Shown here: positions 1 through 64,000 of the stretch, one piece after another
Position numbering within the stretch: position 1 is the first letter of the stretch
Layout of the letters: each line of letters begins with the position of its first letter
The notes under the pieces: generated by a model
Databases searched by the model: none
Told to the model about the DNA's origin: nothing
The model's input: the letters and a program-made list of their open reading frames with translations, nothing else
Position numbers and translations under genes: made by a program
Sequence record: MK327929.1
DNA: 64,000 bases
Source of the DNA: Escherichia phage D5505
Reading direction: 5' to 3' (one strand)

Positions 1-462
<462 letters not shown>

Positions 463-490
463 TATTAAAGCATATTAAAGAGGATTAAAA

Positions 491-2470
491 ATGACTTTAT
501 TATCTCCGGGCATTGAGCTCAAAGAAACTACGGTTCAAAGCACCGTGGTTAATAACTCTACTGGTACAGCAGCTTTGGCCGGTAAATTCCAGTGGGGTCC
601 TGCTTTTCAGATTAAACAGGTTACAAACGAAGTAGATTTAGTTAATACTTTTGGTCAACCTACAGCTGAAACTGCTGACTATTTTATGTCTGCAATGAAT
701 TTCTTACAATATGGAAATGATTTGCGAGTTGTGCGCGCTGTCGATAGAGATACCGCTAAAAACTCATCTCCGATTGCTGGTAATATTGAATACACAATTT
801 CTACCCCAGGTAGTAACTACGCGGTTGGAGATAAAATCACGGTCAAATATGTTTCAGAAGATGTTGAAACAGAAGGTAAAATTACCGAAGTAGATGCTGA
901 TGGAAAAATTAAGAAAATTAATATTCCTACTGCAAAAATTATTGCTAAAGCTAAAGAAGTTGGCGAATACCCAACATTAGGTTCTAACTGGACTGCAGAA
1001 ATTTCTTCATCTTCTTCCGGTTTAGCTGCAGTAATAACTCTTGGAAAAATTATTACTGATTCCGGTATTTTATTAGCTGAAATCGAGAGCGCTGAAACTG
1101 CTATGACAGCAGTTGATTTTCAGGCAAATCTTGAAAAATATGGAATTCCAGGAGTAGTAGCTCTCTATCCAGGCGAATTAGGCGATAAAATTGAAATTGA
1201 AATCGTATCTAAAGCTGACTATGCGAAAGGCGCTTCTGCATTACTGCCAATTTATCCAGGTGGTGGTACTCGTGCATCTACTGCCAAGGCAGTATTTGGA
1301 TATGGGCCGCAGACTGACTCACAGTACGCTATTATAGTTCGTCGAAATGATGCTATTGTTCAAAGCGTTGTTCTTTCAACTAAGCGTGGTGAAAAAGATA
1401 TTTACGATAGTAACATCTATATTGATGACTTTTTCGCAAAAGGTGGTTCAGAATATATTTTCGCAACTGCGCAAAACTGGCCAGAAGGCTTCTCTGGAAT
1501 TTTAACTCTGTCCGGTGGATTATCATCAAATGCTGAAGTAACAGCAGGAGATTTGATGGAAGCTTGGGACTTCTTTGCTGACCGCGAATCTGTTGACGTT
1601 CAGTTGTTTATTGCGGGTTCTTGTGCCGGTGAATCTTTAGAAACAGCATCTACTGTCCAAAAACACGTCGTTTCAATTGGAGATGCTCGCCAAGATTGCT
1701 TAGTATTGTGCTCACCACCGCGTGAAACTGTTGTTGGAATTCCTGTAACTCGTGCAGTAGATAATTTAGTTAACTGGAGAACTGCGGCAGGTTCATATAC
1801 TGATAATAACTTTAATATTAGTTCAACCTACGCAGCAATTGATGGTAACTACAAATATCAGTATGACAAATATAATGATGTAAATCGTTGGGTTCCATTA
1901 GCAGCTGATATTGCTGGTTTATGCGCAAGAACTGATAACGTTTCTCAGACTTGGATGTCTCCAGCCGGTTATAATCGTGGCCAGATTCTTAACGTTATTA
2001 AACTTGCTATTGAAACTCGTCAGGCGCAGCGCGACCGTTTATATCAAGAAGCTATCAACCCAGTAACTGGTACAGGTGGTGATGGTTACGTATTGTATGG
2101 TGATAAAACAGCTACTTCTGTTCCTTCTCCATTTGATCGTATTAACGTTCGCCGTCTGTTTAATATGTTGAAAACGAATATCGGACGTAGTTCAAAATAT
2201 CGTTTGTTCGAATTAAACAACGCGTTTACTCGTTCATCATTCCGCACAGAAACTGCCCAATACTTACAGGGAATTAAAGCTCTCGGTGGAATTTATGAAT
2301 ATCGTGTAGTTTGCGATACAACAAATAACACTCCGTCAGTAATTGATAGAAATGAGTTTGTTGCAACATTCTACATCCAACCGGCTAGAAGCATTAACTA
2401 CATTACCTTAAACTTCGTAGCAACTGCTACTGGTGCAGATTTCGATGAGTTAACTGGTCTTGCAGGTTAA
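491..2470 (+). CDS. 18: tail sheath protein gp18
   Basis: 659-aa ORF, ATG with AAGAGGA SD; length and sequence match T4 gp18; synteny. Confidence 0.92.
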   Translation: MTLLSPGIELKETTVQSTVVNNSTGTAALAGKFQWGPAFQIKQVTNEVDLVNTFGQPTAETADYFMSAMNFLQYGNDLRVVRAVDRDTAKNSSPIAGNIEYTISTPGSNYAVGDKITVKYVSEDVETEGKITEVDADGKIKKINIPTAKIIAKAKEVGEYPTLGSNWTAEISSSSSGLAAVITLGKIITDSGILLAEIESAETAMTAVDFQANLEKYGIPGVVALYPGELGDKIEIEIVSKADYAKGASALLPIYPGGGTRASTAKAVFGYGPQTDSQYAIIVRRNDAIVQSVVLSTKRGEKDIYDSNIYIDDFFAKGGSEYIFATAQNWPEGFSGILTLSGGLSSNAEVTAGDLMEAWDFFADRESVDVQLFIAGSCAGESLETASTVQKHVVSIGDARQDCLVLCSPPRETVVGIPVTRAVDNLVNWRTAAGSYTDNNFNISSTYAAIDGNYKYQYDKYNDVNRWVPLAADIAGLCARTDNVSQTWMSPAGYNRGQILNVIKLAIETRQAQRDRLYQEAINPVTGTGGDGYVLYGDKTATSVPSPFDRINVRRLFNMLKTNIGRSSKYRLFELNNAFTRSSFRTETAQYLQGIKALGGIYEYRVVCDTTNNTPSVIDRNEFVATFYIQPARSINYITLNFVATATGADFDELTGLAG

Positions 2471-2486
2471 TACGGTGCATTCTAAA

Positions 2487-2504
2487 GGCCTGTTTCGGCA
2501 GGCC
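2487..2504 (+). terminator. stem-loop downstream of gene 18 (GGCCTG-N6-CAGGCC)
   Basis: Perfect 6-bp GC-rich inverted repeat right after gene 18 stop; no long U-tract. Confidence 0.4.
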
Positions 2505-2505
2505 A

Positions 2506-2513
2506 TATAAATA
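2506..2513 (+). promoter_or_regulatory. late promoter TATAAATA (gene 19, distal)
   Basis: Exact TATAAATA motif. Confidence 0.5.
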
Positions 2514-2564
2514 CACTATATCCTTAATTCTTTAATTCTATATGCCCTAGGTTAAACATAGGGA

Positions 2565-2572
2565 TATAAATA
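2565..2572 (+). promoter_or_regulatory. late promoter TATAAATA (gene 19, proximal)
   Basis: Exact TATAAATA 15 nt upstream of gene 19 ATG region. Confidence 0.6.
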
Positions 2573-2586
2573 CTACAGAGGCTAAT

Positions 2587-3078
2587 ATGTTTGTAGATGA
2601 TGTAACACGAGCGTTTGAATCTGGTGATTTTGCTCGACCTAACTTATTCCAAGTAGAAATTTCTTATCTTGGACAAAATTTTACGTTTCAATGTAAAGCC
2701 ACTGCTTTACCAGCTGGTATTGTAGAAAAAATTCCAGTCGGATTTATGAACCGTAAAATTAACGTAGCAGGCGATCGTACATTCGATGACTGGACTGTTA
2801 CAGTAATGAACGATGAGGCACATGATGCTCGTCAGAAGTTTGTTGATTGGCAAAGCATTGCTGCGGGACAAGGAAACGAAATTACTGGTGGAAAACCTGC
2901 AGAGTATAAAAAGAGCGCTATTGTTCGTCAATATGCTCGTGACGCTAAAACAGTAACAAAAGAAATTGAAATTAAAGGTCTGTGGCCTACTAACGTGGGT
3001 GAACTTCAATTAGATTGGGATTCAAACAACGAAATCCAAACATTTGAAGTAACTCTTGCTCTCGATTATTGGGAATAA
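2587..3078 (+). CDS. 19: tail tube protein gp19
   Basis: 163-aa ORF; sequence and length match T4 gp19; synteny. Confidence 0.92.
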   Translation: MFVDDVTRAFESGDFARPNLFQVEISYLGQNFTFQCKATALPAGIVEKIPVGFMNRKINVAGDRTFDDWTVTVMNDEAHDARQKFVDWQSIAAGQGNEITGGKPAEYKKSAIVRQYARDAKTVTKEIEIKGLWPTNVGELQLDWDSNNEIQTFEVTLALDYWE

Positions 3079-3110
3079 AATGAATGGGGAGAAATCCCCA
3101 TCCTGCTTAA

Positions 3111-4735
<1,625 letters not shown>

Positions 4736-4736
<1 letters not shown>

Positions 4737-4975
4737 TGGAAGGTTTAATTGAAGCTATTAAATCAAACGACCTCGTAGCCGCTCGTAAATTATTTGCTGA
4801 AGCCATGGCTGCAAGAACGACTGATTTAATTAAAGAAGAAAAAATCGCTATCGCTCGTAATTTCTTAATCGAAGGTGAAGAACCTGATGACGAGGATGAT
4901 GACGAAGACGAAGATAGTGATGATAAAGACGACAAAAAAGACAAAGACTCTGACGAAGACGAGGATGATGAATAA
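4736..4975 (+). CDS. 67: prohead core protein gp67 (acidic C-terminal tail)
   Basis: 79-aa ORF, ATG overlaps gene 20 stop; D/E-rich C-terminus; position as in T4. Confidence 0.8.
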
Positions 4976-5400
4976 TGCTTCTGATCCCTGAAACTCATGA
5001 ATTAGTTCTCGAGAATGTCGAAGCACTTATTCCTGAAGCACAGGGTCGCTTTGACGAATTGTCTTCTGCTTTAAATAAAGACGATATAAATACAATTGTC
5101 GAGAATATGCTTGATGATGAAACTGATTTAGCGGTTGCATTAGCTTCTATTAATGAAAATATGCCGTTAAATGAATTTATCGTTAAACATGTTTCTGCCC
5201 GTGGTGAAATTACTCGCACTAAAGATCGCAAAACCCGCGAACGTAATGCATTTCAAACTACCGGGTTGTCTAAAGCAAAACGTAGACAAATTGCTCGTAA
5301 AGCTACCAAAACGAAGATTGCCAATCCAGCAGGTCAATCTCGTGCTCAGCGTAAGCGTAAAAAAGCTCTTAAACGCCGTAAAGCATTAGGATTAAGCTAA
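4975..5400 (+). CDS. 68: prohead core protein gp68
   Basis: 141-aa ORF with start/stop overlaps to neighbours; synteny with T4 67-68-21. Confidence 0.75.
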
Positions 5401-6038
5401 TGAATGAACCCCAATTACTAATTGAAACTTGGGGTCAACCTGGCGAAATTATTGATGGCGTACCAATGCTTGAATCTCATGATGGAAAAGACTTAGGTTT
5501 AAAACCGGGTTTATACATCGAAGGAATATTCATGCAAGCGGAAGTCGTCAATAGAAATAAACGTCTTTATCCAAAACGTATATTAGAAAAAGCGGTAAAA
5601 GACTATATTAATGAGCAAGTTTTAACTAAACAAGCTCTCGGAGAATTAAATCATCCTCCACGCGCTAATGTTGACCCGATGCAAGCCGCTATCATTATAG
5701 AAGATATGTGGTGGAAAGGAAATGACGTATACGGACGAGCTCGTGTTATTGAAGGTGACCACGGTCCTGGAGATAAATTAGCAGCTAATATTCGTGCCGG
5801 ATGGATTCCAGGAGTTTCTTCTCGTGGATTAGGTTCATTGACTGACACAAATAAAGGTTATCGTATCGTAAACGAAGGATTCAAATTAACTGTAGGTGTT
5901 GATGCAGTATGGGGTCCAAGTGCTCCAGATGCATGGGTAACTCCTAAGGAAATTACCGAATCACAGACGGCGGAAGCCGATACAAGTGCCGATGACGCCT
6001 ATATGGCTCTCGCAGAGGCCATGAAAAAAGCGTTATAA
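5400..6038 (+). CDS. 21: prohead core protease gp21
   Basis: 212-aa ORF; length/sequence match T4 gp21; synteny. Confidence 0.88.
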   Translation: MNEPQLLIETWGQPGEIIDGVPMLESHDGKDLGLKPGLYIEGIFMQAEVVNRNKRLYPKRILEKAVKDYINEQVLTKQALGELNHPPRANVDPMQAAIIIEDMWWKGNDVYGRARVIEGDHGPGDKLAANIRAGWIPGVSSRGLGSLTDTNKGYRIVNEGFKLTVGVDAVWGPSAPDAWVTPKEITESQTAEADTSADDAYMALAEAMKKAL

Positions 6039-6041
6039 ATA
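6034..6041 (+). promoter_or_regulatory. late promoter TATAAATA (gene 22)
   Basis: Exact TATAAATA overlapping end of gene 21. Confidence 0.55.
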
Positions 6042-6068
6042 TTATTATCTAAACAACAGGACTACAAA

Positions 6069-6878
6069 ATGCTTAAAGAACAACTGATTGCCGAAGCGCA
6101 GAAAATTGATGCTTCCGTTGCTCTTGATAGTATTTTCGAATCAGTTAATATTTCTCCGGAAGCAAAAGAAACTTTCGGCACTGTATTCGAAGCTACCGTC
6201 AAGCAGCACGCCGTTAAATTAGCTGAATCTCATATCGCTAAAATTGCTGAAAAAGCAGAAGAAGAAGTAGAAAAAAATAAAGAAGAAGCAGAAGAAAAAG
6301 CTGAGAAGAAAATCGCTGAGCAAGCTTCTAAATTCCTTGACCATCTTGCAAAAGAATGGCTCACTGAAAATAAATTAGCAGTAGATAAAGGTATCAAAGC
6401 CGAACTGTTTGAATCCATGCTTGGTGGATTAAAAGAGCTCTTTGTTGAACACAACGTTGTTGTTCCAGAAGAATCAGTTGATGTTGTAGCTGAAATGGAA
6501 GAAGAGCTGCAAGAACATAAAGAAGAATCAGCTCGTCTGTTCGAAGAACTCAATAAGCGTGACGCATATATCAATTATGTGCAGCGTGAAGTGGCATTGA
6601 GCGAAAGTACTAAAGATCTGACTGAGTCTCAAAAAGAAAAAGTCTCTGCTCTGGTCGAAGGTATGGATTATTCAGATGCATTCTCAAGTAAATTGAGTGC
6701 AATCGTAGAAATGGTGAAGAAATCTAATAAAGATGAAAGCACTATTACTGAGAGTATAAATACTCCTGATACTGAAGCAGCCGGACTGAATTTCGTCACT
6801 GAAGCTGTAGAAGATAAATCTGCACAAGGTGCAGAAGATATTGTAAGTGTATATGCGAAAGTCGCATCTCGTTTCTAA
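6069..6878 (+). CDS. 22: prohead core scaffold protein gp22
   Basis: 269-aa ORF, E/K-rich coiled-coil composition; T4 gp22 length; synteny. Confidence 0.88.
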   Translation: MLKEQLIAEAQKIDASVALDSIFESVNISPEAKETFGTVFEATVKQHAVKLAESHIAKIAEKAEEEVEKNKEEAEEKAEKKIAEQASKFLDHLAKEWLTENKLAVDKGIKAELFESMLGGLKELFVEHNVVVPEESVDVVAEMEEELQEHKEESARLFEELNKRDAYINYVQREVALSESTKDLTESQKEKVSALVEGMDYSDAFSSKLSAIVEMVKKSNKDESTITESINTPDTEAAGLNFVTEAVEDKSAQGAEDIVSVYAKVASRF

Positions 6879-6896
6879 TTTTAAAGGTTAACACAA

Positions 6897-8462
6897 ATGA
6901 CTATCAAAACTAAAGCTGAACTTTTGAACAAATGGAAGCCATTACTGGAAGGTGAAGGTTTACCGGAAATTGCTAATAGCAAACAAGCGATTATCGCTAA
7001 AATCTTTGAAAACCAGGAAAAAGATTTCCAGACAGCTCCGGAATATAAAGACGAAAAAATTGCTCAGGCATTCGGTTCTTTCTTAACAGAAGCTGAAATC
7101 GGTGGTGACCACGGTTACAATGCTACCAACATCGCTGCAGGTCAGACTTCTGGAGCAGTAACTCAGATTGGCCCAGCTGTTATGGGTATGGTACGTCGTG
7201 CTATTCCTAACCTGATTGCTTTCGATATTTGTGGTGTTCAGCCAATGAACAGCCCGACTGGCCAGGTATTCGCACTGCGCGCAGTATATGGTAAAGACCC
7301 AATCGCTTCCGGTGCTAAAGAAGCATTCCACCCAATGTATGGTCCAGATGCAATGTTCTCTGGTCAGGGTGCTGCTAAGAAATTCGCTGCTTTGAAAGCA
7401 AGTGATACTCTTGAAGTCGGAACTATTTACACTCACTTCTTCCAGGAAACTGGTACAGTATATCTGCAAGCTACAGCAGCTAAACAAATTGATTCAGGCG
7501 CATCTGACGCAGACAAATTAGATGCTGAAATTAAGAAACAAATGGAAGCTGGTGTACTGGTAGAAATCGCTGAAGGTATGGCTACTTCTATCGCTGAACT
7601 TCAAGAAGGTTTTAACGGTTCTACCGATAACCCGTGGAATGAAATGGGCTTCCGTATCGATAAACAAGTTATCGAAGCTAAATCTCGTCAGCTGAAAGCT
7701 GCTTACTCTATTGAATTAGCACAAGACCTCCGCGCTGTTCACGGTATGGATGCTGATGCTGAACTGTCTGGTATTCTGGCTACAGAAATTATGCTGGAAA
7801 TCAACCGTGAAGTTGTTGATTGGATTAACTACTCCGCTCAGGTTGGTAAATCTGGTATGACCCTGACTCCGGGTTCTAAAGCTGGTGTATTTGACTTCCA
7901 GGACCCAATCGATATTCGTGGTGCTCGCTGGGCAGGTGAATCCTTTAAAGCTCTGTTGTTCCAGATTGACAAAGAAGCAGTTGAAATTGCTCGTCAGACT
8001 GGTCGCGGCGAAGGTAACTTCATTATCGCTTCCCGTAACGTAGTTAACGTTCTGGCTTCAGTTGATACCGGCATTTCTTATGCTGCACAAGGTCTGGCTA
8101 CTGGCTTTAACACTGATACTACCAAGTCAGTATTTGCTGGTGTTCTGGGTGGTAAATACCGTGTATATATCGACCAGTATGCTAAACAGGATTATTTCAC
8201 TGTAGGTTATAAAGGTCCGAACGAAATGGATGCTGGTATTTACTACGCTCCATATGTAGCTCTGACTCCGCTGCGTGGTTCCGATCCGAAGAACTTCCAA
8301 CCGGTAATGGGATTCAAAACTCGTTACGGTATCGGTATCAACCCATTTGCAGAATCCGCTGCTCAGGCTCCGGCTTCTCGCATCCAGAGCGGTATGCCTT
8401 CTATTCTGAATAGCCTTGGTAAAAATGCTTACTTCCGCCGTGTATATGTTAAAGGTATCTAA
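6897..8462 (+). CDS. 23: major capsid protein gp23
   Basis: 521-aa ORF (MTIKTKAELLNKWKPLLEGEG...) matches T4 gp23. Confidence 0.95.
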   Translation: MTIKTKAELLNKWKPLLEGEGLPEIANSKQAIIAKIFENQEKDFQTAPEYKDEKIAQAFGSFLTEAEIGGDHGYNATNIAAGQTSGAVTQIGPAVMGMVRRAIPNLIAFDICGVQPMNSPTGQVFALRAVYGKDPIASGAKEAFHPMYGPDAMFSGQGAAKKFAALKASDTLEVGTIYTHFFQETGTVYLQATAAKQIDSGASDADKLDAEIKKQMEAGVLVEIAEGMATSIAELQEGFNGSTDNPWNEMGFRIDKQVIEAKSRQLKAAYSIELAQDLRAVHGMDADAELSGILATEIMLEINREVVDWINYSAQVGKSGMTLTPGSKAGVFDFQDPIDIRGARWAGESFKALLFQIDKEAVEIARQTGRGEGNFIIASRNVVNVLASVDTGISYAAQGLATGFNTDTTKSVFAGVLGGKYRVYIDQYAKQDYFTVGYKGPNEMDAGIYYAPYVALTPLRGSDPKNFQPVMGFKTRYGIGINPFAESAAQAPASRIQSGMPSILNSLGKNAYFRRVYVKGI

Positions 8463-8477
8463 TCTTTGACGATTTAA

Positions 8478-8493
8478 GGGACCTTCGGGTCCC
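8478..8493 (+). terminator. intrinsic terminator after gene 23 (GGGACC-UUCG-GGUCCC + U-rich)
   Basis: Perfect 6-bp GC stem with UUCG tetraloop followed by TTTAGTTGTTTTT. Confidence 0.7.
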
Positions 8494-8510
8494 TTTAGTT
8501 GTTTTTATGG

Positions 8511-8518
8511 TATAAATA
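8511..8518 (+). promoter_or_regulatory. late promoter TATAAATA (gene 24)
   Basis: Exact TATAAATA ~28 nt upstream of gene 24 ATG. Confidence 0.6.
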
Positions 8519-8545
8519 AATCATATAAACCAAAAGGAAAGCGCA

Positions 8546-9829
8546 ATGGCTAAAATCAACGAACTTCTGCGCGAATCAACCACAACGAATAGCAACTCAA
8601 TCGGTCGCCCAAATCTCGTTGCTTTGACTCGCGCTACCACTAAATTAATATATTCTGACATTGTAGCAACGCAAAGAACTAATCAACCTGTTGCTGCTTT
8701 TTATGGTATCAAATACCTTAACCCAGACAATGAATTTACATTTAAAACTGGTGCTACTTATGCTGGCGAAGCTGGATATGTAGACCGAGAACAAATCACA
8801 GAATTAACGGAAGAGTCTAAATTAACTCTTAATAAAGGCGATTTATTCAAATATAATAATATCGTTTATAAAGTATTAGAAGATACACCATTTGCTGATA
8901 TTGAAGAAAGTGATTTAGAATTAGCTCTTCAGATTGCAATTGTTCTTTTAAAGGTTCGTCTATTTTCTGACGCAGCGTCAACAAGCAAATTTGAAAGCTC
9001 TGATAGTGAAATTGCGGATGCTAGATTCCAGATTAATAAATGGCAAACCGCAGTTAAATCTCGTAAACTTAAAACTGGTATCACAGTTGAATTAGCACAA
9101 GATTTAGAAGCAAATGGATTCGATGCTCCTAATTTCTTGGAAGATTTGCTTGCAACTGAAATGGCAGATGAAATCAATAAAGATATTCTGCAGTCTTTGA
9201 TTACAGTATCAAAACGTTATAAAGTTACAGGAATTACTGATACTGGATTCATTGATTTGAGTTATGCATCTGCACCTGAAGCTGGTCGTTCATTATACCG
9301 AATGGTATGTGAAATGGTTTCGCATATCCAAAAAGAATCAACTTATACAGCAACGTTTTGTGTTGCTTCAGCTCGTGCCGCTGCGATTCTTGCTGCATCT
9401 GGTTGGTTAAAACATAAACCAGAAGATGATAAATATCTTTCACAAAATGCCTACGGGTTCTTAGCTAATGGTTTACCGCTTTATTGCGATACTAACAGCC
9501 CATTAGATTATGTAATCGTTGGCGTAGTAGAAAATATCGGTGAAAAAGAAATTGTTGGATCAATTTTCTATGCTCCGTATACAGAAGGTCTTGACTTAGA
9601 TGACCCTGAACATGTAGGTGCATTTAAAGTTGTAGTTGACCCAGAAAGTTTGCAGCCATCTATCGGTTTATTAGTTAGATATGCTTTATCAGCAAATCCT
9701 TACACTGTAGCAAAAGATGAAAAAGAAGCAAGAATAATTGATGGTGGAGACATGGATAAAATGGCGGGTCGTTCAGATTTGTCTGTTTTATTAGGTGTTA
9801 AGCTACCAAAAATTATCGTTGATGAATAA
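8546..9829 (+). CDS. 24: capsid vertex protein gp24
   Basis: 427-aa ORF; T4 gp24 length; gp23-like fold region; synteny. Confidence 0.9.
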   Translation: MAKINELLRESTTTNSNSIGRPNLVALTRATTKLIYSDIVATQRTNQPVAAFYGIKYLNPDNEFTFKTGATYAGEAGYVDREQITELTEESKLTLNKGDLFKYNNIVYKVLEDTPFADIEESDLELALQIAIVLLKVRLFSDAASTSKFESSDSEIADARFQINKWQTAVKSRKLKTGITVELAQDLEANGFDAPNFLEDLLATEMADEINKDILQSLITVSKRYKVTGITDTGFIDLSYASAPEAGRSLYRMVCEMVSHIQKESTYTATFCVASARAAAILAASGWLKHKPEDDKYLSQNAYGFLANGLPLYCDTNSPLDYVIVGVVENIGEKEIVGSIFYAPYTEGLDLDDPEHVGAFKVVVDPESLQPSIGLLVRYALSANPYTVAKDEKEARIIDGGDMDKMAGRSDLSVLLGVKLPKIIVDE

Positions 9830-9835
9830 AACAAA

Positions 9836-9851
9836 GGGACCTTTCGGTCCC
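9836..9851. terminator. bidirectional terminator between gene 24 (+) and rnlB (-)
   Basis: GGGACC-TTTC-GGTCCC stem-loop flanked by A/T runs on both strands. Confidence 0.65.
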
Positions 9852-9858
9852 TTTTTAT

Positions 9859-10863
9859 TTAACTTACCAATTCAATCCAAGCCGGACGAAGTACATCTTG
9901 TACCATTTTAACTAATTCCTTTTTAACCAAAGAAGGATTATCTGCTTGAGTTAGAGTAATACCTTCACGAGAAGTTTCTTCCAAAATATCTTGAACAGTT
10001 AGTCCCATCACCTTTCCAAAATCCTTCGGACCAATTTCACCAATTTTAGAAATAACGTTATTTACTCGGTTCAGTGTAACGTAGCAAGCTAAAATTCCCA
10101 CCAATTTGTTATCAGCTTCTGATAGTTCAACTTTAGCTTTAATAGGCTTATCAGACTTTTTCTTTTCACTAAATTTGGAATTCTTGCATTTGATGGCTAC
10201 ACGATTTCCATTATGAAGCCAAGAAGGATAACAAGGTTTCAATACATATCCTTCAGCGGTAAATACTTCGCCTTTGGCTTCAGCTTTCCAAACACATTTG
10301 TTAGCGTCAACTAATCCAGCATGGTCTACTGTAAAATTATAATCTTGGACGACAGAATCTAAATCATTTGGCAATTTAATAAGTTCTTCAAATTTACCAC
10401 GACCTAAAAGTGGAGCCATTTTAAATTTAAATGTATTACAGAATGATTCCATCATATAATCATCGACATAAGTTACATCACCACTTTCTGTAGTGACAAT
10501 AATGTCAAATACATAAAAATCTTTATCGCCATAATCGACATTCTTCTGAATGCCAGGTCCAGCGAATTCGCCAAAGACTTGATAAGATACAACCGCTGAG
10601 GTTTCCATAATATCTTGTACTGCTTTAATAGAATCTTCGTAATTCTTTAGAATAATTTCATACCCAAAGAAATCTTCAGCAGGAAGAATCGGTCCAGTAC
10701 GTTTAGCGCAAGTTACTTTATCACGCTCAATAATCAATGAGAAATTTGTGCCGTGAATCTTTTCACGAGCTACCCACTCCCCACCAGTCAATCCCAAGCT
10801 ATAAAGTTTTTCAATAAATTTAGAGTTGTAATGATTTTCAAGACTGCTATACTTTTTAAACAT
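9859..10863 (-). CDS. rnlB: RNA ligase 2 (RnlB)
   Basis: 334-aa ORF with nucleotidyltransferase motif I KIHGTN; matches T4 Rnl2 length and position. Confidence 0.85.
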
Positions 10864-10872
10864 AATTAATCC

Positions 10873-11151
10873 TCAAAATGTAATTTCTAACCAATCACCA
10901 TCACGCTGATCACTATTGACTTTAAAGCTGAATCCTTCTTTTCTCAGCCAATCACCAATTTCTTCAGTAATCAATTTATCACGAGCAATACAATAATAAC
11001 TAAAATGTGTTTTACCTTGTTCAGCTGCTTTATTAGCAAGTTCCGAAAAATCTTTAATAAAACACTCTAGCTTAAACTGTTTACTTTTAAGTGCTTTTTC
11101 GCGCAATTGATTAGCAAAAGATTCATTTTCATAAAGATCATACTGTTCCAT
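10873..11151 (-). CDS. hypothetical protein (T4 24.x-like)
   Basis: 92-aa ORF, tight spacing with neighbours; no recognisable motif. Confidence 0.5.
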   Translation of the reverse strand: MEQYDLYENESFANQLREKALKSKQFKLECFIKDFSELANKAAEQGKTHFSYYCIARDKLITEEIGDWLRKEGFSFKVNSDQRDGDWLEITF

Positions 11152-11353
11152 TTTTCACCTTTTTATTGATATGTCTTTTTCTATAGACGACTTTTTCTCG
11201 AGTTTCAAATTTATTTTTAGCAGTCATAGCTCGAGCCCATAATACAGCCACTTCTTTTGCCTGTAAGTTTAATTCACGAGCAATTTCAATGAATGACTTT
11301 CCAGACTCATGAAGAGTAAACACCACAACCTCAGTTCTCATAATCAATCTCAT
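11138..11353 (-). CDS. hypothetical small protein, possible HTH
   Basis: 71-aa ORF; segment SFIEIARELNLQAKEVAVLWARA resembles a helix-turn-helix. Confidence 0.45.
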   Translation of the reverse strand: MRLIMRTEVVVFTLHESGKSFIEIARELNLQAKEVAVLWARAMTAKNKFETREKVVYRKRHINKKVKNGTV

Positions 11354-11422
11354 GTTATCGAGTTGATGCCATTATATACATCATTTTCTGAGTATGTTTT
11401 GTGTGCTTTCAAAATGAAGAAA

Positions 11423-11436
11423 GGGGCCGAAGCCCC
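11423..11436 (-). terminator. intrinsic terminator downstream of hoc
   Basis: GGGGC-UUCG-GCCCC on minus strand followed by U-rich tract. Confidence 0.6.
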
Positions 11437-11466
11437 TTATGATTATGATTATGATTATGATTATGG
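11437..11466 (-). repeat. hexanucleotide tandem repeat (TAATCA)n at hoc stop
   Basis: Plus strand TTATGA x4 + TTATGG; on minus strand gives five consecutive in-frame TAA codons. Confidence 0.9.
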
Positions 11467-12591
11467 ATAGGTATAGATGATACCAGTTTCTAAAGCAGTT
11501 TTATGAATGATGTATCCATTACGCGATTCTTGAACATCAACTTCTGGATAGTCTTTCATCATCTTCTGAAGAGTGTAACGATGTAGGTAATATTTACTAT
11601 CTGGGTCGTCAGTTTTCCAATCTTTACCTTCTTCGGTCATTTTTTGGATTTCATCCATAACCCACCAACCGCACCAGATATAAGCTGAAGTACGATGTGG
11701 AAGAGGATGAACATAAGGTAGTTCACCTTCTGGTTCTGGAGCAACTTTATCAGTTACCTGAACTTGACCTTCTGCTGTAATAGTTTTGCTATCGTAATCA
11801 GTTGCAGTAACGACAGCAGTAACTTCAATAGTTTGACTTCCAACAGATGAGGTATCGACAGTATATACGTTAGTTGACCCTTCTACAGGAGAAGAATCTT
11901 TCTTCCATGAGTAAGTAATTTGTGCTTCTTCTGGAGCACCCGTAACATTAGCCGTAAATGTAGCCGAAGCATCTTGCTGAACATTAATAGAAGGAGGAGT
12001 CAATGTAACCTGTGGATTCATTGTCTTCTTATTAACTGTCAGTGATACTTCATTCGAAGTAACTTCCTTTGTATCATAATCTGTCGCGGTTACTTGAGCT
12101 ACGCACTTAATTGTTTTAACTCCGATTGCGTCAGGAGTGTAATTGAATGTAGTGCTAGTTGCTTCGCCCACAGGAGAACCGTCAACGTACCATTGATACG
12201 TAGCGTTTGCACCTGATGGCTGTGAAGCTAAGGCAGCGGTAAATTCAATTGGAGTTCCAATCACTCCAGCATCAGGGCTACCAGGAGTTACTGCCAAAGT
12301 AGTTGTTTGTGTCTTATTTTGAACTGTGATAGTTGTACTAATTTCAGCTGTTTCAGGTTCAGATTCTGCAACTTGATTGGTTGCAACTACTTTAATAGTC
12401 TTTTGACCGGCAGGTCCTTTTAGTACATAACTAAAAGTTGCTGACGTTTCTTCCTGTGGAGCGTCGTCTACAGTCCAAGCATATGTAATAGGTCCATCTC
12501 CAGTTTGACCACTGGGTGTAGCAGTAAACTGCTGAGTCTGATCTATAACTCCAGTAGGTGTTTTAGGAATTATATCAACTGTAAAAGCCAT
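11461..12591 (-). CDS. hoc: head outer capsid protein Hoc (Ig-like domain decoration protein)
   Basis: 376-aa ORF = T4 Hoc length; repeated ~90-aa Ig-like segments; synteny. Confidence 0.85.
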   Translation of the reverse strand: MAFTVDIIPKTPTGVIDQTQQFTATPSGQTGDGPITYAWTVDDAPQEETSATFSYVLKGPAGQKTIKVVATNQVAESEPETAEISTTITVQNKTQTTTLAVTPGSPDAGVIGTPIEFTAALASQPSGANATYQWYVDGSPVGEATSTTFNYTPDAIGVKTIKCVAQVTATDYDTKEVTSNEVSLTVNKKTMNPQVTLTPPSINVQQDASATFTANVTGAPEEAQITYSWKKDSSPVEGSTNVYTVDTSSVGSQTIEVTAVVTATDYDSKTITAEGQVQVTDKVAPEPEGELPYVHPLPHRTSAYIWCGWWVMDEIQKMTEEGKDWKTDDPDSKYYLHRYTLQKMMKDYPEVDVQESRNGYIIHKTALETGIIYTYP

Positions 12592-12600
12592 AAGTTATCC

Positions 12601-13281
12601 TTATTTTAATGTTACGAAAGAAGAATTACGTGTTTCACGAATTAGAACTGATCCGTCACGATTAATGTAGTAAATTAAGCTAAATAAAGTTTGGTGTGCC
12701 GACGCATGTTCAAAACTAGTTGGGTGAGATTTCCAATCAGGAGTTTCAGCAATCCATTGATAAATCCACCAAGGAACAGTGCAGAATCCTGGATTTTTTC
12801 CAATCAGCTGAAGATTCGGACTAAAGTTTTCCGGAAGAGTAAATACAGACGGCTTTTCAGATTCAATAATCTCAGCTACAGCCTGTTCGAATTTTTCTTC
12901 AACAAAAGGAGTATCTTCAATTAAAACAGTGGTATTTTCAGGAATTTTATCCGTTTCTACTACTTCAATTTTAATGTCAGATTTAACCGGAGAATCAATC
13001 AGAAGTGCTGCCTCTGGATTGACTTCTTCATCGTCATATTTTAATCCGTCTGCAGCATCAGCAGCATCAATTAAGTCTTTAATAGATAACCCATCAGTCT
13101 CTGGCATAGGTTCACTAGCGAGCTTCTGGAGGGCTTCTTCAATATCAGCAATGATATTATCAAAAGATTTATTCTTTTTGACCTTTATACCAAACTGCTC
13201 AGCATATTCAGCTAATTTAGCTTTAGCTTCTTTGTTATCATCAAGAGCCTTCAGCTCTGCAATATAATCTTTATCTATCAT
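12601..13281 (-). CDS. inh: Inh-like protein (inhibitor of prohead protease)
   Basis: 226-aa ORF at the hoc-adjacent position; length matches T4 Inh. Confidence 0.6.
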   Translation of the reverse strand: MIDKDYIAELKALDDNKEAKAKLAEYAEQFGIKVKKNKSFDNIIADIEEALQKLASEPMPETDGLSIKDLIDAADAADGLKYDDEEVNPEAALLIDSPVKSDIKIEVVETDKIPENTTVLIEDTPFVEEKFEQAVAEIIESEKPSVFTLPENFSPNLQLIGKNPGFCTVPWWIYQWIAETPDWKSHPTSFEHASAHQTLFSLIYYINRDGSVLIRETRNSSFVTLK

Positions 13282-13331
13282 AATATTTCCTCAGTATAAA
13301 TATAGATATATTTATTACATGGTATTTAGAC

Positions 13332-14843
13332 ATGACTGACATTAAAGTACATTTTTATGATTTTAGTCACGTGAGAATTGATTGTGAAGAAAGTACATTT
13401 CATGAACTCCGTGATTTCTTTAGCTTTGAAGCTGATGGGTATCGTTTTAATCCGAAATACAAATATGGCCACTGGGATGGACGAATCCGTCTTTTAGATT
13501 ATAATCGTCTTCTTCCATTCGGCTTAGTCGGGCAAATTAAAAAGTTCTGTGATAACTTTGGCTATAAAGCCTGGATTGACCCACAAATTAACGAAAAAGA
13601 AGAATTATCAAGAAAAGATTTTGATGAATGGCTTTCTAAATTAGAAATCTATTCAGGAAATAAAAGAATTGAACCGCACTGGTATCAAAAAGATGCAGTG
13701 TTCGAAGGATTAGTTAATCGTCGTAGAATTCTTAATCTTCCAACATCCGCTGGTAAATCGTTAATTCAAGCTTTGCTTGCGCGATATTATTTGGAAAATT
13801 ATGAAGGTAAAATTCTTATCATTGTTCCAACAACTGCTCTAACAACTCAGATGGCTGATGACTTCGTTGACTATCGTTTATTCAGTCATGCAATGATAAA
13901 GAAAATTGGTGGCGGAGCATCAAAAGATGATAAATATAAAAATGATGCACCAGTCGTTGTTGGTACATGGCAAACTGTAGTAAAACAACCGAAAGAATGG
14001 TTCTCACAGTTTGGAATGATGATGAATGATGAATGCCATCTTGCTACAGGAAAAAGTATTTCATCTATCATATCAGGTTTAAATAACTGCATGTTCAAAT
14101 TTGGTCTATCTGGTTCATTACGTGATGGCAAAGCCAATATCATGCAGTATGTTGGAATGTTTGGTGAAATATTTAAGCCAGTAACGACTTCTAAGTTAAT
14201 GGAAGATGGACAAGTAACTGAGCTAAAAATTAATAGTATTTTTCTTCGCTATCCCGATGAGTTCACTACTAAATTAAAGGGAAAAACTTATCAAGAAGAA
14301 ATAAAAATTATTACGGGGCTTAGTAAAAGAAATAAATGGATCGCTAAATTGGCTATTAAGCTTGCACAAAAAGATGAAAACGCTTTTGTCATGTTTAAAC
14401 ATGTATCACATGGTAAAGCTATTTTCGATTTAATTAAAAATGAATACGATAAAGTTTATTACGTATCAGGGGAAGTTGATACCGAAACCCGCAATATAAT
14501 GAAAACCTTAGCTGAAAATGGTAAAGGAATAATTATAGTAGCTAGTTATGGTGTATTTTCTACTGGTATTTCAGTTAAAAATCTGCATCACGTTGTTTTA
14601 GCGCACGGTGTTAAATCAAAAATCATTGTATTACAAACAATCGGTCGTGTATTACGTAAGCATGGTTCTAAAACAATCGCAACAGTCTGGGACCTCATAG
14701 ATGACTGTGGTGTCAAGCCAAAATCTGCTAATACTAAAAAGAAATATGTTCACTTGAACTATCTTTTAAAACACGGCATTGATCGTATTCAGCGCTACGC
14801 AGATGAAAAATTTAATTACGTAATGAAAACAGTTAATTTATAA
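13332..14843 (+). CDS. uvsW: UvsW DNA/RNA helicase
   Basis: 503-aa ORF with Walker A (PTSAGKS) and DECH motifs; T4 UvsW length. Confidence 0.9.
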   Translation: MTDIKVHFYDFSHVRIDCEESTFHELRDFFSFEADGYRFNPKYKYGHWDGRIRLLDYNRLLPFGLVGQIKKFCDNFGYKAWIDPQINEKEELSRKDFDEWLSKLEIYSGNKRIEPHWYQKDAVFEGLVNRRRILNLPTSAGKSLIQALLARYYLENYEGKILIIVPTTALTTQMADDFVDYRLFSHAMIKKIGGGASKDDKYKNDAPVVVGTWQTVVKQPKEWFSQFGMMMNDECHLATGKSISSIISGLNNCMFKFGLSGSLRDGKANIMQYVGMFGEIFKPVTTSKLMEDGQVTELKINSIFLRYPDEFTTKLKGKTYQEEIKIITGLSKRNKWIAKLAIKLAQKDENAFVMFKHVSHGKAIFDLIKNEYDKVYYVSGEVDTETRNIMKTLAENGKGIIIVASYGVFSTGISVKNLHHVVLAHGVKSKIIVLQTIGRVLRKHGSKTIATVWDLIDDCGVKPKSANTKKKYVHLNYLLKHGIDRIQRYADEKFNYVMKTVNL

Positions 14844-14868
14844 GGGCTTCGGCCCTTTGGAGAAAAAG

Positions 14869-15099
14869 ATGTTACTAGAATTTAAACAATTTCTTTATGA
14901 AGCTTCTATTGATGAATTTATGGGTAAAATTGCCTCTTGTCAAACATTAGAAGGTTTAGAAGAACTTGAAGCTTATTATAAGAAAAGAGTTAAAGAAACT
15001 GAATTAAAAGATACTGATGACATCTCAGTCAGAGATGCTTTGGCAGGAAAAAGAGCTGAATTAGAAGATTCAGACGATGAAGTAGAAGAAAGCTTTTAA
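14869..15099 (+). CDS. uvsW.1: UvsW.1-like small acidic protein
   Basis: Track ORF starts at TTG 14857; first ATG (14869) with GGAG SD gives 76 aa. Confidence 0.6.
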   Translation: MLLEFKQFLYEASIDEFMGKIASCQTLEGLEELEAYYKKRVKETELKDTDDISVRDALAGKRAELEDSDDEVEESF

Positions 15100-15108
15100 A
15101 TTAAAAAA

Positions 15109-15131
15109 GGCCCAACCAAAAAGGAAGGGCC
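15109..15131 (-). terminator. stem-loop (GGCCC...GGGCC) with U-tract on minus strand
   Basis: 5-bp GC stem, 13-nt loop, followed on minus strand by TTTTTTAATTT; lies between convergent genes. Confidence 0.4.
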
Positions 15132-15154
15132 AAAACTATAGACTAAAGGTCACA

Positions 15155-15322
15155 CTATAGCAAAAGTTGCGTTTCATTTAATTGTTCTTCCGAACTTTCT
15201 GAAACTGGTAGTTCTTTAATGTAATTATAGCAAGGCCCAGGATGTACAGGACCTTTGTCTGTTTCAACAACCAATGCAGAATCGATTGGAGTTTTACAGA
15301 CAACACAAATCTTATCTGACAT
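15155..15322 (-). CDS. small Cys-containing protein (55 aa; below ORF-track cutoff)
   Basis: Hand-translated: ATG 15322 with GAGGAGA SD; MSDKICVVCKTPIDSALVVETDKGPVHPGPCYNY...; CxxC...C suggests a Zn-ribbon. Confidence 0.55.
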   Translation of the reverse strand: MSDKICVVCKTPIDSALVVETDKGPVHPGPCYNYIKELPVSESSEEQLNETQLLL

Positions 15323-15350
15323 GATTGTCTCCTCTGAATTATATATCTAT

Positions 15351-15575
15351 TTATACAACTCTCATATGCATATCAATGCCCATATCTTTAGAATAAAAAT
15401 ATTCATCAAGATATCCGGCAAATTTTCCTTTAATATAAAGAACATCTTCACCGCACGGGTGGTCGGCCAGGATACGAATATCCTGACGCTTGAGATTATA
15501 CTTTTTCATTAAGAATTGAATTTCCGTTTCGAATTCTTCTTCATAATTAAAAGCATCATCAATGCTATATTTCAT
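15351..15575 (-). CDS. hypothetical protein (uvsY-downstream ORF)
   Basis: 74-aa ORF, start overlaps uvsY stop. Confidence 0.55.
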   Translation of the reverse strand: MKYSIDDAFNYEEEFETEIQFLMKKYNLKRQDIRILADHPCGEDVLYIKGKFAGYLDEYFYSKDMGIDMHMRVV

Positions 15576-15988
15576 TATTTTCCAGCCTCAAATGCTCGCA
15601 TGTCTTGAATATGCTTAATAGCAAATCCGCGTGATTTAATAGCATCAAGAGCTCCGCTACAGAAATCCAATAAAATTCCCCAATATTGTAATGAAGTATC
15701 AACTTTTAAAACATCCTTATCAGCTGATAGAACTGTCTTCATTTCTGATTTCTCGTAACGATCCATACTAAATTCATCACCATCTCCTCGTCCCGAGTAG
15801 TAGTCTAATTTAGCTTTAAGAGCAACTTTTTTCTGTGCTTCAATTCTAAGCATTTCCTTTTTAATACTTGAATGCTTATTAAGCCATTTACTATATAACA
15901 TCACATTATTAGCTGCTTCATACTGTAATTTAGTCGAATCTATAAACACATCTTTCTTCAATTCTTCTTGAAGATCTTCTAATCTCAT
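15575..15988 (-). CDS. uvsY: UvsY recombination mediator
   Basis: 137-aa ORF; sequence and length match T4 UvsY. Confidence 0.9.
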   Translation of the reverse strand: MRLEDLQEELKKDVFIDSTKLQYEAANNVMLYSKWLNKHSSIKKEMLRIEAQKKVALKAKLDYYSGRGDGDEFSMDRYEKSEMKTVLSADKDVLKVDTSLQYWGILLDFCSGALDAIKSRGFAIKHIQDMRAFEAGK

Positions 15989-16054
15989 ATTGTTCTCTAT
16001 TCAATTGTTATTGGATGGACTTAGATTCATTATACCACGTTTATACGTGAAGCA

Positions 16055-16453
16055 TTATACTCTATTACTGGAAGCCAGTTGTAGTTTTATCTGCTCAATA
16101 TCATCAGGGTTATCGATGACTGAAAAGCGTATTTCTACTATCAAAGTATAATCATCATAAACCGGTATTACATTAACTGCTAATTTATCAATACGTGGCT
16201 CATAGTTTCTTACTGCGCTTTCGATATTACGCTCAACCGTGTCAGCAGTAAGAGGAGTCATATTCTCAAAAAGTTGGTCAGATAAATCGCATCCAAATTC
16301 AGGGTCAAACGGTCTTGAACCTTTTCTTGTTGTAATAATTCCTAAAAGACTATTTTTAATTGACCTTAATCCAAGTGATCTTGAAACGTCTTTGTTCCAA
16401 TCCATTTTCATCTCTGGGTCAATATCAGAATAAAGCTTATTAATATTTGCCAT
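16055..16453 (-). CDS. 25: baseplate wedge protein gp25
   Basis: 132-aa ORF, T4 gp25 length; synteny with 26. Confidence 0.88.
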   Translation of the reverse strand: MANINKLYSDIDPEMKMDWNKDVSRSLGLRSIKNSLLGIITTRKGSRPFDPEFGCDLSDQLFENMTPLTADTVERNIESAVRNYEPRIDKLAVNVIPVYDDYTLIVEIRFSVIDNPDDIEQIKLQLASSNRV

Positions 16454-17079
16454 TACAATAGCTCAAAGAATTCTTTGAGTCCTCTTATTACATGAGCGTG
16501 AGTTTTTCCACACTCTGGACATTTAATTGGAACAGCCAAATAAACAGTAGGCTTTAAAAGCATATCTTTTATAGCTACAATATCTGACTCTGCGATGATA
16601 GAATATAAATCTTCCAGTTCTTTTTCATTTAAGTCTTCAACTGGAATGCTTTCACCGTTAGCATGAATCGTTTCTATACATGATACTATCATGTGGGCTA
16701 TATTTTTATCATCAAAAATTTTAGGGTAATGGAATTTAATTTTAATGTCACCCAGTGTATACCAGAGGTCTTCTGGTGCATCTATTTGTGTATGTAATAG
16801 ATTTATATGGGTTGGTATTTCAGTTCCACAGGTGCACTTCCAGGAGTTTTCGTGATTAACTTCTCCAAGAGAATGCGCCCATAAATGAATCAGTAATAGT
16901 TCTGATTCTTGGCGGTTTAAATCTTTTGCATTTGTACAGTCTTTGATTAGCTTTTTAACAATCTCTTCTACTGAACCATTCTTTTTAGCAGTAATAAGTT
17001 CTAGATATTCTTTAAGAGTAAATGCGCGACAGTTGATTATTTTAGAACCAACTCTCACATCAAATTTGTATTCATACAT
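16453..17079 (-). CDS. 26: baseplate hub protein gp26
   Basis: 208-aa ORF; T4 gp26 length; synteny. Confidence 0.8.
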
Positions 17080-17100
17080 ATTTAGCTCCTTTATTTATCA

Positions 17101-17112
17101 TATTTATAAATA
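17101..17112. promoter_or_regulatory. palindromic bidirectional late promoter (TATTTATAAATA) between genes 26 (-) and 51 (+)
   Basis: TATAAATA reads on both strands within the 12-nt palindrome in the divergent intergenic region. Confidence 0.55.
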
Positions 17113-17129
17113 GAATAAAAGGAGCATCT

Positions 17130-17882
17130 ATGGCAAACATTATTCGTTGTAAATTACCAGATGGTGTTCATCGTTTTAAACCATTTACGGTAGAAGATTA
17201 TCGAGATTTTTTGTTAGTTCGAAACGATATAGAACATCGGTCACCACAAGAACAAAAAGAAATAATTACTGATTTAATTGATGATTATTTTGGAGACTAT
17301 CCGAAGACTTGGCAACCATTTATATTTTTGCAGGTATTTGTAGGTTCAATAGGTAAAACTAAAGTACCAGTCACATTTGTATGTCCAAAATGTAAAAAAG
17401 AAAAGACAGTTCCATTTGAAATATATCAAAAAGAATTAAAGGAACCTATTTTTGATGTAGCTAATGTTAAAATTAAATTAAATTTTCCTTCTGAGTTTTA
17501 TGAAAATAAAGCAAAGATGATTACTGAAAATATTCATTCTGTTCAAGTAGATGAAATGTGGTATGATTGGAAGGAAATTAGTGAATCGAGTCAAATAGAA
17601 CTTGTTGACGCCATCGAGATAGAAACATTAGAAAAAATTCTCGATGCAATGAATCCTATTAATTTAACATTGCACATGTCGTGTTGTGATAAGTACATTA
17701 AAAAATACACTGATATAGTAGATGTGTTTAAGCTATTAGTTAATCCAGATGAGATATTTACTTTTTATCAAATTAATCACACGCTTGTAAAAAGTAATTA
17801 TAGCTTAAATTCAATAATGAAAATGATTCCTGCCGAGCGCGGATTCGTATTAAAACTGATTGAGAAGGATAAACATCAATGA
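17130..17882 (+). CDS. 51: baseplate hub assembly protein gp51
   Basis: 250-aa ORF; position and length as T4 gp51. Confidence 0.8.
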
Positions 17883-19051
17883 GTATGTTACAACGTCCTG
17901 GATATCCAAATCTCAGCGTTAAATTATTTGAGAGTTATGACGCTTGGAGTAATAATAGATTTGTTGAATTAGCTGCTACTATTACCACATTAACTATGCG
18001 TGACTCTCTTTATGGTCGAAATGAAGGAATGCTGCAGTTTTATGATTCTAAAAATATCCACACAAAAATGGATGGAAATGAAATAATTCAAATTTCTGTA
18101 GCTAATGCAAACGATATTAATAATGTTAAAACACGAATTTATGGATGCAAGCATTTTTCCGTGTCAGTAGATTCAAAAGGCGATAACATCATTGCTATTG
18201 AATTGGGAACTATTCATTCTATAGAAAATCTTAAATTTGGTAGACCATTTTTCCCTGATGCAGGTGAATCTATAAAAGAAATGCTTGGTGTCATTTATCA
18301 AGACCGCACATTATTAACTCCAGCAATAAATGCTATAAATGCTTATGTTCCTGATATTCCATGGACTAGTACATTTGAAAATTATTTGTCCTATGTAAGA
18401 GAAGTTGCTCTAGCGGTAGGAAGCGATAAGTTCGTATTTGTATGGCAAGACATCATGGGAGTTAACATGATGGACTATGATATGATGATAAATCAAGAAC
18501 CATATCCAATGATTGTAGGTGAGCCAACTTTAATAGGTCAATTCGTCCAAGAATTGAAATATCCATTAGCATATGATTTTGTTTGGTTGACTAAATCAAA
18601 CCCGCATAAACGTGATCCAATGAAAAATGCTACTATCTATGCTCATTCGTTTTTAGATTCTTCACTGCCAATGATTACTACAGGAAAGGGTGAAAACTCT
18701 ATTGTAGTGTCAAGGTCAGGTGCTTATTCTGAAATGACTTATAGAAATGGCTATGAAGAAGCTATTCGTCTTCAAACTATGGCGCAATATGATGGCTATG
18801 CTAAATGTTCTACTGTCGGTAATTTTAACTTGACTCCTGGTGTTAAAATTATTTTTAATGATAGTAAAAACCAATTTAAAACAGAATTTTACGTTGATGA
18901 AGTTATCCATGAATTATCAAATAATAATTCAGTAACTCATCTATATATGTTCACTAATGCAACGAAACTGGAAACAATAGACCCAGTTAAGGTTAAAAAT
19001 GAATTTAAATCTGATACTACCACTGAAGAAAGTAGTTCTTCCAATAAGTAA
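17879..19051 (+). CDS. 27: baseplate hub protein gp27
   Basis: 390-aa ORF; T4 gp27 is ~391 aa; synteny. Confidence 0.88.
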
Positions 19052-19532
19052 TAAAGAAGTTTCTATTCCTAAGATGGGTCTTAAACATTATAACATTTTA
19101 AAAGATGTTAAAGGTCCTGATGAAAATTTAAAACTTCTTATTGATTCTATTTGTCCGAATTTATCACCGGCAGAAGTTGATTTCGTTTCCATTCATTTAT
19201 TGGAATTTAATGGAAAGATTAAATCCCGTAAAGAAATAGATGGTTATACTTATGATATTAATGACGTTTATGTATGTCAAAGATTGGAATTTCAATACCA
19301 AGGAAATACATTTTATTTTAGACCTCCTGGAAAATTTGAACAATTTTTAACTGTAAGCGATATGTTATCCAAATGCTTGCTTAAGGTCAATGATGAAGTT
19401 AAAGAAATTAATTTTCTTGAGATGCCAGCATTTGTTTTAAAATGGGCAAATGATATTTCTACAACTTTAGCAATTCCTGGCCCTAATGGTCCAATAACCG
19501 GAATTGGCAATATTATTGGATTATTTGAATGA
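18999..19532 (+). CDS. 28: baseplate hub protein gp28
   Basis: 177-aa ORF overlapping gene 27 end; T4 gp28 length. Confidence 0.75.
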
Positions 19533-21301
19533 AAAAGCCACAAGAAATGCAAACGATGCGTAGAAAAGTTATTTCAGATAATAAACCAACACAGGAAGCG
19601 GCTAAATCCGCTTCTAATACTTTATCTGGTCTTAATGACATTTCTACAAAATTAGATGATGCTCAAGCTGCCTCTGAATTAATAGCTCAGACTGTTGAAG
19701 AAAAATCAAATGAAATAGTTGGAGCAATTGATAACGTTGAAAGCGCAGTAAGTGATACTACTGCCGGTTCTGAGTTAATTGCCGAGACTGTTGAAATTGG
19801 CAATAATATCAATAAAGAAATAGGCGAATCACTCGGAAGCAAATTAGATAAATTAACGAGTTTATTAGAACAAAAAATTCAAACAGCTGGAATTCAACAG
19901 ACTGGAACGAGTTTAGCAGTAGTAGAAAATGCTATTCCTGTTAAAGTCGTCGAGGATGATACAGCTGAATCTGTGGGTCCTTTATTACCGGCTTCTGAAG
20001 CAGTTAATAATGATCCTGATGCTGATTTTTTCCCTACTCCTCAGCCAATTGAACCAAAACAAGAGTCTCCAGAAGAGAAGCAAAAAAGAGACGCATTTAA
20101 CTTAAAATTATCTCAAGCTTTAGATAAATTAACAAAGACAGTTGATTTCGGATTTAAGAAATCTATTTCAATTACTGATAAAATATCTAGCATGCTATTT
20201 AAGTATACCGTCAGTGCTGCTATTGAAGCTGCTAAAATGGTTGCATTGATAATGGCTGTTGTTATTGGAATAGACCTGCTGATGGTTCATTTTAAATACT
20301 GGTCAGATAAATTTTCAAAAGCCTGGGATTTATTTAGCACTGATTTTAAAACTTTCTCAAGCGAAACAGGAACTTGGGGCCTTTTATTACAAAGCATCTT
20401 TGAATCTATTGATGAAATTAAAAAGTTCTGGGAAGCTGGAGATTGGGGCGGATTAACAGTAGCTATTGTTGAAGGGCTTGGAAGTGTTCTTTATAATTTA
20501 GGAGAGCTTATTCAATTAGGTATGGCTAAATTATCTGCAGCAATTCTTCGAGTCATTCCTGGCATGAAGGATACTGCTGATGAAGTAGAAGGAAGAGCAT
20601 TAGAAAATTTCCAAAATTCTACTGGAGCATCTCTTAATAAAGAAGACCAAGAAAAAGTAGCAAATTATCAAGATAAACGAATGAATGATGATCTTGGCCC
20701 AATAGCAAAAGGATTAGACAAAATTGCGAACTGGAAAACTCGTGCATCTAACTGGATTCGTGGTGTAGATAATAAAGAAGCATTGACTACTGACGAAGAA
20801 CGTGCAGCAGAAGAAGAAAAATTAAAACAACTTTCACCGGAAGAAAGAAAAAATGCTTTAATGAAAGCTAATGAAGCTCGTGCTGCGATGATTCGTTTTG
20901 AAAAATACGCTGATTCAGCTGATATGAGCAAAGACTCGACAGTTAAATCAATTGAAGCTGCTCATGAAGACCTTAAAAAACGAATGAATGATCCGGATTT
21001 AAATAATTCACCAGCAGTTAAAAAAGAACTTGCTTCTAGATTTGCTAAAATTGATGCCACTTATCAAGAGCTCAAGAAAAATCAACCTGAAGCAAAACCT
21101 GAAACTTCTGCTAAATCACCAGAAGCAAAACAGGTCCAGGTGATTGAAAAGAACAAAGCACAACAAGCTCCTGTTCAACAAGCATCTCCTTCAATCAATA
21201 ATACTAATAATGTTATTAAGAAAAATACTGTCGTTCATAATATGACACCTGTCACAAGCACAACTGCTCCTGGTGTATTTGGTGCGACGGGAGTTAATTA
21301 A
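19529..21301 (+). CDS. 29: baseplate hub / tail length determinator gp29
   Basis: 590-aa ORF, T4 gp29 length; synteny. Confidence 0.88.
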   Translation: MKKPQEMQTMRRKVISDNKPTQEAAKSASNTLSGLNDISTKLDDAQAASELIAQTVEEKSNEIVGAIDNVESAVSDTTAGSELIAETVEIGNNINKEIGESLGSKLDKLTSLLEQKIQTAGIQQTGTSLAVVENAIPVKVVEDDTAESVGPLLPASEAVNNDPDADFFPTPQPIEPKQESPEEKQKRDAFNLKLSQALDKLTKTVDFGFKKSISITDKISSMLFKYTVSAAIEAAKMVALIMAVVIGIDLLMVHFKYWSDKFSKAWDLFSTDFKTFSSETGTWGLLLQSIFESIDEIKKFWEAGDWGGLTVAIVEGLGSVLYNLGELIQLGMAKLSAAILRVIPGMKDTADEVEGRALENFQNSTGASLNKEDQEKVANYQDKRMNDDLGPIAKGLDKIANWKTRASNWIRGVDNKEALTTDEERAAEEEKLKQLSPEERKNALMKANEARAAMIRFEKYADSADMSKDSTVKSIEAAHEDLKKRMNDPDLNNSPAVKKELASRFAKIDATYQELKKNQPEAKPETSAKSPEAKQVQVIEKNKAQQAPVQQASPSINNTNNVIKKNTVVHNMTPVTSTTAPGVFGATGVN

Positions 21302-21309
21302 GGAATAAT

Positions 21310-22404
21310 ATGGCAATTGTTAAAGAAATAACTGCTGATTTAATTAAAAAGTCCGGTGAAACAATTTCAGCCGGACAGAGTACTAAATCAGAAGTAGGAA
21401 CTAAAACATACACAGCCCAGTTTCCAACTGGGCGTGCTAGTGGTAATGACACTACAGGGGACTTCCAGGTAACAGATCTATATAAGAATGGATTATTATT
21501 TACTGCATACAATATGTCATCTAGGGATTCTGGAAGTCTTAGAACGATGAGATCTAACTACTCTTCTTCATCTTCGAGTATTTTACGTACAGCCAGAAAC
21601 ACTATCAGTAATACAGTATCAAAACTATCAAATGGACTAATATCAGATAATAATTCAGGAGCAATAAGTAAAGTTCCTGTTGCAAATATTCTTTTACCTA
21701 GATCTAAATCTGACGTCGATACGTCATCACATAGATTTAATGATGTTCAAGATAGTCTTATTACAAAAGGTGGAGGTACTGCTACTGGTGTGCTAAGCAA
21801 TATGGCTTCAACCGCAGTATTTGGAGCGCTGGAAAGTATAACACAAGGTATAATGGCTGATAATAATGAACAGATTTATACGACAGCCAGAAGCATGTAC
21901 GGCGGTGCTGAAAATAGAACTAAAGTGTTCACTTGGGATTTGACTCCGCGCTCAACAGAAGATTTAATGGCTATTATTAATATCTATCAGTATTTTAACT
22001 ATTTTTCTTACGGTGAAACTGGTAAATCTCAATATGCTGCTGAAATAAAAGGATATTTAGATGAGTGGTACCGTTCTACTTTTATTGAGCCGTTAACTCC
22101 AGAAGATGCAGTTAAAAATAAGACGTTATTTGAGAAAATGACATCGAGTTTAACTAACGTTCTTGTAGTTTCAAACCCGACAATTTGGATGGTGAAAAAC
22201 TTTGGTGCAACATCTAAGTTTGATGGAAAAACGGAAATATTCGGTCCATGTCAAATCCAGAGTATCAGATTTGATAAAACACCTAATGGTAACTTTAACG
22301 GATTAGCTATTGCTCCAAATCTCCCTAGTACATTTACTCTCGAGATTACTATGAGAGAAATTATCACGTTAAACCGTGCTTCTTTATATGCGGGGACTTT
22401 TTAA
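21310..22404 (+). CDS. 48: baseplate tail-tube junction protein gp48
   Basis: 364-aa ORF; T4 gp48 length; synteny. Confidence 0.88.
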   Translation: MAIVKEITADLIKKSGETISAGQSTKSEVGTKTYTAQFPTGRASGNDTTGDFQVTDLYKNGLLFTAYNMSSRDSGSLRTMRSNYSSSSSSILRTARNTISNTVSKLSNGLISDNNSGAISKVPVANILLPRSKSDVDTSSHRFNDVQDSLITKGGGTATGVLSNMASTAVFGALESITQGIMADNNEQIYTTARSMYGGAENRTKVFTWDLTPRSTEDLMAIINIYQYFNYFSYGETGKSQYAAEIKGYLDEWYRSTFIEPLTPEDAVKNKTLFEKMTSSLTNVLVVSNPTIWMVKNFGATSKFDGKTEIFGPCQIQSIRFDKTPNGNFNGLAIAPNLPSTFTLEITMREIITLNRASLYAGTF

Positions 22405-23369
22405 TGTATTCTTTAGAGGAATTTAATAATCAAGCAATAAACGCAGATTTCCAACGTAATAATATGTTCAGCTGTGTTTTTGCTACAACTCCATCAACTA
22501 AAAGCTCTTCGTTGATAAGTTCAATTAGCAACTTTTCTTATAATAACTTGGGCCTAAATTCAGATTGGTTAGGATTAACTCAAGGCGATATTAATCAGGG
22601 AATTACTACGCTAATTACAGCTGGCACACAAAAACTGATAAGAAAATCAGGGGTTAGTAAATATCTTATTGGTGCCATGAGTCAACGTACAGTTCAAAGT
22701 TTATTAGGCTCATTTACAGTTGGTACATATTTAATTGACTTCTTTAACATGGCATATAACTCATCTGGATTGATGATATACTCTGTAAAAATGCCAGAGA
22801 ATAGATTATCCTATGAAACTGACTGGAACTATAATTCTCCTAATATTCGTATAACTGGGAGAGAATTAGACCCTTTGGTTATTTCATTCAGAATGGATTC
22901 AGAAGCTTGTAACTATCGTGCAATGCAAGACTGGGTTAACGCTGTTCAAGACCCAGTAACTGGATTGCGTGCTTTGCCGCAAGATGTCGAGGCAGATATT
23001 CAGGTTAATCTTCATTCTCGCAATGGATTACCACATACTGCGGTGATGTTCACTGGATGCATTCCAGTGTCAGTGAGCGCTCCTGAGTTATCATATGATG
23101 GAGATAACCAAATAACTACATTTGATGTTACTTTTGCATATAGAGTCATGCAGGCTGGAGCAGTTGATAGGCAAGCTGCGCTTGAATGGCTTGAATCTGC
23201 TGCTATAAATGGTATTCAAAGCGTTCTCGGAAATAGTGGAGGTGTTACTGGACTATCTAATTCGCTTTCACGACTCAGTAGATTAGGGGGAACTGCAGGA
23301 AGCATTTCAAACATTAATACTATGACAGGAATTGTCAATTCGCAAAGTAAAATATTAGGAGCAATATAA
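22404..23369 (+). CDS. 54: baseplate tail-tube initiator gp54
   Basis: 321-aa ORF; T4 gp54 ~320 aa; synteny. Confidence 0.88.
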   Translation: MYSLEEFNNQAINADFQRNNMFSCVFATTPSTKSSSLISSISNFSYNNLGLNSDWLGLTQGDINQGITTLITAGTQKLIRKSGVSKYLIGAMSQRTVQSLLGSFTVGTYLIDFFNMAYNSSGLMIYSVKMPENRLSYETDWNYNSPNIRITGRELDPLVISFRMDSEACNYRAMQDWVNAVQDPVTGLRALPQDVEADIQVNLHSRNGLPHTAVMFTGCIPVSVSAPELSYDGDNQITTFDVTFAYRVMQAGAVDRQAALEWLESAAINGIQSVLGNSGGVTGLSNSLSRLSRLGGTAGSISNINTMTGIVNSQSKILGAI

Positions 23370-23373
23370 CAAT

Positions 23374-23391
23374 GGGGACCTTTCGGTCCCC
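23374..23391. terminator. bidirectional terminator between gene 54 (+) and alt.-3-like gene (-)
   Basis: GGGGACC-TTTC-GGTCCCC stem-loop, A/T-rich both sides. Confidence 0.65.
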
Positions 23392-23397
23392 ATATTT

Positions 23398-23688
23398 TTA
23401 TTTACGGAATGAAATGAAAGCAGCAACTGAAGCAACTAAACTGTCTTCAATATAAACTTCAATTTTTACCGGAGCTTCTGACTCAAATTTACCTGTTACT
23501 ACACCCTGAAAAATACTTTCAGTCTGTTCTGGCTTTGAAAAATTTTCAGAAGGAAAAATTCCGAACTTTTTATCTGTTCCAAAAATTTTGATAAATTCAT
23601 CGTAAACTGCTTCATTAAAAGCATTATCAGCAGGAATAACGCCTTCAACTACAAGTTCTTGACCTAAAAAGCGCAAAGAAGATTTCAT
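23398..23688 (-). CDS. hypothetical protein (alt-downstream, alt.-3-like)
   Basis: 96-aa ORF with GAGGAA SD supplied by the 54-bp cassette. Confidence 0.55.
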   Translation of the reverse strand: MKSSLRFLGQELVVEGVIPADNAFNEAVYDEFIKIFGTDKKFGIFPSENFSKPEQTESIFQGVVTGKFESEAPVKIEVYIEDSLVASVAAFISFRK

Positions 23689-23695
23689 TTTGTGT

Positions 23696-23749
23696 TCCTC
23701 ATGTTATGTCAGTAAGACTACTATAACACAACACGAGGGACTTGTAAAC
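23696..23749 (-). promoter_or_regulatory. early promoter + RBS cassette, copy 1 (GTTTAC -35, TATAGT -10, GAGGA SD)
   Basis: 54 bp identical to 39620-39673; -35 hexamer abuts stop of upstream alt-like gene. Confidence 0.7.
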
Positions 23750-25806
23750 TACATCTTGAACTTTTTAGACATTCCGTTGATGTTAACCAAAGAAGCTAAG
23801 ATTTGAGAAACTTCGTTTTCCTCTTCTTTTGATTCTTCTACAAGGAATTGATTAAATCCAGCCATTGGACGAACTTCACCAGTTTCCATCAAATGATCGC
23901 CATCATATACTGATTCTTCTAATTGCTCAGAAGGAGGAACGATTGTACCTTCGATTAGATACTTGTTATAAGCAGTTTCTTTCATAAAGTAAGTACTTAC
24001 TTTATTAATCTTCAGTAAAATTCCACGCGGTAGAATAACTTCAGCTTCTGATGGAAATCCTGATAAATGACCCGGAACGATAACTTTGATTCGCTCAGCT
24101 CCTTTAATTACCATACCCACGCTAGTTTCAGCATCTTCATTAGCATATGTAGAATGACTACCCATATGCATCAAATCTTCTGCATCAACGGAACCTTCTC
24201 CTTCACCAGAAAATACTGCACCGGAATCATCTAGAGCCATATAGTTTTTACCATGCTCGCCGAAGATATTTGGTTTAAGCGATGTAGATACGAAGTTCTT
24301 GAAATAGAACATTTTGTTTTCAATGTTATGACGCAAAGTTTTAAAGGTAACTTCTTGTCCGCGATAAAGCGTAGTTCCTGGAGGAAGAACTGAACCTTTA
24401 GCGAATGCAGAATCCAACGTCTCGATGTGCTTAATAGCTCGTTCCATATATTCTTCACGGGTAGAATCTGGTTTACCCAAAAGGAACGAGTTCATTTCAA
24501 CATATGAATCTGCACAATAATCTTCAATTACATCAGATTCGGCCTGAGTCAGTCCTTTTGGAGTTACTTCAGTGCTTGCGTATTCATATGCCTGGGCAGC
24601 AGATTCATTAATCAATTTATAAATGCCATTCATGACAAATTGAATAATAGCTGTCTTTTCATCTGGCGTAGCTTTAGAACCTTTAACTAAATCATTAATA
24701 ATTTTCTTAATAACATCAAAGCTATTAGAAATATTAATGTCAGCAAGATCGCTTAAAATTTTATCAGTTTTATAATCAAAGAATTCTTTATTCTTTAAAT
24801 ATTCTTGAGAACCTTGATATGTTATATCGCTCTGCAACTTGATAGATGGATCACGTAAACGTGCATGGGCCAATGCAATATGATTTCGGAAGCTTTCTAG
24901 TTCATAATCGCTAGATTTAAAACGAGAAGCACTTCTCATACCACCGATAGCTCCTTTGCTGAAGTTTGAACCAATCTGGATAACGCCAGAGTTCATTGGT
25001 CCTTCTGCTTTATATACCGGAACTTTAGATTCAAACTCTTGATATTTCTTGGCAGCGAAGCTATCACCCTGTAGCGAAGCATCGACAGTAGAATATTGAG
25101 CTTGTGCTGCTAATCGACGACTAATTTTAGTTTTTTGAATAACAGCTTGATCCGTGCGCTTATCATTTTCTAAAGCAATAGAAGCAGCAACAGCGACAGC
25201 TTTAGGAACAGCATTACCTGTTTTAACATCTACATAAACATCACCGACCTTCGATTCAACTTTTGTGAATAACTCAGTTGAAATAGGAGGTACACCTGGA
25301 ATGTCTTCTAAATTGGCATTTTTACGGTAAACCATAATATATGCATACTTTTTATCATAGTCCCAGATTTCCTTTAAAAGAACATATCGACCTGCTCCTT
25401 TAGTACGTACTAAACGGTCAGCAATAACTTGCATTTGACGAGCAGCGCCATTTGTTTTACTCTTTAGTACGCGGAATAAGCATGCATCAATTTTATACTG
25501 TTTCATTGTTTGAAGAGCAGTATCAAAAACAGCGTTAATGACGCCAATTGGATTTCCACCCAAGTTTCTAAGTTTAACCAGTGATAATTTCTCGTTGACA
25601 CCTATCATTACGATATGCATCATTTTATCGCCCGGCTTAACGTTTTTATTTGTATCACCTCCAGAGGTGTATGTACAAAATCTAAATCCAGGAAGCACGC
25701 TTTCTTCGCCGGCTTGAATAGCAAAAATTTGAGGTATTTTATGCTTAGGATTTAAGTTAACAACCGGCGCCGAAGCGCCGTCAAATAATTCTGTAATAAG
25801 TTCCAT
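23749..25806 (-). CDS. Alt-like ADP-ribosyltransferase, paralogue 2
   Basis: 685-aa ORF; N-terminal half near-collinear with the adjacent 683-aa ORF; C-terminal R (LYRGQ), STS (FVSTSL), ExE (SEAEV) ART-type motifs. Confidence 0.75.
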   Translation of the reverse strand: MELITELFDGASAPVVNLNPKHKIPQIFAIQAGEESVLPGFRFCTYTSGGDTNKNVKPGDKMMHIVMIGVNEKLSLVKLRNLGGNPIGVINAVFDTALQTMKQYKIDACLFRVLKSKTNGAARQMQVIADRLVRTKGAGRYVLLKEIWDYDKKYAYIMVYRKNANLEDIPGVPPISTELFTKVESKVGDVYVDVKTGNAVPKAVAVAASIALENDKRTDQAVIQKTKISRRLAAQAQYSTVDASLQGDSFAAKKYQEFESKVPVYKAEGPMNSGVIQIGSNFSKGAIGGMRSASRFKSSDYELESFRNHIALAHARLRDPSIKLQSDITYQGSQEYLKNKEFFDYKTDKILSDLADINISNSFDVIKKIINDLVKGSKATPDEKTAIIQFVMNGIYKLINESAAQAYEYASTEVTPKGLTQAESDVIEDYCADSYVEMNSFLLGKPDSTREEYMERAIKHIETLDSAFAKGSVLPPGTTLYRGQEVTFKTLRHNIENKMFYFKNFVSTSLKPNIFGEHGKNYMALDDSGAVFSGEGEGSVDAEDLMHMGSHSTYANEDAETSVGMVIKGAERIKVIVPGHLSGFPSEAEVILPRGILLKINKVSTYFMKETAYNKYLIEGTIVPPSEQLEESVYDGDHLMETGEVRPMAGFNQFLVEESKEEENEVSQILASLVNINGMSKKFKM

Positions 25807-25809
25807 GAT

Positions 25810-27861
25810 TTATCCTTGAACGAACTTGTAAGGCATGTTTGCAATATCTATGCAAGACGCAATAATTCCAAGAGATGATTCTACTTTCTGTTTAACATTT
25901 GATGAAACAAATGATGCAAAGTCAACTCTATCTTCTATATCACCTGTCATTGTAACCAATTCACCAGTTTCCATTAAATGGTCTCCGTCATAGATTACCG
26001 ATTCGGTGAGTTCTTCTGTGGTCATAACTTCAGCTTGAATAAGCTTGTTGTTAGTTTTAACTGTTCCATCATTGTAAGATGCATCGGTTATTTTATTAAC
26101 TTTGACCATTAATCCACGTGGCAAAATGACTTCCATTTCATTTGAAGGTGCTAAACTTCCACCGGGTAAAACAACATTGACCTTATCAGCCCCAGTAATA
26201 ACCCATCCAATTCCAACTAAATTATCGCTAGAATTTACTAGTCCTTCATCAGTTTTATCAATAGAAACACTTAGACGCTTTTCGTCTGGTAAAACACCTA
26301 CAGATGAATCAGTCATCCAAGTACCAAAAATATTTGGATATAATGATGTTGACACAAAGTTTCTAAAATAAAAAACTCGATTTTTTACCATTGCTTCATA
26401 TATTGAAGGTAACATTCGTTGTGAACGATACAAAGTAATACCTTTTGGTAATCGTTCACCATTTTTAAAGGCTGAATCTAAATTATCAATAGCTTTTTCT
26501 ATGTCAGATGCTGTCAAAATACTTGTACGCTCATCTGGATTATATAATCCCAAAAGAGCATTATTTATATCTACATATCCTGAACCTACGTATTCACGAA
26601 TTCCGCGTTTTTGCGCCGGTGTGTATTTAGATGAATCTTTATTTTCGACTATAGGATGTAATGACCATCCAGCTGTAAGAGCATATCCACGTAATTCTCT
26701 TCGAATAATCTTTGTTTTTATTGCATTCCAAGAATTTTGTACTAACTCATTTGCAGCATCTTGATTTAAATGCGAATGTTTGTTAATATTTCTTTCAAAC
26801 CAAGCACCTTTATATTTTTCTAAAGTATCATCGACGATAGAAGCAATAGTTTCTAAAGTTTTTATTGAAGTAATAGATTCTTTTCGTAATCTTTCTAAAG
26901 CTTTATTTTTTATTTCTGTATTAACATCAGATTCTTTATCTTCAGGAATTATAGAAGCTTCTCTGAATGCCATTCCAGCTGTAACACTATTAAGAGCATT
27001 CTCTAATGCAAATCCTGAAGTAGAAATAACAGTTAATTCGTTAGCATCGGAAATTAAAGGCGCATCAGCGGGTTTATTTAATTCTGCTGCTGAAGCCTCA
27101 AATTTTTGAAACATCGGTGTTTCAAATCTAGAAGATTCCAATGATTGACTTTGCGCAATTGCTCTACGGGAAATTTTAACTTTAACGATTACAGCTTGGT
27201 CAGAACGTTTATCATTTTCTTGTGCAATAGATGCTGCAATTGCCTCATTTTTAGTTACTTGAGCTCCAGTATCTTTATTGATATAAACATCACCGACCTT
27301 CGATTCAACTTTAGTAAAGAGCTCGGTACTAATTTCTGGAACTCCTGGAATGTCTTCTAGTGATACATTTTTGCGATGTATAAGAATATATGCATACTTT
27401 TTATCATAATCCCAGAGTTCCTTAAGAAGGACGTATCTGCCACCTGAACGACTACGGATAAGTCTATCAGCAATAACTTGAATTTGTCGAGCTTGACCAG
27501 CGGTTTTAGACTTAAGAATACGGAGCATACAAGCATCAATTTTATATTGACGCATTGTTTGCATTGCAACAGTAAAAACTGAATTGATATAATTAATTGG
27601 GCTTGGCCCAAGACCTTTCAATTTAGCAATTGAACCTTTAGCGGTTAATGTAAAAGGAACAATATGCATCATTTTATCGCCCATTTTTAAATCGCGATTA
27701 GTATCACCTCCAGATGTATAGGTACATAAACGAAAGCCTGGCTGTTCAATTGCATCATCAACGTGAACTGAAAAAATTTGCGGTATTTTCTTCTTTGGAT
27801 TTAAGTTTGTAATCGGAAGAGTAGTATCTTCGTCAAATAATTCTGTAATGAGTTCCATCAT
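25810..27861 (-). CDS. alt: Alt ADP-ribosyltransferase (virion-packaged, modifies host RNA polymerase)
   Basis: 683-aa ORF (T4 Alt ~682 aa) adjacent to gene 30; R (LYRSQ), STS, ExE (NEMEV) motifs. Confidence 0.8.
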   Translation of the reverse strand: MMELITELFDEDTTLPITNLNPKKKIPQIFSVHVDDAIEQPGFRLCTYTSGGDTNRDLKMGDKMMHIVPFTLTAKGSIAKLKGLGPSPINYINSVFTVAMQTMRQYKIDACMLRILKSKTAGQARQIQVIADRLIRSRSGGRYVLLKELWDYDKKYAYILIHRKNVSLEDIPGVPEISTELFTKVESKVGDVYINKDTGAQVTKNEAIAASIAQENDKRSDQAVIVKVKISRRAIAQSQSLESSRFETPMFQKFEASAAELNKPADAPLISDANELTVISTSGFALENALNSVTAGMAFREASIIPEDKESDVNTEIKNKALERLRKESITSIKTLETIASIVDDTLEKYKGAWFERNINKHSHLNQDAANELVQNSWNAIKTKIIRRELRGYALTAGWSLHPIVENKDSSKYTPAQKRGIREYVGSGYVDINNALLGLYNPDERTSILTASDIEKAIDNLDSAFKNGERLPKGITLYRSQRMLPSIYEAMVKNRVFYFRNFVSTSLYPNIFGTWMTDSSVGVLPDEKRLSVSIDKTDEGLVNSSDNLVGIGWVITGADKVNVVLPGGSLAPSNEMEVILPRGLMVKVNKITDASYNDGTVKTNNKLIQAEVMTTEELTESVIYDGDHLMETGELVTMTGDIEDRVDFASFVSSNVKQKVESSLGIIASCIDIANMPYKFVQG

Positions 27862-27895
27862 ATCCTCTCTAGTGTTTATTCTATTTATAAAATTA

Positions 27896-27913
27896 AAGGC
27901 CCGAAGGCCTTTA
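27896..27913 (-). terminator. stem-loop AAAGGCC-TTCG-GGCCTTT overlapping stop of upstream small gene
   Basis: 7-bp perfect stem with UUCG loop between small ORF and alt. Confidence 0.45.
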
Positions 27914-28099
27914 ATAATCTATTGGTAAGAGAGTACGGTATATTTCAAACTTTGGACCTTTTTCATAGGCATCAAATGTTTCTGTGAATTTATTATAAGC
28001 ATATGCATCTACAAATTCGAGAATGACTTGTGATACAGAAGTAGAAACATCTCCACCTTCTTTTTGAGCAATGACAATTGTTTCTAAGTAAGCTTTCAT
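27911..28099 (-). CDS. hypothetical small protein
   Basis: 62-aa ORF, start overlaps gene 30 stop. Confidence 0.5.
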   Translation of the reverse strand: MKAYLETIVIAQKEGGDVSTSVSQVILEFVDAYAYNKFTETFDAYEKGPKFEIYRTLLPIDY

Positions 28100-29559
28100 A
28101 GACCAGTTACCTCATGAAAATCACCAAATACATCCTCGAATGTATTAGCTTTAGTTTTATCTTCACGTAAACGAATCGCAATCGGAAGAAATAATTTAAC
28201 GTAATCAGTGCGGCCATCAGATTTTAACCAACCGTTGCATTCGCACTCTAGAATTTTTCCAATATAATAATTTTGGTTTTCCATAATGCGAGTACGGTCA
28301 AGTTCATGCGATTTTACACCGGCTTTATCTTTTAAGCCTGAACCAGCATTTACTTTAATTTTTCCACACTCTGACTCAAGAATAAATCCACCTGCTTTAG
28401 TAGGGTCTTTACGGTGAGGATAAATTCCTACAATTTTTAAATCAACATCAATTACTTCTTTAAATTTATAGAGATTTTTTGAACGAGCATTTTCCCATAA
28501 TCCATCGATATTTTTGAGAATAATACCTTCAAGACCTTGGTCAATATACTTTTTATAAATTACCTTAGCTTCATCTAGGTTATTTACTACCTGGTTTTCA
28601 ATTAAAATTACTTTATCATATCCCGATGTCATTTGTTCTAGTTTAGAAAAACGTACATCATATTTTAAACGAAACGCTGGAAGACCGTATATTTCTACCA
28701 ACGGGACATAATCCCAGACCTGAAACTTCATACATTGAGCTTCTTTTTCAGAAATGGTTCCTTTTAAGGATTTATTGGCGATTCCATTAGAAGTAGTACG
28801 AGATTCCGCTACTTCGGCGAATTCTTTGGCTTTACTAATTTCAGGATAAGCATCAAAAAGAAAATCTAGGCCTTCTGGTTCCTTTTTAACTTGCTCATGG
28901 TATACCAATTCGCCATCAATTAACACACCTTCTGGATGAATCTGGCGGGCTTCAGCAGTCATTTTGATTAACTCTTCCTTAAGAAGATCTAATCCTAGAT
29001 ATTCATTACCAGCTCGTGATAAAAGACGAACATCATCTAATTCATCGCCTCGGACTTCAGCAAAACACCGAGCTCCATCTGCTTTTAACTGCGCAAAGGC
29101 TGGAAACTTGATATTCTTATTAATGCCTTTTTCATCATAAGAACTTGCAAGCATTTGAGGTTGTTCAGGAATTAAACCTGGCCAAACTTTATTTGCAATA
29201 GATACTGAAGCACCGCATTCAAGGTCTCGCATCATAACTCGACGCAAAACTTCAACATCATCCTTTTTACCATCAGTGATATATCCAGTTAATTCCTCAA
29301 TTGCAGCATTTCCAGTCAATTTCCGAGTAGCTAACGTGAATTCAATGAAGTCAAGCATATCGGTAATAGTCAGCATTCCAAAACTCTGGGTAGCAATACC
29401 CGGTTTAGGCCATTTCTTGATATAATACTGTAACCCACGAGAATAAGTCAGACGATATACTCGTTTAAGCAATTCATTATCTTTATTCTTTTCAAGAATT
29501 GCTTGCTTCTGCTTAGTTGAACCAATAGATGCTATTTCGTTCAGAATTTTAAGAATCAT
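28096..29559 (-). CDS. 30: ATP-dependent DNA ligase gp30
   Basis: 487-aa ORF = T4 ligase length; adenylation motif KADGAR. Confidence 0.93.
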   Translation of the reverse strand: MILKILNEIASIGSTKQKQAILEKNKDNELLKRVYRLTYSRGLQYYIKKWPKPGIATQSFGMLTITDMLDFIEFTLATRKLTGNAAIEELTGYITDGKKDDVEVLRRVMMRDLECGASVSIANKVWPGLIPEQPQMLASSYDEKGINKNIKFPAFAQLKADGARCFAEVRGDELDDVRLLSRAGNEYLGLDLLKEELIKMTAEARQIHPEGVLIDGELVYHEQVKKEPEGLDFLFDAYPEISKAKEFAEVAESRTTSNGIANKSLKGTISEKEAQCMKFQVWDYVPLVEIYGLPAFRLKYDVRFSKLEQMTSGYDKVILIENQVVNNLDEAKVIYKKYIDQGLEGIILKNIDGLWENARSKNLYKFKEVIDVDLKIVGIYPHRKDPTKAGGFILESECGKIKVNAGSGLKDKAGVKSHELDRTRIMENQNYYIGKILECECNGWLKSDGRTDYVKLFLPIAIRLREDKTKANTFEDVFGDFHEVTGL

Positions 29560-29825
29560 TGTTCATCCTTTAGAGTTTGGTTTACAGCTCTATTATAAAT
29601 CAATTCATCATTAAGCTCAGTCAAAGACCTGTGGTACGTGGTTCTAACTTTATTTCCTTGCATCCAGTGCTTGACGTAAATGAAACCTTGCTCTACACAT
29701 TTTTTAAAAATTCGTTCGTCTTTTTGAGCTCGGAATTCTGGATTGCATCTAAAAAATTGATTTACGTGACCGTAATCACGTGTAGTATTACCTTCATTTT
29801 CATAAATAGTGTGAACAACAAACAT
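29556..29825 (-). CDS. hypothetical protein (30.1-like)
   Basis: 89-aa ORF with overlapping start/stop to neighbours. Confidence 0.55.
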   Translation of the reverse strand: MFVVHTIYENEGNTTRDYGHVNQFFRCNPEFRAQKDERIFKKCVEQGFIYVKHWMQGNKVRTTYHRSLTELNDELIYNRAVNQTLKDEQ

Positions 29826-30664
29826 TAGAATGCTCCTTGGAAAATATTATCACCACTAGTAAATCTATTAAAATATCCTGCATCACCAGGCTTAGTATAA
29901 CTCCACGTATGGAATGGATTCATATGATACGGGTGTGTATAATATGGATTATACGGATTAAATCCAGGAGTTCTCCAGGTAGTGTTCCAACGAAAAGAAT
30001 CGTTTTTAACCATCTTCTCAATTACATCTTTTATAGCTTTTTCACTATCAAAACTTTCTTTATTTTCCTTCGGTGAAAAAAGCTTATTTTCTACATCATT
30101 CCATGTATAAACTCGCTGCGCAGTTTTTGGAATATTGTCACGCTCTCCTCGAGCCATCCAATAAACAGGAACATTTAATATTTCACTCGCATGATCGCAG
30201 TGGTGGGCGAGATCGTCAATATAACAAATTACATTATATTTCTCTTTTGCCTTTTTGAATAACTCTTCTTTTGAAGAATCATGACCACACATCATTACTT
30301 CTGAGAAGGCACCAGGAAAAAGAGCATTCAAATTAAATTGACGATTCAGCAGAGCGTCAATAGAATCACCCAATGCTGTAACAGCTACAAAATTATAATC
30401 TTCTTTTAGTTTGTTAATTACGCACAGGGCATCTTTATATGGAGACAGGTAACGAATAAAATCTGATCGATTGTATTTTTCAATTAGCTTGGCACCAAGT
30501 TCTTCATCACAATTAAAGAGTTTACCCGGAGAAATAAATTTCTCATCTTGGATCATTTTTAAAATATGTTCTAACGGAAGATTATATTTCTGAGCAAAAT
30601 AAGGAAGACCTGATTGCCAGCTTAAACATACTCCATCAATATCAGTTAAAATAGTAGGCTTCAT
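29825..30664 (-). CDS. HAD-superfamily hydrolase-like protein (30.2-like) with Tyr/Pro-rich C-terminal tail
   Basis: 279-aa ORF; N-terminal ILTDIDGV resembles HAD motif I (DxDG[TV]); C-terminus NPYNPYYTHPYHMNPFHTWSY. Confidence 0.55.
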   Translation of the reverse strand: MKPTILTDIDGVCLSWQSGLPYFAQKYNLPLEHILKMIQDEKFISPGKLFNCDEELGAKLIEKYNRSDFIRYLSPYKDALCVINKLKEDYNFVAVTALGDSIDALLNRQFNLNALFPGAFSEVMMCGHDSSKEELFKKAKEKYNVICYIDDLAHHCDHASEILNVPVYWMARGERDNIPKTAQRVYTWNDVENKLFSPKENKESFDSEKAIKDVIEKMVKNDSFRWNTTWRTPGFNPYNPYYTHPYHMNPFHTWSYTKPGDAGYFNRFTSGDNIFQGAF

Positions 30665-31125
30665 AGAGAGTCTCTTAATAGGTTTAACACATCAATAAAT
30701 TCAGCTTCGGTTAGTATTGTATCATCTTTTGTTAGACCACTAGCCATGCTGTGCTTCAAAACTTTTCCTTTCGAGGCTTGTAATGCATCGCGAAAGCCCC
30801 TGTTTTGGAACGCTGCTTCAAAATATGCATTTGTGTATAATTCTTTCCACACTGGAGAGTATCTTGAAAACGGAACTCCAAGCCAGAAGAGGGTCCCACG
30901 GTCCTGAGCTCTAGCATAAGACCTTCCAGCTTGTTGGGCGGCAAGCCCGGATAACCCAAATATACGACGTTGCTGTTCAATATTTTTCACCTTACACCCT
31001 TGGAGGAATCCTTCGAGACCTCCAAATTGGATACCATCCATAACAAAAGGCCATTGGGCGAAATTACTTAATGCGCATGATGGCCATCTAAAATTGCTTC
31101 TAATCTCTAACTCAGACATTTTCAA
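30661..31125 (-). CDS. YbiA/NADAR (DUF1768) family protein (30.3-like)
   Basis: 154-aa ORF; SNFAQWPFVMDGIQF resembles E. coli YbiA SNFAAWPIKVDGKTW. Confidence 0.6.
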   Translation of the reverse strand: MKMSELEIRSNFRWPSCALSNFAQWPFVMDGIQFGGLEGFLQGCKVKNIEQQRRIFGLSGLAAQQAGRSYARAQDRGTLFWLGVPFSRYSPVWKELYTNAYFEAAFQNRGFRDALQASKGKVLKHSMASGLTKDDTILTEAEFIDVLNLLRDSL

Positions 31126-31318
31126 TACTTATAATTTCAACATCAGCCCAATGACCATAGCAAGGAAGACGAAATTCAACTGGCCAGTTAGGGTCCTTTT
31201 CTAATATAATAGACTTAACTTGTGGTTCTTCGTGTTCATCAGTATATGGATTTTTATCTGTTACTTTATATGTGACCTTAATGTACTGAATTCCAAAAAT
31301 CTTATTAATTATATTCAT
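31112..31318 (-). CDS. hypothetical small protein
   Basis: 68-aa ORF, overlaps neighbours. Confidence 0.5.
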   Translation of the reverse strand: MNIINKIFGIQYIKVTYKVTDKNPYTDEHEEPQVKSIILEKDPNWPVEFRLPCYGHWADVEIISIENV

Positions 31319-31512
31319 ACTAATTCCTTTAATCCGTAGATAGGAGATAATTCATCACCCATACGAAGGTCTTCATTTCCATCTACCCAGGAAACAATAT
31401 AAGCCTCTTTTATTTGAATACCACTCCATTTAAATGGAGGTAGAACCTTAGAAATTAATCCAGGTATACCAACTCCCTTTAATTCAACAGTTTGACCTAA
31501 AAAGAATTTCAT
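31315..31512 (-). CDS. hypothetical small protein
   Basis: 65-aa ORF, start overlaps upstream stop. Confidence 0.5.
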   Translation of the reverse strand: MKFFLGQTVELKGVGIPGLISKVLPPFKWSGIQIKEAYIVSWVDGNEDLRMGDELSPIYGLKELV

Positions 31513-31798
31513 TAAAACCTCATCTGAAAACCGTGCGATTTAACATTACCGCCATTAATATCAGAACTATTAATTTCACGTGCAATTGAGGGATCAATGT
31601 CAATTTCGCGATTGAGTTTAGTGATAGCTAAAGTATCGCGCCCATTTACAGTACGGAACTCTAAAGGGCAGACTACATTAACGTAGTTTTTAATCGATTC
31701 ACTGGTAGGTTGCAAATGTGCAGGAAGGTCTTTAGGCGCCTTTGAGAAAACCACTTCACAAAATTTTTACGGGTATCAAAATAAGTAGTCATAAACAT
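31512..31798 (-). CDS. hypothetical protein with split reading frame (ATG+SD in one frame, 80-codon body in -1 frame)
   Basis: ATG 31798 preceded by GAGGAA; body ORF 31512-31754 has only a GTG without SD; frames overlap at A_AAT_TTT (31760-31766). Confidence 0.4.
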
Positions 31799-31811
31799 AA
31801 CATTTTCCTCA

Positions 31812-31830
31812 GTAAGGGGCCAAAGCCCCT
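31812..31830 (-). other. intergenic stem-loop GGGGC-TTTG-GCCCC
   Basis: Perfect 5-6 bp GC stem between two minus-strand genes; possible processing/terminator site. Confidence 0.4.
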
Positions 31831-31838
31831 CATTTATT

Positions 31839-32204
31839 TTAAATATCAAATTCGTTAAGAACTACATCAAAGATTGCTTCAAGATGCTCAGGTTTAGCTC
31901 TGTTACTCAGAATATGACGAATCCAAGTTTTAACCAAAAGCTTGCGATTAACGCCATTCCAGCAAGGATGAGTCCCTAAATCGCGTTCACGGAAATCATC
32001 ATCCAGAGCGATTTTAAAGTTGGAACCTTCCATCGTGATTGAAACCGTGATACCGTTTTCAAATCGCATATAAACGTAATTAGGAGTCATATACTGCTCA
32101 ATTTCGCATACTGATCCATTTTGATGTTTCCAAAGGCAAATAGTATCAATAGAACCTGCAATACCATTAGAAACATATTTACGTTCAAAGTTGATGTAGT
32201 TCAT
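31839..32204 (-). CDS. hypothetical protein
   Basis: Track ORF starts at TTG 32216; first ATG at 32204 gives 121 aa. Confidence 0.5.
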   Translation of the reverse strand: MNYINFERKYVSNGIAGSIDTICLWKHQNGSVCEIEQYMTPNYVYMRFENGITVSITMEGSNFKIALDDDFRERDLGTHPCWNGVNRKLLVKTWIRHILSNRAKPEHLEAIFDVVLNEFDI

Positions 32205-32229
32205 TTTATTATCCAAGATGTTTAATTGC

Positions 32230-32269
32230 GGTACAGGTATATAATATCATATCCTGTACCAAAGTAAAC
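32230..32269 (-). promoter_or_regulatory. early promoter with embedded stem-loop (GTTTAC ... GGTACAGG-loop TATTAT-CCTGTACC)
   Basis: -35 GTTTAC, 17-nt spacer, -10 TATTAT; 8-bp perfect inverted repeat flanks the -10. Confidence 0.6.
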
Positions 32270-32271
32270 AA

Positions 32272-32604
32272 TTATTTTACTACTTTCCAATGCTGCATGT
32301 CAAGTTTACCAACTTTTTTCATCTTCTCAATTAAGCGTTCGGCACGTTGGCGAGCTGTAACATAATACCATTCACCTAATTCATTTTGTTCAATTTTTCC
32401 AACGATTACTGTATTCAATTCATAAATCCAACCAGTAAAGAAATTATGAACTTGAATTGTAAAGGTGAAATCTGTTCCCATACCTTCTGTTGTTTCTACT
32501 TCAATAATATCACCTTCAACTGCCATTAAGAACCACATAGTTTCATCATATTTACCATTGAAGCATTTAGTTTTAACTGCAGCGTTCAGATTAATCGTTT
32601 TCAT
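32272..32604 (-). CDS. hypothetical protein
   Basis: 110-aa ORF, ATG with AAGGAG SD. Confidence 0.55.
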   Translation of the reverse strand: MKTINLNAAVKTKCFNGKYDETMWFLMAVEGDIIEVETTEGMGTDFTFTIQVHNFFTGWIYELNTVIVGKIEQNELGEWYYVTARQRAERLIEKMKKVGKLDMQHWKVVK

Positions 32605-32690
32605 TTTATTCTCCTTTGTTTGTGTAAGATAATACTATCACAAAGGAACCATACTGTAAACAACTTTATGCAATCTTTGGAAAATAAAAA

Positions 32691-32710
32691 AGGACTCCCG
32701 AAGGAGTCCT
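32691..32710 (-). terminator. rho-independent terminator (GGACUCC-UUCG-GGAGUCC + U-tract)
   Basis: 7-bp perfect stem, UUCG loop, followed on minus strand by TTTTTTATTTT; just downstream of the small basic-protein ORF. Confidence 0.8.
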
Positions 32711-32714
32711 CAAC

Positions 32715-32891
32715 TTATGCTTTCTGCTTACCAAAACGAGAAGCATCATCTCGAAGAACCGCACGTGCTCGGCGCATGATCTTCTCAACAGTTTGATTGA
32801 TACGAGAGTTCGACCCACGCTTGTAGCCAGCGCGTTTAGAATCACCAACTTTCTTTTCAACTGCTTTCTTTGCTTTAGCTTGTTTTGCCAT
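32715..32891 (-). CDS. small basic protein (58 aa, MAKQAKAKKAVEKK...)
   Basis: Track ORF 32715-32933 (72 aa); internal ATG at 32891 with AGAG-type SD is the more likely start; Lys/Arg-rich; own terminator. Confidence 0.55.
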   Translation of the reverse strand: MAKQAKAKKAVEKKVGDSKRAGYKRGSNSRINQTVEKIMRRARAVLRDDASRFGKQKA

Positions 32892-33289
32892 TATAAATTC
32901 TCTTTTAAATGAAAATGCAGGACTTATTGGCATTGCCTGCGCAAGCCCTCAAGGGGAACATAGGTTTTTGGATATTTAACGACCAGGATAACCATAAACC
33001 CGTCATCATACCTTATAGCTCTTATCTGTTGCACACCGTTAGCTTAAAGGTTCCGGGTTCGATTTCTCGAGGATAAGATATATACTGATGGATATATAGG
33101 CCTTGAGGCGTACTCCCGATTGGCCATCACCTCGGGGTAGCATGCACTTGCCGCTATAAGAATAACATTCAAGAGGTACACCGTAAAACTGCCGGGGTCT
33201 TAAAACTATAATGATTCACAAATCATTAATCAGACAGTTCGACGGCTCCTCGTTTTAACTTCACACTAAGGCAGTGACTCTCCAATAAA

Positions 33290-33538
33290 TTACTTCAGTG
33301 TTACCACAAAGTGACGAACTGCTTTTCGTGCAGCAGAAGCCAGAGGCTTAGCATATTTAAGTTCATCTTTTTCCTGAAGCTCAGCAGCTAATGCAGTTTG
33401 AGCAGGATTCAGATGTTTGAAATAACGCAGGATTTCAAGAGCTTCGGCTTCAACATCAATAGATGCGCCATAGTTTTCGTGACCATTATTCCATGCGTTT
33501 CGTTGCAGTTCAAGAGCGTGTTGTAATTGTTTAATCAT
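33290..33538 (-). CDS. rIII: rIII lysis-inhibition accessory protein
   Basis: 82-aa ORF = T4 RIII length; located between 31 and the 30.x cluster as in T4. Confidence 0.8.
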   Translation of the reverse strand: MIKQLQHALELQRNAWNNGHENYGASIDVEAEALEILRYFKHLNPAQTALAAELQEKDELKYAKPLASAARKAVRHFVVTLK

Positions 33539-33677
33539 TTAAAAATTCTCGTTAGAGATTAAAACTCGGTAGTCACGTTCTTCTGAATTTCATCTTCTTT
33601 CGACAGATCTCTCAGTTGTAGACTACCACATAGAATTGTTCGGTTAACTTATTATTCCGACACCCAATTCATATTAT

Positions 33678-33685
33678 TATTTATA
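33678..33685 (-). promoter_or_regulatory. late promoter TATAAATA (minus strand) upstream of rIII
   Basis: Plus-strand TATTTATA = minus-strand TATAAATA just downstream of gene 31 stop. Confidence 0.45.
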
Positions 33686-34021
33686 TCACTTATAAAGACA
33701 CGGAATAGCTTTATAGTGACAGGTAACGAATTTTTGTTTAATTTCTTTTGGCTGCTTAAGACCCAGAGCTACAAAAGGGTGTGGAACGTTTCGAATTTGA
33801 CCAACTGGAAGAGAAGTCAAATCACCAACTTCACAGAAACCTTCAGGAACATCAGGACCGACAGAGTGAACTACACACAGTTCAGGAACTTCACCTTGAA
33901 CACGTTTACCGATAATAAGTCCTGATTCTGTAACTTCTTCATCACCGGCTTGTGCAGGTTCAGAAACTAAAATAACATATTCACCGACAGCACGAATTGG
34001 TAGCTGTTGTACTTCAGACAT
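33686..34021 (-). CDS. 31: co-chaperonin gp31 (GroES analogue)
   Basis: 111-aa ORF; sequence and length match T4 gp31. Confidence 0.9.
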
Positions 34022-34045
34022 CGTTTTTCCTTTTTGTTAACAGAT

Positions 34046-34078
34046 GAATTAATAATAACAAATAATTCTTAAAGCATT
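34046..34078 (-). promoter_or_regulatory. middle promoter (MotA box TGCTTTA + TATTAT -10) for gene 31
   Basis: AAATGCTTTAA on minus strand ~14 nt upstream of TATTAT. Confidence 0.5.
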
Positions 34079-34386
34079 TATTTACCAATAAATTGGAGCA
34101 AATGCTCAACTTTCATACCATTAACGGAAATCAATTTGTCAATAGAAAAACCTCGCCATGCACCAAGCTCAACATCAAATACTGGAATCATATCAGTAGA
34201 TTCTTTCCGAGTAGATTCAGTCAATTTACCAGTTTGCATGGTTGGCATAAAGTCAGCATCGCGAGTACCTTTCATAACACGAATAGTACCATCAGACTTT
34301 TCAAAAACTACGTTTGAAACACCCATGGACAATTTAGTTTTCAAAATTTCAAGAATTGCTACTTTTTGTTCAGTCGTCAGTTTCAT
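34078..34386 (-). CDS. hypothetical protein (31.1-like)
   Basis: 102-aa ORF. Confidence 0.5.
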   Translation of the reverse strand: MKLTTEQKVAILEILKTKLSMGVSNVVFEKSDGTIRVMKGTRDADFMPTMQTGKLTESTRKESTDMIPVFDVELGAWRGFSIDKLISVNGMKVEHLLQFIGK

Positions 34387-34623
34387 TTATTTACCTATTA
34401 CAGTTTTAATATGAGTTGTTCCACGTTCTTTAAGAGTGGAAAGTAATTTTTGGCATTTTTCTAAATCAGATTTCCAACTATGTGGTCTATCAATACAAAC
34501 CCAGTTTGACTTATAATACTGCTTCCATTTAGAGAAAAAATACTTCTTATACTCTACAGCAAATGAAATGTTCTCGTTGGAATAAGAACTAATTGCTGTG
34601 AGCTGTACCAAACGAAATTTCAT
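34387..34623 (-). CDS. hypothetical protein (31.2-like)
   Basis: 78-aa ORF. Confidence 0.5.
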   Translation of the reverse strand: MKFRLVQLTAISSYSNENISFAVEYKKYFFSKWKQYYKSNWVCIDRPHSWKSDLEKCQKLLSTLKERGTTHIKTVIGK

Positions 34624-35204
34624 TATTCACCACAGAATTCGTTGATATTTTCCCAGTTTAACTTATTTAAGTTTTTCTTAGGAACATTAAACACTTCAAT
34701 ACCTGCATTTCGCAGAATATCATCCCAGCCAGGTTTATTTTTATCGTATGTTTCACAATAAACCAGCTTTTTAATTCCAGATTGAGCTATTGCTTTTGCA
34801 CAATCTGGGCAAGGAGAAAGTGTTACATACATAGTAGCACCTTCAATTGAAGAACCGTTTCGTGCAGCAAACAAAATCGCATTTAGTTCAGCATGAATTT
34901 CATTTTTAGACGACCATTCAGAGTGCGCGCTACGATGTTCTTTCGCCAATACAAAACGATCAGTTGAACCAAACGATACACATTCAGGCTTATGACCTTG
35001 AATGATAGTATGTTTAGGCTTATTCAGCAACCAACCTTGCTCAGCAGCATAATCACAGCAGTTCACACCACCTGCAGGTGAACCATTATATCCAGTAGAA
35101 ATAATACGTCCATTCTTTTCAATTACTGCTCCTACTTTCCAGGAGCAACATTTTGATTCTTGTGATACTAAATATGCAATTTGAAGTACTGTACTCGCTT
35201 TCAT
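34623..35204 (-). CDS. cd: dCMP deaminase
   Basis: 193-aa ORF; zinc deaminase motifs HAE...PCPDCA; T4 Cd length. Confidence 0.9.
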   Translation of the reverse strand: MKASTVLQIAYLVSQESKCCSWKVGAVIEKNGRIISTGYNGSPAGGVNCCDYAAEQGWLLNKPKHTIIQGHKPECVSFGSTDRFVLAKEHRSAHSEWSSKNEIHAELNAILFAARNGSSIEGATMYVTLSPCPDCAKAIAQSGIKKLVYCETYDKNKPGWDDILRNAGIEVFNVPKKNLNKLNWENINEFCGE

Positions 35205-35539
35205 TTCATAATCACCAGATAAGCAGATTTAGCAGTTTCAACACGATAAATTTCGTGACGAAGTTTAGTTATACTTTTAATAACAGAACTAATTATATTC
35301 TGCCCATCTTTAAAGCGGTTTTTCTTATCAATAAAAATTGCGCCAACCATCTTTTTGTGAAGCTCAACCGGATACTTCGTCACAATAATAGCATCATACA
35401 CAGAAGGATGAATACTATTCACCAGAGTATCATTCATTAAAGTTATTCTAATGAACTTTGCTGTTTCAGAGTCAAGCGCTCTATGATCGCCAGTATCATT
35501 TTCAAGACAATTATCAATTATATCAGTTAAATTCATCAT
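35201..35539 (-). CDS. hypothetical protein (cd.x)
   Basis: 112-aa ORF. Confidence 0.5.
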   Translation of the reverse strand: MMNLTDIIDNCLENDTGDHRALDSETAKFIRITLMNDTLVNSIHPSVYDAIIVTKYPVELHKKMVGAIFIDKKNRFKDGQNIISSVIKSITKLRHEIYRVETAKSAYLVIMK

Positions 35540-35772
35540 AGTACGCCATACACCCTTTGTGCTTCAACTAATCCATCAAAATCCAATTTGAGATGTGTTA
35601 TTTGGTCACCATCACCTGGATTCACAATTACTAATACCGAACGAGGAGTTTCGGTAATAACACGAACCGACGTTTCAGGAAATCGTTCAGAAACCTTATT
35701 TACCAATTCTTGAGCAAATAGTTTAACTTTTTCTTGGAATTCTTTAACAGTAATTGGTTTTTCGCTTAGCAT
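35536..35772 (-). CDS. hypothetical protein (cd.x)
   Basis: 78-aa ORF. Confidence 0.5.
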   Translation of the reverse strand: MLSEKPITVKEFQEKVKLFAQELVNKVSERFPETSVRVITETPRSVLVIVNPGDGDQITHLKLDFDGLVEAQRVYGVL

Positions 35773-36293
35773 GTTGATCCTAGCTCCTTACTTTCAACAT
35801 TTTTAACTAATTTGACAGAAACTAATTCAGCATCTTGGGTAATCATTACCGGACCTTCTTCATGCTCTTCAAGATATTCTAGAGCTTTCTTTTTAGCTTC
35901 TTCCTTCGTATCAGTTTGAGCATAGATATAGAACATACAACCAGTAATACCTACTACTTTCCACTTAATTTCTTTATCAGTTTTAATTTCAAATTTACTT
36001 ACAGAATCATCTTTTTGAACTTCTTCGAAAAAAGAATATTCTAACATATAAGCAATTGAAAATAACGGGCTAACTTTATAGGATTCACCCATTACATCAA
36101 CAGCTTTATACCAACAATCATCAATTTCACGTTTAATGCTAATAACATTTTTCGCAGGATCTATTTTTACTTTAAATGAATTTTCCCCAATAAACTGGGC
36201 AATTCGTTTATTAGCCCCGCAAGTTTCATTAAAAATATCTTTATACCCAGTTTTAAAGCGATAAACCTTATCTTCTTCAAACCATTCGCTCAT
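35766..36293 (-). CDS. hypothetical protein (cd.x)
   Basis: 175-aa ORF. Confidence 0.5.
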   Translation of the reverse strand: MSEWFEEDKVYRFKTGYKDIFNETCGANKRIAQFIGENSFKVKIDPAKNVISIKREIDDCWYKAVDVMGESYKVSPLFSIAYMLEYSFFEEVQKDDSVSKFEIKTDKEIKWKVVGITGCMFYIYAQTDTKEEAKKKALEYLEEHEEGPVMITQDAELVSVKLVKNVESKELGSTC

Positions 36294-36314
36294 TTCAATT
36301 TCCTCGTTTGTTTT

Positions 36315-36353
36315 GGTAGAGCTATAATATCACAACTCTACCGTAAAGTAAAC
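36315..36353 (-). promoter_or_regulatory. early promoter with embedded stem-loop (GTTTAC ... GGTAGAG-loop TATTAT-CTCTACC)
   Basis: Same architecture as 32230-32269: -35 GTTTAC and 7-bp inverted repeat flanking the -10. Confidence 0.6.
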
Positions 36354-36354
36354 T

Positions 36355-36630
36355 TTAAATTGCTTTGAATTCTGATGTCTGTGATTCAAAGCGAATATCG
36401 CCTTTGATGACTAGCTCAGCATCAAGACCGAATACGACAATGATATGCGCGGAACCTGGATACAACGTGATGGCAACAGAATCCACCTGGTCTGGAAGCA
36501 AAGTGTTCAATACATGAGTCACTTGAGCATGGATTCGAAGCTCAGCTGCGTTATCAAGTTTTTCAAACATATTATTAGCGATAATTTGGCTAAACACTAC
36601 TTCTACGATTTTAGAGTAAGTCGGAAACAT
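36355..36630 (-). CDS. hypothetical protein
   Basis: 91-aa ORF. Confidence 0.5.
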   Translation of the reverse strand: MFPTYSKIVEVVFSQIIANNMFEKLDNAAELRIHAQVTHVLNTLLPDQVDSVAITLYPGSAHIIVVFGLDAELVIKGDIRFESQTSEFKAI

Positions 36631-36632
36631 AT

Positions 36633-36825
36633 TTACCTCACATAATTTTCTTCAAGCCAATCAATAACATCCAAAGCGTTATCAAAAGTTGCGCCATCTA
36701 CTTTGTCTTCTGTTTCATAATCAAGAACATCTAGGCCTACTCTTCCGTCAACAATAGGCCATAGACAAAATAGATATTTCTTTTCTTTTTCAATTTTATC
36801 ACAAAGACGATAAATCTTTTCTAGG

Positions 36826-36833
<8 letters not shown>
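36633..36833 (-). CDS. hypothetical protein
   Basis: 66-aa ORF. Confidence 0.45.
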
Positions 36834-38241
<1,408 letters not shown>

Positions 38242-38245
<4 letters not shown>

Positions 38246-38472
38246 TTATTTTTCTCAACTAATGATTGAATATAATCATGCAGGTCTTTAGATGCTTTAC
38301 CCCACTTATTTTGATATTCATTTTTGAGATTAGCACGGGATTGAGCTAATAAAACATCATTAGTTGGAGGTAAAGATTCTAACCGCTGAATCTGGCGTCC
38401 ATAAATCATTGCAGCCATCTCGGATTCATAAATCAATCCTTTGAGATGTTCAAATTGATGCCATGAAATCAT
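38242..38472 (-). CDS. hypothetical protein (pseT.x)
   Basis: 76-aa ORF. Confidence 0.5.
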
Positions 38473-38768
38473 TTACATTTATCCTCTTTTAACTCTTGAC
38501 GATAATAACATATCATAGTTTTTTGGTCATGTACATATCGTTTTACATCATTAAGCCAAATACGAAATTCCTGGGAATCTTCAAATGGCATACCGACCCA
38601 AGCTTTACCATCAATAACTTTAACTTGCCAAGATAGTTTAGCTTCATCATATGACTTTATCTGTACAGGCCAATTAGGATGAACTGTTTCTTTCTTTACT
38701 TCTAGAGGCTTTGTCGAACAACCAGCTAGAAGACCGATAGATAATATTACTGCTGATAGTCTAATCAT
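38469..38768 (-). CDS. o-spanin (outer-membrane lipoprotein, PseT.2-like)
   Basis: 99-aa ORF; signal peptide with lipobox LLAG-C; start overlaps i-spanin stop. Confidence 0.7.
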   Translation of the reverse strand: MIRLSAVILSIGLLAGCSTKPLEVKKETVHPNWPVQIKSYDEAKLSWQVKVIDGKAWVGMPFEDSQEFRIWLNDVKRYVHDQKTMICYYRQELKEDKCK

Positions 38769-39118
38769 TTAGAAAGGTCCTGGATGTCTTCTGCGAACTT
38801 GTTGAAGGAGTTGTTGATTTGTTTTTCAACCAATCCTGGCTTACGAGCCACCACATCCGCCTTCTTTGCATCTTTGCGGAGTTTTTCATTTTCACGCTCA
38901 ATAGCAGCAATCGCCTCACGATTTTTATTATTCATCGCATCAATATAATTATACTGAATTCGCAAATTATTTAATGCTAAGGCGTTTTCATTGGCCGTTT
39001 TTGTAATTTCTACAACAGACGTTTCTAATCTTTCAATTTTATTTTTTAAAATTAAAGAAGTTCCGCCTAATGCAATTACAATTAATAGCAAACCTGCTGT
39101 CGTATTACTTAATTGCAT
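38765..39118 (-). CDS. i-spanin (inner-membrane, PseT.3-like)
   Basis: 117-aa ORF; N-terminal TM segment AGLLLIVIALGGTSLIL followed by charged helical region. Confidence 0.7.
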   Translation of the reverse strand: MQLSNTTAGLLLIVIALGGTSLILKNKIERLETSVVEITKTANENALALNNLRIQYNYIDAMNNKNREAIAAIERENEKLRKDAKKADVVARKPGLVEKQINNSFNKFAEDIQDLSK

Positions 39119-39615
39119 AAAGTTTTAATAACCTCTATAATATCGTCTTGAGAAAGACCGTTAATTAAAATATGATGTTCAGCCGGAGATTTAGAAATTT
39201 TAAAGCATGCCTCAACATCTTCTGCCATATCCGATGCGCTACGATTTGGATTACTAATTCCAAGACGATGTTTTCCCGTTAAAGGATTAACGATGATATA
39301 GCATTTACAGTTGTTAATATGAACATTAGGTTGAGTCTGATTAATGAACACATCGCAATCATATTTCGCAAGCTGATTTTCTAAAAAGACTTTCATCTCC
39401 TCAACCGCATCAGGAAGCATATCACGGGCTTGCTCAAGACGACGATTTCGATATTCTTTAATGGTCGTTTTCCGCTTGACTTGCTTAGCTAAATCTTTCT
39501 TAAGATCGGTGATATATCCAACTCGACGATTTCCTTTAAATACAGAAATCCCATCTGTAGTATCACCGTATGCTTCAACGACCATTTCAGTAGTAATAAG
39601 CTGCAAATCCATCAT
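39109..39615 (-). CDS. alc: Alc-like protein (blocks transcription of cytosine-containing DNA)
   Basis: 168-aa ORF immediately downstream of rnlA, as T4 alc (~167 aa). Confidence 0.6.
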   Translation of the reverse strand: MMDLQLITTEMVVEAYGDTTDGISVFKGNRRVGYITDLKKDLAKQVKRKTTIKEYRNRRLEQARDMLPDAVEEMKVFLENQLAKYDCDVFINQTQPNVHINNCKCYIIVNPLTGKHRLGISNPNRSASDMAEDVEACFKISKSPAEHHILINGLSQDDIIEVIKTLCN

Positions 39616-39619
39616 AAAG

Positions 39620-39673
39620 TCCTCATGTTATGTCAGTAAGACTACTATAACACAACACGAGGGACTTGTAAAC
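39620..39673 (-). promoter_or_regulatory. early promoter + RBS cassette, copy 2
   Basis: 54 bp identical to 23696-23749; -35 GTTTAC sits 3 nt after rnlA stop. Confidence 0.7.
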
Positions 39674-39676
39674 AGC

Positions 39677-41264
<1,588 letters not shown>

Positions 41265-41291
41265 AATAAAATGGGCCTTGCGGCCCACTCC

Positions 41292-42470
41292 TTAAAAGTA
41301 TTTTTTAAAACTCATCATAACTTTATCATCAACATCATTATCAATCTGTGCAACAAGATAAGATGACAGTTCTACTTCTTGTGGTGCTGATTGAACATTA
41401 TCAGAATTAAGATATTCACGAATCCAAGGATATGGATGTTTAACCGGAGCATCGGTAATTGGGCATGGAAGACCACACTGTTTCATACGAGATACAGTTA
41501 AGTAATCAATAAAGCTCCACATGCTATTTGTATTTAATCCAGGAACATCGCCATCTTTAAATAAATGAACTGCCCAATCTTTTTCTTGGCGGTTAACTTC
41601 CATGAAAATATCAACTGCTTCTTGCTCGCACTCTTGAGCAATTTTAACCCATTCATCGCCATCAGTACCAGATTGAAGTTGACGAATAATATATTGTGTA
41701 CCTTTAAGATGAAGCTGCTCATCACGTGCAATGAACTTCATAATCTTGGCATTACCTTCCATGATTTCCATGTTTTTATGGAAGTTAAAGGTACACGCAA
41801 AGGATACATAAAAACGAATAGCTTCTAATGCATTAATAACGTGCAAACAGAGGTAAAGAGATTTCATTAGCTCACGCTTCCAATATGTCTCATGCTCAAT
41901 AGCATCTTCAATAACGTCTTCGTCTGCATTAATTTCTTTTTGGTATTCGATATCAGCTTTAGCGTTTTCCCAATAACGAGTTTTAATCAGAACATCATCA
42001 TAATAACGTCCAATGGATTCAGCACGTTTCATAATAGCTTCATCTAATACAATTTCATCAAATACCTTCGATGGATCAGTATAAAGATTTCGCATGATAT
42101 GAGTATATGAACGACTGTGAATAGTTTCACTAAAAGTCCATGTAGCAACCCATGTATCAAGGCTTGGGTCTGAAATTAATGACATAAGTACAGCAGATGG
42201 CGCGCGACCCTGAATGCTATCTAAAAGTGATTGATACTTCAAGTTGTTAGTAAAAATATTTTGCTGATACTGAGGAAGCTTATTAAACTGTGCAGCATCC
42301 ATCATCAAGTTTACTTCTTCAGGACGCCAGAAAAATGATAATTGCTTTTCGGTTAAATCTTCAAAAACTTTATGACGTTGAATATCATAACGCGCAATAC
42401 CAAGACCTGAACCAAAAAACATAGGTTCTTTTAAAACATCAACTGGATTTGTATTAAAAACTGTGCTCAT
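41292..42470 (-). CDS. nrdB: ribonucleotide reductase small subunit NrdB (intronless)
   Basis: Single uninterrupted 392-aa ORF; R2-type protein. Confidence 0.88.
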   Translation of the reverse strand: MSTVFNTNPVDVLKEPMFFGSGLGIARYDIQRHKVFEDLTEKQLSFFWRPEEVNLMMDAAQFNKLPQYQQNIFTNNLKYQSLLDSIQGRAPSAVLMSLISDPSLDTWVATWTFSETIHSRSYTHIMRNLYTDPSKVFDEIVLDEAIMKRAESIGRYYDDVLIKTRYWENAKADIEYQKEINADEDVIEDAIEHETYWKRELMKSLYLCLHVINALEAIRFYVSFACTFNFHKNMEIMEGNAKIMKFIARDEQLHLKGTQYIIRQLQSGTDGDEWVKIAQECEQEAVDIFMEVNRQEKDWAVHLFKDGDVPGLNTNSMWSFIDYLTVSRMKQCGLPCPITDAPVKHPYPWIREYLNSDNVQSAPQEVELSSYLVAQIDNDVDDKVMMSFKKYF

Positions 42471-42521
42471 AAATTTTCCGCTTAGTTAATAGTTGGTGAC
42501 TCGTCCGTGAGTCAAATTATA

Positions 42522-44786
42522 TCATAATTTACAGGATGAACAATCTTCAGCTTTTGGAGTTTCTATTTCATAATCATCAGTACCAGAACCATCGCGGGTA
42601 TTATGATAATAGAAATTTTTTCCGCCAAAATACCAAAAATACAAAAGGTCATCAATCATTATTGACATTGGAACCTTGCCTTTAGGGAAGATTTGGGGGT
42701 CATAGTATGTATTCGCCGAAGCTGATTGACAAACCCATTTCAGCATAATAGCTACCTGCGTAAGATAAGGTTTATTACCTTTCTTAGCTAATTTCCATGT
42801 ATAGTCGTAAAGGTCTATGTTATGCTCAATATTGGGCACGACTTGATTAAAGGAGCCCTCTTTTGATTCTTTAACAGAGACTGGTCCACGTGGAGGCTCG
42901 ATACCGTTTGTACTGTTAGATACCTGACTGGATGATTCGCAAGGCATCAACGCGGATAAAGTAGAATTTCTAATTCCATGCTGTTTGAGTTCAGATCGAA
43001 GTTCGTCCCAATCACAAACGTATTTTGGAGCTGCGATTTGGTCAATCTTTTTATTGTACCAGTCAATAGGTAATTCGCCTCGAGACCAACGAGTGTCTGA
43101 ATAATATTCGCAAGGTCCTTTTTCTTTGGCGAGTTTAATGGATGCTTTAATGAGTCCATACTGTAATCTCTCAAATAGTTCATGTGTTAAATCGTTAGCA
43201 TCTTCATAAGAAGCAAAGTTACTTGCCAGCCAAGCTGCATAGTTAGTAACACCTACACCGAGGTTACGACGCTTTTTAGCTTTTTCTGCTTCAGGAACTG
43301 GATATCCTTGGTAATCCAAAAGATTATCAAGAGCACGAACTTGAACTTCTGCCAATTCATTAATTTTATCTTGGTCTTGCCAGTCAAAATTATCTAGTAC
43401 GAATGCAGAGAGAGTACACAATCCAATTTCAGCATCAGGACTATTCACATCATTTGTTGGAATAGCAATTTCACAACACAAGTTACTCTGACGAATAGGC
43501 GCCTTTTCACGAATAAACGGAGTATAGTTATTCGTATTATCAATGAACTGCACATAAATCCTTGCGGTTCCTGAACGTTCAGTCATGAGCAATTCAAATA
43601 GTTCACGGGCTTTAATACGCTTTTTACGAATATTAGGGTCTTTTTCTGCTGCTTCGTATAATTCACGGAAACGGTTTTGGTCTTTAAAATAAGAATAATA
43701 AAGCTCGCCACCCATTTCATGTGGACTGAACAAAGTAATGTAATCGTTCTTTCCGAATCGTTCCATCATCAAATCATTCAGTTGAACACCATAATCCATA
43801 TGACGAATGCGGTTTTCTTCTACGCCTTTGTTATTTTTCAAAACGAGAAGATTTTCAACTTCCAAATGCCAAATAGGATAATAAGCAGTAGCAGCGCCGC
43901 CACGAATTCCGCCCTGTGAGCATGATTTAACAGCAGTCTGAAAATGTTTCCAAAAAGGAATAACACCAGTATGACGCACTTCACCCATGCCAATCTTAGA
44001 ACCTTCGGCACGAATCATACCAACGTTAATACCAATTCCAGCACGTTTGGAGATATATTCAACAATTGAAGCAGAAGCCTTATTAATAGACTTTAATGAA
44101 TCACCTGCCTCAATAACAACGCATGAACTAAACTGCCGAGTTGGAGTACGGCAACCAGCCATAATAGGAGTTGGTAATGAAATCTGTCGAGTAGATACTG
44201 CTTCATAAAAACGAATAACATGTTTTAATCTATCAACAGGTTCATCTTGATGCAATGCCATTCCAATAGTCATAAATGCAAACTGTGGAGTTTCATAAAT
44301 TTGACCAGTGGTTTTATCTTTAACTAGATATTTTTCTTTTAATTGCATCGCCCCGGAATAAGTAAATTCCATATCCCGTTCGTGCTTAATTTTTGATTCT
44401 AAAAATGTAATTTCTTCTGCTGAATATTTTGACAACAGTTCAGGGTCGTATTTACCTTCATTTACACAGTAAGAAATATGGTCAATAAATGAACGCGGTT
44501 CATACTGCCCATAAACATGCTTACGAAGAGCGAACATTAGACAACGTGCAGCTACATATTGATAATCAGGCTCTTCAACCGAAATAGAATTCGCAGCGGC
44601 CTTAATGACAATAGTCTGAATATCATCAGTTGTCATTCCATCACGGAGATAAGATTTAATATTTTCATATAATTCATAAGGATCTACTGATGTTCCCTCA
44701 GCTGCCCAAGATAAAACTTTAATAATTTTTTGTGGGTCAAAGCTCTGAGAAACACCACTACTTTTGATAACATTAATTAATTGCAT
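42522..44786 (-). CDS. nrdA: ribonucleotide reductase large subunit NrdA
   Basis: 754-aa ORF = T4 NrdA length; class Ia RNR. Confidence 0.92.
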   Translation of the reverse strand: MQLINVIKSSGVSQSFDPQKIIKVLSWAAEGTSVDPYELYENIKSYLRDGMTTDDIQTIVIKAAANSISVEEPDYQYVAARCLMFALRKHVYGQYEPRSFIDHISYCVNEGKYDPELLSKYSAEEITFLESKIKHERDMEFTYSGAMQLKEKYLVKDKTTGQIYETPQFAFMTIGMALHQDEPVDRLKHVIRFYEAVSTRQISLPTPIMAGCRTPTRQFSSCVVIEAGDSLKSINKASASIVEYISKRAGIGINVGMIRAEGSKIGMGEVRHTGVIPFWKHFQTAVKSCSQGGIRGGAATAYYPIWHLEVENLLVLKNNKGVEENRIRHMDYGVQLNDLMMERFGKNDYITLFSPHEMGGELYYSYFKDQNRFRELYEAAEKDPNIRKKRIKARELFELLMTERSGTARIYVQFIDNTNNYTPFIREKAPIRQSNLCCEIAIPTNDVNSPDAEIGLCTLSAFVLDNFDWQDQDKINELAEVQVRALDNLLDYQGYPVPEAEKAKKRRNLGVGVTNYAAWLASNFASYEDANDLTHELFERLQYGLIKASIKLAKEKGPCEYYSDTRWSRGELPIDWYNKKIDQIAAPKYVCDWDELRSELKQHGIRNSTLSALMPCESSSQVSNSTNGIEPPRGPVSVKESKEGSFNQVVPNIEHNIDLYDYTWKLAKKGNKPYLTQVAIMLKWVCQSASANTYYDPQIFPKGKVPMSIMIDDLLYFWYFGGKNFYYHNTRDGSGTDDYEIETPKAEDCSSCKL

Positions 44787-45103
44787 AAGTCCTCAACTTG
44801 AAAATCGTCTTTAAACAATCGGTTAACTATATGAGCTATTATATCACCATGGCACGGCTTTGGTTTACATGTGCATCCTAGCCTCATTCCACGTAAAGGC
44901 TCTAAATGTGCTTTAGTTATTTCTCCGGATTTAATTCGACGTATAAAATCTTTTTTGAATAATTCAATGGCAGCCTCCCGGCTGCCAGCATCTTTACCGA
45001 CGTAATTTCCCCAAAATGTACCACGGTGAATATTCACATCAAAGTCGGATTTGTATTTATTCACTACCCGACATAGACGGCCCGCGCGGTGATAATTCGG
45101 CAT
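44777..45103 (-). CDS. hypothetical Cys-rich protein (nrdA.1-like)
   Basis: 108-aa ORF with CxC...CH motif. Confidence 0.5.
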
Positions 45104-45320
45104 ATTGTTTTTCCGTTAAAACAGTAATATCGTAGTAACAGTCAGAAGAAGTTTTAACTGTGGAAATTTTATTATCAAAATACTCACGAGTCATTTTATG
45201 AGTATAATATTTTTTGCCATAAATGATAATAGGCTGATTTGGTCCTGGAACTTCTAACTCACTTGGGTTAGGAAGTGTAAAAAGAACTACACCAGAAGTA
45301 TCTTTAAATCGTAAAATCAT
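45057..45320 (-). CDS. hypothetical protein (nrdA.2-like)
   Basis: 87-aa ORF. Confidence 0.45.
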
Positions 45321-45343
45321 AAATCCTCACAATTAAATTAAAA

Positions 45344-45655
45344 TTACACCGCCATTTTTCCTTTCAAGACGCCGTGGGACTGATAATCTTTGAGAACGAA
45401 ATCTTTAGGCCTGAGTTTAAGAATGTATTCCAATTGTTCTTTAGTAGAAAGATAGCGGAATTTATAAGGCAATCCGCCTATTACCAGTTCACAAAGCTCT
45501 TTAGGTTCACGACGCAAAATTTCTTTACATTGTTCTACGTGATTCATATAGATATGAGTATTACCACCGGAAAATATCAAATATCCCGGAATAAGATTAC
45601 ACATCTTAGCTACAATATGAACTAACGTAGCATATGATGCAATATTAAATGGAAG
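45344..45655 (-). CDS. td: thymidylate synthase, exon 2
   Basis: Encodes LPFNIASYATLVHIVAKMC...; joins exon 1 to give 286 aa; intron terminal AUG is the apparent M of the track ORF. Confidence 0.88.
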   Translation of the reverse strand, partial: LPFNIASYATLVHIVAKMCNLIPGYLIFSGGNTHIYMNHVEQCKEILRREPKELCELVIGGLPYKFRYLSTKEQLEYILKLRPKDFVLKDYQSHGVLKGKMAV

Positions 45656-46671
45656 CATTATGTTCAGATAAGGTCGTTAATCTTACCCCGGAATTATATC
45701 CAGCTGCATGTCACCATGCAGATCAGACTATATCTCCAACTTGTTAAAGCAAGTTGTCTATCGTTTCGAGTCACTTGACCCTACTCCCCAAAGGGATAGT
45801 CGTTAGGCATTTATGTAGAACCAATTCCATTTATCAGATTTTACACGATAAGTAACTAATCCAGACGAAATTTTAAAATGTCTAGCTGCATCTGCTGCAC
45901 AATCAAAAATAACCCCATCACATGAAATCTTTTTAATATTACTAGGCTTTTTACCTTTCATCTTTTCTGATATTTTAGATTTAGTTATGTCTGAATGCTT
46001 ATGATTAAAGAATGAATTATTTTCACCTGAACGATTTCTGCATTTACTACAAGTATAAGCAGAAGTTTGTATGCGAACACCGCACTTACAAAACTTATGG
46101 GTTTCTGGATTCCAACGCCCGTTTTTACTTCCGGGTTTACTGTAAAGAGCTTTCCGACCATCAGGTCCAAGTTTAAGCATCTTAGCTTTAACAGTTTCAG
46201 AACGTTTCTTAATAATTTCTTCTTTTAATGGATGCGTAGAACATGTATCACCAAACGTTGCGTCAGCAATATTGTATCCATTAATTTTAGAATTAAGCTC
46301 TTTAATCCAAAAATTTTCTCGTTCAATAATCAAATCTTTCTCATATGGAATTTCTTCCAAAATAGAACATTCAAACACATTACCATGTTTGTTAAAAGAC
46401 CTCTGAAGCTTTATAGAAGAATGGCATCCTTTTTCTAAATCTTTAAAATGCCTCTTCCATCTCTTTTCAAAATCTTTAGCACTTCCTACATATACTTTAT
46501 TGTTTAAAGTATTTTTAATCTGATAAATTCCGCTTTTCATAAATACCTCTTTAAATATAGAAGTATTTATTAAAGGGCAGTCCTACAATTTAGCACGGGA
46601 TTGTCTACTAGAGAGGTTCCCCGTTTAGATAGATTACAAGTATAAGTCACCTTATACTCAGGCCTCAATTA
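45656..46671 (-). mobile_element. td group I self-splicing intron (1016 nt) carrying I-TevI
   Basis: Intron 5' end TAATTGAGGCCTGAGTATAAGGTGACTTATAC... matches my recollection of the T4 td intron; in-frame TAA right after exon 1; length 1016 nt. Confidence 0.88.
45803..46540 (-). CDS. I-TevI: GIY-YIG homing endonuclease I-TevI
   Basis: 245-aa intron ORF; N-terminal GIYQIKNTLNNKVYVGSA...; Zn-finger/HTH C-terminal region. Confidence 0.92.
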   Translation of the reverse strand: MKSGIYQIKNTLNNKVYVGSAKDFEKRWKRHFKDLEKGCHSSIKLQRSFNKHGNVFECSILEEIPYEKDLIIERENFWIKELNSKINGYNIADATFGDTCSTHPLKEEIIKKRSETVKAKMLKLGPDGRKALYSKPGSKNGRWNPETHKFCKCGVRIQTSAYTCSKCRNRSGENNSFFNHKHSDITKSKISEKMKGKKPSNIKKISCDGVIFDCAADAARHFKISSGLVTYRVKSDKWNWFYINA

Positions 46672-47219
46672 ACCCAAGAAAACATCTACTGATCGTTGAT
46701 ACCACTGCAAATCCAAATAGCCATTACGCACATTAAACTGATAGAACATATGACAAGGCGGTAATGCCATCTGCTTGAGTTCAGCTGGATTCCATGCTGA
46801 AACAATTTGACGCCTATCATTTGGCAGTTTTTTAATACGATCAATAACTTCTATAATTTGGTCTACACCACCAAAATCACGCCACTGTTTTCCATAAATT
46901 GGACCAAGTTCACCGCTATGGTATCCTAAATCTTTTGCTTGATTTTCGTAATTTTCATCCCAAACTGTTTTGCCTTGGATTAACGAATCATGTTGAATTA
47001 ATCGCAAATCATTGACATTTGTGCTTCCCGATAAAAACCAAAGCAGCTCAGCAATGCAAGCTTTCCAGGCGAGCTTCTTAGTTGTTACTGCAGGAAAACC
47101 TTTAGTTAAATCCCAGCGTAATTTAGTACCGAACAAAGCAATTGTTCCTGTGCCTGTTCGGTCATCGGTTTCGTAGCCATTTTCCAGGATATCTTTAATT
47201 AAAAATTGGTATTGTTTCA

Positions 47220-47220
<1 letters not shown>
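46672..47220 (-). CDS. td: thymidylate synthase, exon 1
   Basis: ATG at 47220 (MKQYQ...) through ...QWYQRSVDVFLG; contains PPCHMFYQF active site. Confidence 0.88.
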
Positions 47221-48249
<1,029 letters not shown>

Positions 48250-48260
48250 ATTATCTCCTA

Positions 48261-48593
48261 TTAAAAAGGATCAGGAACATATCCGCTAGCTTTAATCATT
48301 TTAATTAACGTTAACATTCCTTTGTTAACTGCTCGTGAGATTTCATCAAAAACTTCATCACTAAAAAGTTCTAACACGCCCTTCTGAACTTTTAATTTAC
48401 AGCCAACAATTTCGTCATCTCCTATAGTAAATTCGCTTCCGCCAATTCCGCCGAAAAACTTAATTACGCCAGTTAACTGTCTTCCACGAGAATATGGGTC
48501 GTGTGATAAAGTAATATGAGTCACCCCAGGTACAGTTTTAAATTGGCAGCGGATGTTTACTTGAGCAATTCCAGTTACATGAATGTCAGACAT
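48261..48593 (-). CDS. hypothetical protein (frd.x)
   Basis: 110-aa ORF. Confidence 0.5.
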   Translation of the reverse strand: MSDIHVTGIAQVNIRCQFKTVPGVTHITLSHDPYSRGRQLTGVIKFFGGIGGSEFTIGDDEIVGCKLKVQKGVLELFSDEVFDEISRAVNKGMLTLIKMIKASGYVPDPF

Positions 48594-48603
48594 ATTATTT
48601 TCC

Positions 48604-48846
48604 TCAAACAGACTTTTTCACAATTTTCCAATCAGCTTTAAACTGATCAACATCAGAATGATAAATCCAGAATCCTGCGCTTTCTCCGTCTTCATAAAGA
48701 GGACATCCATCGCATTCATCTTCCCACCCCATATCGCGTAAAAGATGTTCAGCTTTTTCAACAAGCCCAGAATCTTTACCGATGATATTAAAATACCATT
48801 TACCTTTAACTTCTGAATCTTTGATGCTCTGGCGTTGTAATCTCAT
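48604..48846 (-). CDS. hypothetical protein (frd.x)
   Basis: 80-aa ORF. Confidence 0.5.
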   Translation of the reverse strand: MRLQRQSIKDSEVKGKWYFNIIGKDSGLVEKAEHLLRDMGWEDECDGCPLYEDGESAGFWIYHSDVDQFKADWKIVKKSV

Positions 48847-48856
48847 TTTATTCTCC

Positions 48857-48925
48857 TTAGCAAGCTTTAATCAAAAGATATAAACAGACCAACATAACTG
48901 CTGCCATAATATAAGGTGCGAACAT
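48857..48925 (-). CDS. possible 22-aa hydrophobic peptide (MFAPYIMAAVMLVCLYLLIKAC)
   Basis: Hand-found; ATG 7 nt after GGAG SD, downstream of an early promoter/stem-loop; single TM-like helix. Confidence 0.35.
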   Translation of the reverse strand: MFAPYIMAAVMLVCLYLLIKAC

Positions 48926-48949
48926 TTTCTTTTCTCCATTAGTTTTGAT

Positions 48950-48985
48950 AGGGTAATAGTATCACACTACTACCCTTCTGTAAAC
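48950..48985 (-). promoter_or_regulatory. early promoter with embedded stem-loop (GTTTAC ... AGGGTA-loop TACTAT-TACCCT)
   Basis: Third member of the GTTTAC + hairpin family. Confidence 0.55.
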
Positions 48986-49350
48986 TACTTTTTGAAAGTT
49001 TTTCGCAAAAGTTCAATGATTTCATCTACATTGTTTTCGTCAACAATGCAGTGAATTTTTGTTACGCCAGAAACTTTGTCTTTGACTTCATCTTCTTCAG
49101 AAGTCGGTTCTTTATACTCACGAAAACAATGAAATTCGTCTTCACAAACGTTAAAGTAAAAATGCTTTCCATTTGCGCATTCAATGTGTTTTATTACTCT
49201 AAATCCATCAACAAAGAAAGCTTCTTTAACTTCAAACCATCCGCCATTTTCTTGAATAATTTTAACTATCGATGAATTAGAACGTGGGCGATAATTAATA
49301 AATGTATCAATAAGTCTTGGAACAAGCTCATACTTTTTGCCAATATACAT
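48985..49350 (-). CDS. hypothetical protein
   Basis: 121-aa ORF. Confidence 0.5.
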   Translation of the reverse strand: MYIGKKYELVPRLIDTFINYRPRSNSSIVKIIQENGGWFEVKEAFFVDGFRVIKHIECANGKHFYFNVCEDEFHCFREYKEPTSEEDEVKDKVSGVTKIHCIVDENNVDEIIELLRKTFKK

Positions 49351-49395
49351 TACGTTTTCCTCATTTTAACGGGGCTTGTAATAGCCCCTTGATAA

Positions 49396-49626
49396 TTATT
49401 GTTCAATCAATCCCATGTAAAATTCTGCGTCTTCAGAATCCATACCATCACAATATTCATTAGCCATAAAGCGGGTGAGGTCTTCAAGAGGACCTTCAAT
49501 GACAATAGAAAAATTGCAATAATTGGGATCATCGTGAATACTTGTGATACTAAGTTCAGGATAACGATTACGAATAATTTCTTCAATATATTCAAAATCA
49601 ACGATGTCAATATCAACTTTAGCCAT
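49396..49626 (-). CDS. hypothetical acidic protein
   Basis: Track ORF extends to 49689; ATG at 49626 follows AGAGGA SD ([11 protein letters not shown]...). Confidence 0.5.
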
Positions 49627-49729
49627 ATTATTTTCCTCTTTAATTATCAGCAGTATTGCCGATAGTTGTATAGTACCATGGAAGGACAAGGATGTAAACA
49701 GTTTTGTGAAAAAATTTTTGAAATAAAAA

Positions 49730-49747
49730 GGGGACCTCTAGGGTCCC
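49730..49747 (-). terminator. rho-independent terminator downstream of gene 32
   Basis: GGGGACC-CTAG-AGGTCCCC hairpin followed on minus strand by TTTTTATTT. Confidence 0.7.
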
Positions 49748-49770
49748 CAATTAATTAGTAATATAATCTG

Positions 49771-50679
49771 TTAAAGGTCATTCAAAAGGTCATCTAGATC
49801 CGTGTCATCAGCACTAGATGAACTGCCAGAGCTTGAGCTCATAAAATCATCTTCAGTTTTTGTTTTGAAGTCATCAACATTGAATGCATCCAAATCATCA
49901 GCAACTTTATCAGCTTTCTTAGCGGCAGTTGCAGCGGCACCACCCATTGCAGCAGTTCCCATAACTTGACTGAACTTAGTGCTCAGTTCTTCAAATGATT
50001 TGAATTTATCTTTAGAAGTCATTTCAGAAAGGTCAACCATTTGTTCGAACAGTTCTTTCTGGAAAGATTCATCGTCAATGTTTGGAATCGCAGATTGATT
50101 CAGGAATTTAGATTCGTCGTAGTTACTAAAACCAGAAACTTGTTTAACTTTCAGTACAAAGTTAGCACCTTCCCACGGACAAGTTACATCAACCGGAGTT
50201 TCACCCATTTCAACATCAACTGCAATCATTGCATTGATTTTATCCCAGATTTTCTTACCGAAACGATATTTAAATACTTTACCTTCGTTTTCTGGAGCAG
50301 CTGGGTCTTTTACAACAAGAATGTTAGCCCAGTAAGAAGTTTTACGTTTAACAAGACTGTACTCTTTATTGTCAGTGTTGTACAGATCATTTTTACTGAT
50401 GTACTGACATACTGGGCAAGAATCGTAATCACCGTGGGTAGATGAGCAATTTTCGATATACCATTTACCGTTTTTCTTGAAACCGTGATTTACAAGAATT
50501 GCGAATGGTGCTTGTTCATCATTTTTAGACGGAAGAAAACGAATTACTGCTTGACCGTTACCCGCATTATCGAGTTTCAGTTTCCACTCGCCTTTATCTT
50601 CAGAAGAAAAACCACCTTTATTTCCAGCCAGTTTAGCCATTTGTGCAGCGAGTTCAGCAGTAGATTTACGTTTAAACAT
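49771..50679 (-). CDS. 32: single-stranded DNA-binding protein gp32
   Basis: 302-aa [16 protein letters not shown]...; T4 gp32 ~301 aa. Confidence 0.93.
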
Positions 50680-50760
50680 TTTTATTTCCTTTTTAATTTA
50701 ATTAACAGTTGGTGCTATGACGATGTATGACCTCATAGCTGGTCAGTGAGATAATTATAA
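50680..50760 (-). promoter_or_regulatory. gene 32 translational operator (autoregulatory leader: pseudoknot region + UUAAAUUAAAAAGGAAAUAAAAAUG)
   Basis: Leader AATTAAATTAAAAAGGAAATAAAAATG directly upstream of gene 32 ATG matches the known gp32-binding A/U-rich site. Confidence 0.6.
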
Positions 50761-50778
50761 TCTATTTATAATAAGCAA

Positions 50779-51432
50779 TTAATACTTGCAAGATTTCACA
50801 GTTTCAATGAAAACATTTTTAGCTTTCTGTGAATCAATATTTAAAATTTTTCTATAAGCTTTTAACTTTATAGAATAATTGTTCCAAACTAAATTATCAG
50901 TCTGTTCATCATGTTTATCGATTATATTTAAAAACGAATCAAGCAAGATAAACGTCTCAAACGAAATTATATTCGATTGAAGTAGTTTAAAAATATAACT
51001 CGACTGAACTTTTGGATTATACTCAAAGATTTCTTTAAAAGCAGAAACTTCAACTTTTTTACTAAAATAATAGATATTCCTAATATCTTCTTCAAACTTA
51101 AATTTAATTTGCTTTAAGCGTCCGATATATTCACGATAAAATACTAATGCATCAGCGTCAGAGATATCACCAATCCAAGCATCTTGGTTAGCTACAAGAT
51201 TGCTAATAAAAATTAAAGTTAATTCTTTTAATTTATACTTTTCTGATAGCTTTTGGAAAAAATACTTATCCCTTCGCTTTTGATAAGCGGCATCAGACAC
51301 CCGCATGCACCAATTATACTTAATAACATCATACTTTCCATTCATATGTTGTTTTATCATTAAGTATAATTTATAAACTGATTTACCATCAATGTATCTT
51401 TCACCATCAGCAGGCATGCGGAGTTTAATCAT
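50779..51432 (-). CDS. 59: helicase loader gp59
   Basis: 217-aa ORF = T4 gp59 length; between 32 and 33. Confidence 0.85.
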   Translation of the reverse strand: MIKLRMPADGERYIDGKSVYKLYLMIKQHMNGKYDVIKYNWCMRVSDAAYQKRRDKYFFQKLSEKYKLKELTLIFISNLVANQDAWIGDISDADALVFYREYIGRLKQIKFKFEEDIRNIYYFSKKVEVSAFKEIFEYNPKVQSSYIFKLLQSNIISFETFILLDSFLNIIDKHDEQTDNLVWNNYSIKLKAYRKILNIDSQKAKNVFIETVKSCKY

Positions 51433-51767
51433 AGTAGAAAATCTAATGTATTAGTTTTTTCACAACGAACAACAGAAGGACGTAAAAGATTTTCGTCAAT
51501 GGCTTCTGACTGAATTTTTTCAATTATACCCGAAGGAATAAATTTAGCAAATTGAGTTTCAGGAATAGAGTTTTCTTCCAAAAATGCTGTTGTAGCTTCA
51601 AGATAACTCATTCCAAATTCTTCTACCATTTTTTCAATAATAAATCCATTTTCTTGACGATCAAGAAGCTTTGCTATTTCATCCTTTTCTTTCTTGATTG
51701 AAAGTTCTTTTTCTGAAAGACCGGTCTCATCGACCGGACGAATATCATTTAGAGAAAACTGTGTCAT
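51429..51767 (-). CDS. 33: late transcription co-activator gp33
   Basis: ATG at 51767 gives 112 aa (MTQFSLNDIRP...) = T4 gp33 length. Confidence 0.8.
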   Translation of the reverse strand: MTQFSLNDIRPVDETGLSEKELSIKKEKDEIAKLLDRQENGFIIEKMVEEFGMSYLEATTAFLEENSIPETQFAKFIPSGIIEKIQSEAIDENLLRPSVVRCEKTNTLDFLL

Positions 51768-52014
51768 AAAGTTCAACTACCTCTTCAGTTTCAGCTTCAA
51801 ACACATCACGGTTATCTTTATGATACAAAGCTAATAGACGATTAAACATCTTACCATCAACGCCAAGTTCATCTTTGGCACGAATTCGAATATCTTTAAT
51901 CAGTTCATTATAACCGGAAATTTTCAGTTTATGATCAGATGCTTCTTTAATAAATTTAGCCAAGTCTTCGCCATGGATAGCTTCATCAAATTCAACCATT
52001 TCTTTTTTAGCCAT
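51745..52014 (-). CDS. dsbA: dsDNA-binding protein DsbA
   Basis: 89-aa ORF; position between rnh and 33 as in T4. Confidence 0.7.
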   Translation of the reverse strand: MAKKEMVEFDEAIHGEDLAKFIKEASDHKLKISGYNELIKDIRIRAKDELGVDGKMFNRLLALYHKDNRDVFEAETEEVVELYDTVFSK

Positions 52015-52022
52015 TATTCACC

Positions 52023-52940
52023 TCAAAATTCATTAATGCTATTAGTTAATTTAGAAAGACCCGCTTTTACAAAATATGAATAAATTTTGCCACGCGGTGG
52101 TAATTTATATGAATTATAGTAATTCACAATGTTTGAAGCAATATTATCAGGAATATAATCAAAATCAATTAGAACTAAATTTTCTTTATAACGATTATAT
52201 TCAGATTCTGTGAGAAGCACCTTAGCTTGCTCACGGTCATTAGCAATAGCTTCAACGATTGAAGTTTTCATTGAAGGAGTTCGTTCACCTTCAACTCTGG
52301 TAAACCAAAAGTCAGAACGTACTTTAACTGAAGCAACATTATCCTTTTTGTCACCCTTAAGAATTTTAGTCATACAATCAATTTCAGCAGAACCGCTTTT
52401 AATTTTAACCCATTTCTTATGCATCGGTGACCATTGCTTAACATTTGGATATTTGTGAAGCTGTGTAAAGTCACCATCCGATGAAATGATTAAAATCTTA
52501 TGTCCTTCTAAAGAGAACTTTTTAACAAGAACAGCAATGTGGTCATCTGCTTCATACTTATCAATATCCATAACAATGTATGGCATATAAGCTTTCAATT
52601 CATCTATAACTTTATGGCTGGATTCAAAATAACCTTCCCAGTCCCAAGTAGATTCTTCTCGTGCTTTTCCACGGTTTTTCTTATAATAATAAGCGAAATC
52701 ACGACGCCAGTATCCAGATTTCGCGTTATCAATACACAGTACAATTTTAGTGTATCCAAGCGTTTTTGCTTTTTTGACATTAAACTTAATTGAGTTCAAT
52801 ATCAAATGACGAACCATTGATAAATTAATTTTTTCTTTATCTGGGAAGTTTACCAGAGCAGTTGAAAGAGCAATTTGACTAAAGTCAATAAAGCAAATTC
52901 CTTCTTTGTAATCTTCATCCAGCATCATTTCTAAATCCAT
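52023..52940 (-). CDS. rnh: RNase H (5'-3' exonuclease / flap endonuclease)
   Basis: ATG at 52940 gives 305 aa (MDLEMMLDEDYKEGIC...) = T4 RNase H. Confidence 0.9.
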   Translation of the reverse strand: MDLEMMLDEDYKEGICFIDFSQIALSTALVNFPDKEKINLSMVRHLILNSIKFNVKKAKTLGYTKIVLCIDNAKSGYWRRDFAYYYKKNRGKAREESTWDWEGYFESSHKVIDELKAYMPYIVMDIDKYEADDHIAVLVKKFSLEGHKILIISSDGDFTQLHKYPNVKQWSPMHKKWVKIKSGSAEIDCMTKILKGDKKDNVASVKVRSDFWFTRVEGERTPSMKTSIVEAIANDREQAKVLLTESEYNRYKENLVLIDFDYIPDNIASNIVNYYNSYKLPPRGKIYSYFVKAGLSKLTNSINEF

Positions 52941-53002
52941 ATGAACCTCGTTCAATTAGTGAGATTTCTATTATATACTATCTAAATCTTAAAGTAAACA
53001 GG

Positions 53003-53010
53003 TATAAATA
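53003..53010 (+). promoter_or_regulatory. late promoter TATAAATA (gene 34)
   Basis: Exact TATAAATA ~35 nt upstream of gene 34 ATG. Confidence 0.55.
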
Positions 53011-53044
53011 CTTATTATTGAAAACACAATAGGAGCCCGGGAGA

Positions 53045-56000
53045 ATGGCCGAGATTAAAAGAAAGTTCAGAGCAGAAGATGGTCTGGACGCAGGTGGCGA
53101 TAAAATAATCAACGTAGCTTTAGCTGACCGTACCGTAGGAACTGACGGTGTTAACGTTGATTACTTAATTCAAGAAAACACAGTTCAGCAATATGATCCA
53201 ACTCGTGGATATTTAAAAGATTTTGTAATCATTTATAATAATCGTTTTTGGGCAGCAACGGATAATATTCCAAAACCTGCTGGAAATTTTAATAGAATTC
53301 GTTGGAAAGCATTACGTACTGATGCCGTATATACAACCGTATCATCTGGACCATATCAATTAAAATCCGGAGAAGCAATTTCAGTAGATACATCAGTTGG
53401 CAATGACATTGAGTTTACTTTACCACCTTCTCCGCTTGATGGAGAAACCGTAATAATTCAAGATATCGGTGGAAAACCTGGCATAAATCAGGTTAAAATA
53501 AATTCTTCAAATCAGAGTATTGTCAATTTTAGAGGTGAACAGGTACGTTCAGTTTTAATGACTCATCCAAAGTCACAGATGATATTCATTTTTAATAATC
53601 GTTTGTGGCAAATGTATGTTGCTGATTATAGCAGAGAAGCTGCGATTGTTACTCCATCGACTGCGTATCAAGCACAATCTAATGATTTTATCGTACGTAG
53701 ATTTACTTCTGCTGCACCAATTAATGTTAAACTTCCGAGATTTGCTAATCATGGCGATATTATTAATTTCGTTGATTTAGATAAACTGAATCCACTTTAT
53801 CATACAATTGTTACTACATACGATGAAACGACTTCAGTACAAGAAGTTGGAACTCATTCCATTGAAGGCCGTACATCGATTGACGGTTTCTTGATGTTTG
53901 ACGATAATGAGAAATTGTGGAGATTGTTTGACGGGGATAGTAAAGCACGTTTACGCATTATAACAACTAATTCAAATATTCGTCCAAATGAAGAAGTCAT
54001 GGTATTTGGCGCGAATAATGGAACAACCCAAACAATTGAACTTCAGCTTCCGACTGATATTTCTGTTGGTGATACTGTTAAAATTTCCATGAATTACATG
54101 AGAAAAGGACAAACAGTTAAAATCAAAGCTGCTGGTGAAGATAAAATTGCTTCTTCAGTTCAATTGCTGCAATTCCCAAAACGTTCAGAATATCCGCCTG
54201 AAGCTGAATGGGTAACAGTTCAAGAATTAGTTTTTAACGGTGAAACTATTTATGTTCCAGTTTTACAACTTGCTTATATAGAAGATTCTGATGGAAAATA
54301 CTGGGTTGTACAGCAAAACGTTCCAACTGTAGAAAGAGTAGACTCTTTAAATGCTTCTACTAGAGCAAGATTAGGCGTAATTGCTTTAGCTACGCAAGCT
54401 CAAGCAAATGCTGATTTAGAAAATTCTCCACAAAAAGAATTGGCAATTACTCCAGAAACGTTAGCTAATCGTACTGCTACAGAAACTCGCAGAGGTATCG
54501 CAAGAATAGCAACTACTGCTCAAGTAAACTGCTACAGAAACTCGCAGAGGTATCGCAAGAATAGCAACTACTGCTCAAGTAAATCAGAACACTACATTCT
54601 CTTTTGCTGATGACCTTATCATCACTCCTAAAAAGCTGAATGAAAGAACTGCTACAGAAACTCGCAGAGGTGTTGCTGAAATTGCTACGCAGCAGGAAAC
54701 TAATACAGGTATCGATGATACTACAATCATCACTCCTAAAAAGCTTCAAGCTCGTCAAGGTTCTGAAACATTATCGGGTATTGTAACTTTTGTATCTACC
54801 GCAGGAGCTACTCCAGCCTCTAGTCGTGAATTAAATGGTACAAATGTTTATAATAAAAACACTAATAATTTAGTTGTTTCACCTAAAGCTTTGGATCAGT
54901 ATAAAGCTACTCCAACGCAACAAGGCGCAGTAATTTTAGCAGTTGAAAGTGAAGTAATTGCTGGACAAAGCCAAGAAGGATGGGCAAATGCGGTTGTAAC
55001 GCCAGAAACGTTACATAAAAAGACATCAACTGATGCAAGAATTGGTTTAATTGAAATTGCTACACAAAGTGAAGTTAATACAGGAACTGATTATACTCGT
55101 GCAGTCACTCCTAAAACTTTAAATGACCGTAGAGCAACTGAAAGTTTAAGTGGTATAGCTGAAATTGCTACACAGGTTGAATTCGACGCAGGCGTCGACG
55201 ATACTCGTATCTCTACACCATTAAAAATTAAAACCAGATTTAATAATACTGATCGTACTTCTGTTGTTGCTCTATCTGGATTAGTTGAATCAGGAACTCT
55301 CTGGGACCATTATACCCTTAATATTCTTGAAGCAAATGAGACACAGCGTGGTACACTTCGTGTAGCTACACAAGTTGAAGCTGCTGCAGGAACATTAGAT
55401 AATGTTTTAATAACTCCTAAAAAGCTTTTAGGTACTAAATCTACCGAATCGCAAGAAGGTGTTATTAAAGTTGCAACTCAGTCTGAAACTGTGACTGGAA
55501 CGTCAGCAAATACTGCTGTATCTCCAAAAAATTTAAAATGGATTGTGCAGAGTGAACCAACTTGGGCAGCAACTACTCTGATAAGAGGGTTTGTTAAAAC
55601 TTCTTCTGGTTCATTAACGTTTGTTGGTAATGATACGGTAGGTTCAACACAGCCATTAGAATCATATGAGAAAAATGGTTATGCAGTATCACCATATGAA
55701 TTAAATCGCGTATTAGCAAATTATTTGCCATTAAAAGCAAAAGCTGTAGATAGTAATTTATTAGATGGTCTAGATTCGCTCCAGTTCATTCGTAGGGACA
55801 TTGCACAAACAGTTAATGGTTCACTAACCTTAACCCAACAAACGAATCTGGGTGCCCCTCTTGTATCATCTAGTACTGCTACATTCGGTGGATCAGTTTC
55901 AGCAAATAGTACATTAACTATTTCTAATACTGGAACGGCAACTCGTCTGATTTTTGAGAAAGGACCTCAAACTGGAACAAACCCGGCTCAAACGATGACA

Positions 56001-56969
56001 GTCAGAGTGTGGGGAAATCAATTTAGCGGGGAATCAGACACAACACGTTCTACCGTATTTGAAGTTAGTGATGAAACGTCTAGTCATTTTTATTCTCAGC
56101 GTAATAAAGCTGGAAATATAACATTTAATATCAACGGTACAGTAACACCGATAAATGTTAATGCTTCAGGAACATTGAATGCAAATGGTGTAGCAACATT
56201 TGGTAATTCAGTCACTGCAACTGGTGAAATTATTTCTCGAAGCGCAAATGCTTTCCGTGCTATTAGCGGAAATTATGGTTTCATTGTTCGCAATGACGGG
56301 TCAGTAACGAATTTTATGCTTACTGCATCGGGTGATCAGACTGGCGGATTTAATGGATTGCGTCCTTTAGCTATTAATAATGCATCTGGCCAAGTAACGA
56401 TTGGTGAAAGCTTAATCATTGCCAAAGGTGCTACTATAAGTTCGGGTGGTTTGACTGTTAACTCGAGAATTCGTTCTCAGGGCACTAAAACATCTGATTT
56501 ATACACCCGCGCTCCAACATCTGATACTGTAGGATTCTGGTCAATTGATATTAACGATTCAGCCACTTATAACCAGTTCCCGGGTTATTTTAAAATGGTT
56601 GAAAAAACTAATGAAGTGACTGGGCTTCCATACTTAGAACGTGGCGAAGAAGTTAAATCTCCTGGTACATTGACTCAGTTTGGTAACACACTTGATTCGC
56701 TTTACCAAGATTGGATTACTTATCCAACGACCCCAGAAGCACGTACCACTCGCTGGACGCGTACATGGCAGAAAACTAAAAATTCTTGGTCAAGTTTTGT
56801 TCAGGTATTTGATGGAGGTAACCCTCCTCAACCTTCGGATATAGGAGCGATCCCATCTGATAATGGAATAATAGGTAATCTTACTATTCGTGATTTCTTA
56901 CGAATTGGTAATGTTCGCATTATTCCTGACCCAGTGAATAAAACTGTTAAATTTGAATGGGTTGAATAA
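53045..56969 (+). pseudogene. 34: long tail fibre proximal subunit gp34, reading frame interrupted by a 55-bp tandem duplication
   Basis: N-terminal ORF 53045-54610 and frame-shifted ORF 54528/54891-56969; removing one 55-bp copy yields 1289 codons, the T4 gp34 size. Confidence 0.85.
54473..54582 (+). repeat. perfect 55-bp direct tandem duplication (2 copies) inside gene 34
   Basis: 54473-54527 = 54528-54582 (ACTGCTACAGAAACTCGCAGAGGTATCGCAAGAATAGCAACTACTGCTCAAGTAA). Confidence 0.95.
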
Positions 56970-56977
56970 GAGGTATT

Positions 56978-58093
56978 ATGGAAAAATTTATGGCAGAGTT
57001 TGGACAAGGATATGTCCAAACGCCATTTTTATCGGAAAGCAATTCAGTAAGATATAAAATAAGCATAGCGGGTTCTTGCCCGCTTTCTACTGCGGGGCCA
57101 TATGTTAAATTTCAGGATAATCCCGTTGGAAATCAAACATTTAGTGCAGGTCTTCATTTAAGAGTTTTTGACCCTTCTACAGGAGCATTAGTTGATAGTA
57201 AGTCATATGCTTTTTCTGCTTCAAACAATACAACATCTGCCGCTTTTGTTAGTTTCATGAATTCTTTGTCAAACAATAGACTTGTTGCTATATTAACTAG
57301 CGGAAAGGTTAATTTTCCTCCTGAAGTGGTATCTTGGTTAAGGGGAGCAGGAACTTCAGTTTTTCCATCAGATTCAGTATTGTCAAGATTTGACGTGTCA
57401 TATGCTGCTTTTTACACTTCTTCTAAAAGAGCTATCGCATTAGAGCATGTTAAACTAAGTAATAGAAAAAGCACAGATGACTATCAAACTATGTTAGATG
57501 TTGTATTTGATAGTTTAGAAGACGTCGGAGCTACAGGATTTCCTAAAAGAACATACGAAAGCGTTGAGCAATTTATGTCTGCGGTTGGTGGAACTAATAA
57601 CGAAATTGCGCGATTGCCAACTTCAGCTGCTATAAGTAAACTTTCTGACTACAATTTAATTCCTGGTGATGTTCTTTATCTTAAAGCACAACTATATGCT
57701 GATGCTGATTTACTTGATCTTGGAACTGCAAATATATCTATTCGTTTTTATGATGCATCAAATGGATATATTTCCTCGACCCAAGCTGAGTTTACTGGGC
57801 AAGCTGGGTCTTGGGAATTAAAAGAAGATTATGTAGTTGTTCCTGAAAATGCAGTAGGATTTACGATATATGCACAAAGAACTGCCCAAGCAGGTCAAGG
57901 CGGCATGAGAAATTTAAGCTTTTCTGAAGTATCAAGAAATGGCGGAATTTCAAAACCTGCTGAATTTGGTGTCAATGGTATTCGTGTTAATTATATCGGT
58001 GAATCCTCTTTACCTCCAGATATAATGGTACTTCCTACACAGGCATCGTCTAAAACTGGTAAAGTGTTTGGACAGGAATTTAGAGAAGTTTAA
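56978..58093 (+). CDS. 35: long tail fibre hinge protein gp35
   Basis: 371-aa ORF; T4 gp35 ~372 aa; synteny. Confidence 0.85.
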   Translation: MEKFMAEFGQGYVQTPFLSESNSVRYKISIAGSCPLSTAGPYVKFQDNPVGNQTFSAGLHLRVFDPSTGALVDSKSYAFSASNNTTSAAFVSFMNSLSNNRLVAILTSGKVNFPPEVVSWLRGAGTSVFPSDSVLSRFDVSYAAFYTSSKRAIALEHVKLSNRKSTDDYQTMLDVVFDSLEDVGATGFPKRTYESVEQFMSAVGGTNNEIARLPTSAAISKLSDYNLIPGDVLYLKAQLYADADLLDLGTANISIRFYDASNGYISSTQAEFTGQAGSWELKEDYVVVPENAVGFTIYAQRTAQAGQGGMRNLSFSEVSRNGGISKPAEFGVNGIRVNYIGESSLPPDIMVLPTQASSKTGKVFGQEFREV

Positions 58094-58098
58094 ACTGA

Positions 58099-58116
58099 GG
58101 GAGCCTTCGGGTTCCT
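58099..58116 (+). terminator. terminator after gene 35 (GGGAGCC-UUCG-GGUUCCU + U-tract)
   Basis: Stem with G.U pairs, UUCG loop, followed by TTTTTTCTTT. Confidence 0.6.
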
Positions 58117-58124
58117 TTTTTCTT

Positions 58125-58132
58125 TATAAATA
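58125..58132 (+). promoter_or_regulatory. late promoter TATAAATA (gene 36)
   Basis: Exact TATAAATA ~25 nt upstream of gene 36. Confidence 0.6.
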
Positions 58133-58155
58133 ATATTAAAATAAAGGGGCATACA

Positions 58156-58806
58156 ATGGCTGATTTAAAAGTAGGTTCAACTGTAGGTGGATCTGTCATT
58201 TGGCATCAAGGAAATTTTCCGTTGAATTCAGCCGGTGACGATGTACTCTACAAATCATTTAAAATATATTCAGAATATAATAAACCACAGGCAGCTGATA
58301 ATGATTTCGTTTCTAAATCTACTGGTGGTACTTACACAGGCCCAGTTACTATTAATTATGGTGTAAATAGTTATCTTCAATTAAGTAATAATGAAACCCC
58401 CATCCGAATTCGTTCTGGTGGCGGCACTGGCAATACTCTTGTAGTTGGTGGCTCTTCTGGCGGTATTAGTTTTAGACCAGCAGGTAGTGAAATCACTACT
58501 GGACAAATTACTATTACGCCAGAAGGTTTGACAACATTTACCAAAGCTGTAAAGGCTCCATCTGTAACTGTTACATCTACTCCTTCCGCAGCATCTGATG
58601 CTACTCGTAAAGATTATGTTGATGGAGCAATAAATACTGTTACAGCAAATGCAAACTCTAGGGTATTACGCTCTGGAGACACTATGACAGGAAATTTAAC
58701 TGCGCCAAACCTTTTTTCACAGAATCCTGCATCTCAACCTTCACACGTTCCACGATTTGACCAAATCGTAATTAAGGATTCTGTTCAAGATTTCGGCTAT
58801 TATTAA
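58156..58806 (+). CDS. 36: long tail fibre distal connector gp36
   Basis: 216-aa ORF; T4 gp36 ~221 aa; synteny. Confidence 0.85.
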
Positions 58807-58814
58807 GAGGACTT

Positions 58815-61760
58815 ATGGCTACTTTAAAACAAATACAATTTAAAAGAAGCAAAACTGCAGGTCAACGTCCTGCTGCTTCAGTATTAGCCGAAGGTGAATT
58901 GGCTATAAACTTAAAAGATAAAACAATTTTCACAAAAGATGACTCAGGTAGTGTTATAGAATTAGGTTTAAAATATGGAGGAACTATAAATGGGTCTTTA
59001 GAGGTTACAGAAAATATAACTGGAACTTTAATTGGAAATTCTAGCACAGCTACTAAATTGCAAACACCTAGGAAAATTAATGGTATATCTTTTGATGGGT
59101 CAAAGGACATTACCTTAACTCCATCTGACATAAATGTCAATAGCACAACATTTATAAAAAATAATGGCGAATTACCTACTGATGCTAATTTAGATACGTA
59201 TGGGCCCATTGAAGAATATCTTGGTGTTTGGTCGAAATCTACTTCAACAAATGCGCAACCAGCAAATAAATTCCCAGAAGAAAATGCCGTAGGTGTACTA
59301 GAAGTGTTTGTGGCCGGCCAATTTGCTGGCACTCAGCGTTATACTGTAAGATCTGGTAACGTCTATATTCGTTCCTTATCTGCTAAATGGAATGGCGTCG
59401 ATGGTCCATGGGGTGTGTGGCGTAATGTTCAAGCGTCAACTCGTCCACTTTCACAAACGATTGACCTTGATAGCTTGGGAGAATTAGAACATTGTGGCTT
59501 ATGGCGAAACAGTTCAAGCGCAATCGCATCATTTGATCGCCATTATCCAGAAGAAGGATCAGCCGCACAAGGATTTTTAGAAATATTTGAAGGTGGTTTA
59601 TACACGAGAACTCAGCGTTATACTACCCGCATGGGTATGGTTTATACTCGTTGTCTCGCTGCTGCATGGGATGCTAGTGCACCTAAGTGGGAGGAATGGA
59701 AGCAGGTTGGTCATGGCACACCAGCGACTTTCTATGATGGTGACCTTAATGATTTTAAAACTCCTGGGTTATATAATATTTTAGGCACCGATGCCGTTAT
59801 TAACTGCCCTACAGGTGAAGGTTTGCCGCCTGTTATTGTTGGTTTGCTGGAAGTTAAACAGCGTGCTTCTGGTGGTGCTATTTTCCAAAAATTTACTACT
59901 GCCGGAACAGGCGCAACTACTCGCGGACGTATTTTTGAGCGTGCATATACTGGTGGTGCGTGGGGTGCATGGAACGAAGTATATACATCTTACTCTCTGC
60001 CAATTACTTTGGGTATGGGTGGTATTAAAGCTCAATTAGCGGAGTTAGATTGGCAAACCTTTGATTTTGTTCCTGGTAGTATGTTTAGCGTTCCTTTAAA
60101 CAAAATAAAGAACATGCCAGCAAATATGGATTGGGGGACGATTGACGGAAACTTGGTTATGTTTTCCGTTGGTCCTAGCGAACACACTGGCACAGGGCGT
60201 ACTGTTCAGGTTTGGCGCGGTACTGTATCCCAGACAAACTACCGTTATTTCGTTGTTCGTATCGCTGGTAATCCAGGAAGTAGGACTAATACTTGTCGCC
60301 GTGTTGTTCTTGAAGACGGATCACATACTTGGACTGCTCAACAAAACTTTAGGGGATTGCTGAATATCACTGCTGCTGTTAATCTTGGTGCTAATCAGAA
60401 AATTTCACTTGCTCCAGGAGCATATATTCAAGCCCCTGCTAGCGGTTCTGGTTCTAATACTTACGCAAATCAGAATACTACCATTGCGCCATTATATCAG
60501 GCTATTGACGATTCAAATAAAAACCAGTTTGCGCCAATTGTTAAACAGAAAAATACTGTAAGTAATATCACCTTTGCCACTGGTATGGCTATAGGTACAT
60601 CCGAATATAAGATCATTGCTCAGGGTGATTTATCCGCTGATGGAACAGCAGATGGGTTAAAACAGTGGACTTTCATGCCGTCAGGTTATTTTAAATCTCC
60701 AGGGCGTGTATATGTCGGTGATGCGTTCCTTAATACAGATGGTAATATTGCCGGTTCAATCTGGAAGAAATATAACAATGCGACAAATTTAGATGCTGCC
60801 TTGAATACTCGCGTAGGTAAAGGCGGTGATACGATGACAGGTCGGTTAACAATCAATGCACCTAATGATTCTATTGTATTATCAACGACTGCTAGTAATT
60901 CTTTGCATATTCGTGGTGACATAGACGGGACTGGTAACTGGTATATTGGTAAGGGTGGTGCTGATAATTCGCTAGCATTTTATAGCTATGCTTCTCAGGC
61001 GGCAGTACATATCACAAACAATGGTGAGATTGCGTTAAACCCGCAAAATACCGCAATGGTTAACGTTAACCGTGACCGTGTACACATTAACGGTTCTGGA
61101 TGGATTGCTAGACAACCGGGTGATTGGGGCAACCAATGGCGAGTAGAAGCTCCATTATTCGTTGATCATGGTTATGTTTCACAGGATTGTTATTATCCTA
61201 TTCTTAAAGCAAGAAGCGTTATAACCAATCAAGGATATAGCACCGCTGTTGACTTTGGTATGCGTCGTATTCCATCACAGTGGGGGCAAGCAATCATTCG
61301 TGTCGGATCCACGGAGGCTTCTCCTGATGCTGGACACCCACAAGCTGTGTTTGAATTCCATCATGATGGATTCTTTTATACACCAGGAAATGGTAGCTTT
61401 AGCGATGTGTATATTCGTTCTGACTCCCGTCTCAAGATTAATAAAGAAGAATTAGAATATGGAGCGGTCGAAAAAGTTTGCCGACTGAAAGTTTATATTT
61501 ACGATAAAGTTAAGTCTATTAAAGACCGTAGTGTTATTAAACGTGAAGTTGGTATTATTGCTCAGGACCTTGAAAAGGAATTACCGGAAGCTGTATCTAA
61601 AGTTGAAGTTGATGGATCTGATGTTCTGACAATTTCTAACTCTGCTGTGAATGCTCTTTTAATTAAGGCTATTCAGGAAATGAGTGAAGAAATTAAAGAA
61701 TTGAAAACGCCTCTCTTTACTAAAATTGTTCGCAAAATTAGTAAATATTTTAAATTCTAA
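58815..61760 (+). CDS. 37: long tail fibre distal subunit gp37 (T2/T6-type, with probable C-terminal intramolecular chaperone domain)
   Basis: 981-aa ORF; N-terminus [13 protein letters not shown]... conserved with T4 gp37; lacks T4 His-rich tip; C-terminal ...[18 protein letters not shown]... resembles auto-cleaving chaperone domains. Confidence 0.85.
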
Positions 61761-61766
61761 CAACAA

Positions 61767-61781
61767 GGGGGAAATGCCCCC
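61767..61781 (+). terminator. stem-loop GGGGG-AAATG-CCCCC after gene 37
   Basis: 5-bp G/C stem followed by TTTGG and the gene 38 SD. Confidence 0.5.
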
Positions 61782-61796
61782 TTTGGAGTATAAATT

Positions 61797-62576
61797 ATGG
61801 CAGTAGTTGGTGTTCCTGGTTGGATTGGAAGTTCAGCCGCAAATGAAACAGGACAGCGCTGGATGAGTCAAGCGGCTGGTCAATTAAGATTGGGTGTTCC
61901 TTGCTGGATGAGTCAATTTGCAGGTCGCTCACGAGAAATTATTCACACGCTTGGAGCAGACCATAACTTCAATGGTCAATGGTTCCGAGATAGATGTTTT
62001 GAGGCAGGTAGTGCACCTATAGTGTTTAATATTACAGGTGATTTAGTATCATATTCTAAAGATGTTCCTTTATTCTTCATGTACGGAGATACACCAAATG
62101 AATATGTTCAGTTAAATATACATGGCGTAACGATGTATGGTCGTGGAGGTAATGGTGGTAGCAATAGTCCTGGCTCAGCTGGGGGTCATTGTATTCAAAA
62201 CGATATTGGTGGGAGACTAAGAATTAATAATGGTGGAGCTATTGCTGGCGGTGGCGGTGGCGGTGGCGGCGGATATTATTCTCCTTTTTCACAAATGAGA
62301 TTAACCTTTGGCGGTGGTGGGCGTCCGTTTGGTGCACCTGGCGGATCTATTGATATGCAATCAGGCGCAACTGCTGGTACTATTTCTGCACCTGGCTCAG
62401 GATCCGTGAATGGTATCTATAATGGTGGAAACGGTGGTGAAGTAGGTTCCGCGGGAGGTAGATGCAATATTCGCGGTCAAGGATCTGAATATAATGGCGG
62501 CGCTGCTGGTTATGCTGTCATAGGGTCTGCTCCAACGTGGCAAAATGTTGGAGCAATATATGGTCCAAGAGTATAA
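61797..62576 (+). CDS. 38: receptor-binding adhesin gp38 (T2/T6-type, glycine-rich motifs)
   Basis: 259-aa ORF with poly-Gly blocks (GGGGGGGGG, GGGG) separating variable segments; T4 gp38 is a ~183-aa chaperone instead. Confidence 0.85.
62251..62277 (+). repeat. (GGY)9 trinucleotide run encoding Gly9 in gene 38
   Basis: GGCGGTGGCGGTGGCGGTGGCGGCGGA. Confidence 0.85.
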
Positions 62577-62606
62577 TGTGAATAAATACCCTTAAAAGGA
62601 GGGTCT

Positions 62607-63263
62607 ATGGCAGCACCTAGAATATCATTTTCGCCCTCTGATATTCTGTTTGGTGTTCTAGATCGCTTGTTCAAAGATAACGCTACCGGGAAGGTTCTTG
62701 CTTCCCGAGTAGCTGTCGTAATTCTTTTATTTATGATGGCGATTGTTTGGTATAGGGGAGATAGTTTCTTTGAGTACTATAAGCAATCAAAGTATGAAAC
62801 ATACAGTGAAATTATTGAAAAGGAAAGAAATGCACGCTTTGAATCTGTCGCCCTGGAACAACTCCAGATAGTTCATATATCATCTGAGGCAGACTTTAGT
62901 GCGGTGTATTCTTTCCGCCCTAAAAACTTAAACTATTTTGTTGATATTATAGCATATGAAGGAAAATTACCTTCAACAATAAGTGAAAAATCACTTGGAG
63001 GATATCCTGTTGATAAAACTATGGATGAATATACAGTTCATTTAAATGGACGTCATTATTATTCCGACTCAAAATTTGCTTTTTTACCAACTAAAAAGCC
63101 TACTCCCGAAATAAACTACATGTACAGTTGTCCATATTTTAATTTGGATAATATCTATGCTGGAACAATAACCATGTACTGGTATAGAAATGATCATATA
63201 AGTAATGACCGCCTTGAATCAATATGTGCTCAGGCGGCCAGAATATTAGGAAGGGCTAAATAA
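62607..63263 (+). CDS. t: holin T
   Basis: 218-aa ORF; single N-terminal TM segment (VAVVILLFMMAIVWY) and large periplasmic domain; T4 T length. Confidence 0.9.
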   Translation: MAAPRISFSPSDILFGVLDRLFKDNATGKVLASRVAVVILLFMMAIVWYRGDSFFEYYKQSKYETYSEIIEKERNARFESVALEQLQIVHISSEADFSAVYSFRPKNLNYFVDIIAYEGKLPSTISEKSLGGYPVDKTMDEYTVHLNGRHYYSDSKFAFLPTKKPTPEINYMYSCPYFNLDNIYAGTITMYWYRNDHISNDRLESICAQAARILGRAK

Positions 63264-63536
63264 TTATTTGTTCGTATACATCTCTAGATATCGATATACA
63301 CCCTCAAAACCCTCGTTGAATTCGTCGATGAGGGTTTTCTTATCTTCTTGAGTTAATTCAGAAACAATTTTACGGAATGAATTCTGATTTAACTTTCTAC
63401 CTTCATGTGTTACTCCAATCTCATTCAGAAATGCAATAAAATTAGCACGATTTTCAACAATATCTTCTCTGGAAAATTTAATCAAAATAGACGCAACAGT
63501 AATAATTTCACGAACTGTATCAATGTTTTTATTCAT
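63264..63536 (-). CDS. asiA: anti-sigma70 factor AsiA
   Basis: 90-aa ORF MNKNIDTVREIITVASILIKFSRE... = T4 AsiA. Confidence 0.9.
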   Translation of the reverse strand: MNKNIDTVREIITVASILIKFSREDIVENRANFIAFLNEIGVTHEGRKLNQNSFRKIVSELTQEDKKTLIDEFNEGFEGVYRYLEMYTNK

Positions 63537-63545
63537 TAACTATAC

Positions 63546-63701
63546 CACTCAATTAGTTGACTTTGTTATAATATCATCAGACACTTGATTTGTAAACTGG
63601 TCTGTGTTATTTTCTTCAAAAATTTTTTCTACGAATTCCTTGAACGACTCGCGTTCCTGAGCTACATTATGCTCGATTACCATTTCAAGATTATGACTCA
63701 T
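63546..63701 (-). CDS. hypothetical 51-aa acidic protein (below ORF-track cutoff)
   Basis: Hand-translated MSHNLEMVIEHNVAQERESFKEFVEKIFEENN...; ATG directly follows arn stop. Confidence 0.4.
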
Positions 63702-63976
63702 TCGAAATAATCTTCAATTTCGTAATCATGGACATAAATCATTATAGTTTTTAATACATCATCAATACTTTTTCCTGGAGCTGGAATTACGTAAAAATAT
63801 CCTGCTTTTGAGAGGTCTTTATAAGTTCCAACCAAGAAATCATTATTCTCGAGATGTAATTCTTCAACTAATTCATTAACAATTGAATGGTATAAATTTG
63901 GTAGAAACTTATATAGCTTTTCTAGAATATCAATTTTGATTGTATATTGAACCACAGATTGAGAATCAATAATCAT
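63698..63976 (-). CDS. arn: Arn-like anti-restriction protein (McrBC inhibitor)
   Basis: 92-aa acidic ORF adjacent to asiA, as T4 arn (92 aa); AAGGGGAAGG SD upstream. Confidence 0.65.
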   Translation of the reverse strand: MIIDSQSVVQYTIKIDILEKLYKFLPNLYHSIVNELVEELHLENNDFLVGTYKDLSKAGYFYVIPAPGKSIDDVLKTIMIYVHDYEIEDYFE

Positions 63977-64000
63977 AGACCTTCCCCTTATGTTTCTGTT

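Follow-up and report, generated by a model that had tools for sequence, protein, structure and literature searches.

The 64,000-nucleotide stretch of Escherichia phage D5505 analyzed here (sequence record MK327929.1, hereafter the window) contains two exact copies of a 54-bp sequence that is probably a strong early promoter combined with the translation-initiation region of the gene that follows, the whole unit being written as a hairpin: locally started transcripts would expose the SD, read-through transcripts would bury it, and the two copies would be kept alike by conversion and selection. The feature is real and largely ordinary, the pair being present also in T4 and about 500 relatives. 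The original prediction, which had read the copies as T4 early promoter and RBS cassettes of the promoter-early stem-loop (PeSL) architecture, was largely right.

The 54-mer, TCCTCATGTTATGTCAGTAAGACTACTATAACACAACACGAGGGACTTGTAAAC, is found at 23696-23749 and at 39620-39673, and both copies read on the minus strand.

23696..23749, minus strand: cassette copy 1, exact 54-mer between the stop of the alt paralogue and alt.-3; cassette position p is window position 23750-p
39620..39673, minus strand: cassette copy 2, exact 54-mer between the stop of rnlA and alc; cassette position p is window position 39674-p

An exact match search bore out the claim of identical 54-bp cassettes at two loci, and no further match with ≤3 mismatches was found on either strand of the whole window. 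The repeat is exactly 54 bp long, with flanking bases diverging at once on either side, and the pair was recovered as family D6 in a repeat search of the window. Its chance expectation, as assessed using 100 dinucleotide-preserving shuffles, is zero. The window is from a Tequatrovirus, and its cassette region is 99.9% identical to several T4-like phages. T4 itself (AF158101) has both copies, the alc copy being identical and the alt.-3 copy having one mismatch. A BLASTN comparison with other T4-like genomes, which had been proposed together with the original prediction, extended this to ∼499 Tequatrovirus records with the full cassette (sensitive BLAST), nearly all of them in two places each. 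Because T4 and these ∼499 records have two copies, the repeat is a genus-wide character and not an artefact of assembly, and the concern that it might be unique to one assembly can be set aside. Judging from these comparisons, it is an ancestral, genus-wide trait of Tequatrovirus. Origin of the pair by chance similarity, or as a collapsed or duplicated contig end, was considered and rejected: no supporting point was found, the expectation is zero, and the copies are embedded in unique flanks in the T4 reference and in ∼499 independent genomes, which leaves this explanation with a negligible probability. A scan of IMG/VR using a 29-mer gave seven loci, too few for a population analysis, and 12 GenBank genomes were sampled instead. 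None of the papers in the literature collection searched for cassette sequence strings contained them.

Each copy abuts the stop codon of an upstream gene, one between the alt paralogue and alt.-3 and the other between rnlA and alc, exactly as first described. The neighboring genes and signals are listed below.

23749..25806, minus strand: alt paralogue, full-length, 685 aa; the G of its TAG stop is cassette base 1
23398..23688, minus strand: alt.-3 homologue, 96 aa, served by copy 1 and named by synteny with T4 alt.-3
25810..27861, minus strand: alt, 683 aa, the gene upstream of the alt paralogue
27882..27889, minus strand: T4 late-promoter motif TATAAATA, 20 nt upstream of the alt ATG
23372..23393, no strand assigned: bidirectional intrinsic terminator (terminator scan), ending the alt.-3 unit and gene 54 on the opposite strand
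39677..40801, minus strand: rnlA (RNA ligase 1/gene 63), 374 aa from the ATG at 40801; its TAA lies 3 nt upstream of copy 2
39109..39612, minus strand: alc (inhibitor of host transcription), with a likely start at the second ATG, 39612-39610, as in T4

At both sites the downstream start codon (for alc, the second ATG) is found 7 nt past GAGGA, and both cassettes thus have the intergenic position, between an upstream stop and a downstream SD and start, that is typical of PeSL. The terminator at 23372..23393 is also annotated in DalCa and G28. Two side observations concern this region. The tandem full-length alt genes (23749-25806 and 25810-27861) account for repeat families D1, D9, D10, and D14, with a spacing of ∼2050 nt; most of the Tequatroviruses sampled have both full copies, and in T4 the second has been reduced to the decayed remnants alt.-1 and alt.-2. 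In addition, terminator hairpins at 9836-9882 and 23375-23421 on the plus strand have a common stem, GGGACCTTTCGGTCCC, and 70% identity over 47 nt (family D13), and apparently represent a further regulatory module that recurs.

On the minus strand, the cassette reads G-TTTACA, a 17-nt spacer ending in TGT, TATAGT, and then 19 nt ending in GAGGA. As assessed by a promoter scan, the best-scoring minus-strand match at each site is TTTACA-17-TGnTATAGT, with 10/12 positions matching and the TG present.

23743..23748, minus strand: −35 box TTTACA of copy 1 (GTTTAC when the preceding G is included), from the promoter scan
23720..23725, minus strand: −10 box TATAGT of copy 1, preceded by TGT (extended −10), from the promoter scan and the Lutter annotation
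39667..39672, minus strand: −35 box TTTACA of copy 2, from the promoter scan
39644..39649, minus strand: −10 box TATAGT of copy 2, with TGn, from the promoter scan

The match is 10/12 against the Escherichia coli consensus and 11/12 against the PST/T4-type PeSL consensus, TTTACW-N17-TAYWAT (Arbiol et al. 2010, PMC2839356; Comeau et al. 2014, PMC4122927). The GenBank record of phage Lutter, the work of one independent annotator, has a promoter feature on exactly the same 30 bases. The predicted promoter and SD cassettes on the minus strand therefore agree with both the scan and the Lutter annotation, and the promoter, first described as GTTTAC-17/18-TATAGT, is resolved to TTTACA-17-TATAGT with TGn. 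These sequence features support the view that both copies are good promoters of the sigma-70/T4-early type combined with an SD. Like the "UP/−35/TGn/−10" early promoters of T4 (Hinton 2010, PMC2988021), the cassette has a GTTTAC-type −35, a 17-nt spacer, a TGn, and a near-consensus −10; it is unlike them in that the −10 is TATAGT rather than TATAAT, and in that 54 bp including the 5' UTR have been duplicated verbatim. As regards the AT-rich tract that PeSL cassettes have upstream of the −35, the 25 nt preceding the cassette are 72% AT at site 1 and 64% AT at site 2, and consist of coding sequence outside the repeat. From the position of the −10 (cassette positions 25-30), we infer that transcription starts ∼7 nt farther on at A37, i.e. 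at window positions 23713 (copy 1) and 39637 (copy 2). No T4 transcription-start dataset was found in a literature search.

In sense RNA, the cassette is predicted to fold into a long hairpin in which positions 12-25 pair with 40-53 (14 bp, including three G.U pairs) and, beyond a 2-nt bulge, positions 28-31 pair with 36-39 (4 bp) around a 4-nt loop. The computed free energy of this fold, −22 kcal/mol (z = −5.4), was equaled by 0 of 200 shuffles.

23697..23738, minus strand: hairpin of copy 1 (cassette positions 12-53), from computed folds; its 3' arm ends in the SD GAGG at 23697-23700
39621..39662, minus strand: hairpin of copy 2, from computed folds; SD GAGG at 39621-39624

The −10 box occupies the top of the 5' arm and part of the inner stem, the loop comes next, and the SD GAGG (positions 50-53) closes the 3' arm. 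A stem was thus correctly foreseen, as was its enclosure of the −10, and its size was underestimated (a 9-bp stem with one G.U, as opposed to 14+4 bp with three). The predicted start, A37, falls inside the 3' half of the hairpin, downstream of the entire 5' arm (12-31), and transcripts of two kinds would consequently differ in structure. When the cassette was folded in a 334-nt read-through context, the core pairs had a probability of 1.0 and the SD was unpaired with a probability of 0.001 (site 1) or 0.008 (site 2), an occlusion that would be stronger than originally claimed. In 98-nt transcripts starting at A37, the corresponding probabilities were 0.14 at site 1, where there is a weak 5-bp alternative pairing, and 0.68 at site 2; the folds of short A37-initiated transcripts show no stable structure over the leader.

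The fold is markedly strand-biased, with −22.0 kcal/mol for the sense RNA versus −12.8 kcal/mol for the antisense RNA, which folds less well because the G.U pairs turn into C.A mismatches. This computed bias favors a role of the sense RNA over one of a DNA cruciform. Substitutions among genomes affect 8 of the 18 unpaired positions and 7 of the 36 paired ones. All three G.U pairs are Watson-Crick in some genome and C15U retains pairing, and five types of substitution break pairs (C13A, G16U, G18A, G29A, and G40U). A covariation test on 16 distinct variants, with 97.2% of cells paired, found 0 compensatory double changes; the variants being 96% identical, this test is without power and shuffles are uninformative. 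Sequence comparison is therefore only suggestive of the helix. Rfam searches of both sites gave sub-threshold noise only and no RNA family. Neither hairpin was called as an intrinsic terminator by the terminator scan, and the sequences that follow them, ACACAAAAUG and CUUUAUGAUG, have no U-run.

Nine minus-strand promoters of the form GTTTAC-N17/18-TAnnnT are present in the window, the twin cassettes included, the other seven starting at 63597, 52999, 49699, 48985, 36353, 32661, and 32269. All nine have a hairpin, spanning or adjoining the −10, whose sense RNA folds more stably than the antisense RNA, and most have the layout described for PeSL by Arbiol et al., an inverted repeat with its 5' arm in the spacer and its 3' arm past the −10. 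Four of them, namely the two cassettes and the promoters at 32661 and 49699, have a paired SD in the computed read-through fold, and the hairpin of the twin cassette is the strongest among the early promoters of the window. Pairwise identity between these early promoters is 100% for the twin pair, 69% for the next pair, and 48% at the median. In the Mosigvirus JS09, both orthologous positions have GTTTAC early promoters abutting stops, which differ in sequence from the cassette; the alt.-3 site has AACATGAGGA in common with the T4 cassette. We found no significant SD-occluding hairpin at the JS09 sites (z −0.4 and +0.5). Deep conservation of SD occlusion at both loci was rejected on the grounds that the JS09 sites fold no better than shuffles, and occlusion of the SD would thus not be a deep requirement for alc or alt.-3. 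JS09 has, at a third and non-orthologous locus between rI and mobD.2a (19990-20050), a cassette whose core GTTGTGTTATAGTAGTC.TTACT is common to the T4 cassette; there, a CUCCUC in the spacer pairs with a GAGGAG SD, and an intrinsic terminator precedes it. By itself this core match is weak (E = 0.3), and it is partly the general early-promoter consensus.

At site 1, the TATAAATA motif upstream of alt, which is also found in T4, is preceded by a GC-rich hairpin, AAAGGCCTTCGGGCCTTT, and the DalCa and G28 records have a terminator annotated between alt.1 and alt. Because TATAAATA stands before alt and this terminator lies between alt.1 and alt, late transcripts would be expected to run from alt through the alt paralogue and the cassette into alt.-3, ending at the terminator at 23372-23393. 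At site 2, no late-promoter motif was found next to rnlA. At ∼40825-40860 on the minus strand, just upstream of the rnlA SD, the sequence TGCTTCC resembles a Mot box and has TACTAT (with TG) 13 nt farther on; it was not relied on as a middle promoter of rnlA, since rnlA is missing from a published list of about 58 T4 middle promoters. We propose that read-through at site 2 comes from upstream early or middle units, and temporal gating would be weaker here because there is no late or identified middle promoter just upstream of rnlA.

The published expression classes of T4 genes fit a promoter at the position of the cassette. In time-course omics data (PMC9697503 supplements), alt.-3 and alc have early RNA and early protein, alt has late protein and "middle" RNA, an RNA class in which the late baseplate gene 11 is also found, the RNA of alt.-1 and alt.-2 is likewise "middle", and rnlA is early at the RNA level and late at the protein level. 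To account for the switch in RNA class at site 1, there must be a promoter between alt.-2 and alt.-3, where the cassette is located. The early-protein classes could result from the shut-off of early promoters and mRNA decay alone.

Taken together, these observations suggest the following mechanism. The 5' arm lies in the promoter spacer, and the 3' arm would be the first ∼17 nt of the local transcript, ending in the SD. RNA polymerase starting at A37 would make an mRNA without the 5' arm and with a free SD, from which alc and alt.-3 may be translated directly after infection. Transcripts arriving from upstream, presumably late ones from the TATAAATA of alt through alt and its paralogue at site 1, and early or middle read-through via rnlA at site 2, would contain both arms. 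Such RNA would fold the 18-bp hairpin just past the upstream stop and bury the SD, so that translation of the downstream gene would be tied to its own early promoter. For the upstream mRNA, the hairpin may in addition stabilize or mark the 3' end.

A precedent exists in T4 for a promoter inside an SD-sequestering hairpin. The RBS of e, soc, 49, and I-TevI is sequestered by hairpins with an internal late promoter, TATAAATA; long read-through transcripts bury the SD, whereas the shorter internal transcript is without the 5' arm and translatable (Uzan & Miller 2010, PMC3014915). The cassette is like these hairpins in that computed folds place its SD in a helix on the long transcript, and in that the transcript of its promoter, by the inferred start, lacks the 5' arm. 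It is unlike them in that the internal promoter of e, soc, 49, and I-TevI is late and the block acts on early or middle read-through, whereas the cassette has an early sigma-70 promoter, with no TATAAATA in it, and its block would act on later or upstream read-through. The temporal logic would therefore be reversed, which would make the arrangement a mirror image of that of e, soc, 49, and I-TevI.

Both sites were compared in 14 genomes or contigs. The two copies are identical in 5 of the 14 (the window, one IMG/VR contig, G28, PP01, and MLP2) and differ by 1-6 bases in the others. A derived pair of alleles, A29 and A32, is found at both sites in G28 and PP01, and another, A32 and A34, at both sites in MLP2; other variants are private to one site, C27 to alc and T11, T15, and A16 to alt.-3. 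The distance across sites is 2.43 within a genome versus 3.06 between genomes (permutation p = 0.007). Because derived double substitutions recur at both sites and the within-genome distance is lower, the sequences indicate occasional ectopic gene conversion between the copies. Alleles common to both sites could in principle reflect parallel selection, e.g. G29A gives the consensus TATAAT, and the −10 is indeed TATAAT in some genomes and TATAGT here. The promoters themselves are apparently old, because the orthologous positions in JS09 already have early promoters, and the identical 54-mer would be a Tequatrovirus innovation copied from site to site. In this scenario, the common ancestor with Mosigvirus would already have had early promoters at both loci, one version would have overwritten the other in Tequatrovirus, and occasional ectopic conversion together with selection would have kept the copies alike since.

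Two further explanations were weighed. The 2010 description of PeSL (PMC2839356) gives the layout as stop codon, −35/−10, stem-loop, SD, and start codon, with the stem-loop usually located between the two boxes or overlapping with the −10 and acting as an effective terminator; in RB49, such a stem-loop cut expression of a downstream reporter as strongly as the rrnB T1 terminator. Taken strictly, this would make the twin cassette a mobile promoter-terminator unit, with recombination between copies shuffling, deleting, or amplifying modules and the stem-loop terminating upstream transcription. The architecture fits, since the cassette has a sigma-70-like, T4-type early promoter, a stable 18-bp hairpin enclosing the −10, and an SD at its 3' end, and it recurs within the genome at two loci; the related core at JS09 rI-mobD.2a, weak and partly generic as it is, and the exchange of sequence between copies point the same way. 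The terminator part of the PeSL match is not supported by the sequence, in which the hairpin has no U-tract and is not terminator-like; the stem is also much longer than in PeSL and reaches the SD. Nor is the mobility part supported: JS09 already has promoters at both positions, and the flanking gene order is conserved across the sampled Tequatrovirus genomes and JS09. Furthermore, the cassettes flank conserved, core-like genes (alc, rnlA, and alt), not ORFans in hyperplastic regions.

The two perfect repeats had also been viewed as a substrate for deleting or amplifying the intervening ∼16 kb. Two chimeric junctions were built as BLAST queries (rnlA end-cassette-alt.-3, and alt paralogue end-cassette-alc), and neither was found at ≥80% coverage in any of 499 Tequatrovirus records. 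This speaks against that view in fixed genomes, and the indels, gene replacements, and mini-circles that recombination between PeSL cassettes produces have no counterpart here: no indel or crossover at the cassettes was seen in the 499 genomes, and only non-crossover exchange was detected. Between the copies lie gene 30 (DNA ligase), gene 31, cd, and pseT. In T4, the first two of these are essential, and a 16-kb duplication exceeds the T4 terminal redundancy, so fixed crossover products are not expected; transient ones are possible in lysates. Phage vB_EcoM-G28 has a third cassette copy, resulting from a 351-bp tandem duplication (2135-2539 of the analyzed sequence) that spans the 3' end of rnlA, the cassette, and the first ∼190 nt of alc, and leaves an additional, truncated alc ORF; the duplication was joined within coding sequence, indicating illegitimate recombination and not a cassette-mediated event. 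With this third copy also counting against it, we consider the strict PeSL explanation unlikely.

The other explanation takes the hairpin to be mainly an element of the 3' end of the upstream genes, protecting from exonucleases or being processed (e.g. by RNase III), with occlusion of the SD incidental. It draws on the fact that the hairpin starts only 11-14 nt past the upstream stops and is very stable in computed sense RNA, and on the terminator-like strength of the RB49 stem-loop (PMC2839356). Weighing against it, there is no U-run and no Rfam match, in each copy the 3' arm falls precisely on the SD, GAGGA is the very end of the cassette, and the promoters at 32661 and 49699 likewise have a spacer that pairs with the SD. 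As the main function of the hairpin, this is quite improbable; as an additional one, a role in 3' stabilization or processing is possible and compatible with an early promoter set in an SD-burying hairpin, the two not being exclusive.

Elsewhere in the window, gene 34 (long tail fibre proximal subunit) has an exact 55-nt tandem duplication at 54473-54582 on the plus strand, within ORF 53045..54610. Because 55 is not a multiple of 3, the frame ends at 54610, and the remainder of the gene is a separate ORF, 54891..56969. The best-matching phage records are without this duplication, a 321-nt query mapping on 266 nt in two pieces. Either the duplication arose from an error of sequencing or assembly, or this essential tail-fibre gene is truly frameshifted.

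For those who annotate T4-like genomes, two copies of the cassette are to be expected and should not be taken for a mis-assembly. In practice, the cassette would represent a compact, self-insulating part consisting of a strong early promoter and an RBS. In the twin copies, a highly recombinogenic phage provides a clear natural example of a regulatory element evolving in concert along a very short stretch of homology. Singer et al. are said to have put, in 1982, the minimum homology for T4 recombination close to ∼54 bp. A more ambitious reading, which we advance tentatively and regard as possible but doubtful, is that alc, for shut-off of host transcription, and alt.-3 form a two-gene early regulon with one promoter, one 17-nt leader, and one self-insulating hairpin serving as an "early-only" translational gate, opposite to the late-only gate known from T4, so that neither gene would be translated from later read-through; the pair would be maintained identical across the genus by ectopic conversion over ∼54 bp. 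If the favored model of an early promoter within an SD-burying hairpin holds, T4 would use the design of a promoter inside an RBS hairpin in both temporal directions, and many "PeSL" stem-loops may be translational insulators, not terminators, uncoupling a gene from upstream transcription.

Follow-up and report, generated by a model that had tools for sequence, protein, structure and literature searches.

Organization of the alt locus

The stretch of DNA analysed (the window) comprises 64,000 nucleotides of Escherichia phage D5505 (sequence record MK327929.1), in which two adjacent genes on the minus strand, named A and B below, encode ADP-ribosyltransferases (ARTs) of the Alt family. The elements of the locus, from upstream to downstream, are:

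27895..27912, minus strand: terminator-like hairpin separating alt.1 from alt (AAAGGCC-TTCG-GGCCTTT, then a T-rich tail), read from the sequence
27882..27889, minus strand: T4 late-promoter consensus TATAAATA, ~23 nt before the start codon of alt
25810..27858, minus strand: gene A, which is alt, 682 aa when begun at the second ATG (most likely start); the maximal ORF reaches 27861
27145..27858, minus strand: N-terminal domain of A, codons 1-238, Pfam PF26846 Tevenvirinae_ADPRT
26002..26661, minus strand: ART domain of A, codons 400-619, T4-type effector module
23749..25806, minus strand: gene B (685 aa), a second ART of the Alt family and the intact counterpart of T4 alt.-1/alt.-2
25093..25806, minus strand: N-terminal domain of B, codons 1-238, alpha/beta fold, including the propeptide site MELITE/L (the slash marks the cut)
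24577..25092, minus strand: helical middle region of B, codons 239-410
23914..24576, minus strand: ART domain of B, codons 411-631
24361-24363, 24280-24288 and 24040-24048, minus strand: catalytic residues of B, R482, S507-T-S509 and E587-A-E589, respectively
23752..23913, minus strand: C-terminal propeptide of B, codons 632-685, after the predicted gp21 site LEE-631/S
23760..25458, minus strand: segment of 1,699 bp deleted in T4, bounded by 9-nt near-repeats
23720..23748, minus strand: sigma-70/T4-early-type promoter (TTTACA, 17-nt spacer, TATAGT, extended TG) directly after the B stop codon
23398..23688, minus strand: alt.-3, 96 aa, DUF5498, the downstream neighbour

The ORF listing confirmed the two minus-strand frames that had been noticed from the letters alone, of 685 aa (23749..25806) and 683 aa (25810..27861), and the 3-nt gap between them could be read directly (...GGA TAA atc ATG GAA...); all peptide strings quoted in that sequence-only reading were found in the translations of A and B. 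The start of gene A is most likely the second ATG (27858), giving 682 aa rather than 683, because the T4 annotation uses the same codon, its spacing to GAGG is better and it is the sole start yielding both the MELITE N-terminus common to B and the published ITE-6 numbering. The Shine-Dalgarno sequence of B (AAGGA) sits within the end of A.

The pair is placed as in the T4 Alt family, between DNA ligase/alt.1 and alt.-3/gene 54 with a late promoter upstream. The window contains the late-promoter consensus 19 times, where 8.6 occurrences would be expected. The arrangement of TATAAATA and alt is identical in T4, which also has the same terminator-like hairpin between alt.1 and alt; a conserved terminator upstream of alt has been reported (Nolan 2006; PMC1524935). 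The TATAAATA promoter presumably serves both A and B: no promoter of its own was found for B within the 3-nt gap, so its expression would depend on read-through from alt. The promoter that follows B is kept in T4 and in the genomes with fused genes described below, and presumably drives alt.-3, which was conserved downstream in all locus states examined.

A and B are Alt-family ADP-ribosyltransferases

Gene A was 99.0% identical to T4 Alt. A and B were 41% identical over their full length (BLASTP, E = 5e-160), both matched PF03496 (ADPrib_exo_Tox) above the Pfam cut-off of 23.4 bits, with 123.3 bits for A and 71.9 bits for B, and both aligned over their whole length with PHROG 802 ('Alt-like RNA polymerase ADP-ribosyltransferase'). 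Their homologs carry PF26846 and PF03496 in precomputed annotations. Both proteins are therefore confirmed as Alt-family ARTs. Alt owes its name to the ADP-ribosylation of RNA polymerase alpha; for B, whose ART domain and ARTT loop differ from those of Alt (see below), the mention of RNA polymerase is a database label and its target putative. Public records, RefSeq included, already label both proteins as Alt-like ARTs in hundreds of phage genomes, and the T4 record mentions a duplication remnant; B is thus an uncharacterised paralog, and the gene pair is neither a discovery nor a new kind of system.

The N-terminal halves of the two proteins had been described as closely related, and this close relation stands for the N-terminal third (residues 1-238, 68% identity) but does not extend to half of the protein, as residues 239-410 were about 17-25% identical, varying with the alignment, and the ART domains about 36-38%. 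The middle region of B was 44% identical to the Dhakavirus slot-2 protein, and the N-terminal domain of A was 100% identical to that of the T2 slot-1 protein ('slot' meaning the first or second position of the pair). The shared GDHLMETGE segment is indeed present near the C-terminus, but it lies outside the mature enzyme, in the C-terminal propeptide, 3-4 residues past the prohead-protease site. In B this propeptide contains the family-invariant motif Y-D-G-D-x-L-x-E-T-G-E and, close to the C-terminus, a K-F motif.

Alignment with T4 Alt, ModA and ModB upheld the proposal that R, S-T-S and E-x-E are kept in both proteins. These residues are R478, S503-T-S505 and E574-M-E576 in A, and R482, S507/S509 and E587/E589 in B, the latter invariant in 18 of 18 family members. 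E587/E589 of B aligned to E163/E165 of ModA, and activity is abolished by the substitutions E577A in Alt and E165A in ModA (PMC11404850).

The assignment of an ART domain to B was also borne out by structure prediction. Foldseek matched the AF2 model (pLDDT 74, pTM 0.68) at probability 1.00 to the solved structures of Vis, C3, CDTa, VIP2, iota and Certhrax; E-values lay between 1e-7 and 1e-5, and the TM to target was 0.58-0.67. The best match was the Vis toxin, crystallised with agmatine; residues 516-554 form a variable loop of low confidence in the model. B is accordingly modelled as a C3/Vis-like ART, sharing fold and active-site layout with C3bot/C3cer, Vis, VIP2, iota Ia, CDTa and Certhrax; it differs from these C3-like and binary toxins in sequence (15-20% identity), and they are bacterial exotoxins with eukaryotic targets and other delivery domains.

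The ARTT substrate-recognition loop of the Alt family aligned to Y-P-G-Q-Y-E of C3cer. In B the loop reads F-P-S-E-A-E, fits the toxin motif [YF]-x-x-[QE]-x-E and keeps the canonical aromatic residue, which is absent from T4 Alt (P-S-N-E-M-E) and from A (LAPSNEME).

With T4 Alt, the RNA polymerase ADP-ribosyltransferase that is packaged in the head and injected, B shares the whole architecture (PF26846 N-domain, helical middle, PF03496 ART domain and C-propeptide), the R-S-ExE residues and both gp21 motifs. It also occupies the same place, between alt.1 and alt.-3 in the context of a late promoter, and differs in the ART domain, about 36-38% identical. ModA and ModB belong to the same R-S-E clade, with catalytic R, S-x-S and E-x-E aligned to those of B; unlike B, they are early, non-packaged ARTs of 200 and 207 aa that consist of the ART domain only, without N-domain, middle region or propeptides, and are encoded in another genome region.

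Distribution, age and loss of gene B

Intact B was found in about 396 phage records at at least 95% identity, T2 included, which makes T4 the minority state. The BASEL phage WilhelmHis is, like T2, a phage with both genes. Whether T4 alt.-2 is an equivalent paralogue had been left undecided in the sequence-only reading, and it is not: alt.-1 and alt.-2 together are the 5' remnant of B, produced by a deletion of 1,699 bp between two near-repeats, CTAAAGAGT at nt 340-348 of B and CTAAAAAGT at nt 2039-2047, and carrying in addition a 1-nt frameshift. The T4-type deletion was present in about a fifth (6/30) of evenly sampled Tequatrovirus rows, and B with an 8-bp insertion frameshift in at least 16 contigs. 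This repeated loss suggests that, on some hosts at least, the phage can do without B.

Fusions of the two genes (A::B) have arisen independently at least five times, in ECML-134 and PST among others; in them the promoter and N-domain of A are followed by the middle region, ART domain and propeptide of B. All mapped breakpoints fell within the N-terminal domain region, the B part was still strongly constrained, and in the complete genomes of ECML-134, SCS4 and PST the fusion is the sole Alt-family gene. Slot 1 itself occurs with either of two effector modules, T4-type and T2-type, that have been swapped for each other, and in about two thirds of sequenced Tequatroviruses the module is other than that of T4.

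The tandem pair with its 3-nt gap was present also in Dhakavirus dhabil and in one divergent metagenomic phage. The ART domains grouped by slot (58-61% identity between orthologs, 35-37% between paralogs), whereas the N-terminal domains grouped by genome (64-68% within, 46-47% between). By these sequence comparisons the A/B pair is older than the split between Tequatrovirus and Dhakavirus, and dS between A and B was saturated in every segment, which points to an old duplication with no recent gene conversion.

B is under strong purifying selection, with dN/dS against its orthologs of 0.02-0.04 overall, 0.00-0.04 in the ART domain and 0.01 in the N-terminal domain, at dS 0.14-0.32; the value for A against T4 alt was 0.05. 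The independent losses by deletion and 8-bp frameshift would favour the reading that B has lost its activity or is decaying and is heading for loss, as happened in T4, but this reading is largely refuted by this selection analysis and has hardly any probability left, given the intact copies in about 396 records, the retention of all catalytic residues, the conservation of B in Dhakavirus and its service as sole effector in the fusion genomes.

Predicted expression, processing and packaging of B

T4 Alt is cleaved at ITE-6 and LTE-619, as mapped experimentally (PMC5694885). Gene A has both sites, and its predicted mature product (residues 7-619) has 68.2 kDa, matching the value measured in the same study. 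The first 9 residues of B are those of Alt, so that the N-terminus MELITE/LFD with ITE-6 is common to both, and the motif LEE-631 of B (Leu-x-Glu/Ser) aligned to LTE-619 of Alt. The P1 residues of both sites of B, E6 and E631, were invariant in the 18 family members, and both predicted cleavage sites lie in low-pLDDT, probably exposed segments of the model.

From this N-terminus, the Leu-x-Glu/Ser site, the conserved N-domain and the geometry of co-transcription behind the late promoter of alt, we infer, indirectly, that B is packaged in the head; its expression, processing and enzymatic activity are likewise predicted from sequence. The literature searched contained no transcript, virion-proteome or enzymatic report on B.

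Proposed role of B and alternatives

To our knowledge, injected phage ADP-ribosyltransferases are known almost entirely through T4 Alt, and T4 is atypical at this locus, since about 80% of sequenced Tequatroviruses, T2 included, have a second intact, strongly constrained Alt-type enzyme that is deleted in T4. The reading we consider probable is that gene B is a functional second enzyme of this type, a packaged and injected arginine-specific mono-ADP-ribosyltransferase, most likely with a target set of its own. B would be expressed as a late gene from the TATAAATA promoter, on a transcript shared with alt, its N-domain and short N-terminal propeptide would take it into the prohead core, and the gp21 prohead protease would cut it at ITE-6 and LEE-631 to a product of ~69 kDa, which would be injected along with the DNA and ADP-ribosylate host proteins. 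If so, most T-even phages would bring one more activity to the early chemistry of host takeover.

A difference in targets between B and T4 Alt is plausible, and even the most likely case, because the ART domain of B belongs to a separate, anciently kept lineage and has a different ARTT loop, the grounds being domain divergence and this one loop. As T4 Alt itself modifies many proteins, its targets and those of B may overlap. B might instead be a redundant back-up of Alt, packaged and active on essentially the same targets (RNA polymerase alpha and others) for dosage or robustness, as could be argued from the identical architecture, catalytic motifs and processing sites and from the loss of either effector in nature, T4 being without B and ECML-134 and PST without the slot-1 effector. 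We regard this as unlikely, given that the two ART types are distinct and each conserved across genera, that the ARTT loops and the middle regions differ, and that the long upkeep of both genes at dN/dS 0.02-0.05 is not expected from simple redundancy.

The packaging step could also fail to apply, with B made but acting in the producing cell like ModA/ModB, or serving mainly as a component of the prohead core. The frameshift variant, in which the N-domain is split from the ART domain and which still persists in several samples, would agree with such a role; it is nevertheless quite improbable, as the N-domain, the N-propeptide and the glutamates of both gp21 sites are as strictly conserved as those of Alt, fusions with the N-domain of A are viable and conserved, and ModA and ModB lack such an N-domain altogether.

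As to the reaction, arginine-specific protein ARTs are characterised by E-x-E together with a canonical ARTT loop. We therefore give very little probability to the alternative that the ART domain of B has a substrate other than protein or an unusual one (RNA, DNA, a small molecule) or uses NAD-capped RNA, even though its best structural match, Vis, was crystallised with agmatine and the T4 paralog ModB reportedly RNAylates proteins using NAD-capped RNA (bioRxiv 10.1101/2021.06.04.446905); nor was a nucleic-acid-binding domain detected in B by family-profile searches, Pfam and PHROG included.

In the same probable reading, the locus as a whole behaves as two slots. Each slot combines a lineage-specific delivery domain, an exchangeable 'warhead' made of middle region plus ART domain, and a conserved C-propeptide, and recombination in the conserved parts deletes, fuses or swaps warheads. 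The more far-reaching proposal is that the locus is a two-slot cassette for injected effectors, with at least three warhead types (T4-, T2- and B-type) in Tequatroviruses and a delivery fold that in unrelated phages may be joined to effectors other than ARTs; B would then be injected, act on host targets of its own and possibly have an anti-defence role. This is conceivable but rather doubtful as a whole. If true, B could contribute to the differences between T2 and T4 in host takeover and defence sensitivity.

The same logic, a conserved delivery module with C-terminal effectors varied by recombination, has been described for polymorphic-toxin-like and MuF-fused head-packaged effectors (Iyer et al. 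2017, PMC5512222; Iyer et al. 2022, PMC9503650). Its counterparts at the alt locus are the module swaps in slot 1, the A::B fusions, and otherwise unrelated phage proteins that resemble the N-domain in structure and are annotated as having other effector domains; these relatives are known here as Foldseek hits without coordinates only. In contrast to the MuF-fused effectors, the Alt N-domain is not MuF, and Alt-family ARTs have been placed outside the genuine polyvalent proteins (PMC5512222). The natural fusions, with the B warhead only, and T4, with the T4-type Alt warhead only, are ready genetic controls.

Tandem Alt-like genes in phage D5505

The sequence-only reading had described two Alt-like ADP-ribosyltransferase (ART) genes lying 3 nt apart on the minus strand, and the analysis confirmed this. 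The ORF listing of the window gave neighbouring minus-strand ORFs of 685 aa (23749..25806, hereafter B or slot 2) and 683 aa (25810..27861, hereafter A or slot 1), joined as TAA-atc-ATG. Their products are 41% identical over the full length by BLASTP (E = 5e-160), each aligns with PHROG 802 ('Alt-like RNA polymerase ADP-ribosyltransferase') along its whole length, and both exceed the Pfam cut-off of 23.4 bits for PF03496 (ADPrib_exo_Tox), with 123.3 bits for A and 71.9 for B; no family was matched in NCBIfam. The neighbouring genes (gp29, gp48, gp54, alt.-3/DUF5498, alt.1 and DNA ligase) identify the window as T4-like, and several Tequatrovirus genomes, e.g. vB_EcoM-CHD94UKE2 and WilhelmHis (MZ501113), carry the 4.9-kb A/B region at 99.5% identity; WilhelmHis, which has a K-12 host, shares the A+B combination of the window.

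A is T4 alt itself, with 7 differences in 682 residues (99.0% identity); B is 41% identical to T4 Alt. The ATGATG at the start of A is shared by T4, in which the second ATG is annotated as start; 25810..27858 (682 aa) is the preferred extent of A, as the second ATG provides the MELITE N-terminus and a better spacing to the SD sequence.

In many RefSeq records both genes already carry the annotation 'Alt-like RNA polymerase ADP-ribosyltransferase', and alt.-1/alt.-2 have been described as paralogous to alt, with a full-length duplicate in phage 44RR (Nolan et al., 2006, PMC1524935). In the literature searched, B receives a single line in Nolan 2006; studies of its function, proteomics or evolution were not found, nor was virion proteomics of phages with two alt genes. 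B is thus an uncharacterised member of a known family, and its 'RNA polymerase' label is putative. The overall observation of the sequence-only reading was confirmed, and its interpretation as two active, packaged ARTs of potentially different specificity is supported by indirect evidence. Nothing in it is categorically new; it marks a concrete, easily testable gap in a model system, to which the present analysis adds a resolution of the T4 question, evidence that two ART types are anciently maintained and a locus that is modular and recombining.

T4 alt.-1 and alt.-2 as a remnant of B

It had been left open whether T4 alt.-2 is an equivalent paralogue, and the alignments answer in the negative. 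T4 alt.-1 matches B residues 1-56 at 95% and alt.-2 matches B residues 62-116 at 96%, far above their 58-62% match to A. DNA alignment located two lesions in the T4 copy of B, the loss of 1 nt from an A-run at B codon ~54 and that of 1,699 bp bounded by a pair of 9-nt near-repeats:

B nt 340-348, near-repeat bounding the T4 deletion, CTAAAGAGT
B nt 2039-2047, near-repeat bounding the T4 deletion, CTAAAAAGT

Given the far better match to B and these two lesions, what the T4 RefSeq record notes as an 'old duplication of the first part of gene alt' is more aptly seen as what is left of a full-length paralog, B.

Conservation of the catalytic domain of B

The sequence-only reading had also noted that both ARTs keep the R / STS / ExE motifs. 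These are in register across A, B, ModA and ModB, and R482, S507, S509, E587 and E589 of B are invariant among 18 family sequences. Mutants show that the second Glu of E-x-E is required for activity: Alt E577A (a numbering that apparently counts from the first ATG) and ModA E165A (PMC11404850).

In the AlphaFold2 model of B (mean pLDDT 74, pTM 0.68), an alpha/beta N-domain (~15-200) is followed by a helical middle region (~200-470) and then by an ART domain (~480-625). In Foldseek searches the latter matched Vis, C3, CDTa, VIP2, iota and Certhrax (probability 1.00, TM to target 0.58-0.67). A PDB sequence search with B and family profiles gave no full-length relative, weak matches in the ART domain only and none in the N-domain. 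Compared with Tequatrovirus orthologs, B showed a dN/dS of 0.02-0.04 overall and 0.00-0.04 in the ART domain (dS 0.14-0.32), a constraint as strong as that on A (dN/dS = 0.05 against T4 alt). Therefore, with its catalytic residues kept, an ART fold predicted and purifying dN/dS values, genomes that retain B do not carry it as a decaying copy.

Predicted processing of B and the C-terminal propeptide

Mass spectrometry of T4 Alt showed a 68.2-kDa protein, trimmed by 6 residues at the N-terminus (ITE-6) and by 63 at the C-terminus (LTE-619) (Ali et al., 2017, PMC5694885), and residues 7-619 of A compute to 68.2 kDa. The N-terminus of B, MELITELFD, is identical to that of A; LEE-631↓S of B aligns with LTE-619↓S of Alt (arrow, cleavage), and the P1 glutamates E6 and E631 are invariant across the 18 aligned family sequences. 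We infer that B is likewise packaged and processed by the prohead protease gp21, with a predicted mature mass of 69.1 kDa. Both putative cleavage sites fall in the lowest-confidence segments of the model and are presumably exposed. The putative gp21-removed C-terminal propeptides are encoded at:

23752-23913, propeptide of B
25813-26001, propeptide of A

The segment GDHLMETGE had been singled out as conserved near the C-terminus; that much stood, and its placing has to be refined, as it lies within the propeptide just past the C-terminal cleavage site. The motif E↓S-x-(x)-Y-D-G-D-x-L-x-E-T-G-E and a near-C-terminal K-F are invariant across paralogs and genera. As its Y-D-G-D-x-L-x-E-T-G-E part and the terminal K-F show a conservation as strict as that of the active site, the propeptide is suggested to have a role of its own, e.g. 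in targeting, tethering or autoinhibition, a question raised for Alt by Ali et al. (PMC5694885). In the model, residues 630-663 of B are predicted to be disordered, with a helix at 660-672.

For the N-domain, a lenient Pfam scan gave no meaningful match. The domain has an invariant K117-x-x-G120-x-[AG] loop, which might correspond to GNAT motif A. A Foldseek search of predicted viral structures found the fold of the domain in unrelated phages (probability 1.00, TM to query 0.4-0.58, 10-18% identity), in large proteins that are uncharacterised and of which some bear annotated Zeta-toxin, deaminase or ParB/Srx domains. These model-based matches are a lead, and no demonstration, that the domain may be a general delivery module.

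Distribution of B and A::B fusion genes

Intact B was detected by tblastn in 396 phage records at >=95% identity, including T2, RB6, RB7, PP01, AR1 and HP3. In an evenly spaced sample of Tequatrovirus records, B was intact in 23 of 30 and carried the T4-type deletion in 6 of 30; the deletion was counted with the remnant as query, 84% of which also matches intact B, so that only this split in the evenly sampled rows is usable.

In a further lineage, B is frameshifted by an 8-bp insertion at nt 770 (L014:3183-5248, and the compared loci L015 and L016). The insertion leaves two ORFs, one of 273 aa with the N-domain and one of 415 aa with the middle region plus ART. At least 16 contigs, from different samples, have this variant, which could be a pseudogene or encode an unpackaged ART.

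In other phages, a single gene between alt.1 and alt.-3 joins the N-terminus of A to the rest of B. Such fusions were found in the complete genomes of ECML-134 (L011:2501-4561), SCS4 and Yersinia phage PST (L012:2501-4561), and on metagenomic contigs. In every fusion the switch from A to B is clean and single, and it lies in the N-domain (codons 48-223); two breakpoints fall in the longest stretches of A/B identity, which measure 24 and 30 nt.

Table. Breakpoints of A::B fusion genes (locus; protein; codons)
L018; P0003; 48-53
PST; –; 99-103
L009; P0004; 103-104
ECML-134; –; 150-159
L019; P0005; 182-193
L008; P0006; 220-223

Fusions of this kind are what unequal crossover of tandem repeats is expected to yield, and the event has occurred at least five times. 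Assembly artefact was considered for P0003-P0006, as the longest exact A/B match (30 nt) equals k-1 for assemblers with k = 31 and two of the contigs stop just beyond the gene. It was rejected as a general explanation because fusions occur in the complete, independently sequenced genomes of ECML-134, SCS4 and PST, and fusion contigs of 65 kb and 110 kb span both flanks; the L019 fusion, with its breakpoint within the 30-nt tract, is individually uncertain. Gene conversion with both genes retained is unsupported, a single gene being present in every case examined. In the phages with a fusion, the ART of B belongs to the sole Alt-family warhead (middle region plus ART domain), and the B part is still under strong constraint.

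Age and divergence of the two ART types

Tandem pairs with the same 3-nt spacing and flanking genes are present in Dhakavirus dhabil (686 and 707 aa) and in the divergent metagenomic phage L010 (697 and 694 aa).

Table. Identity among slot-1 and slot-2 proteins by domain (domain; orthologs across genera; within-genome paralogs)
ART domain; 61% (Tequatrovirus A/Dhakavirus slot 1), 58% (Tequatrovirus B/Dhakavirus slot 2); 35-37%
N-terminal domain; 46-47%; 64-68%

Because ART identity is higher between orthologs than between paralogs, the two ART types have been separately maintained since before the Tequatrovirus/Dhakavirus divergence, and their being kept apart is the strongest available argument that A and B may have non-redundant functions. 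In a profile-to-PDB alignment, the ARTT loop of the family aligns on Y-P-G-Q-Y-E of C3cer; the canonical aromatic (F/Y-x-x-E-x-E) is kept in B-type proteins and lost in the T4 Alt clade (P-S-N-E-M-E).

The N-terminal domain evolves in concert within each genome, through either old recombination or co-adaptation to the phage's own head core. Recent gene conversion was rejected as the source of this similarity, as A/B synonymous divergence is saturated in every segment, N-domain included (pS 0.55-0.68), and the A/B N-domain split is older than the L010 lineage.

Module polymorphism in slot 1

The slot-1 gene of T2 (697 aa) is 97-99% identical to A in nucleotide sequence over codons 1-239 and again from codon ~614, whereas the central block (window 26002-27144, A middle region plus ART, compared with L017:1618-2805 of T2) is 44-72% identical, corresponding to 33% protein identity in the middle region and 64% in the ART domain. 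This T2 block is closer to the Dhakavirus slot-1 protein (81% aa identity in the ART domain). At >=95% identity, the T2-type module was found in 313 records and the T4-type in 172, so the T4 configuration, a T4-type module with a deleted B, is a minority; the window combines a T4-type module with intact B.

Transcription signals around the pair

The following signals and adjacent gene were located:

27882-27889, late-promoter consensus TATAAATA upstream of A
26562-26569 (-), TATAAATA inside A, ~750 nt upstream of B
23720-23748 (-), strong early-type promoter (TTTACA, 17-nt spacer, TATAGT, extended TG), beginning right after the B stop
23398-23688 (-), alt.-3 (DUF5498, 96 aa)
23372-23393, perfect 9-bp-stem hairpin between convergent gene 54 (+) and alt.-3 (-)

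The late promoter consensus upstream of A follows a terminator-like hairpin, an arrangement also present in T4, and the AAGGA SD sequence of B sits within the end of A. As a late promoter precedes A, and B follows 3 nt on with its SD inside A, co-transcription of both genes late in infection is the simplest reading. The window holds 19 copies of TATAAATA against 8.6 expected, an excess that fits late promoters; the copy inside A may be a separate late promoter for B or may have arisen by chance.

The early-type promoter presumably drives alt.-3, which is kept in every locus state seen. The T4 deletion ends ~12 nt upstream of this promoter and leaves it intact. In ECML-134, a 54-nt stretch elsewhere in the genome, at an unannotated place (NC_025449.1 134461-134514), shares 98% identity with the sequence that directly follows T4 alt.-2, which is the alt.-3 promoter region. 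The hairpin beyond alt.-3 scores as a terminator on both strands, consistent with a bidirectional terminator between converging transcripts, as described for T4-like genomes generally, not this pair specifically (Nolan 2006, PMC1524935).

Follow-up and report, generated by a model that had tools for sequence, protein, structure and literature searches.

The 64,000-nt stretch of DNA analysed here (the window) carries an intact copy of adfN, the orthologue of gene 30.3 of phage T4, and we consider it very probable (roughly 0.93) that its product is a NADAR glycohydrolase that removes ADP-ribose from guanine in phage DNA and so counters the DarTG1 defence. The orthology, the intact length, the NADAR fold, the profile homology to YbiA and the catalytic set of Glu36, Lys43 and His123 were all computed here. 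Hydrolysis of the modification and protection against DarTG1 are carried over from published experiments on the T4 protein, which is 97% identical, and we infer with high confidence that the window allele would behave in the same way. The function of AdfN is already known from T4, and there is nothing new in the role of the gene here.

The source of the window is a T4-like phage (Tequatrovirus). A 2.1-kb stretch around adfN matches 714 phage records, nearly all of them Tequatrovirus-type coliphages (top match, 98.8%), and the minus-strand open reading frames run from alt and alt.1 through 30 (DNA ligase), 30.1 (DUF3045), 30.2, 30.3, 30.4 and 30.5 and onwards to rIII, 31 and cd, a gene order identical to that of the T4 annotation (NC_000866). 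The initial annotation had given the product as 154 aa (30661-31125), a length that counts from a TTG. The frame is real but the start is misplaced: the T4 orthologue is annotated at 459 nt and 152 aa, and the window equivalent of its start is an ATG at 31119 that overlaps the stop of 30.4 (ATGTCTGA). Because the published numbering of E36 and K43 fits only the 152-aa form, we end adfN at 31119 and not at 31125 (Table 1). At its other end, the stop codon and the ATG of gene 30.2 overlap as ATGA.

Table 1. Positions in the 64,000-nt window of adfN, its key codons and the neighbouring features discussed in the text
Feature	Coordinates	Strand	Details
Alt paralogue 1	23749-25806	minus	full length; 41% identical to T4 Alt
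Alt paralogue 2	25810-27861	minus	full length; 99% identical to T4 Alt
Gene 30.2, predicted HAD-superfamily phosphatase	29825-30664	minus	279 aa; core ~1-200, variable Tyr/Pro/His-rich tail
Tail of gp30.2	29825-30070	minus	C-terminal ~80 codons
adfN (gene 30.3), predicted NADAR-family DNA ADP-ribosylglycohydrolase	30661-31119	minus	152 aa; full length
Gene 30.3 frame as first delimited	30661-31125	minus	154 aa from TTG
C-terminal helix of AdfN, residues 138-152	30664-30708	minus	needed for full activity; lost in the frameshifted RB69 allele
His123 codon	30751-30753	minus	CAC; last strand; clade-defining for phage gp30.3-type NADARs
Counterpart of T4 30.3′	30756-30983	minus	inside adfN, out of frame
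Lys43 codon, catalytic / phosphate-coordinating	30991-30993	minus	AAG; K43A impairs T4 AdfN
Glu36 codon, catalytic	31012-31014	minus	GAA; E36A impairs T4 AdfN (PMC11825919)
Sigma-70-like promoter (consensus scan only)	32303-32274		TTGACA-18-TAAAAT, near-consensus
Terminator-like hairpin (consensus scan only)	32690-32711	minus	9-bp stem

T4 has an annotated internal, out-of-frame gene, 30.3′ (75 aa), and the corresponding frame in the window is open and 88% identical to it. The T4 ATG start reads ATA in the window, through the same base change that gives AdfN its I47, and only a TTG remains, one codon on; the missing ATG argues against 30.3′ as a conserved gene. Consensus scanning picked out the promoter listed in Table 1 and a strong hairpin of terminator-like form (GAGGACTCCTTCGGGAGTCCTT followed by a T-run). 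The hairpin is placed inside an open reading frame, at the boundary of the 32715-32933 region, close to where T4 has 30.9 and on the upstream side of 30.8.

The window protein and T4 AdfN are products of the same gene in sister phages, with the same length, genomic position, catalytic residues and C-terminal helix. They align without gaps over their whole length and are identical at 147 of 152 positions; the five differences (I47V, V90A, F104I, R107K and M125I, window residue first and T4 residue last) are all conservative and fall away from the catalytic residues. The nearest database allele is that of phage ES12 (99.3%). The Pfam family Phage_30_3 (PF08010) is matched from position 1 to position 138 of its 138-position profile (E = 1.6 × 10−68; 229 bits, cut-off 36). 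A tblastn search found gp30.3 homologues in 1,510 phage records, 1,504 of which span at least 80% of the query. Glu36 and Lys43 are invariant in the alignments of close homologues, as is His123, and both Glu36 and His123 are at least 90% conserved in the broader 75-sequence alignment described below. The predicted model has a helix at residues 138–151, and residues 126–152 are identical to those of T4. Given the full length, the identical C-terminal helix and the presence of all three key residues, the window allele is very probably functional.

The protein is predicted, from sequence profiles and a structural model, to belong to the NADAR superfamily, and this placement holds in the three decisive tests (a 75-sequence profile, a profile–profile alignment and a fold search), whereas simple family scans do not show it. 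With a Pfam scan of the window gp30.3 at E ≤ 1, the NADAR model PF08719 was absent and only PF08010 and a chance match to DUF724 were returned; an NCBIfam scan and a single-sequence query of PDB sequences gave zero matches, and the protein falls in PHROG 652, labelled 'unknown function'. An exhaustive phmmer search with gp30.3 recovered 710 cluster representatives at E ≤ 10−3, and 75 of these sequences were aligned for a profile. A smaller profile of 11 sequences reached YbiA among PDB sequences at a non-significant E of 0.057; with the 75-sequence profile, YbiA was the top and the sole significant match (E = 0.0015). Alignment of the 75 gp30.3-family sequences with 25 YbiA-family sequences using hhalign gave a probability of 97.5% (E = 7.1 × 10−12, 138 aligned columns), and a fold search with the predicted gp30.3 model returned the NADAR fold, with YbiA (PDB 2b3w) as the best structural match. 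The NADAR assignment made in the initial annotation is thereby borne out. That annotation had proposed a Pfam or HHpred scan as the check and the lack of a NADAR profile match as grounds for rejection. The Pfam half yields PF08010 without PF08719, whereas profile–profile and fold comparisons are positive; had neither of these been made, the proposed rule would have misfired. Some of the more distant gp30.3-family proteins match PF08719 below threshold (E = 5 × 10−6 to 4 × 10−4), and some YbiA homologues match both PF08010 and PF08719; the dual matches imply that the two Pfam models describe related families.

Pairwise similarity to YbiA is seen over a motif region, in which BLASTP aligns the window protein (SNFAQWPFVMDG...EGFLQGCK) with E. 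coli YbiA from MG1655 (SNFAAWPIKVDG...EHYFQAQK) at 34% identity over 56 residues (pairwise E = 10−5). Set side by side, the motifs read LSNFAQWPFVMDG...EGFLQGCK in the window and FSNFAAWPIKVDG...EHYFQAQK in YbiA. The SNFAxWP..VDG core that had been described as common to the two proteins is thus real, except that the residue before DG is Met and not Val; what they share is SNFAxWP...DG together with E-x3-Q-x2-K. Residues E36, Q40 and K43 align with YbiA E48, Q52 and K55, and the E-x3-Q-x2-K motif is present in most of the gp30.3-family members scanned.

The wider family includes multidomain architectures, for which we found no discussion in the cited NADAR literature. In metagenomic proteins (P0023, P0025, P0031, P0032, P0042, P0046, P0049, P0079, P0098 and P0149), gp30.3-type NADAR domains occur in tandem, with two matched stretches in ~290 aa or three in 480 aa, or are fused to ASCH, GDSL lipase, prolipoprotein diacylglyceryl transferase (LGT), D-Ala-D-Ala ligase C-terminal or BspA-type LRR (LRR_5) domains.

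The function of the T4 protein has been established by others. DarT1 ADP-ribosylates guanine in DNA and NADARs reverse the modification (Schuller et al., Mol Cell 2023, PMC11543638); in vitro, T4 gp30.3 hydrolyses guanosine-ADPr and not thymidine-ADPr (Toxins 2024 16:208, PMC11125620). Phage crosses map the DarTG1 resistance of T-even phages to 30.3, which was renamed adfN, for anti-DarT factor NADAR (Johannesman et al., bioRxiv 2024, PMC11257639; Nat Commun 2025 16:1598, PMC11825919), and gp30.3 is both necessary and sufficient for this resistance (Johannesman et al., Nat Commun 2025, PMC11825919). Deletion of adfN sensitises T4 and T2 to DarTG1 by ~10^4-fold, and ectopic AdfN rescues RB69, in which the resident copy carries a frameshift and is without the final 15 residues (PMC11257639; PMC11825919). 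The purified protein strips ADP-ribose from DarT1-modified DNA, binding between AdfN and DarT1 was not detected, and DarTG2, which targets thymine, is not countered (PMC11257639; PMC11825919). E36A, K43A and an engineered C-terminal truncation each impair AdfN function (PMC11825919). The initial annotation had suggested an enzyme that reverses ADP-ribosylation of bases and acts in counter-defence against DarT systems; the first activity has been demonstrated on guanine-ADPr for the 97%-identical T4 protein (PMC11125620; PMC11825919), and the second for T4 and T2 adfN against DarTG1 but not DarTG2 (PMC11825919).

By extension, AdfN of the window phage would be a small, free-standing NADAR-fold glycohydrolase. 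On infection of a DarTG1 host, the DarT1 toxin would ADP-ribosylate guanine in the phage DNA at the exocyclic N2 and block replication; AdfN would cut the ribose–guanine N-glycosidic bond, which would free ADP-ribose and restore the base, and replication would go on. The enzyme would neither bind nor inhibit the toxin. It resembles the NADARs of Bas32 and T5-like phages and of Bas60 and Vequintavirinae, which are likewise orphans that counter DarTG1 by guanine de-ADP-ribosylation. These belong to other NADAR branches that were independently acquired, and they are active in any context, including uninfected cells, whereas T4 AdfN reaches full activity only when the infecting phage is T-even. 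The NADAR antitoxins associated with DarG1/DarT1 (the BC4488 family; for example, Geobacter lovleyi 8bat and the E. coli C7 NADAR) have Asp as the third active-site residue, where AdfN has His; unlike them, AdfN is an orphan without a cognate toxin and cannot replace DarG1 in uninfected cells.

Because T4 gp30.3 fails to protect uninfected E. coli against DarT1 (PMC11125620) and T4 AdfN barely rescues T5 or Bas25 (PMC11825919), some factor of the T-even infection context is needed. The preprint suggested hydroxymethylation of the DNA as the reason that full AdfN activity is restricted to T-even infections (PMC11257639). The final paper found that T4-GT7, whose DNA is unmodified, is still protected in an adfN-dependent manner, and proposes a T-even-encoded helper for AdfN instead of DNA modification (PMC11825919). 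The relevance of modified DNA, on which the initial annotation had drawn, is contradicted by this published result (PMC11825919), on which we reject a link of adfN to DNA hypermodification.

The neighbouring gene product gp30.2 comes to mind as such a helper, and we regard its identification with the T-even-specific factor that AdfN needs for full in vivo activity as a long shot. Under this reading, gp30.2 might act on a phosphorylated intermediate or on the ADP-ribose that is set free; alternatively, its tail might recruit AdfN to phage DNA undergoing replication. We searched 80 viral loci that encode gp30.3-family proteins with a gp30.2 profile. Gene 30.2 lies directly downstream of 30.3 and overlaps it at each of the 12 evaluable loci whose identity is 83% or more, and a gp30.2 homologue occurs within 4 kb in 10 of the 67 distant loci (≤45% identity). 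Adjacency is mostly confined to T4-like synteny (22/80 loci), for which reason we did not take it as evidence of obligate coupling. Fusion to a HAD domain was absent from the 20 multidomain or other gp30.3-family proteins scanned. The pattern fits conserved synteny of the T4 type, and obligate functional coupling gains no strong support from it.

Taken by itself, gp30.2 is a predicted HAD-fold phosphatase, supported by conserved motifs and by modelling. It starts with MKPTILTDIDGV and is 93% identical to T4 gp30.2. The initial annotation had noted a HAD motif I at the start of this 279-codon frame, and all four HAD motifs prove to be conserved: in an alignment of 35 homologues, D8, D10 and G11 (motif I, DxDG), K132 (III) and D150–D151 (IV) are invariant and T96 (II) is nearly so. 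In the HAD superfamily, a motif I with two Asp residues points to a phosphatase rather than a dehalogenase. The AF2 model has pLDDT values above 90 for the core (residues 1–200) and below 50 for residues 225–232 and 242–279. Foldseek returned 85 PDB matches at E ≤ 10−3 (best E = 9 × 10−8, probability 1.00, TM to target 0.5–0.63); the 50 listed are all of the HAD fold. Most of these are natural hydrolases of the HAD family, with 5′(3′)-deoxyribonucleotidases among the top matches, and some are engineered or de novo enzymes. The family profile reached mouse 5′(3′)-deoxyribonucleotidase as its top match among PDB sequences at a marginal E of 0.053, and the Pfam model HAD_2 scored 12.7 bits (E = 0.14), short of its 23.8-bit cut-off; the NCBIfam scan gave zero matches, the protein falls in PHROG 420 ('unknown function'), and a search for literature on its function found nothing relevant. 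The 5′(3′)-deoxyribonucleotidases (for example, 2jao and 2i7d) share with gp30.2 the HAD Rossmannoid core and motifs I–IV (DxD, T, K and DD), whereas sequence similarity is marginal (E = 0.05) and gp30.2 adds a disordered tail of ~80 aa. A (deoxy)nucleotide as its substrate is a guess.

The Tyr/Pro/His-rich tail of gp30.2 is present as first described. It is predicted to be disordered, is highly variable in length and sequence, and is missing from homologues of ~200 aa. Several homologues have a 'GIEY..N.PT' motif near the C terminus, which may be a short linear interaction motif; the T4 tail reads GIEYLYNRPT where that of the window reads DAGYFNRFT.

The surroundings of adfN also raise the idea that it mainly reverses or tunes ADP-ribosylation or RNAylation, by the phage Alt paralogues or by ModA/ModB, of host proteins or RNA. 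The initial annotation had noted two Alt-type enzymes nearby; two full-length alt genes do lie 3–7 kb away on the same strand, and NADARs were first predicted from their genomic association with ADP-ribosyltransferases, as PMC11543638 recounts in citing de Souza and Aravind. However, this proximity is the ordinary gene order of T4, with the ligase and other genes in between, and we found nothing further in support of a functional link between adfN and Alt. Most distant gp30.3 homologues were retrieved from other contexts, the known substrates of the clade are base-linked ADPr on DNA, and reports of activity on Arg-ADPr proteins were not found. We therefore consider a main role in Alt or Mod chemistry highly improbable. 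As a separate observation, the two Alt-type ADP-ribosyltransferase genes stand in tandem and are 41% identical to each other. At the site of paralogue 1, T4 is left with the remnants alt.-1 and alt.-2 alone, annotated as an old partial duplication, so that a second Alt paralogue has stayed intact in the window phage.

Homology to YbiA could also be taken to mean that AdfN serves in metabolite damage control, as an N-glycosidase that destroys reactive intermediates of the riboflavin pathway, rather than in DNA repair or counter-defence. YbiA likewise hydrolyses guanosine-ADPr in vitro (PMC11125620). The two proteins are only ~19% identical over the fold, and YbiA is encoded chromosomally, in a rhlE-ybiA-dinG-ybiB neighbourhood, whereas gp30.3 is a phage protein; the riboflavin-intermediate N-glycosidase role is a feature of YbiA and not one established for gp30.3. 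The residue in the last strand separates the clades: the YbiA family has Glu, BC4488/DarG1 has Asp and phage NADARs have His (PMC11125620; PMC11543638), and in the window protein it is His123 and not the Glu of the YbiA type. T4 gp30.3 hydrolyses guanine-ADPr in DNA, its deletion phenotype is specific to DarTG1, and a lytic phage has no evident need to clear riboflavin intermediates. A YbiA-like role thus deserves very little credence, and de-ADP-ribosylation of phage DNA is the reading we prefer.

That the window allele is a decayed, non-functional copy is barely credible. RB69 does provide a natural frameshift, and sequence collections commonly contain truncated or fused alleles; here, however, no break interrupts the 152-codon frame, the C-terminal helix matches its T4 counterpart exactly, E36, K43 and H123 are present and each of the five substitutions is conservative. 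In databases, 30.3 is represented by many alleles that are truncations of 86–126 aa or are fused to Pfam domains of neighbouring T4 genes (PF11097, PF06919 and PF06019). Such alleles point to frameshifts and deletions as frequent events in the accessory region, as in RB69, and the phages concerned are predicted to be sensitive to DarTG1.

Most of the 1,510 records with a homologue annotate it as a 'hypothetical protein', and plain Pfam offers only 'Phage_30_3', so a functional name for gene 30.3 has value for annotation. Through AdfN, a large NADAR branch has gained a function, and the enzyme exemplifies the capture by phages of antitoxin-like proteins that undo what a defence system has attached to DNA bases. 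With its intact adfN, the phage from which the window derives is predicted to be resistant to DarTG1, which may help in the choice of therapeutic phages.

Follow-up and report, generated by a model that had tools for sequence, protein, structure and literature searches.

Loss of a single base, in the phage or in its record, as the probable cause of a frame break at a slippery-looking heptamer in gene 30.6 of a T4-like genome

Background

The classical single-base frameshifts are those of the rII mutants of T-even phages, with the slipped-strand model of Streisinger. Programmed -1 frameshifting is represented by dnaX, by orfAB of IS911 and IS3, and by the tail assembly chaperone genes G and GT. 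At these sites, a heptamer of the form X_XXY_YYZ lies where two reading frames overlap, accompanied by a stimulator in the form of a hairpin or pseudoknot, an upstream Shine-Dalgarno-like element, or both. The locus described here has such a heptamer at a frame overlap, but no stimulator was found with it.

The efficiency of the heptamer in question has been measured in E. coli. Without a stimulator, AAAUUUU gives 0.070 +/- 0.002% -1 frameshifting (Sharma et al. 2014, PMC4066793 Table S3), compared with 0.055 +/- 0.031% for a background that carries no motif. The value is 0.355% with the stimulators of IS911, and it takes the strong IS3 pseudoknot to raise it to 11.4% (Sharma et al. 2014, PMC4066793). 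The review by Atkins et al. 2016 (PMC5009743) covers "savior" indels, for which adventitious frameshifting can correct an indel at the level of translation.

The closest described counterpart of the locus itself is gene 30.6 of T4, which lies among the small early genes of the cluster that extends from rIII to DNA ligase. The gene is annotated as a single 288-nt CDS in T4, 232Ecol030PP, LZ, Shinka and PYps5T, and its product begins MFMTTYFDTRKNFCEVVFSKAPKDL. The T4 protein is known as Y12K_BPT4 ([quoted passage not shown]), and its family as PF26902 (Phage_T4_Y12K) and as PHROG 2153, whose category is "unknown function". Nothing relevant to 30.6 was found in the literature searched.

A 30.6 locus in two frames

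The sequence analyzed, termed the window, is a stretch of 64,000 nucleotides from Escherichia phage D5505 (MK327929.1). It is a T4-like (Tequatrovirus) genome segment with ~98% identity over 24 kb to Yersinia phage PYps5T and Escherichia phage 232Ecol030PP. Across the 951 nt surrounding the locus, identity is ~95.5% to T4 and 99.5% to 232Ecol030PP. The disrupted gene corresponds to T4 30.6 and resides on the minus strand between 30.7 and 30.5; the features of 30.6 given below are all on this strand.

The upstream gene 30.7 ends with a TAA at 31841-31839. Direct reading places the Shine-Dalgarno sequence of 30.6, GAGGAA, at 31805-31810, separated by a 6-nt spacer from the start codon ATG at 31798-31796. 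This GAGGAA is unchanged in T4, 232Ecol030PP and LZ. The 5' segment of the gene (31761-31798) consists of the ATG, codons for MFMTTYFDTRKN and two bases of a Phe codon. The body (31512-31760), which encodes CEVVFSKAPKDL...GFQMRF followed by a stop, is in the -1 frame relative to the ATG. Its stop codon overlaps the start of 30.5 as TAATG (31514-31510), and the ATG of 30.5 is served by a separate GAGG Shine-Dalgarno sequence at a distance of 5 nt.

The two frames join within CGT AAA AAT TTT GTG. Here an A5T4 run (31760-31768) contains the heptamer A_AAT_TTT (31766-31760), which fits the pattern X_XXY_YYZ in phase with ATG 31798. Adjoining the heptamer on its 5' side is a TAA (31767-31769) that closes the body frame and that is out of frame in the intact gene. 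The frame of ATG 31798 reads MFMTTYFDTRKNFVKWFSQRRLKTFLHICNLPVNRLKTTLM and ends at a TAG (31675-31673) after 41 codons. The body-frame ORF (31512-31754) has 80 codons counted from its sole possible start, a GTG at 31752-31754 that encodes Val-17 in the intact protein and that lacks a Shine-Dalgarno sequence; an in-frame ATG occurs only close to the end of the ORF.

An earlier note, made from the letters of this DNA alone, had described most of this arrangement. Its account of an 80-codon ORF with a poorly supported GTG start, of a stop/start overlap with the next gene, of an ATG and a body in different frames, of their meeting at the heptamer, and of a TAA directly upstream of the heptamer agrees with what we observe. 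The note also placed GAGGAA and 5 nt in front of ATG 31798; the Shine-Dalgarno sequence and the ATG are as described, and the spacer is 6 nt.

Synteny places the locus in the gp30.6 family, given its 30.7 and 30.5 neighbors and a stop that overlaps the 30.5 start. The window lacks the single intact ORF of ~95 codons that characterizes this family.

Two further elements lie upstream. Between the 30.7 stop and the 30.6 Shine-Dalgarno sequence is a G+C-rich hairpin of the form GGGGC-loop-GCCCC (31813-31832, minus strand; -17 kcal/mol, z = -3.06). Its stem is kept across phages and its loop varies (TTTG versus TTCA). On the plus strand, the hairpin is followed by a T-rich tail and has a terminator-like score. 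This hairpin is context and lies outside the lesion. In addition, a strong sigma-70-like promoter match (TTGACA-18-TAAAAT, 11/12; 32274-32303, minus strand) overlaps the 3' terminus of 30.8, precedes the start of 30.7 by ~60 nt, and is probably an early promoter for 30.7 to 30.x.

Orthologues with one continuous frame

A comparison with related loci produced a consistent result. A continuous 30.6 ORF of 95 codons, one base longer at the junction, is present in 22/22 related loci, and the two-frame layout that would be expected to recur at a programmed -1 site is conserved in none. The loci include those of T4, 232Ecol030PP, LZ, Shinka and PYps5T, four IMG/VR contigs, two metagenome contigs and ten assemblies that encode an identical gp30.7. 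Alignment of the junctions gives CGTAAAAA-TTTTGTG for the window, AAAAATTTCTGTG for T4 and Shinka, AAAAACTTCTGCG for 232Ecol030PP and AAAAATTTTTGTG for LZ. Five junction alleles occur across the 22 loci, and they differ only at synonymous third positions of the codons for R-K-N-F-C-E-V. These five synonymous alleles are direct evidence for purifying selection on a single continuous frame. The earlier note had proposed just such an alignment of orthologues as a check, and its outcome is a single continuous ORF with a different run length, a result that the note itself had named as one that would refute its proposal.

The orthologues bear on the flanks of the junction as well. The Val-17 codon is GTG, GTA or GTT among them, and the GTG at 31752-31754 is therefore not conserved as a start codon. 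From 31751 to 31202 (~550 nt), the window is base-for-base the same as 232Ecol030PP, whose 30.6 is intact. Since frame-intact relatives have the identical downstream DNA, nothing has co-evolved with the frame split.

At the protein level, the restored 95-aa sequence aligns to PHROG 2153 over positions 1-95 of 95 (E = 1.3e-50), and for this reason the 13 N-terminal residues are assigned, by homology, to the gp30.6 family. The N-terminus MFMTTYFDTRKNF is the same in 22/22 related loci. When joined, the two pieces from the window equal gp30.6 of 232Ecol030PP exactly, with the body corresponding to its residues 14-95, and the restored protein is of the T4 gp30.6 type. PF26902 is annotated on the 95-aa orthologues that adjoin an identical gp30.7. 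A local Pfam-A scan of restored gp30.6 matched no family, even at E <= 1, and the library presumably predates PF26902. A search of solved structures with gp30.6 gave no match (best E = 0.9).

The missing base

Adding one base to the window indicates which one is missing. The window with an added C (AAT-TTC-TGT) is found as an exact 38-mer in 32 phage records (38 records matched), and the window with a T added at the junction has no exact match among phage records. The added C restores the 95-aa orthologous ORF, as expected of an indel allele. Orthologue alignment and allele tables place the loss between 31761 and 31760, at codons 12-14, where Asn-Phe-Cys AAT TTC TGT becomes AAT TT- TGT. Most parsimoniously, the lost base would be the C of TTTCTG. 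On the same reasoning, loss of this C would itself have generated the A5T4 run, rather than trimming a homopolymer that already existed. Shortening of an A5T5 homopolymer was considered as the alternative route. The window with the added T is without an exact match, but LZ does have A5T5, with other flanks; this route is thus conceivable and less parsimonious than loss of the C.

Thus, with high confidence, we regard the locus as a simple one-base deletion in 30.6 that involves no recoding. The lesion is an ordinary single-base frameshift in a known gene family and represents nothing new. The earlier note had listed a 1-nt indel in the homopolymer run among its alternatives. The indel is supported by 22/22 orthologues that are one base longer; its placement in an existing homopolymer run is less parsimonious, given that loss of the C would itself have made the A5T4 run.

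The allele in sequence collections

Several searches were conducted for a second occurrence of the allele. The 366 phage records matched by an 86-nt query all fall below 99% identity, and the 60 of them that were listed all span 87 nt. A 37-nt megablast query, centered so that the seed must cross the junction and accompanied by the window with the added C as a positive control, had no match in 50,697 phage records. When the 41-aa out-of-frame product was used with tblastn, 495 phage records were matched, none with an identity of at least 95%, and the best matches are all in two pieces that span 124 nt (123 + 1). The exact junction 25-mer was not found in IMG/VR. With a variable-gap pattern, every version retrieved from IMG/VR and the metagenome collection was intact, and 185,579 prokaryotic genomes gave no match. 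Neither the 80-aa nor the 41-aa product is present among 153 billion gene positions. The idea that the frameshift allele is shared with other genomes was therefore rejected, with negative results from phage records, IMG/VR, metagenomes, genomes and gene positions alike.

Mutation or record artefact

If one base is missing, it is missing either from the phage or only from its record. We lean slightly toward the former, in which a frameshift has truly inactivated a dispensable gene (a null allele), and we consider this reading slightly more probable than not. A sequencing or assembly artefact, with 30.6 intact in the phage, is the less probable reading and a serious one. None of the collections searched contains a second copy of the allele, as would be expected of an artefact, and the missing base lies within a T/C-poor low-complexity stretch.

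The position of the deletion is also suggestive. Between 31752 and 31764, four differences separate the window from its closest relatives (99.3-99.8% identical), namely three synonymous substitutions and the deletion, and they form a 13-nt cluster at a switch of haplotype. The switch is placed there because Shinka is identical to the window from 32207 to 31735 except for the missing C, and 232Ecol030PP is identical to it from 31751 to 31202. Judged from these matches, the switch may mark a site of recombination, or it may stem from a consensus that is a chimera of a mixed population. Consensus calling from such a population could err at this kind of position, and the artefact could therefore be a consensus error where two haplotypes were mixed or recombined.

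Other observations argue against an artefact. Across ~50 kb compared with two relatives, the 30.6 lesion is the sole isolated single-base indel in a conserved CDS, and no second frame-breaking single-base indel is present. The other indels in this span are intergenic (36355 and 50679), form compensated pairs in divergent patches, or are multiples of three. The region includes 337 homopolymer runs of at least five bases that are free of such an error; because only one such indel accompanies this many runs, the assembly is not error-ridden. Moreover, the most parsimonious candidate for the lost base, a C between Ts, is unlike the miscall of a homopolymer length. Finally, indel-disrupted genes, namely 30.2 and 30.4, are common in the same accessory cluster of other records. 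The little probability that is left beyond a genuine allele and an artefact is split between a functional GTG-initiated fragment and exploited frameshifting.

Possible initiation at the GTG

The functional product might be an N-terminally truncated gp30.6 of 80 aa that is initiated at the GTG, as one alternative in the earlier note had it. The ORF at 31512-31754 is indeed open from this codon and retains 80/95 residues. However, GTG 31754 has no Shine-Dalgarno sequence in front of it, and it is an internal Val codon that is variable (GTG/GTA/GTT) among orthologues. The 15 residues that are absent from the 80-aa fragment are invariant in the family. Ribosomes from ATG 31798 would cross the GTG in another frame and stop 80 nt beyond it. 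We consider this product improbable, and the alternative is not upheld. Termination-reinitiation on the GTG was rejected because the ATG-frame ribosomes would terminate 80 nt downstream of it, and no body-frame start is near TAG 31673.

Possible frameshifting at A_AAT_TTT

The most elaborate alternative, and in our estimate the least probable, is a programmed or functionally exploited -1 frameshift at A_AAU_UUU that joins the 13-codon leader to the body and sets a reduced level of gp30.6. The geometry of the site is what such a mechanism would require. At the frame overlap, the heptamer sits in the 0-frame phase that a -1 slip needs, a -1-frame stop lies directly 5' of it, and such a slip would recreate native gp30.6 exactly. 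The trans-frame peptide of such a slip would be DTRKNFCEVVFSK; a version of A_AAT_TTT in which the heptamer is destroyed would be, for example, AAGAACTTT. In addition, H_HH.U_UU.Y motifs are among the better E. coli heptamers when a strong stimulator is provided, and a strong pseudoknot lifts AAAUUUU to 11% (PMC4066793).

Against this reading, AAAUUUU without a stimulator is at background (0.070%; PMC4066793), and the stimulator that a programmed site carries was not detected, either downstream by pseudoknot-free folding or upstream by a scan for Shine-Dalgarno-like elements. The 80 nt downstream of the heptamer fold at -10.3 kcal/mol in this pseudoknot-free calculation (z = +0.65), and 147/200 shuffles fold as well. 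The 30 nt upstream contain no GGAG, GAGG or AGGA. An Rfam search of 31200-32400 returned only sub-threshold chance matches to miRNAs. The two-frame arrangement is seen in no orthologue, and the flanking sequence matches intact relatives exactly.

Nor is the heptamer more frequent than chance predicts. The window contains 57 copies of AAATTTT, compared with 74 +/- 11 in shuffles, and XXXYYYZ heptamers number 305 per strand in the 64 kb. The intact T4-type alleles already contain A_AAT_TTC, where a -1 slip would soon meet a stop (AAA TTT CTG TGA). We infer that A_AAT_TTT is a by-product of the Lys-Asn-Phe codons after loss of the C. The earlier note had predicted that a -1 shift would give a fusion of ~95 aa, MFMTTYFDTRKNF/CEVVFSK..., and this fusion is indeed the orthologous protein. 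The programmed shift that was to produce it is not supported, given orthologues that are continuous with one more base, an efficiency at background, and a site at which no stimulator was found.

A weaker form of the idea holds that the deletion is real and stably kept, and that low-level slippage at A_AAU_UUU yields a small, useful dose of full-length gp30.6. We consider this, too, very improbable. Were it correct, a slippage-rescued 30.6 would be a natural indel saved by adventitious frameshifting in a T-even phage, and a boost of slippage would be conceivable in T4-infected cells or via an unmodelled element. Some full-length gp30.6 is likely made by slippage at a very low level.

Transcriptional slippage was likewise rejected, as it requires considerably longer runs than the A5 and T4 present here.

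Expected consequences

If the deletion is present in the phage, ribosomes that initiate at ATG 31798 would translate 13 correct codons and then run out of frame to the stop that ends the 41-codon product, and the remaining 82 codons would be left without a usable start. A 41-aa nonsense peptide would presumably replace gp30.6, which would be essentially unmade, apart from <= ~0.1% via spontaneous slippage and a trace of the 80-aa GTG-initiated fragment. The downstream gene 30.5 would lose translational coupling, with its GAGG element still in place. Loss of 30.6 should leave the phage viable, given that the gene is small, accessory and of unknown function. Such a phage would be a natural 30.6 null mutant and a usable reagent for the study of 30.6 function.

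The case has little biological weight, as a single genome has a knocked-out or mis-sequenced copy of one dispensable, uncharacterized gene of T4 type. For annotators, it illustrates that chance is expected to place slippery-looking heptamers at frame breaks in an AT-rich phage genome, and that orthologue comparison settles such cases quickly.

Other features of the region

Small indel disruptions recur among the 30.x genes, as judged from the records compared. At ~23001 of 232Ecol030PP, gene 30.2 has an A5 run where the window has A6 (30076). The 30.2 CDS is 633 nt in 232Ecol030PP and 855 nt in PYps5T; the ORF in the window (29825-30664, minus strand) is without the homopolymer shortening of 232Ecol030PP. 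Gene 30.4 (31112-31318 in the window) encodes only 40 aa in a human-gut metagenome contig (L013, 3888-4010), which has a 5-nt gap at a point corresponding to ~31212. In phage LZ, the gene is divided into 30.4(A) and 30.4(B) (locus 1202-1406).

An exact direct repeat of 54 nt is found at 23696-23749 and 39620-39673. Both copies are intergenic, one near the 3' end of alt and the other between rnlA and alc. On the minus strand, the repeat has the look of a T4 early promoter (GTTTAC...TATAGT) followed by a GAGGA Shine-Dalgarno sequence, and it could be a duplicated regulatory cassette.

Length differences from close relatives occur at other sites. An intergenic TTATGA tandem hexamer next to hoc (~11437) has two to three extra copies in the window, for a gain of 12 nt relative to 232Ecol030PP and 18 nt relative to PYps5T. 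Short, highly divergent patches at 38135-38189 (net +18 nt) and 29860-29955 (-24 or -15 nt) differ in frame from close relatives and are mosaic divergence typical of T-even phages.

Comparison with known systems

Like the "savior" indels reviewed by Atkins et al. 2016 (PMC5009743), the indel in the window lies in a shift-prone sequence and could be partly compensated in translation. In the window, compensation is expected to be ~0.07%, without evidence of its use. In dnaX, IS911, IS3 and G/GT, the two-frame layout is conserved in homologues, and this is not so for the window locus.

The window would resemble the rII mutants in the loss of one base from an A/T-rich repetitive stretch of a dispensable gene. 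Unlike a loss of the Streisinger type, however, the base that is apparently gone is a C between T runs, rather than a unit of a homopolymer.

The closest counterpart is T4 30.6, which has the same position between 30.7 and 30.5, the same Shine-Dalgarno sequence and ATG, and the same TAATG overlap as the window locus. Compared with T4 30.6, the gene in the window is without one base at codon 13, and its ORF falls into an out-of-frame product of 41 codons and a start-less remainder of 80 codons.

Follow-up and report, generated by a model that had tools for sequence, protein, structure and literature searches.

The window, which is the whole 64,000-nt stretch of DNA analyzed here, comes from Escherichia phage D5505 (record MK327929.1) and was assigned by sequence comparison to Tequatrovirus, that is, to a T4-type phage. 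Escherichia phage 232Ecol030PP matches a 3-kb stretch around the reported finding at 99.7% identity, hundreds of Tequatrovirus genomes match it at 95-99%, and T4 is collinear with the window over 98-161.6 kb at 90-97% identity. No Rfam family was detected anywhere in the window. A sequence-only reading had claimed at least three minus-strand intergenic sites in which a GTTTAC element is followed by a perfect inverted repeat flanking a -10 element. All three lie on the minus strand with the sequences first described, and the claimed architecture and coordinates hold exactly, as follows.

32230-32269, minus strand: site 1, between genes 30.8 and 30.7, GTTTAC-TTT-GGTACAGG-(loop ATATGA-TATTAT-ATA)-CCTGTACC
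32269-32264 and 32260-32253, minus strand: -35 element GTTTAC and 5′ arm GGTACAGG of site 1
32246-32241 and 32237-32230, minus strand: -10 element TATTAT and 3′ arm CCTGTACC of site 1; predicted start at about G32234
36315-36353, minus strand: site 2, downstream of cd.3, GTTTAC-TTTAC-GGTAGAG-(loop TTGTGA-TATTAT-AG)-CTCTACC
36353-36348 and 36342-36336, minus strand: -35 element and 5′ arm GGTAGAG of site 2
36329-36324 and 36321-36315, minus strand: -10 element TATTAT and 3′ arm CTCTACC of site 2; predicted start A36317
48950-48985, minus strand: site 3, between frd.2 and frd.1, GTTTAC-AGA-AGGGTA-(loop GTAGTGTGA-TACTAT)-TACCCT
48985-48980 and 48976-48971, minus strand: -35 element and 5′ arm AGGGTA of site 3
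48961-48956 and 48955-48950, minus strand: -10 element TACTAT and 3′ arm TACCCT of site 3; predicted start A48949

The perfect repeats measure 8, 7, and 6 bp at sites 1, 2, and 3, respectively, and enclose loops of 14-15 nt. The sites carry the marks of T4-type early promoters, including a GTTTAC -35, a TGn motif, a TAnnnT -10, an A/T-rich upstream region, and a Shine-Dalgarno sequence (SD) with ATG on the 3′ side, and all three have the spacing GTTTAC-N17/18-TATTAT or TACTAT with TG at -15/-14. T4 carries sites 1 and 2 base-for-base identical and the stem of site 3 unchanged, with the 3′ arms of the three at 129.89, 133.29, and 146.11 kb, and the T4 GenBank record labels site 2 'early promoter Pe133295', to which the predicted start A36317 corresponds. 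Their identification as early promoters is borne out by these elements and by the T4 counterparts. At sites 1-3, the upstream gene ends with a stop codon 2-10 nt 5′ of the -35, and the SD and ATG of the next gene lie 20-35 nt 3′ of the stem.

Elements of this kind have been published. The promoter-early stem-loop (PeSL) was described in phages RB49 and phi1 as an A/T-rich region, a sigma-70 promoter, a stem-loop, and an SD, with five subclasses by stem-loop position, the commonest stem-loop lying between the -35 and -10 or overlapping the -10 (PMC2839356). One RB49 stem-loop lowered downstream lacZ to the same degree as rrnB T1, and mini-circles arose when PeSLs recombined with each other (Arbiol 2010, PMC2839356). 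In PST and T4, PeSLs occur near insertions or deletions and have the consensus TTTACW-N17-TAYWAT, and those of nt-1 and KVP40 are also covered in that work (Comeau 2014, PMC4122927). According to a legend in the same paper, the PST/T4 stem-loops lie 'just upstream' of the promoter, so that, as far as this legend goes, it is uncertain whether stems enclosing the -10 are counted among them.

Sites 1-3 have the published PeSL architecture, in T4 early promoters, and the class is therefore already known. All three are intergenic, with an A/T-rich tract on the 5′ side and the SD and start codon of the next gene on the 3′ side, giving the same order of A/T-rich intergenic DNA, sigma-70-like early promoter, stem-loop, SD, and start codon; and the PST/T4 consensus fits all three. 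The published elements are associated with indels between close relatives, and site 2 may be such a case: a gene-carrying insertion of 520 nt relative to T4 begins directly after its leader. A second insertion relative to T4, of 1.7 kb, adjoins a promoter at 23749, described below; by counts only, site 2 and the 23749 promoter lie at such insertion boundaries, and sites 1 and 3 lie elsewhere. The RB49 stems differ in being rich in G/C runs, whereas the sites described here have stems of mixed sequence with 6-8 perfect pairs and, when G·U pairs are included, helices of 12-13 bp in RNA. The placement 'just upstream' in the 2014 legend would also fit two canonical terminators of the window, 32711-32690 and 49748-49730, better than it fits stems that enclose the -10. 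The PeSL papers emphasize recombination and termination; in their available text, they do not describe the sense-strand G·U bias, the compensation across genera, or the absence of the hairpin from the promoter's own RNA that are set out below.

The frequency of such repeats was evaluated in the window and in a T4 genome assembled from five pieces. A strict promoter was defined as GTTTAC, a spacer of 17-18 nt, and a TAnnnT with at most two mismatches to TATAAT, plus either a TG or at most one mismatch, and each was scored by the longest perfect inverted repeat that places the -10 inside a loop of at most 24 nt. In 1000 rounds of shuffling, the -35, TG, and -10 were held and the remaining bases were permuted within each promoter. 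Stems of at least 6 bp were found in five of nine strict minus-strand promoters of the window (0.57 ± 0.72 expected) and in 16 of 39 T4 promoters (2.27 ± 1.48 expected), and stems of at least 8 bp were found in 8 of 39 T4 promoters against 0.17 expected; none of the 1000 shuffles reached any of these counts. The longest T4 stems are 14 bp, at the ipII promoter, 13 bp, and 10 bp (twice). When the hexamer used as anchor was slid along T4 in steps of 6 nt, 16 promoters scored at offset 0, 12 at -6, and 7 at +6, versus 0-4 of 39 elsewhere, which places the enrichment maximum exactly on the -10. Such a repeat is carried by 7.9% of random genome positions, and by 9% of the 119 sequences listed from unrelated viral contigs as fitting this promoter pattern. 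Those matches came from an exact-pattern scan for GTTTAC-N14/15-TGATATTAT, which listed mostly unrelated contigs and was used solely as a negative control; a few long repeats among them resemble other T4-like phages. Across 33 loci from related phages, described below, stems of at least 6 bp occur in 40 of 103 unique promoters (5.8 expected) and stems of at least 8 bp in 29 (0.43 expected).

These scans are those proposed with the original description, which had named a similar frequency in shuffled intergenic sequence as one outcome that would speak against it; the repeats are instead far above chance. The count of 'at least three' sites stands for the three that were listed, and the family proved much larger, with 16 of the 39 early promoters of T4 carrying a short-loop repeat and about eight more a long-loop version, and had already been described under the name PeSL. 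Among the five cases in the window, one stands apart:

52962-52999, minus strand: promoter 5′ of rnh, with AGATTT (52989-52984) and AAATCT (52967-52962) around TATAAT

This repeat folds in RNA at -2.8 kcal/mol with z = +0.93, its duplex has p = 0.78 in T4, and its promoter, the only one lacking a co-directional upstream gene, lies in a divergent intergenic region. This weak A/T-rich repeat is probably due to chance.

The relation of the repeats to transcription termination was also considered. A stem-loop between genes, in RNA arriving from the upstream gene, is shared with intrinsic terminators, but sites 1-3 differ in having a less G/C-rich helix and no U-tract. No T-run was found 3′ of the stems, where the tails read GCAATTAA, AAAACAAA, and ATCAAAAC, and a consensus terminator scan left sites 1-3 uncalled. 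Canonical intrinsic termination is therefore not expected, and a classification of these sites as canonical terminators was rejected. Other early promoters of the window are preceded by canonical terminators 14-31 nt to the 5′ side (32711-32690 and 49748-49730), the first of which lies 28 nt upstream of a promoter at 32661. In T4, a canonical terminator lies within 110 nt upstream of 8 of the 39 promoters, and only one of those eight has a repeat enclosing the -10 where 3.3 are expected, a difference that is not significant alone (Fisher p = 0.07). Hairpins and upstream terminators tend to exclude each other; by our own count, most T4 early promoters are accompanied either by a hairpin across the -10 or by a terminator shortly upstream, and about 10 of the 39 have neither.

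The original description had also suggested that stems which differ in sequence and keep their position reflect selection for structure rather than common descent alone, and had proposed a comparison of orthologous junctions. For this comparison, 20-kb loci from each of 33 viral contigs were obtained through the gene 30.7 protein and then through a query with an alignment of its homologs; single-protein searches gave close relatives only, and the alignment query reached other genera. Five GenBank phages, representing Winklervirus, Marfavirus, Karamvirus, Gelderlandvirus, and a Klebsiella phage, were added. The orthologous sequences compared are non-independent observations. A hairpin around the -10 is almost universal in the promoter 5′ of 30.7; over 30 loci keep one, and at least six unrelated stems are used to build it. 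The stem is GGTACAGG in T4-type phages and TTTGGTACAGGT/ACCTGTACCAAA in Mosigvirus-like phages, and GGTGAGAGTCT, TGGTGTAGGAGT, TGGGTGGT.., and GCTGATTGAGTGT are other stems seen across genera. In PG7-like and CF-SP2-like phages, the stem is CTCCGTTGTAT...ATACAACGGAG, the 3′ arm being the SD itself, and one locus of this group (L181) has CTCCGAGGTTT/AAACCTCGGAG where its relatives have CTCCGTTGTAT/ATACAACGGAG, with two pairs altered on both sides. Within this group, 98.4% of cells are paired, versus 36-62% when the partners are slid.

The other two sites behave similarly. Orthologs of site 2 have GGTAGGACT/AGTCCTACC or GGTGGAGTT/AACTCTACC, and some phages have instead a small hairpin internal to the spacer (CACCAcggaTGGTG); orthologs of site 3 have AGGCTATGGTA/TACTATAGCCT, AGGGTAATGGTG/TACTATTACCCT, or ATGGGGCTAT/ATGGTCCCAT. 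RNAalifold returned no consensus structure for the cross-genus alignment of 30.7 promoters because the unrelated stems are out of register, and stems were scored in each sequence and counted within clades instead. Since the hairpin is kept while the stems differ, it is complementarity, and not sequence, that is maintained. Compensatory changes were seen in other genera of the Tevenvirinae, and the proposal of selection for structure, not descent alone, is supported at the promoters of 30.7 and frd.1 and at the one downstream of cd.3, all of which keep a hairpin from unrelated or compensated stems.

Several observations bear on which molecule carries this structure. RNA folding of sites 1, 2, and 3 gave -18.5, -17.2, and -18.5 kcal/mol with z = -5.65, -4.99, and -3.83, respectively, and single-stranded DNA folding gave z = -5.98 at site 1 and -2.35 and -2.85 at sites 2 and 3, where RNA is thus the stronger of the two. 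At sites 2 and 3, G·U pairs let the RNA helices continue through the -10 and reach 12 bp. Where a stem is perfect except for one non-Watson-Crick position, that position is usually a G·T as read on the sense strand: among interior transition mismatches with at least three pairs on each side, 12 are G·U and 3 are A·C (binomial p = 0.012), with the stems counted by reading the listed hairpins and about 48% G·U expected from base composition. The sense RNA was more stable than the antisense RNA in 48 of 57 hairpin promoters; random early-region segments show a background of -1.2 kcal/mol, with 64% of them favoring the sense strand, and owing to this sizeable baseline bias the strand test supports an RNA reading weakly. 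Conserved hairpins with unrelated stems, compensation, and sense-strand G·U pairs together point to selection on RNA structure, and the evidence favors sense-strand RNA rather than DNA as the structure that is maintained.

The transcript in question is probably not the promoter's own. Starts were predicted from sigma-70 geometry and from the name Pe133295, which puts the start 7 nt past the -10 and, at site 2, on base 5 of the 3′ arm; the same distance gives G32234, A36317, and A48949, each within or just beyond the 3′ arm. No 5′- or 3′-end, start-site, or terminator map of T4 was found in the searchable literature. From these predicted starts, the whole 5′ arm would be left untranscribed and the promoter's own RNA would therefore lack the hairpin, which argues against the earlier suggestion of a structure at the 5′ end of that RNA. 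The hairpin would be formable only in read-through RNA arriving from the upstream gene.

A related class of promoters became apparent when the free part of the spacer was evaluated in T4 for RNA duplex formation with the 45 nt past the -10. The duplex was significant (p<0.05) in 17 of 39 promoters, where about two are expected. In eight of these, the partner begins 1-3 nt past the -10, as in the class of sites 1-3; in another eight, the partner is the SD of the next gene; and in the remaining promoter (70696 in T4), the partner lies some 30 nt further downstream. Three promoters of the window have the long loop:

32612-32661, minus strand: long-loop promoter 5′ of 30.8, with -35 at 32661-32656 and -10 TAGTAT at 32637-32632
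32647-32640 and 32619-32612, minus strand: arms of the 32661 promoter, the 5′ arm TCCTTTGT in the spacer and the 3′ arm ACAAAGGA over the SD
39621-39673, minus strand: long-loop promoter with -10 TATAGT at 39649-39644
39662-39650 and 39633-39621, minus strand: arms of the 39673 promoter, spacer CCTCGTGTTGTGT with ACATAACATGAGG, the SD inside
23697-23749, minus strand: second copy of the 39673 promoter and leader, with 5′ arm at 23738-23726, -10 at 23725-23720, and 3′ arm at 23709-23697

In T4, the duplex between spacer and downstream region has p = 0.023 at the 32661 promoter, -15.9 kcal/mol with p = 0.007 at the 39673 promoter (T4 position 136336), and -15.0 kcal/mol with p = 0.003 at the 23749 promoter (T4 position 123093). 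At the orthologous 30.7 promoter, some phages have the short-loop class where others have the SD-pairing class, which suggests that the two share one job.

A precedent exists in the T4 genes e, soc, 49, and I-TevI, where RNA initiated upstream hides the ribosome-binding site and RNA from an embedded promoter leaves it free (PMC3014915). The likeness lies in a 5′ arm placed 5′ of the embedded start, so that only the longer upstream transcripts can fold, and it extends to occlusion of the SD at 32661, 39673, 23749, and the Karamvirus-type 30.7 promoter. The embedded promoters of the precedent are late or middle promoters with the 3′ arm over the SD or AUG, whereas sites 1-3 are early promoters whose 3′ arms end 15, 9, and 12 nt before the SD, respectively, and leave it free.

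The reading we prefer, to which we assign a probability of about one half, is that these PeSLs are composite elements in which an early promoter is combined with an RNA hairpin confined to read-through transcripts, most likely insulating the downstream gene. Within a strong sigma-70 promoter of the T4 early type, the free bases of the spacer would be complementary to the region from about -6 to +2 or +8. A polymerase starting at the embedded promoter would begin within or just past the 3′ arm and make a transcript without the hairpin, and a polymerase arriving from the upstream gene would transcribe both arms, so that the read-through RNA could fold with the -10 in its stem-loop. The hairpin would then mark read-through RNA only and insulate the downstream gene from upstream transcription. 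At sites 1-3, read-through may be attenuated or ended, or the upstream message may be given a protected 3′ end, and in the sister class insulation would come from occlusion of the SD. The position on the -10 may arise because the compact intergenic regions of T4 leave only the spacer and the start region unconstrained. The insulating effect is deduced from sequence features, and the reporter evidence for termination concerns a G/C-rich RB49 stem-loop only, not T4-type stems.

An alternative, which we regard as unlikely, is that the hairpin serves purely after transcription, either by protecting the 3′ end of the upstream cistron after a cut by RegB or RNase E or by acting as a barrier to decay or translation between cistrons. 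The cut would be placed in the A-rich leader or at a GGAG SD. An RNA-level structure on the sense strand, stems without a following T-run, and A-rich leaders downstream all agree with this account, and RegB is known to cleave early mRNAs at GGAG (PMC3014915). The leader of site 3 has a GGAG SD 12 nt past the stem, and site 1 has GGAT in this phage and GGAG in T4 and close relatives, 15 nt past the stem; the SD of the site 2 leader is GAGG. Protection of the upstream message leaves unexplained, however, that an SD-occluding hairpin occupies the orthologous site in other genera, and a hairpin with this purpose could sit anywhere in the intergenic region.

Less probable still is a role in the DNA itself, as a hairpin or cruciform that tunes its own promoter or as a recombination hot spot through which gene cassettes are shuffled, in keeping with the 'modular shuffling' idea for PeSLs. 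The setting proposed for such a structure is supercoiled or single-stranded phage DNA, with effects on melting, strength, or shut-off. The folding of site 1 as single-stranded DNA is significant (z = -5.98), site 2 and the 23749 promoter lie at the boundaries of the 520-nt and 1.7-kb insertions that distinguish this phage from T4, and according to the T4 record an inverted loop was once reported for site 2; PeSL-PeSL recombination into mini-circles is also on record (Arbiol 2010, PMC2839356). Recombination between promoters needs homology, though, and not intramolecular pairing. In DNA, the non-canonical positions, which are mainly sense-strand G·T, would be mispaired; sites 2 and 3 have weak DNA z-scores; cruciforms form poorly from stems of 6-8 bp whose loops measure 14-15 nt; and the long-loop class, with loops of up to about 36 nt and a 3′ arm on the SD, is sensible only in RNA. 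Of the two levels named in the sequence-only reading, DNA is thus the less likely. A DNA-level precedent is provided by the virion RNA polymerase of phage N4, whose promoters are extruded DNA hairpins with a stem of 5-7 bp and a loop of 3 nt. An inverted repeat integral to an early phage promoter is common to both systems, but the elements described here have a sigma-70 -35, TGn, and -10, loops of 8-23 nt (14-15 nt at sites 1-3), and a G·U bias of the RNA type.

It is very improbable that the arms are operator half-sites flanking the -10 and bound by a dimeric repressor of phage or host, which would explain early shut-off. Symmetry centered on the -10 and a GGTA...TACC common to sites 1-3 would suit such a protein, and reviews call the mechanism of early-promoter shut-off unresolved (PMC2988021, PMC3014915). 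Against a repressor stand stems that are unrelated from one promoter to the next and, at any one locus, from genus to genus, arms that vary from 6 to 14 bp with a spacing of 8-23 nt, and changes that are compensatory and do not conserve a motif. A protein-binding palindrome was rejected, as the arms hold no motif common to promoters or genera.

Chance complementarity in A/T-rich intergenic DNA is scarcely credible, given that no shuffle in 1000 reached the observed counts, that enrichment peaks on the -10, that the hairpin is kept across genera with differing stems, and that the RNA of sites 1-3 folds significantly, even though 6-bp repeats occur at about 8% of random positions and the fold of one window case out of five (52999) is not thermodynamically significant.

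Returning to the composite of early promoter and read-through hairpin, a broader form of this reading is possible, if doubtful: a switch that responds to the origin of the transcript and silences read-through RNA may be present at nearly every early gene of the T4 type, the spacer acting as an anti-sequence that folds in read-through RNA alone and pairs with the start-site region in the short-loop class or with the SD in the long-loop class. Each early gene would then be expressed essentially from its own promoter alone, the paradigm of the late genes e, soc, and 49 would extend to the whole early program, and the switch might add to the rapid shut-off of early expression once early promoters stop firing.

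Since the elements were already published, the finding is a rediscovery with a small gain in annotation. The sequence comparisons nevertheless sharpen the picture of PeSLs in T4-type phages, with strong selection, compensatory turnover across genera, a sense-strand structure predicted in read-through RNA only, and alternation with a class that occludes the SD. The testable hypothesis that arises is that these hairpins insulate genes from read-through in a compact and strongly transcribed phage genome, which would bear on how T4 limits early gene expression.

One early promoter and its leader, about 50 nt in all, occur in two near-identical minus-strand copies 16 kb apart, at 23697-23749 and 39621-39673, whose counterparts in T4 are the early promoters 123093 and 136336. 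In both copies the spacer CCTCGTGTTGTGT is complementary to ACATAACATGAGG, and the Shine-Dalgarno sequence lies inside this pairing partner. Adjoining the first copy, at promoter 23749, is an insertion of 1.7 kb relative to T4 (23769-25458), an alt-like paralogue that resembles a portion of alt at ∼69% similarity.

A further promoter subclass carries a small hairpin that lies entirely within the spacer and overlaps the TGn motif (CCACAaggaTGTGG, CACCAcggaTGGTG). Its members are T4 2458, 50973, and 167086, together with loci L154, L156, and L157 of related phages at ∼5.8-5.9 kb, and one variant of this hairpin, GCACaaggaaGTGC, looks compensatory.

Canonical terminators, each a stem followed by a T-run, precede two early promoters at a distance of 28-31 nt:

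32711-32690, minus strand, terminator upstream of early promoter 32661
49748-49730, minus strand, terminator upstream of early promoter 49699

The combination of an upstream terminator and a hairpin enclosing the -10 element is rare in T4 (1/8).

Between the minus-strand early promoter at 48950-48985 and frd.1 lies an unannotated hydrophobic ORF of 22 codons (48856-48924, minus strand; MFAPYIMAAVMLVCLYLLIKAC) with GGAG as its Shine-Dalgarno sequence. Its leader and start codon are the same in T4, and the ORF is identical in the related phages represented by loci L184 and L196, while Mosigvirus-like relatives do not have it and there frd.1 is immediately 3′ of the promoter. Elsewhere, three parts of the T4 genome are missing from the window, namely the nrdB intron that carries I-TevIII, the segment of nrdB.1 and mobE, and segG (41794/41795, 42470-42526, 50742-50778), and the window has extra segments relative to T4 at 33009-33165, 37925-38239, 47221-47423, and 48020-48582.

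At the minus-strand early promoter downstream of cd.3 (36315-36353), the loop between the inverted repeats is 14 nt long (36322-36335; T4 133300-133313). According to the T4 GenBank record, an earlier report gave this loop as its inverted complement, the inverted stretch being limited exactly by the promoter's arms, and that earlier version was an inversion or a sequencing artefact. Immediately after this promoter and its leader, the window carries an insertion of 520 nt relative to T4 (35772-36290), which constitutes an ORF of 175 amino acids (35766-36293), and therefore the first gene driven by the promoter differs between this phage and T4.

Follow-up and report, generated by a model that had tools for sequence, protein, structure and literature searches.

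The stretch of DNA analyzed here, 64,000 nt of Escherichia phage D5505 (hereafter the window), holds the Tequatrovirus locus cd-31-rIII-30.9-30.8, with all genes on the minus strand. Within it rIII (33290..33538, minus strand) is the upstream gene of a unit shared with 30.9 (32715..32891, minus strand), and both are 100% identical at the nucleotide level to their counterparts in T4, the best-studied virulent phage. Gene 30.9 encodes a 58-aa Lys/Arg-rich product without an assigned role (phrog_1427). The protein has no Pfam, NCBIfam or PDB match, and the idea of a recognizable RNA-binding protein was dropped on that ground. A strong intrinsic terminator (32690..32711, minus strand) closes the unit; a first-pass annotation of the window had already pointed to both the basic ORF and the terminator, and the two were found again here.

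Between the rIII stop (33290) and the 30.9 ATG (32891) lie 398 nt, against 244 nt in T4. This is the largest gap of the neighborhood, where the others measure 56-147 nt, as read from a near-identical annotated phage. The first-pass annotation had rightly drawn attention to an unusually long and GC-enriched non-coding spacer free of ORFs above 60 codons, while putting its size at 355 nt. No ORF of 60 codons or more occurs in the gap on either strand, except an upstream extension of 30.9; the shorter ones span 34-55 codons (a 55-codon plus-strand ORF at 32909-33076 and minus-strand ORFs of 34 and 45 codons). GC content reaches 0.49-0.54 across 33050-33199, compared with ~0.29-0.40 in the surroundings. 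What had escaped the first reading is that the GC-rich center is a discrete cassette absent from T4, which we name element A (33012..33160, minus strand, 149 nt).

A scan of 32892-33289 returned no promoter or terminator consensus, and the terminator scan called no intrinsic terminator in the same interval. Transcription of rIII has been reported from early, middle and late promoters (PMC9409239). An early-like promoter noticed by eye (GTTTTAC...TATTCT), whose start would fall inside the closing stem of element A, was not adopted because it is absent in genera where the element abuts rIII. In CF1, Cronus, COW86c, PG7 and EcS1 element A begins 8-27 nt past the rIII stop, too close in these five lineages for a separate promoter to fit in between. 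This arrangement indicates that element A is co-transcribed with rIII. The spacer as a whole is an intercistronic stretch of the minus-strand rIII-30.9 transcript, composed of several independently folding RNA modules.

Element A as a discrete cassette

Alignment of the window with T4 reveals an insert of ~153 nt in a spacer that is otherwise almost identical. The T4 indel takes out the element exactly from stem to stem, and the T4 site matching the cassette is the junction of GAATGT with GAATGATGA. The boundaries given above follow from this insert, from the RNAalifold consensus and from pair counts. In the Klebsiella phage JD18, a member of another genus, the insert is ~95% identical and the flanking spacer cannot be aligned; the flanks of element A are likewise unalignable between genera. 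A search with the insert only matched 407 phage records, and the carriers fall into at least nine lineages (Tequatrovirus, Dhakavirus, Moonvirus, Jiaodavirus, Karamvirus, Muldoonvirus, Roskildevirus, Kagamiyamavirus and an unclassified Erwinia phage), with hosts in Escherichia, Klebsiella, Enterobacter, Citrobacter, Serratia and Erwinia. Within Tequatrovirus the carriers are a minority, 178 of the 940 records that match the flanks. Element A lies between rIII and 30.9 in nine of nine annotated genomes and just 3' of rIII in all 15 IMG/VR loci that carry it, among 40 rIII loci. Among the matches found it is single-copy and occurs only at the rIII-30.9 junction.

T4, T2 and most laboratory T-evens lack element A, a probable reason for its having been overlooked. 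In T4 and the majority of Tequatrovirus genomes, 30.9 and the spacer modules B, C and D described below persist with element A missing, so the element is dispensable for 30.9 expression. A covariance-model search with filters off detected no degraded copies in rIII loci without the element, whose presence or absence is therefore clean. Three states exist at the site: T4 joins module U directly to module B, the window inserts element A, and a third group carries another cassette, an unrelated closed hairpin of ~50 nt with 5 compensatory pairs.

Beyond the T4-like phages, no element was recovered from three viral collections or from metagenome and bacterial-genome collections by four exact-pattern scans with covariance-model filtering; the pattern matches outside this group were judged to be chance (0 at E<=1 in ~1.7 Mb; two at E 0.17-0.27). 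A blastn search of 5,426 E. coli genomes found no similar sequence, and host mimicry or host origin was rejected on this basis. The BLASTN comparison proposed in the first-pass annotation was thus rewarding for phages and empty for this host. In the 64-kb window itself there is neither a second copy of element A nor an antisense target, and no extended complement to its three conserved single-stranded blocks, short seeds being below the reach of this search.

We next compared the conservation of the element with that of its neighbors. Relative to the window, the identities of the core of element A, rIII and 30.9 are, respectively, 100%, 84% and 68% in JS98; 95.6%, 76% and 81% in JD18; 95.6%, 74% and 67% in CF1; 92.6%, 71% and 73% in PG7; 85.2%, 72% and 69% in Muldoon; 85.2%, 72% and 73% in COW86c; 80.3%, 67% and 59% in Cronus; and 71.6%, 73% and 77% in EcS1. 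In seven of the eight comparisons, EcS1 being the exception, the core retains 80-100% identity against 59-84% for the flanking genes, and judged by these values element A is under stronger constraint than the genes that adjoin it. The JS98 copy, with an identical core beside genes of 68-84% identity, suggests that the element has been exchanged between lineages as a cassette.

The presence/absence polymorphism, the clean boundaries and the 100% identity between phages with differing flanking genes would also suit an element acting at the DNA level (a mobile insertion, a recombination site or an origin), whose palindromes matter as DNA. However, target-site duplications were not found, nor were terminal repeats beyond the covarying stem; the element is single-copy and always at one locus, and the free recombination of T4-like phages explains its exchange without mobility. 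Furthermore, the strand asymmetry of its base pairs, set out in the next section, is unexpected for DNA cruciforms. We thus regard a DNA-level element as very unlikely.

Fold of element A

The alignment comprised 26 distinct sequences in gene-sense orientation, many of them closely related. Their RNAalifold consensus is multi-branched, with compensatory changes in 21 of 44 pairs. A small loop helix of this consensus was swapped for a loop-loop helix spotted by eye, and the pairs were then counted. The final model contains 46 pairs in 8 helices, with 99.0% of 1194 cells paired, compared with 28-44% in slid controls whose partners were moved by 1-3 columns. Compensatory change on both sides affects 22 pairs, versus 2-7 in the slid controls, and none of 500 shuffles reached the observed values. 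These figures are to be read with the invariance of two helices (P2 and P7) and the kinship of many of the sequences in mind.

All coordinates of the fold refer to the minus strand. The closing stem P1 (33153-33160 with 33012-33019) is variable, and its arms were also returned by a repeats scan. It opens into a four-way junction with zero linker bases between its four stems. The first arm (33099..33152) consists of P2 (33150-33152 with 33099-33101), the invariant junction AAGUGCAU, the long stem P3 (33132-33141 with 33108-33119) and a 12-nt loop. P2 is invariant save one U.G, and covariation gives no test of it, while 6 pairs of P3 show compensatory change. The second arm is the hairpin P4 (33079..33098), with 3 compensatory pairs and 99.5% of its cells paired. 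In the third arm (33020..33078), P5 (33072-33078 with 33020-33026) carries the hairpin P6 (33059-33070), followed by P7 (33054-33058 with 33033-33038), which is almost invariant and hence a weak test of covariation; the motifs GCUAA and GCAACA of this arm are invariant. Most sequences have GAAA, as in the window, or GUAA as the P6 loop; a few have UAAA or UAAU. The 3' side of the P6 hairpin reads GGTTCGATT when reverse-complemented to the plus strand. The main inverted repeats of the element, which the first-pass annotation had not named, are those of the closing stem (33012-19/33153-60) and a second pair, 33014-26/33072-84, from the repeats scan. Across phage genera the junction and loop bases of element A are nearly invariant.

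The loop of the first arm (UGAUGG, 33124..33129) pairs with the loop of P4 (CCAUCA, 33086-33091) to form a kissing helix of 6 bp, in which 100% of 156 cells are paired and 3 positions covary. The changes involved are C-G/U-A (17:9), G-C/A-U/U-A and G-C/A-U, giving the variants YGAUGG/CCAUCR, AAUGA/UCAUU (in Cronus and EcS1) and UAUGG/CCAUA (in Muldoon). In PG7 and L029 column 82 is uncoupled from the adjoining stem and the kissing pair is still kept. Three further pairings proposed by eye, a GGCC/GGCC loop pairing, an AAGG/CCUU pairing and a GAGGYG/CGCCUC alternative, show no covariation and were abandoned.

The counts strongly support the prediction that element A is a real folded RNA, built of a closing stem, a four-way junction, a 6-bp kissing helix and a mostly-GNRA hairpin. 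The view, put forward in the first-pass annotation, that this stretch is a structured RNA and not a simple spacer is strongly supported by the covariation and the conservation across at least nine phage lineages; both had been named there as a check among T4-like phages. A second suggested check, folding against shuffled sequences, proved uninformative: the element gave a z-score of -1.69 when read from the minus strand and -0.78 from the plus strand, and the gap as a whole gave -0.87. These values are unremarkable, and therefore the case for structure rests on comparative data and not on thermodynamics.

The alignment also indicates the strand. Each of the 44 wobble cells is a G.U when read in the sense of the minus strand, and there is no A.C among the 12 unpaired cells; the functional molecule is therefore the gene-strand (minus) RNA. 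This runs against the earlier placement of the RNA on the plus strand, and an alternative pairing through plus-strand G.U pairs that had been proposed with it lies on the wrong strand and is not a conserved pairing.

The first-pass annotation had further entertained a decayed gene remnant. Short ORFs of 34-55 codons exist, as described above, and some genome records annotate a "hypothetical protein" here, that of COW86c placing a CDS over the element. Nevertheless, any reading of these as a small or decayed protein gene faces stop codons in every frame of both strands in ten of ten representatives, indels of 1, 2 and 7 nt, which are not multiples of three, and substitutions that are pairwise compensatory, as in an RNA. 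The 55-codon plus-strand ORF, although present, has no coding support, and the ORFs are broken in other genera. A coding origin is hardly credible.

Neighboring modules and possible modes of action

The remaining modules, all on the minus strand in the window, come from a reading of the complete rIII-30.9 spacer of ten genomes and of another twenty loci. The spacer is a mosaic of small modules whose order varies by genus. Module U (33173..33252) is a long two-part hairpin, also found in T4, with 25 pairs, 5 of them compensatory among close relatives, and with constant G.U pairs that are possible solely on the minus strand. The 8-bp hairpin TAATGATT-CACA-AATCATTA (33209-33228) singled out in the first-pass annotation is real, but it is merely the tip of this larger conserved hairpin. 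Module B (32963..33004) is an H-type pseudoknot, in which the loop GGUU of a stem pairs with a downstream AACC across an A-rich linker. All rIII-30.9 spacers that were examined contain it, that of T4 among them, at a distance of 60-150 nt to the start codon; it is upstream of element A in JD18 and Muldoon and downstream elsewhere. Its cells are 88% paired, versus 34-57% in slid controls, with 26 compensatory cells versus 2-7, and the pairing switches from GGUU/AACC to GUGAG/CUCAC and to CAAGGUU/AAUCUUG. Module C (32946..32956), identified from the spacer comparison, is a small hairpin CCC-UUGA-GGG followed by CUUG, conserved as GUACCC-loop-GGGSCUUG; it is upstream of element A in COW86c and EcS1 and downstream elsewhere. 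Module D (32907..32940), a hairpin GCAGG...CCUGC with a U-rich tail, directly precedes the 30.9 ribosome-binding site. Its stem differs by genus (GCAGG/CCUGC, GAACUGG/CCAGUUC, GGGAGC/GCUCCC and GAGAGGU/ACCUCUC), and it is always the last module, with the U-rich run and the start codon always following. Module D was not called by a simple terminator scan; it may be a leaky terminator or attenuator. Overall, the whole rIII-30.9 spacer, that of T4 included, can be regarded as a set of exchangeable folded RNA modules.

Module C contains the 32947-54 arm of a long-range helix that the first-pass annotation had proposed between CCTCAAGG (32947-54) and CCTTGAGG (33101-08). The coordinates are correct, and pairing of CCUCAAGG (33108-33101, in the junction of the element) with CCUUGAGG (32954-32947, in module C) does appear in the single-sequence minimum-energy fold computed for the entire gap; chance alone would yield about 1.3 perfect 8-nt inverted repeats in 421 nt. 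As a conserved helix it does not hold, being uncompensated in EcS1, Cronus, COW86c and Muldoon, and module C lies on the opposite side of the element in two lineages.

A sequence 3' of rIII, with several further hairpins in the same gap, could be a passive stability or termination element, its hairpins blocking 3'-5' exonucleases or pausing or terminating transcription after rIII. One genome annotation, that of phage SA21RB, does place a terminator inside element A; this WebGeSTer "terminator" lies inside stem P3, has no U tract and was rejected as such. No U tract follows the element and the terminator scan is empty there; moreover, near-invariant unpaired bases, a kissing loop and a four-way junction are needless for a barrier. 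This explanation is accordingly an improbable one.

The reading that we prefer, tentatively and with rather less than even confidence, is that element A binds a factor and acts as a part of the rIII-30.9 transcript itself, by a mechanism that we infer. Folds of this complexity, in which a four-way junction is combined with a kissing loop, are usually found in RNAs with a specific binding partner. Element A would form a pre-organized platform for a conserved partner, rather than act by base-pairing, and that partner might be a host or phage protein (e.g., RNA polymerase, the ribosome or a decay factor) or a small ligand. The variable closing stem leads into the perfect four-way junction, two neighboring arms are held side by side by the kissing helix, and the third arm supplies the mostly-GNRA hairpin and an almost invariant sub-domain. 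The element would act on its own transcript, setting the transcription or translation that passes module D into 30.9 and/or the lifetime of the rIII message. The near-invariant junction and loop bases on a kissing-loop scaffold would argue for specific recognition of a protein or ligand and not for base-pairing, and factor binding is favored over an antisense role because of the lack of extended complementarity or of a second copy in 64 kb, and of similarity in E. coli. A cis-acting platform is preferred because module D and 30.9 are always downstream of element A. Between 45 and 186 nt separate the element from the 30.9 start, with the intervening modules in changing order, which argues against a classical riboswitch platform; variable distance and order would be compatible, by analogy with the put RNA, with action through the transcribing polymerase. 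Further observations count against the cis platform. No alternative pairing joins the closing stem to module D, the 3' strand of that stem having no conserved complementarity to it; T4 and most Tequatrovirus genomes can do without the element for 30.9 expression; and a closed stem with clean boundaries suits an excised stand-alone RNA equally well.

In an alternative scenario, nearly as likely as the cis platform, element A would be cut from the rIII-30.9 transcript at the base of the closing stem to give a stable trans-acting RNA or ribonucleoprotein of ~150 nt, which would bind or titrate a factor of the host or the phage, serving for instance as a decoy against a host defense or modulating a host machine. 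All of the conserved domain lies within the closing stem and is removed as a unit by the T4 indel, and the same site is occupied in other phages by the other closed hairpin. The shuffling of module order between genera suggests that the modules act independently, and the dispensability of the element in T4 and the exchange suggested by the JS98 copy would equally fit. T4 also offers precedents in rnaC and rnaD, stable small RNAs (PMC3014915). On the other hand, neither a promoter or terminator of its own nor recognizable processing signals were found, and the element is never elsewhere in a genome.

The role of element A should be directly testable by a 149-nt swap, because the two genes that flank it do not differ between the window phage and T4, a natural near-isogenic pair. 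More broadly, the spacer modules provide a handle on the role of 30.9 and on post-transcriptional control near the lysis-inhibition gene rIII.

Relation to known RNAs

To place element A among described RNAs, we examined several catalogs. Rfam 15 (4227 models) gave no match at the gathering threshold in the 64-kb window, and at E<=10 nothing overlapped element A in the window or in seven homologous loci. The Rfam search proposed in the first-pass annotation thus links element A to no family. The lone match at E<=10 in the gap, to the DUF2815 RNA (14.5 bits, non-significant), lies over module D. ARAGORN found no tRNA or tmRNA genes in the window, and, as regards a base-pairing sRNA, no promoter or terminator of its own was seen in the gap and no extended complement in the window, a result that leaves room for short seeds. 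A search for relatives of T4 rnaC and rnaD with model R1, filters off, over T4 69500-74500 returned a best score of 4.9 bits, off rnaC and rnaD, and such kinship was discarded. No description of element A was encountered in the literature, including searches on the sequence itself. Taken together, the comparisons strongly support element A as a new structured RNA family without a catalogued relative.

Among regulatory RNAs, the closest in build are the purine and lysine riboswitch aptamers. Like element A, they combine a variable closing stem, a multi-helix junction, parallel helices held by a kissing interaction and near-invariant junction nucleotides, and they lie upstream of a gene. Element A differs from them in having no sequence or Rfam match, in its four-way junction and extra branched arm, in the lack of a platform overlapping the closing stem, in its confinement to one phage locus, and in that no ligand is known. 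A second group with a comparable fold is that of the four-way-junction ribozymes, hairpin and twister-sister, in which the junction brings conserved internal loops of adjacent arms together; element A is likened to them by fold alone, and has neither an Rfam match nor their signature sequences.

These resemblances raise the possibility of a new-class ligand-sensing riboswitch or self-cleaving ribozyme, with the invariant junction bases as pocket or active site, a reading to which we assign a low probability. The aptamer-type fold is conserved, its helices covary and its junction bases are invariant, as in an aptamer or a small ribozyme, and downstream of the element come both a gene and a U-tract hairpin. 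In addition, the sequences of the window, JS98, CF1 and PG7 allow pairing between CCUCAAGG and module C, a possible alternative conformer. Nevertheless, this complementarity is the one left uncompensated in four phages (see above), no riboswitch or ribozyme family of Rfam is matched even at E<=10 in 8 homologues, no bacterial copies were found beside the one phage locus, and an expression platform that would overlap the closing stem next to a regulated gene is not seen. Most self-cleaving ribozymes, moreover, are not single-copy as this element is. Were it a sensor or catalytic RNA special to T4-like phages, an unlikely outcome, it would be a candidate first riboswitch-like element of the T-even type or a new self-cleaving ribozyme. 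As a sensor it might, with the same low likelihood, respond to a host metabolite or to an infection or defense signal and so tune the rIII-30.9 unit; its loss from T4, in the laboratory lineage or before, would be as doubtful a supposition as the sensor or catalytic reading to which it belongs.

Phage RNAs offer likenesses for both the element and its neighbors. The T4 gene 32 mRNA leader pseudoknot resembles, by description, module B and not element A: both are of the H-type and lie in a 5' leader or intercistronic position, module B differing in that it is 60-150 nt from the start codon and its partner is unassigned. T4 rnaC and rnaD (species 1 and 2) are, like element A, small T-even RNAs (119-139 nt), theirs being stable; their role is likewise unassigned, and they are co-transcribed with their neighbors and processed. 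They differ in their tRNA-cluster locus, in the absence of a model score, and in the tRNA-like arm of rnaC, of which element A has none. The put RNA of HK022, like other cis-acting RNAs of processive antitermination, is a phage-encoded, highly conserved folded RNA that sits in a transcription unit upstream of terminator-like hairpins, and shares these traits with element A; it is ~70 nt long with two stem-loops, and as the two are likened by description, antitermination by element A would be pure conjecture.

Finally, small non-coding cassettes at gene boundaries have precedent in this phage group. Arbiol et al. (2010) are said to have described promoter-early stem-loops (PeSL), each a terminator-like stem-loop with an early promoter, in T4-type genomes, and PeSLs reportedly mark modular shuffling in T4-type phages. 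Element A shares with them neither the promoter nor the terminator consensus, and is set apart by its complex 149-nt fold.

Modules of the rIII-30.9 spacer across lineages

In the window, rIII (33290-33538) and 30.9 (32715-32891) share 100% nucleotide identity with their T4 (L002) counterparts, and the spacer between them carries the 149-nt folded element (33012-33160, minus strand) that is absent from T4. In JS98 the copy of this element is identical, yet rIII and 30.9 are only 84% and 68% identical, respectively. Spacer modules appear to be moved from lineage to lineage by recombination. In other T4-like phages (L233, L235, L238-L241, L244, L246, L248 and L250) the exact site of the element is occupied by an unrelated closed hairpin cassette of approximately 50 nt, located in L233 at 1870-1925 (rIII on the plus strand), including CGUCAGAAAAAGGUUAUCUGUCUAAG and with five compensatory pairs. 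The loop of this cassette has the sequence GGUUAUC in common with that of module B (32963-33004, minus strand), an H-type pseudoknot with an A-rich linker. Module B is kept in all rIII-30.9 spacers examined, including that of T4, with compensatory switches in both stems, and the side of the 149-nt element on which it sits flips from genus to genus.

A further piece, module U (33173-33252, minus strand), is a long two-part hairpin that the window has in common with T4, JS98 and Mosigvirus-like phages. The sequence GAGGAG stands at the 5' base of this hairpin and includes GGAG, the cleavage motif of the T4 RegB nuclease. The rIII gene is immediately upstream of module U, and the RIII protein reportedly inhibits RegB activation (PMC9409239).

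Matches beyond the T4-like phages

The 16-base search pattern CTAACGGTGNGCAACAG gave repeated matches in several cyanobacterial contigs, including three copies spaced 80-90 nt apart in one of them (L185:1155-1342) and others in L169, L219 and many Nostoc loci. The covariance model of the 149-nt element rejected these matches as relatives, and they may be part of an unrelated cyanobacterial repeat. Separately, phi92-like phages, which are not T4-like, contain a T4-type rIII fragment (L271 and L272, 1501-1620 and flanks), composed of the last 40 codons and the first ~16 nt of the rIII downstream spacer. It sits inside a cluster of 12 tRNA genes and is directly abutted by tRNA-Gln.

Small ORFs and the boundaries of 30.9

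The conserved AUGAUG of module B is the start of a 34-codon ORF (32905-33009, minus strand) spanning modules B to D. In JD18, Muldoon and JS98 this ORF is only 5-13 codons long. Antisense to it runs the 55-codon plus-strand ORF named in the first-pass annotation (32909-33076); within the 149-nt element, every plus-strand frame contains stops in 10 of 10 representatives. DUF2815 RNA, a motif of phage-like sequences, forms a hairpin ahead of a start codon, and Rfam returned a weak, non-significant match to it (14.5 bits, E=9; 32889-32949, minus strand) in the area of module D and the 30.9 ribosome-binding site. At its 3' side, 30.9 is followed by a strong terminator (32690-32711, minus strand) and, directly after this, by an early-type promoter for 30.8 (32632-32660, minus strand; TTTACA-17-TAGTAT with TG). 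The 30.9/30.8 junction has the terminator-plus-promoter layout that is typical of T4 early regions.
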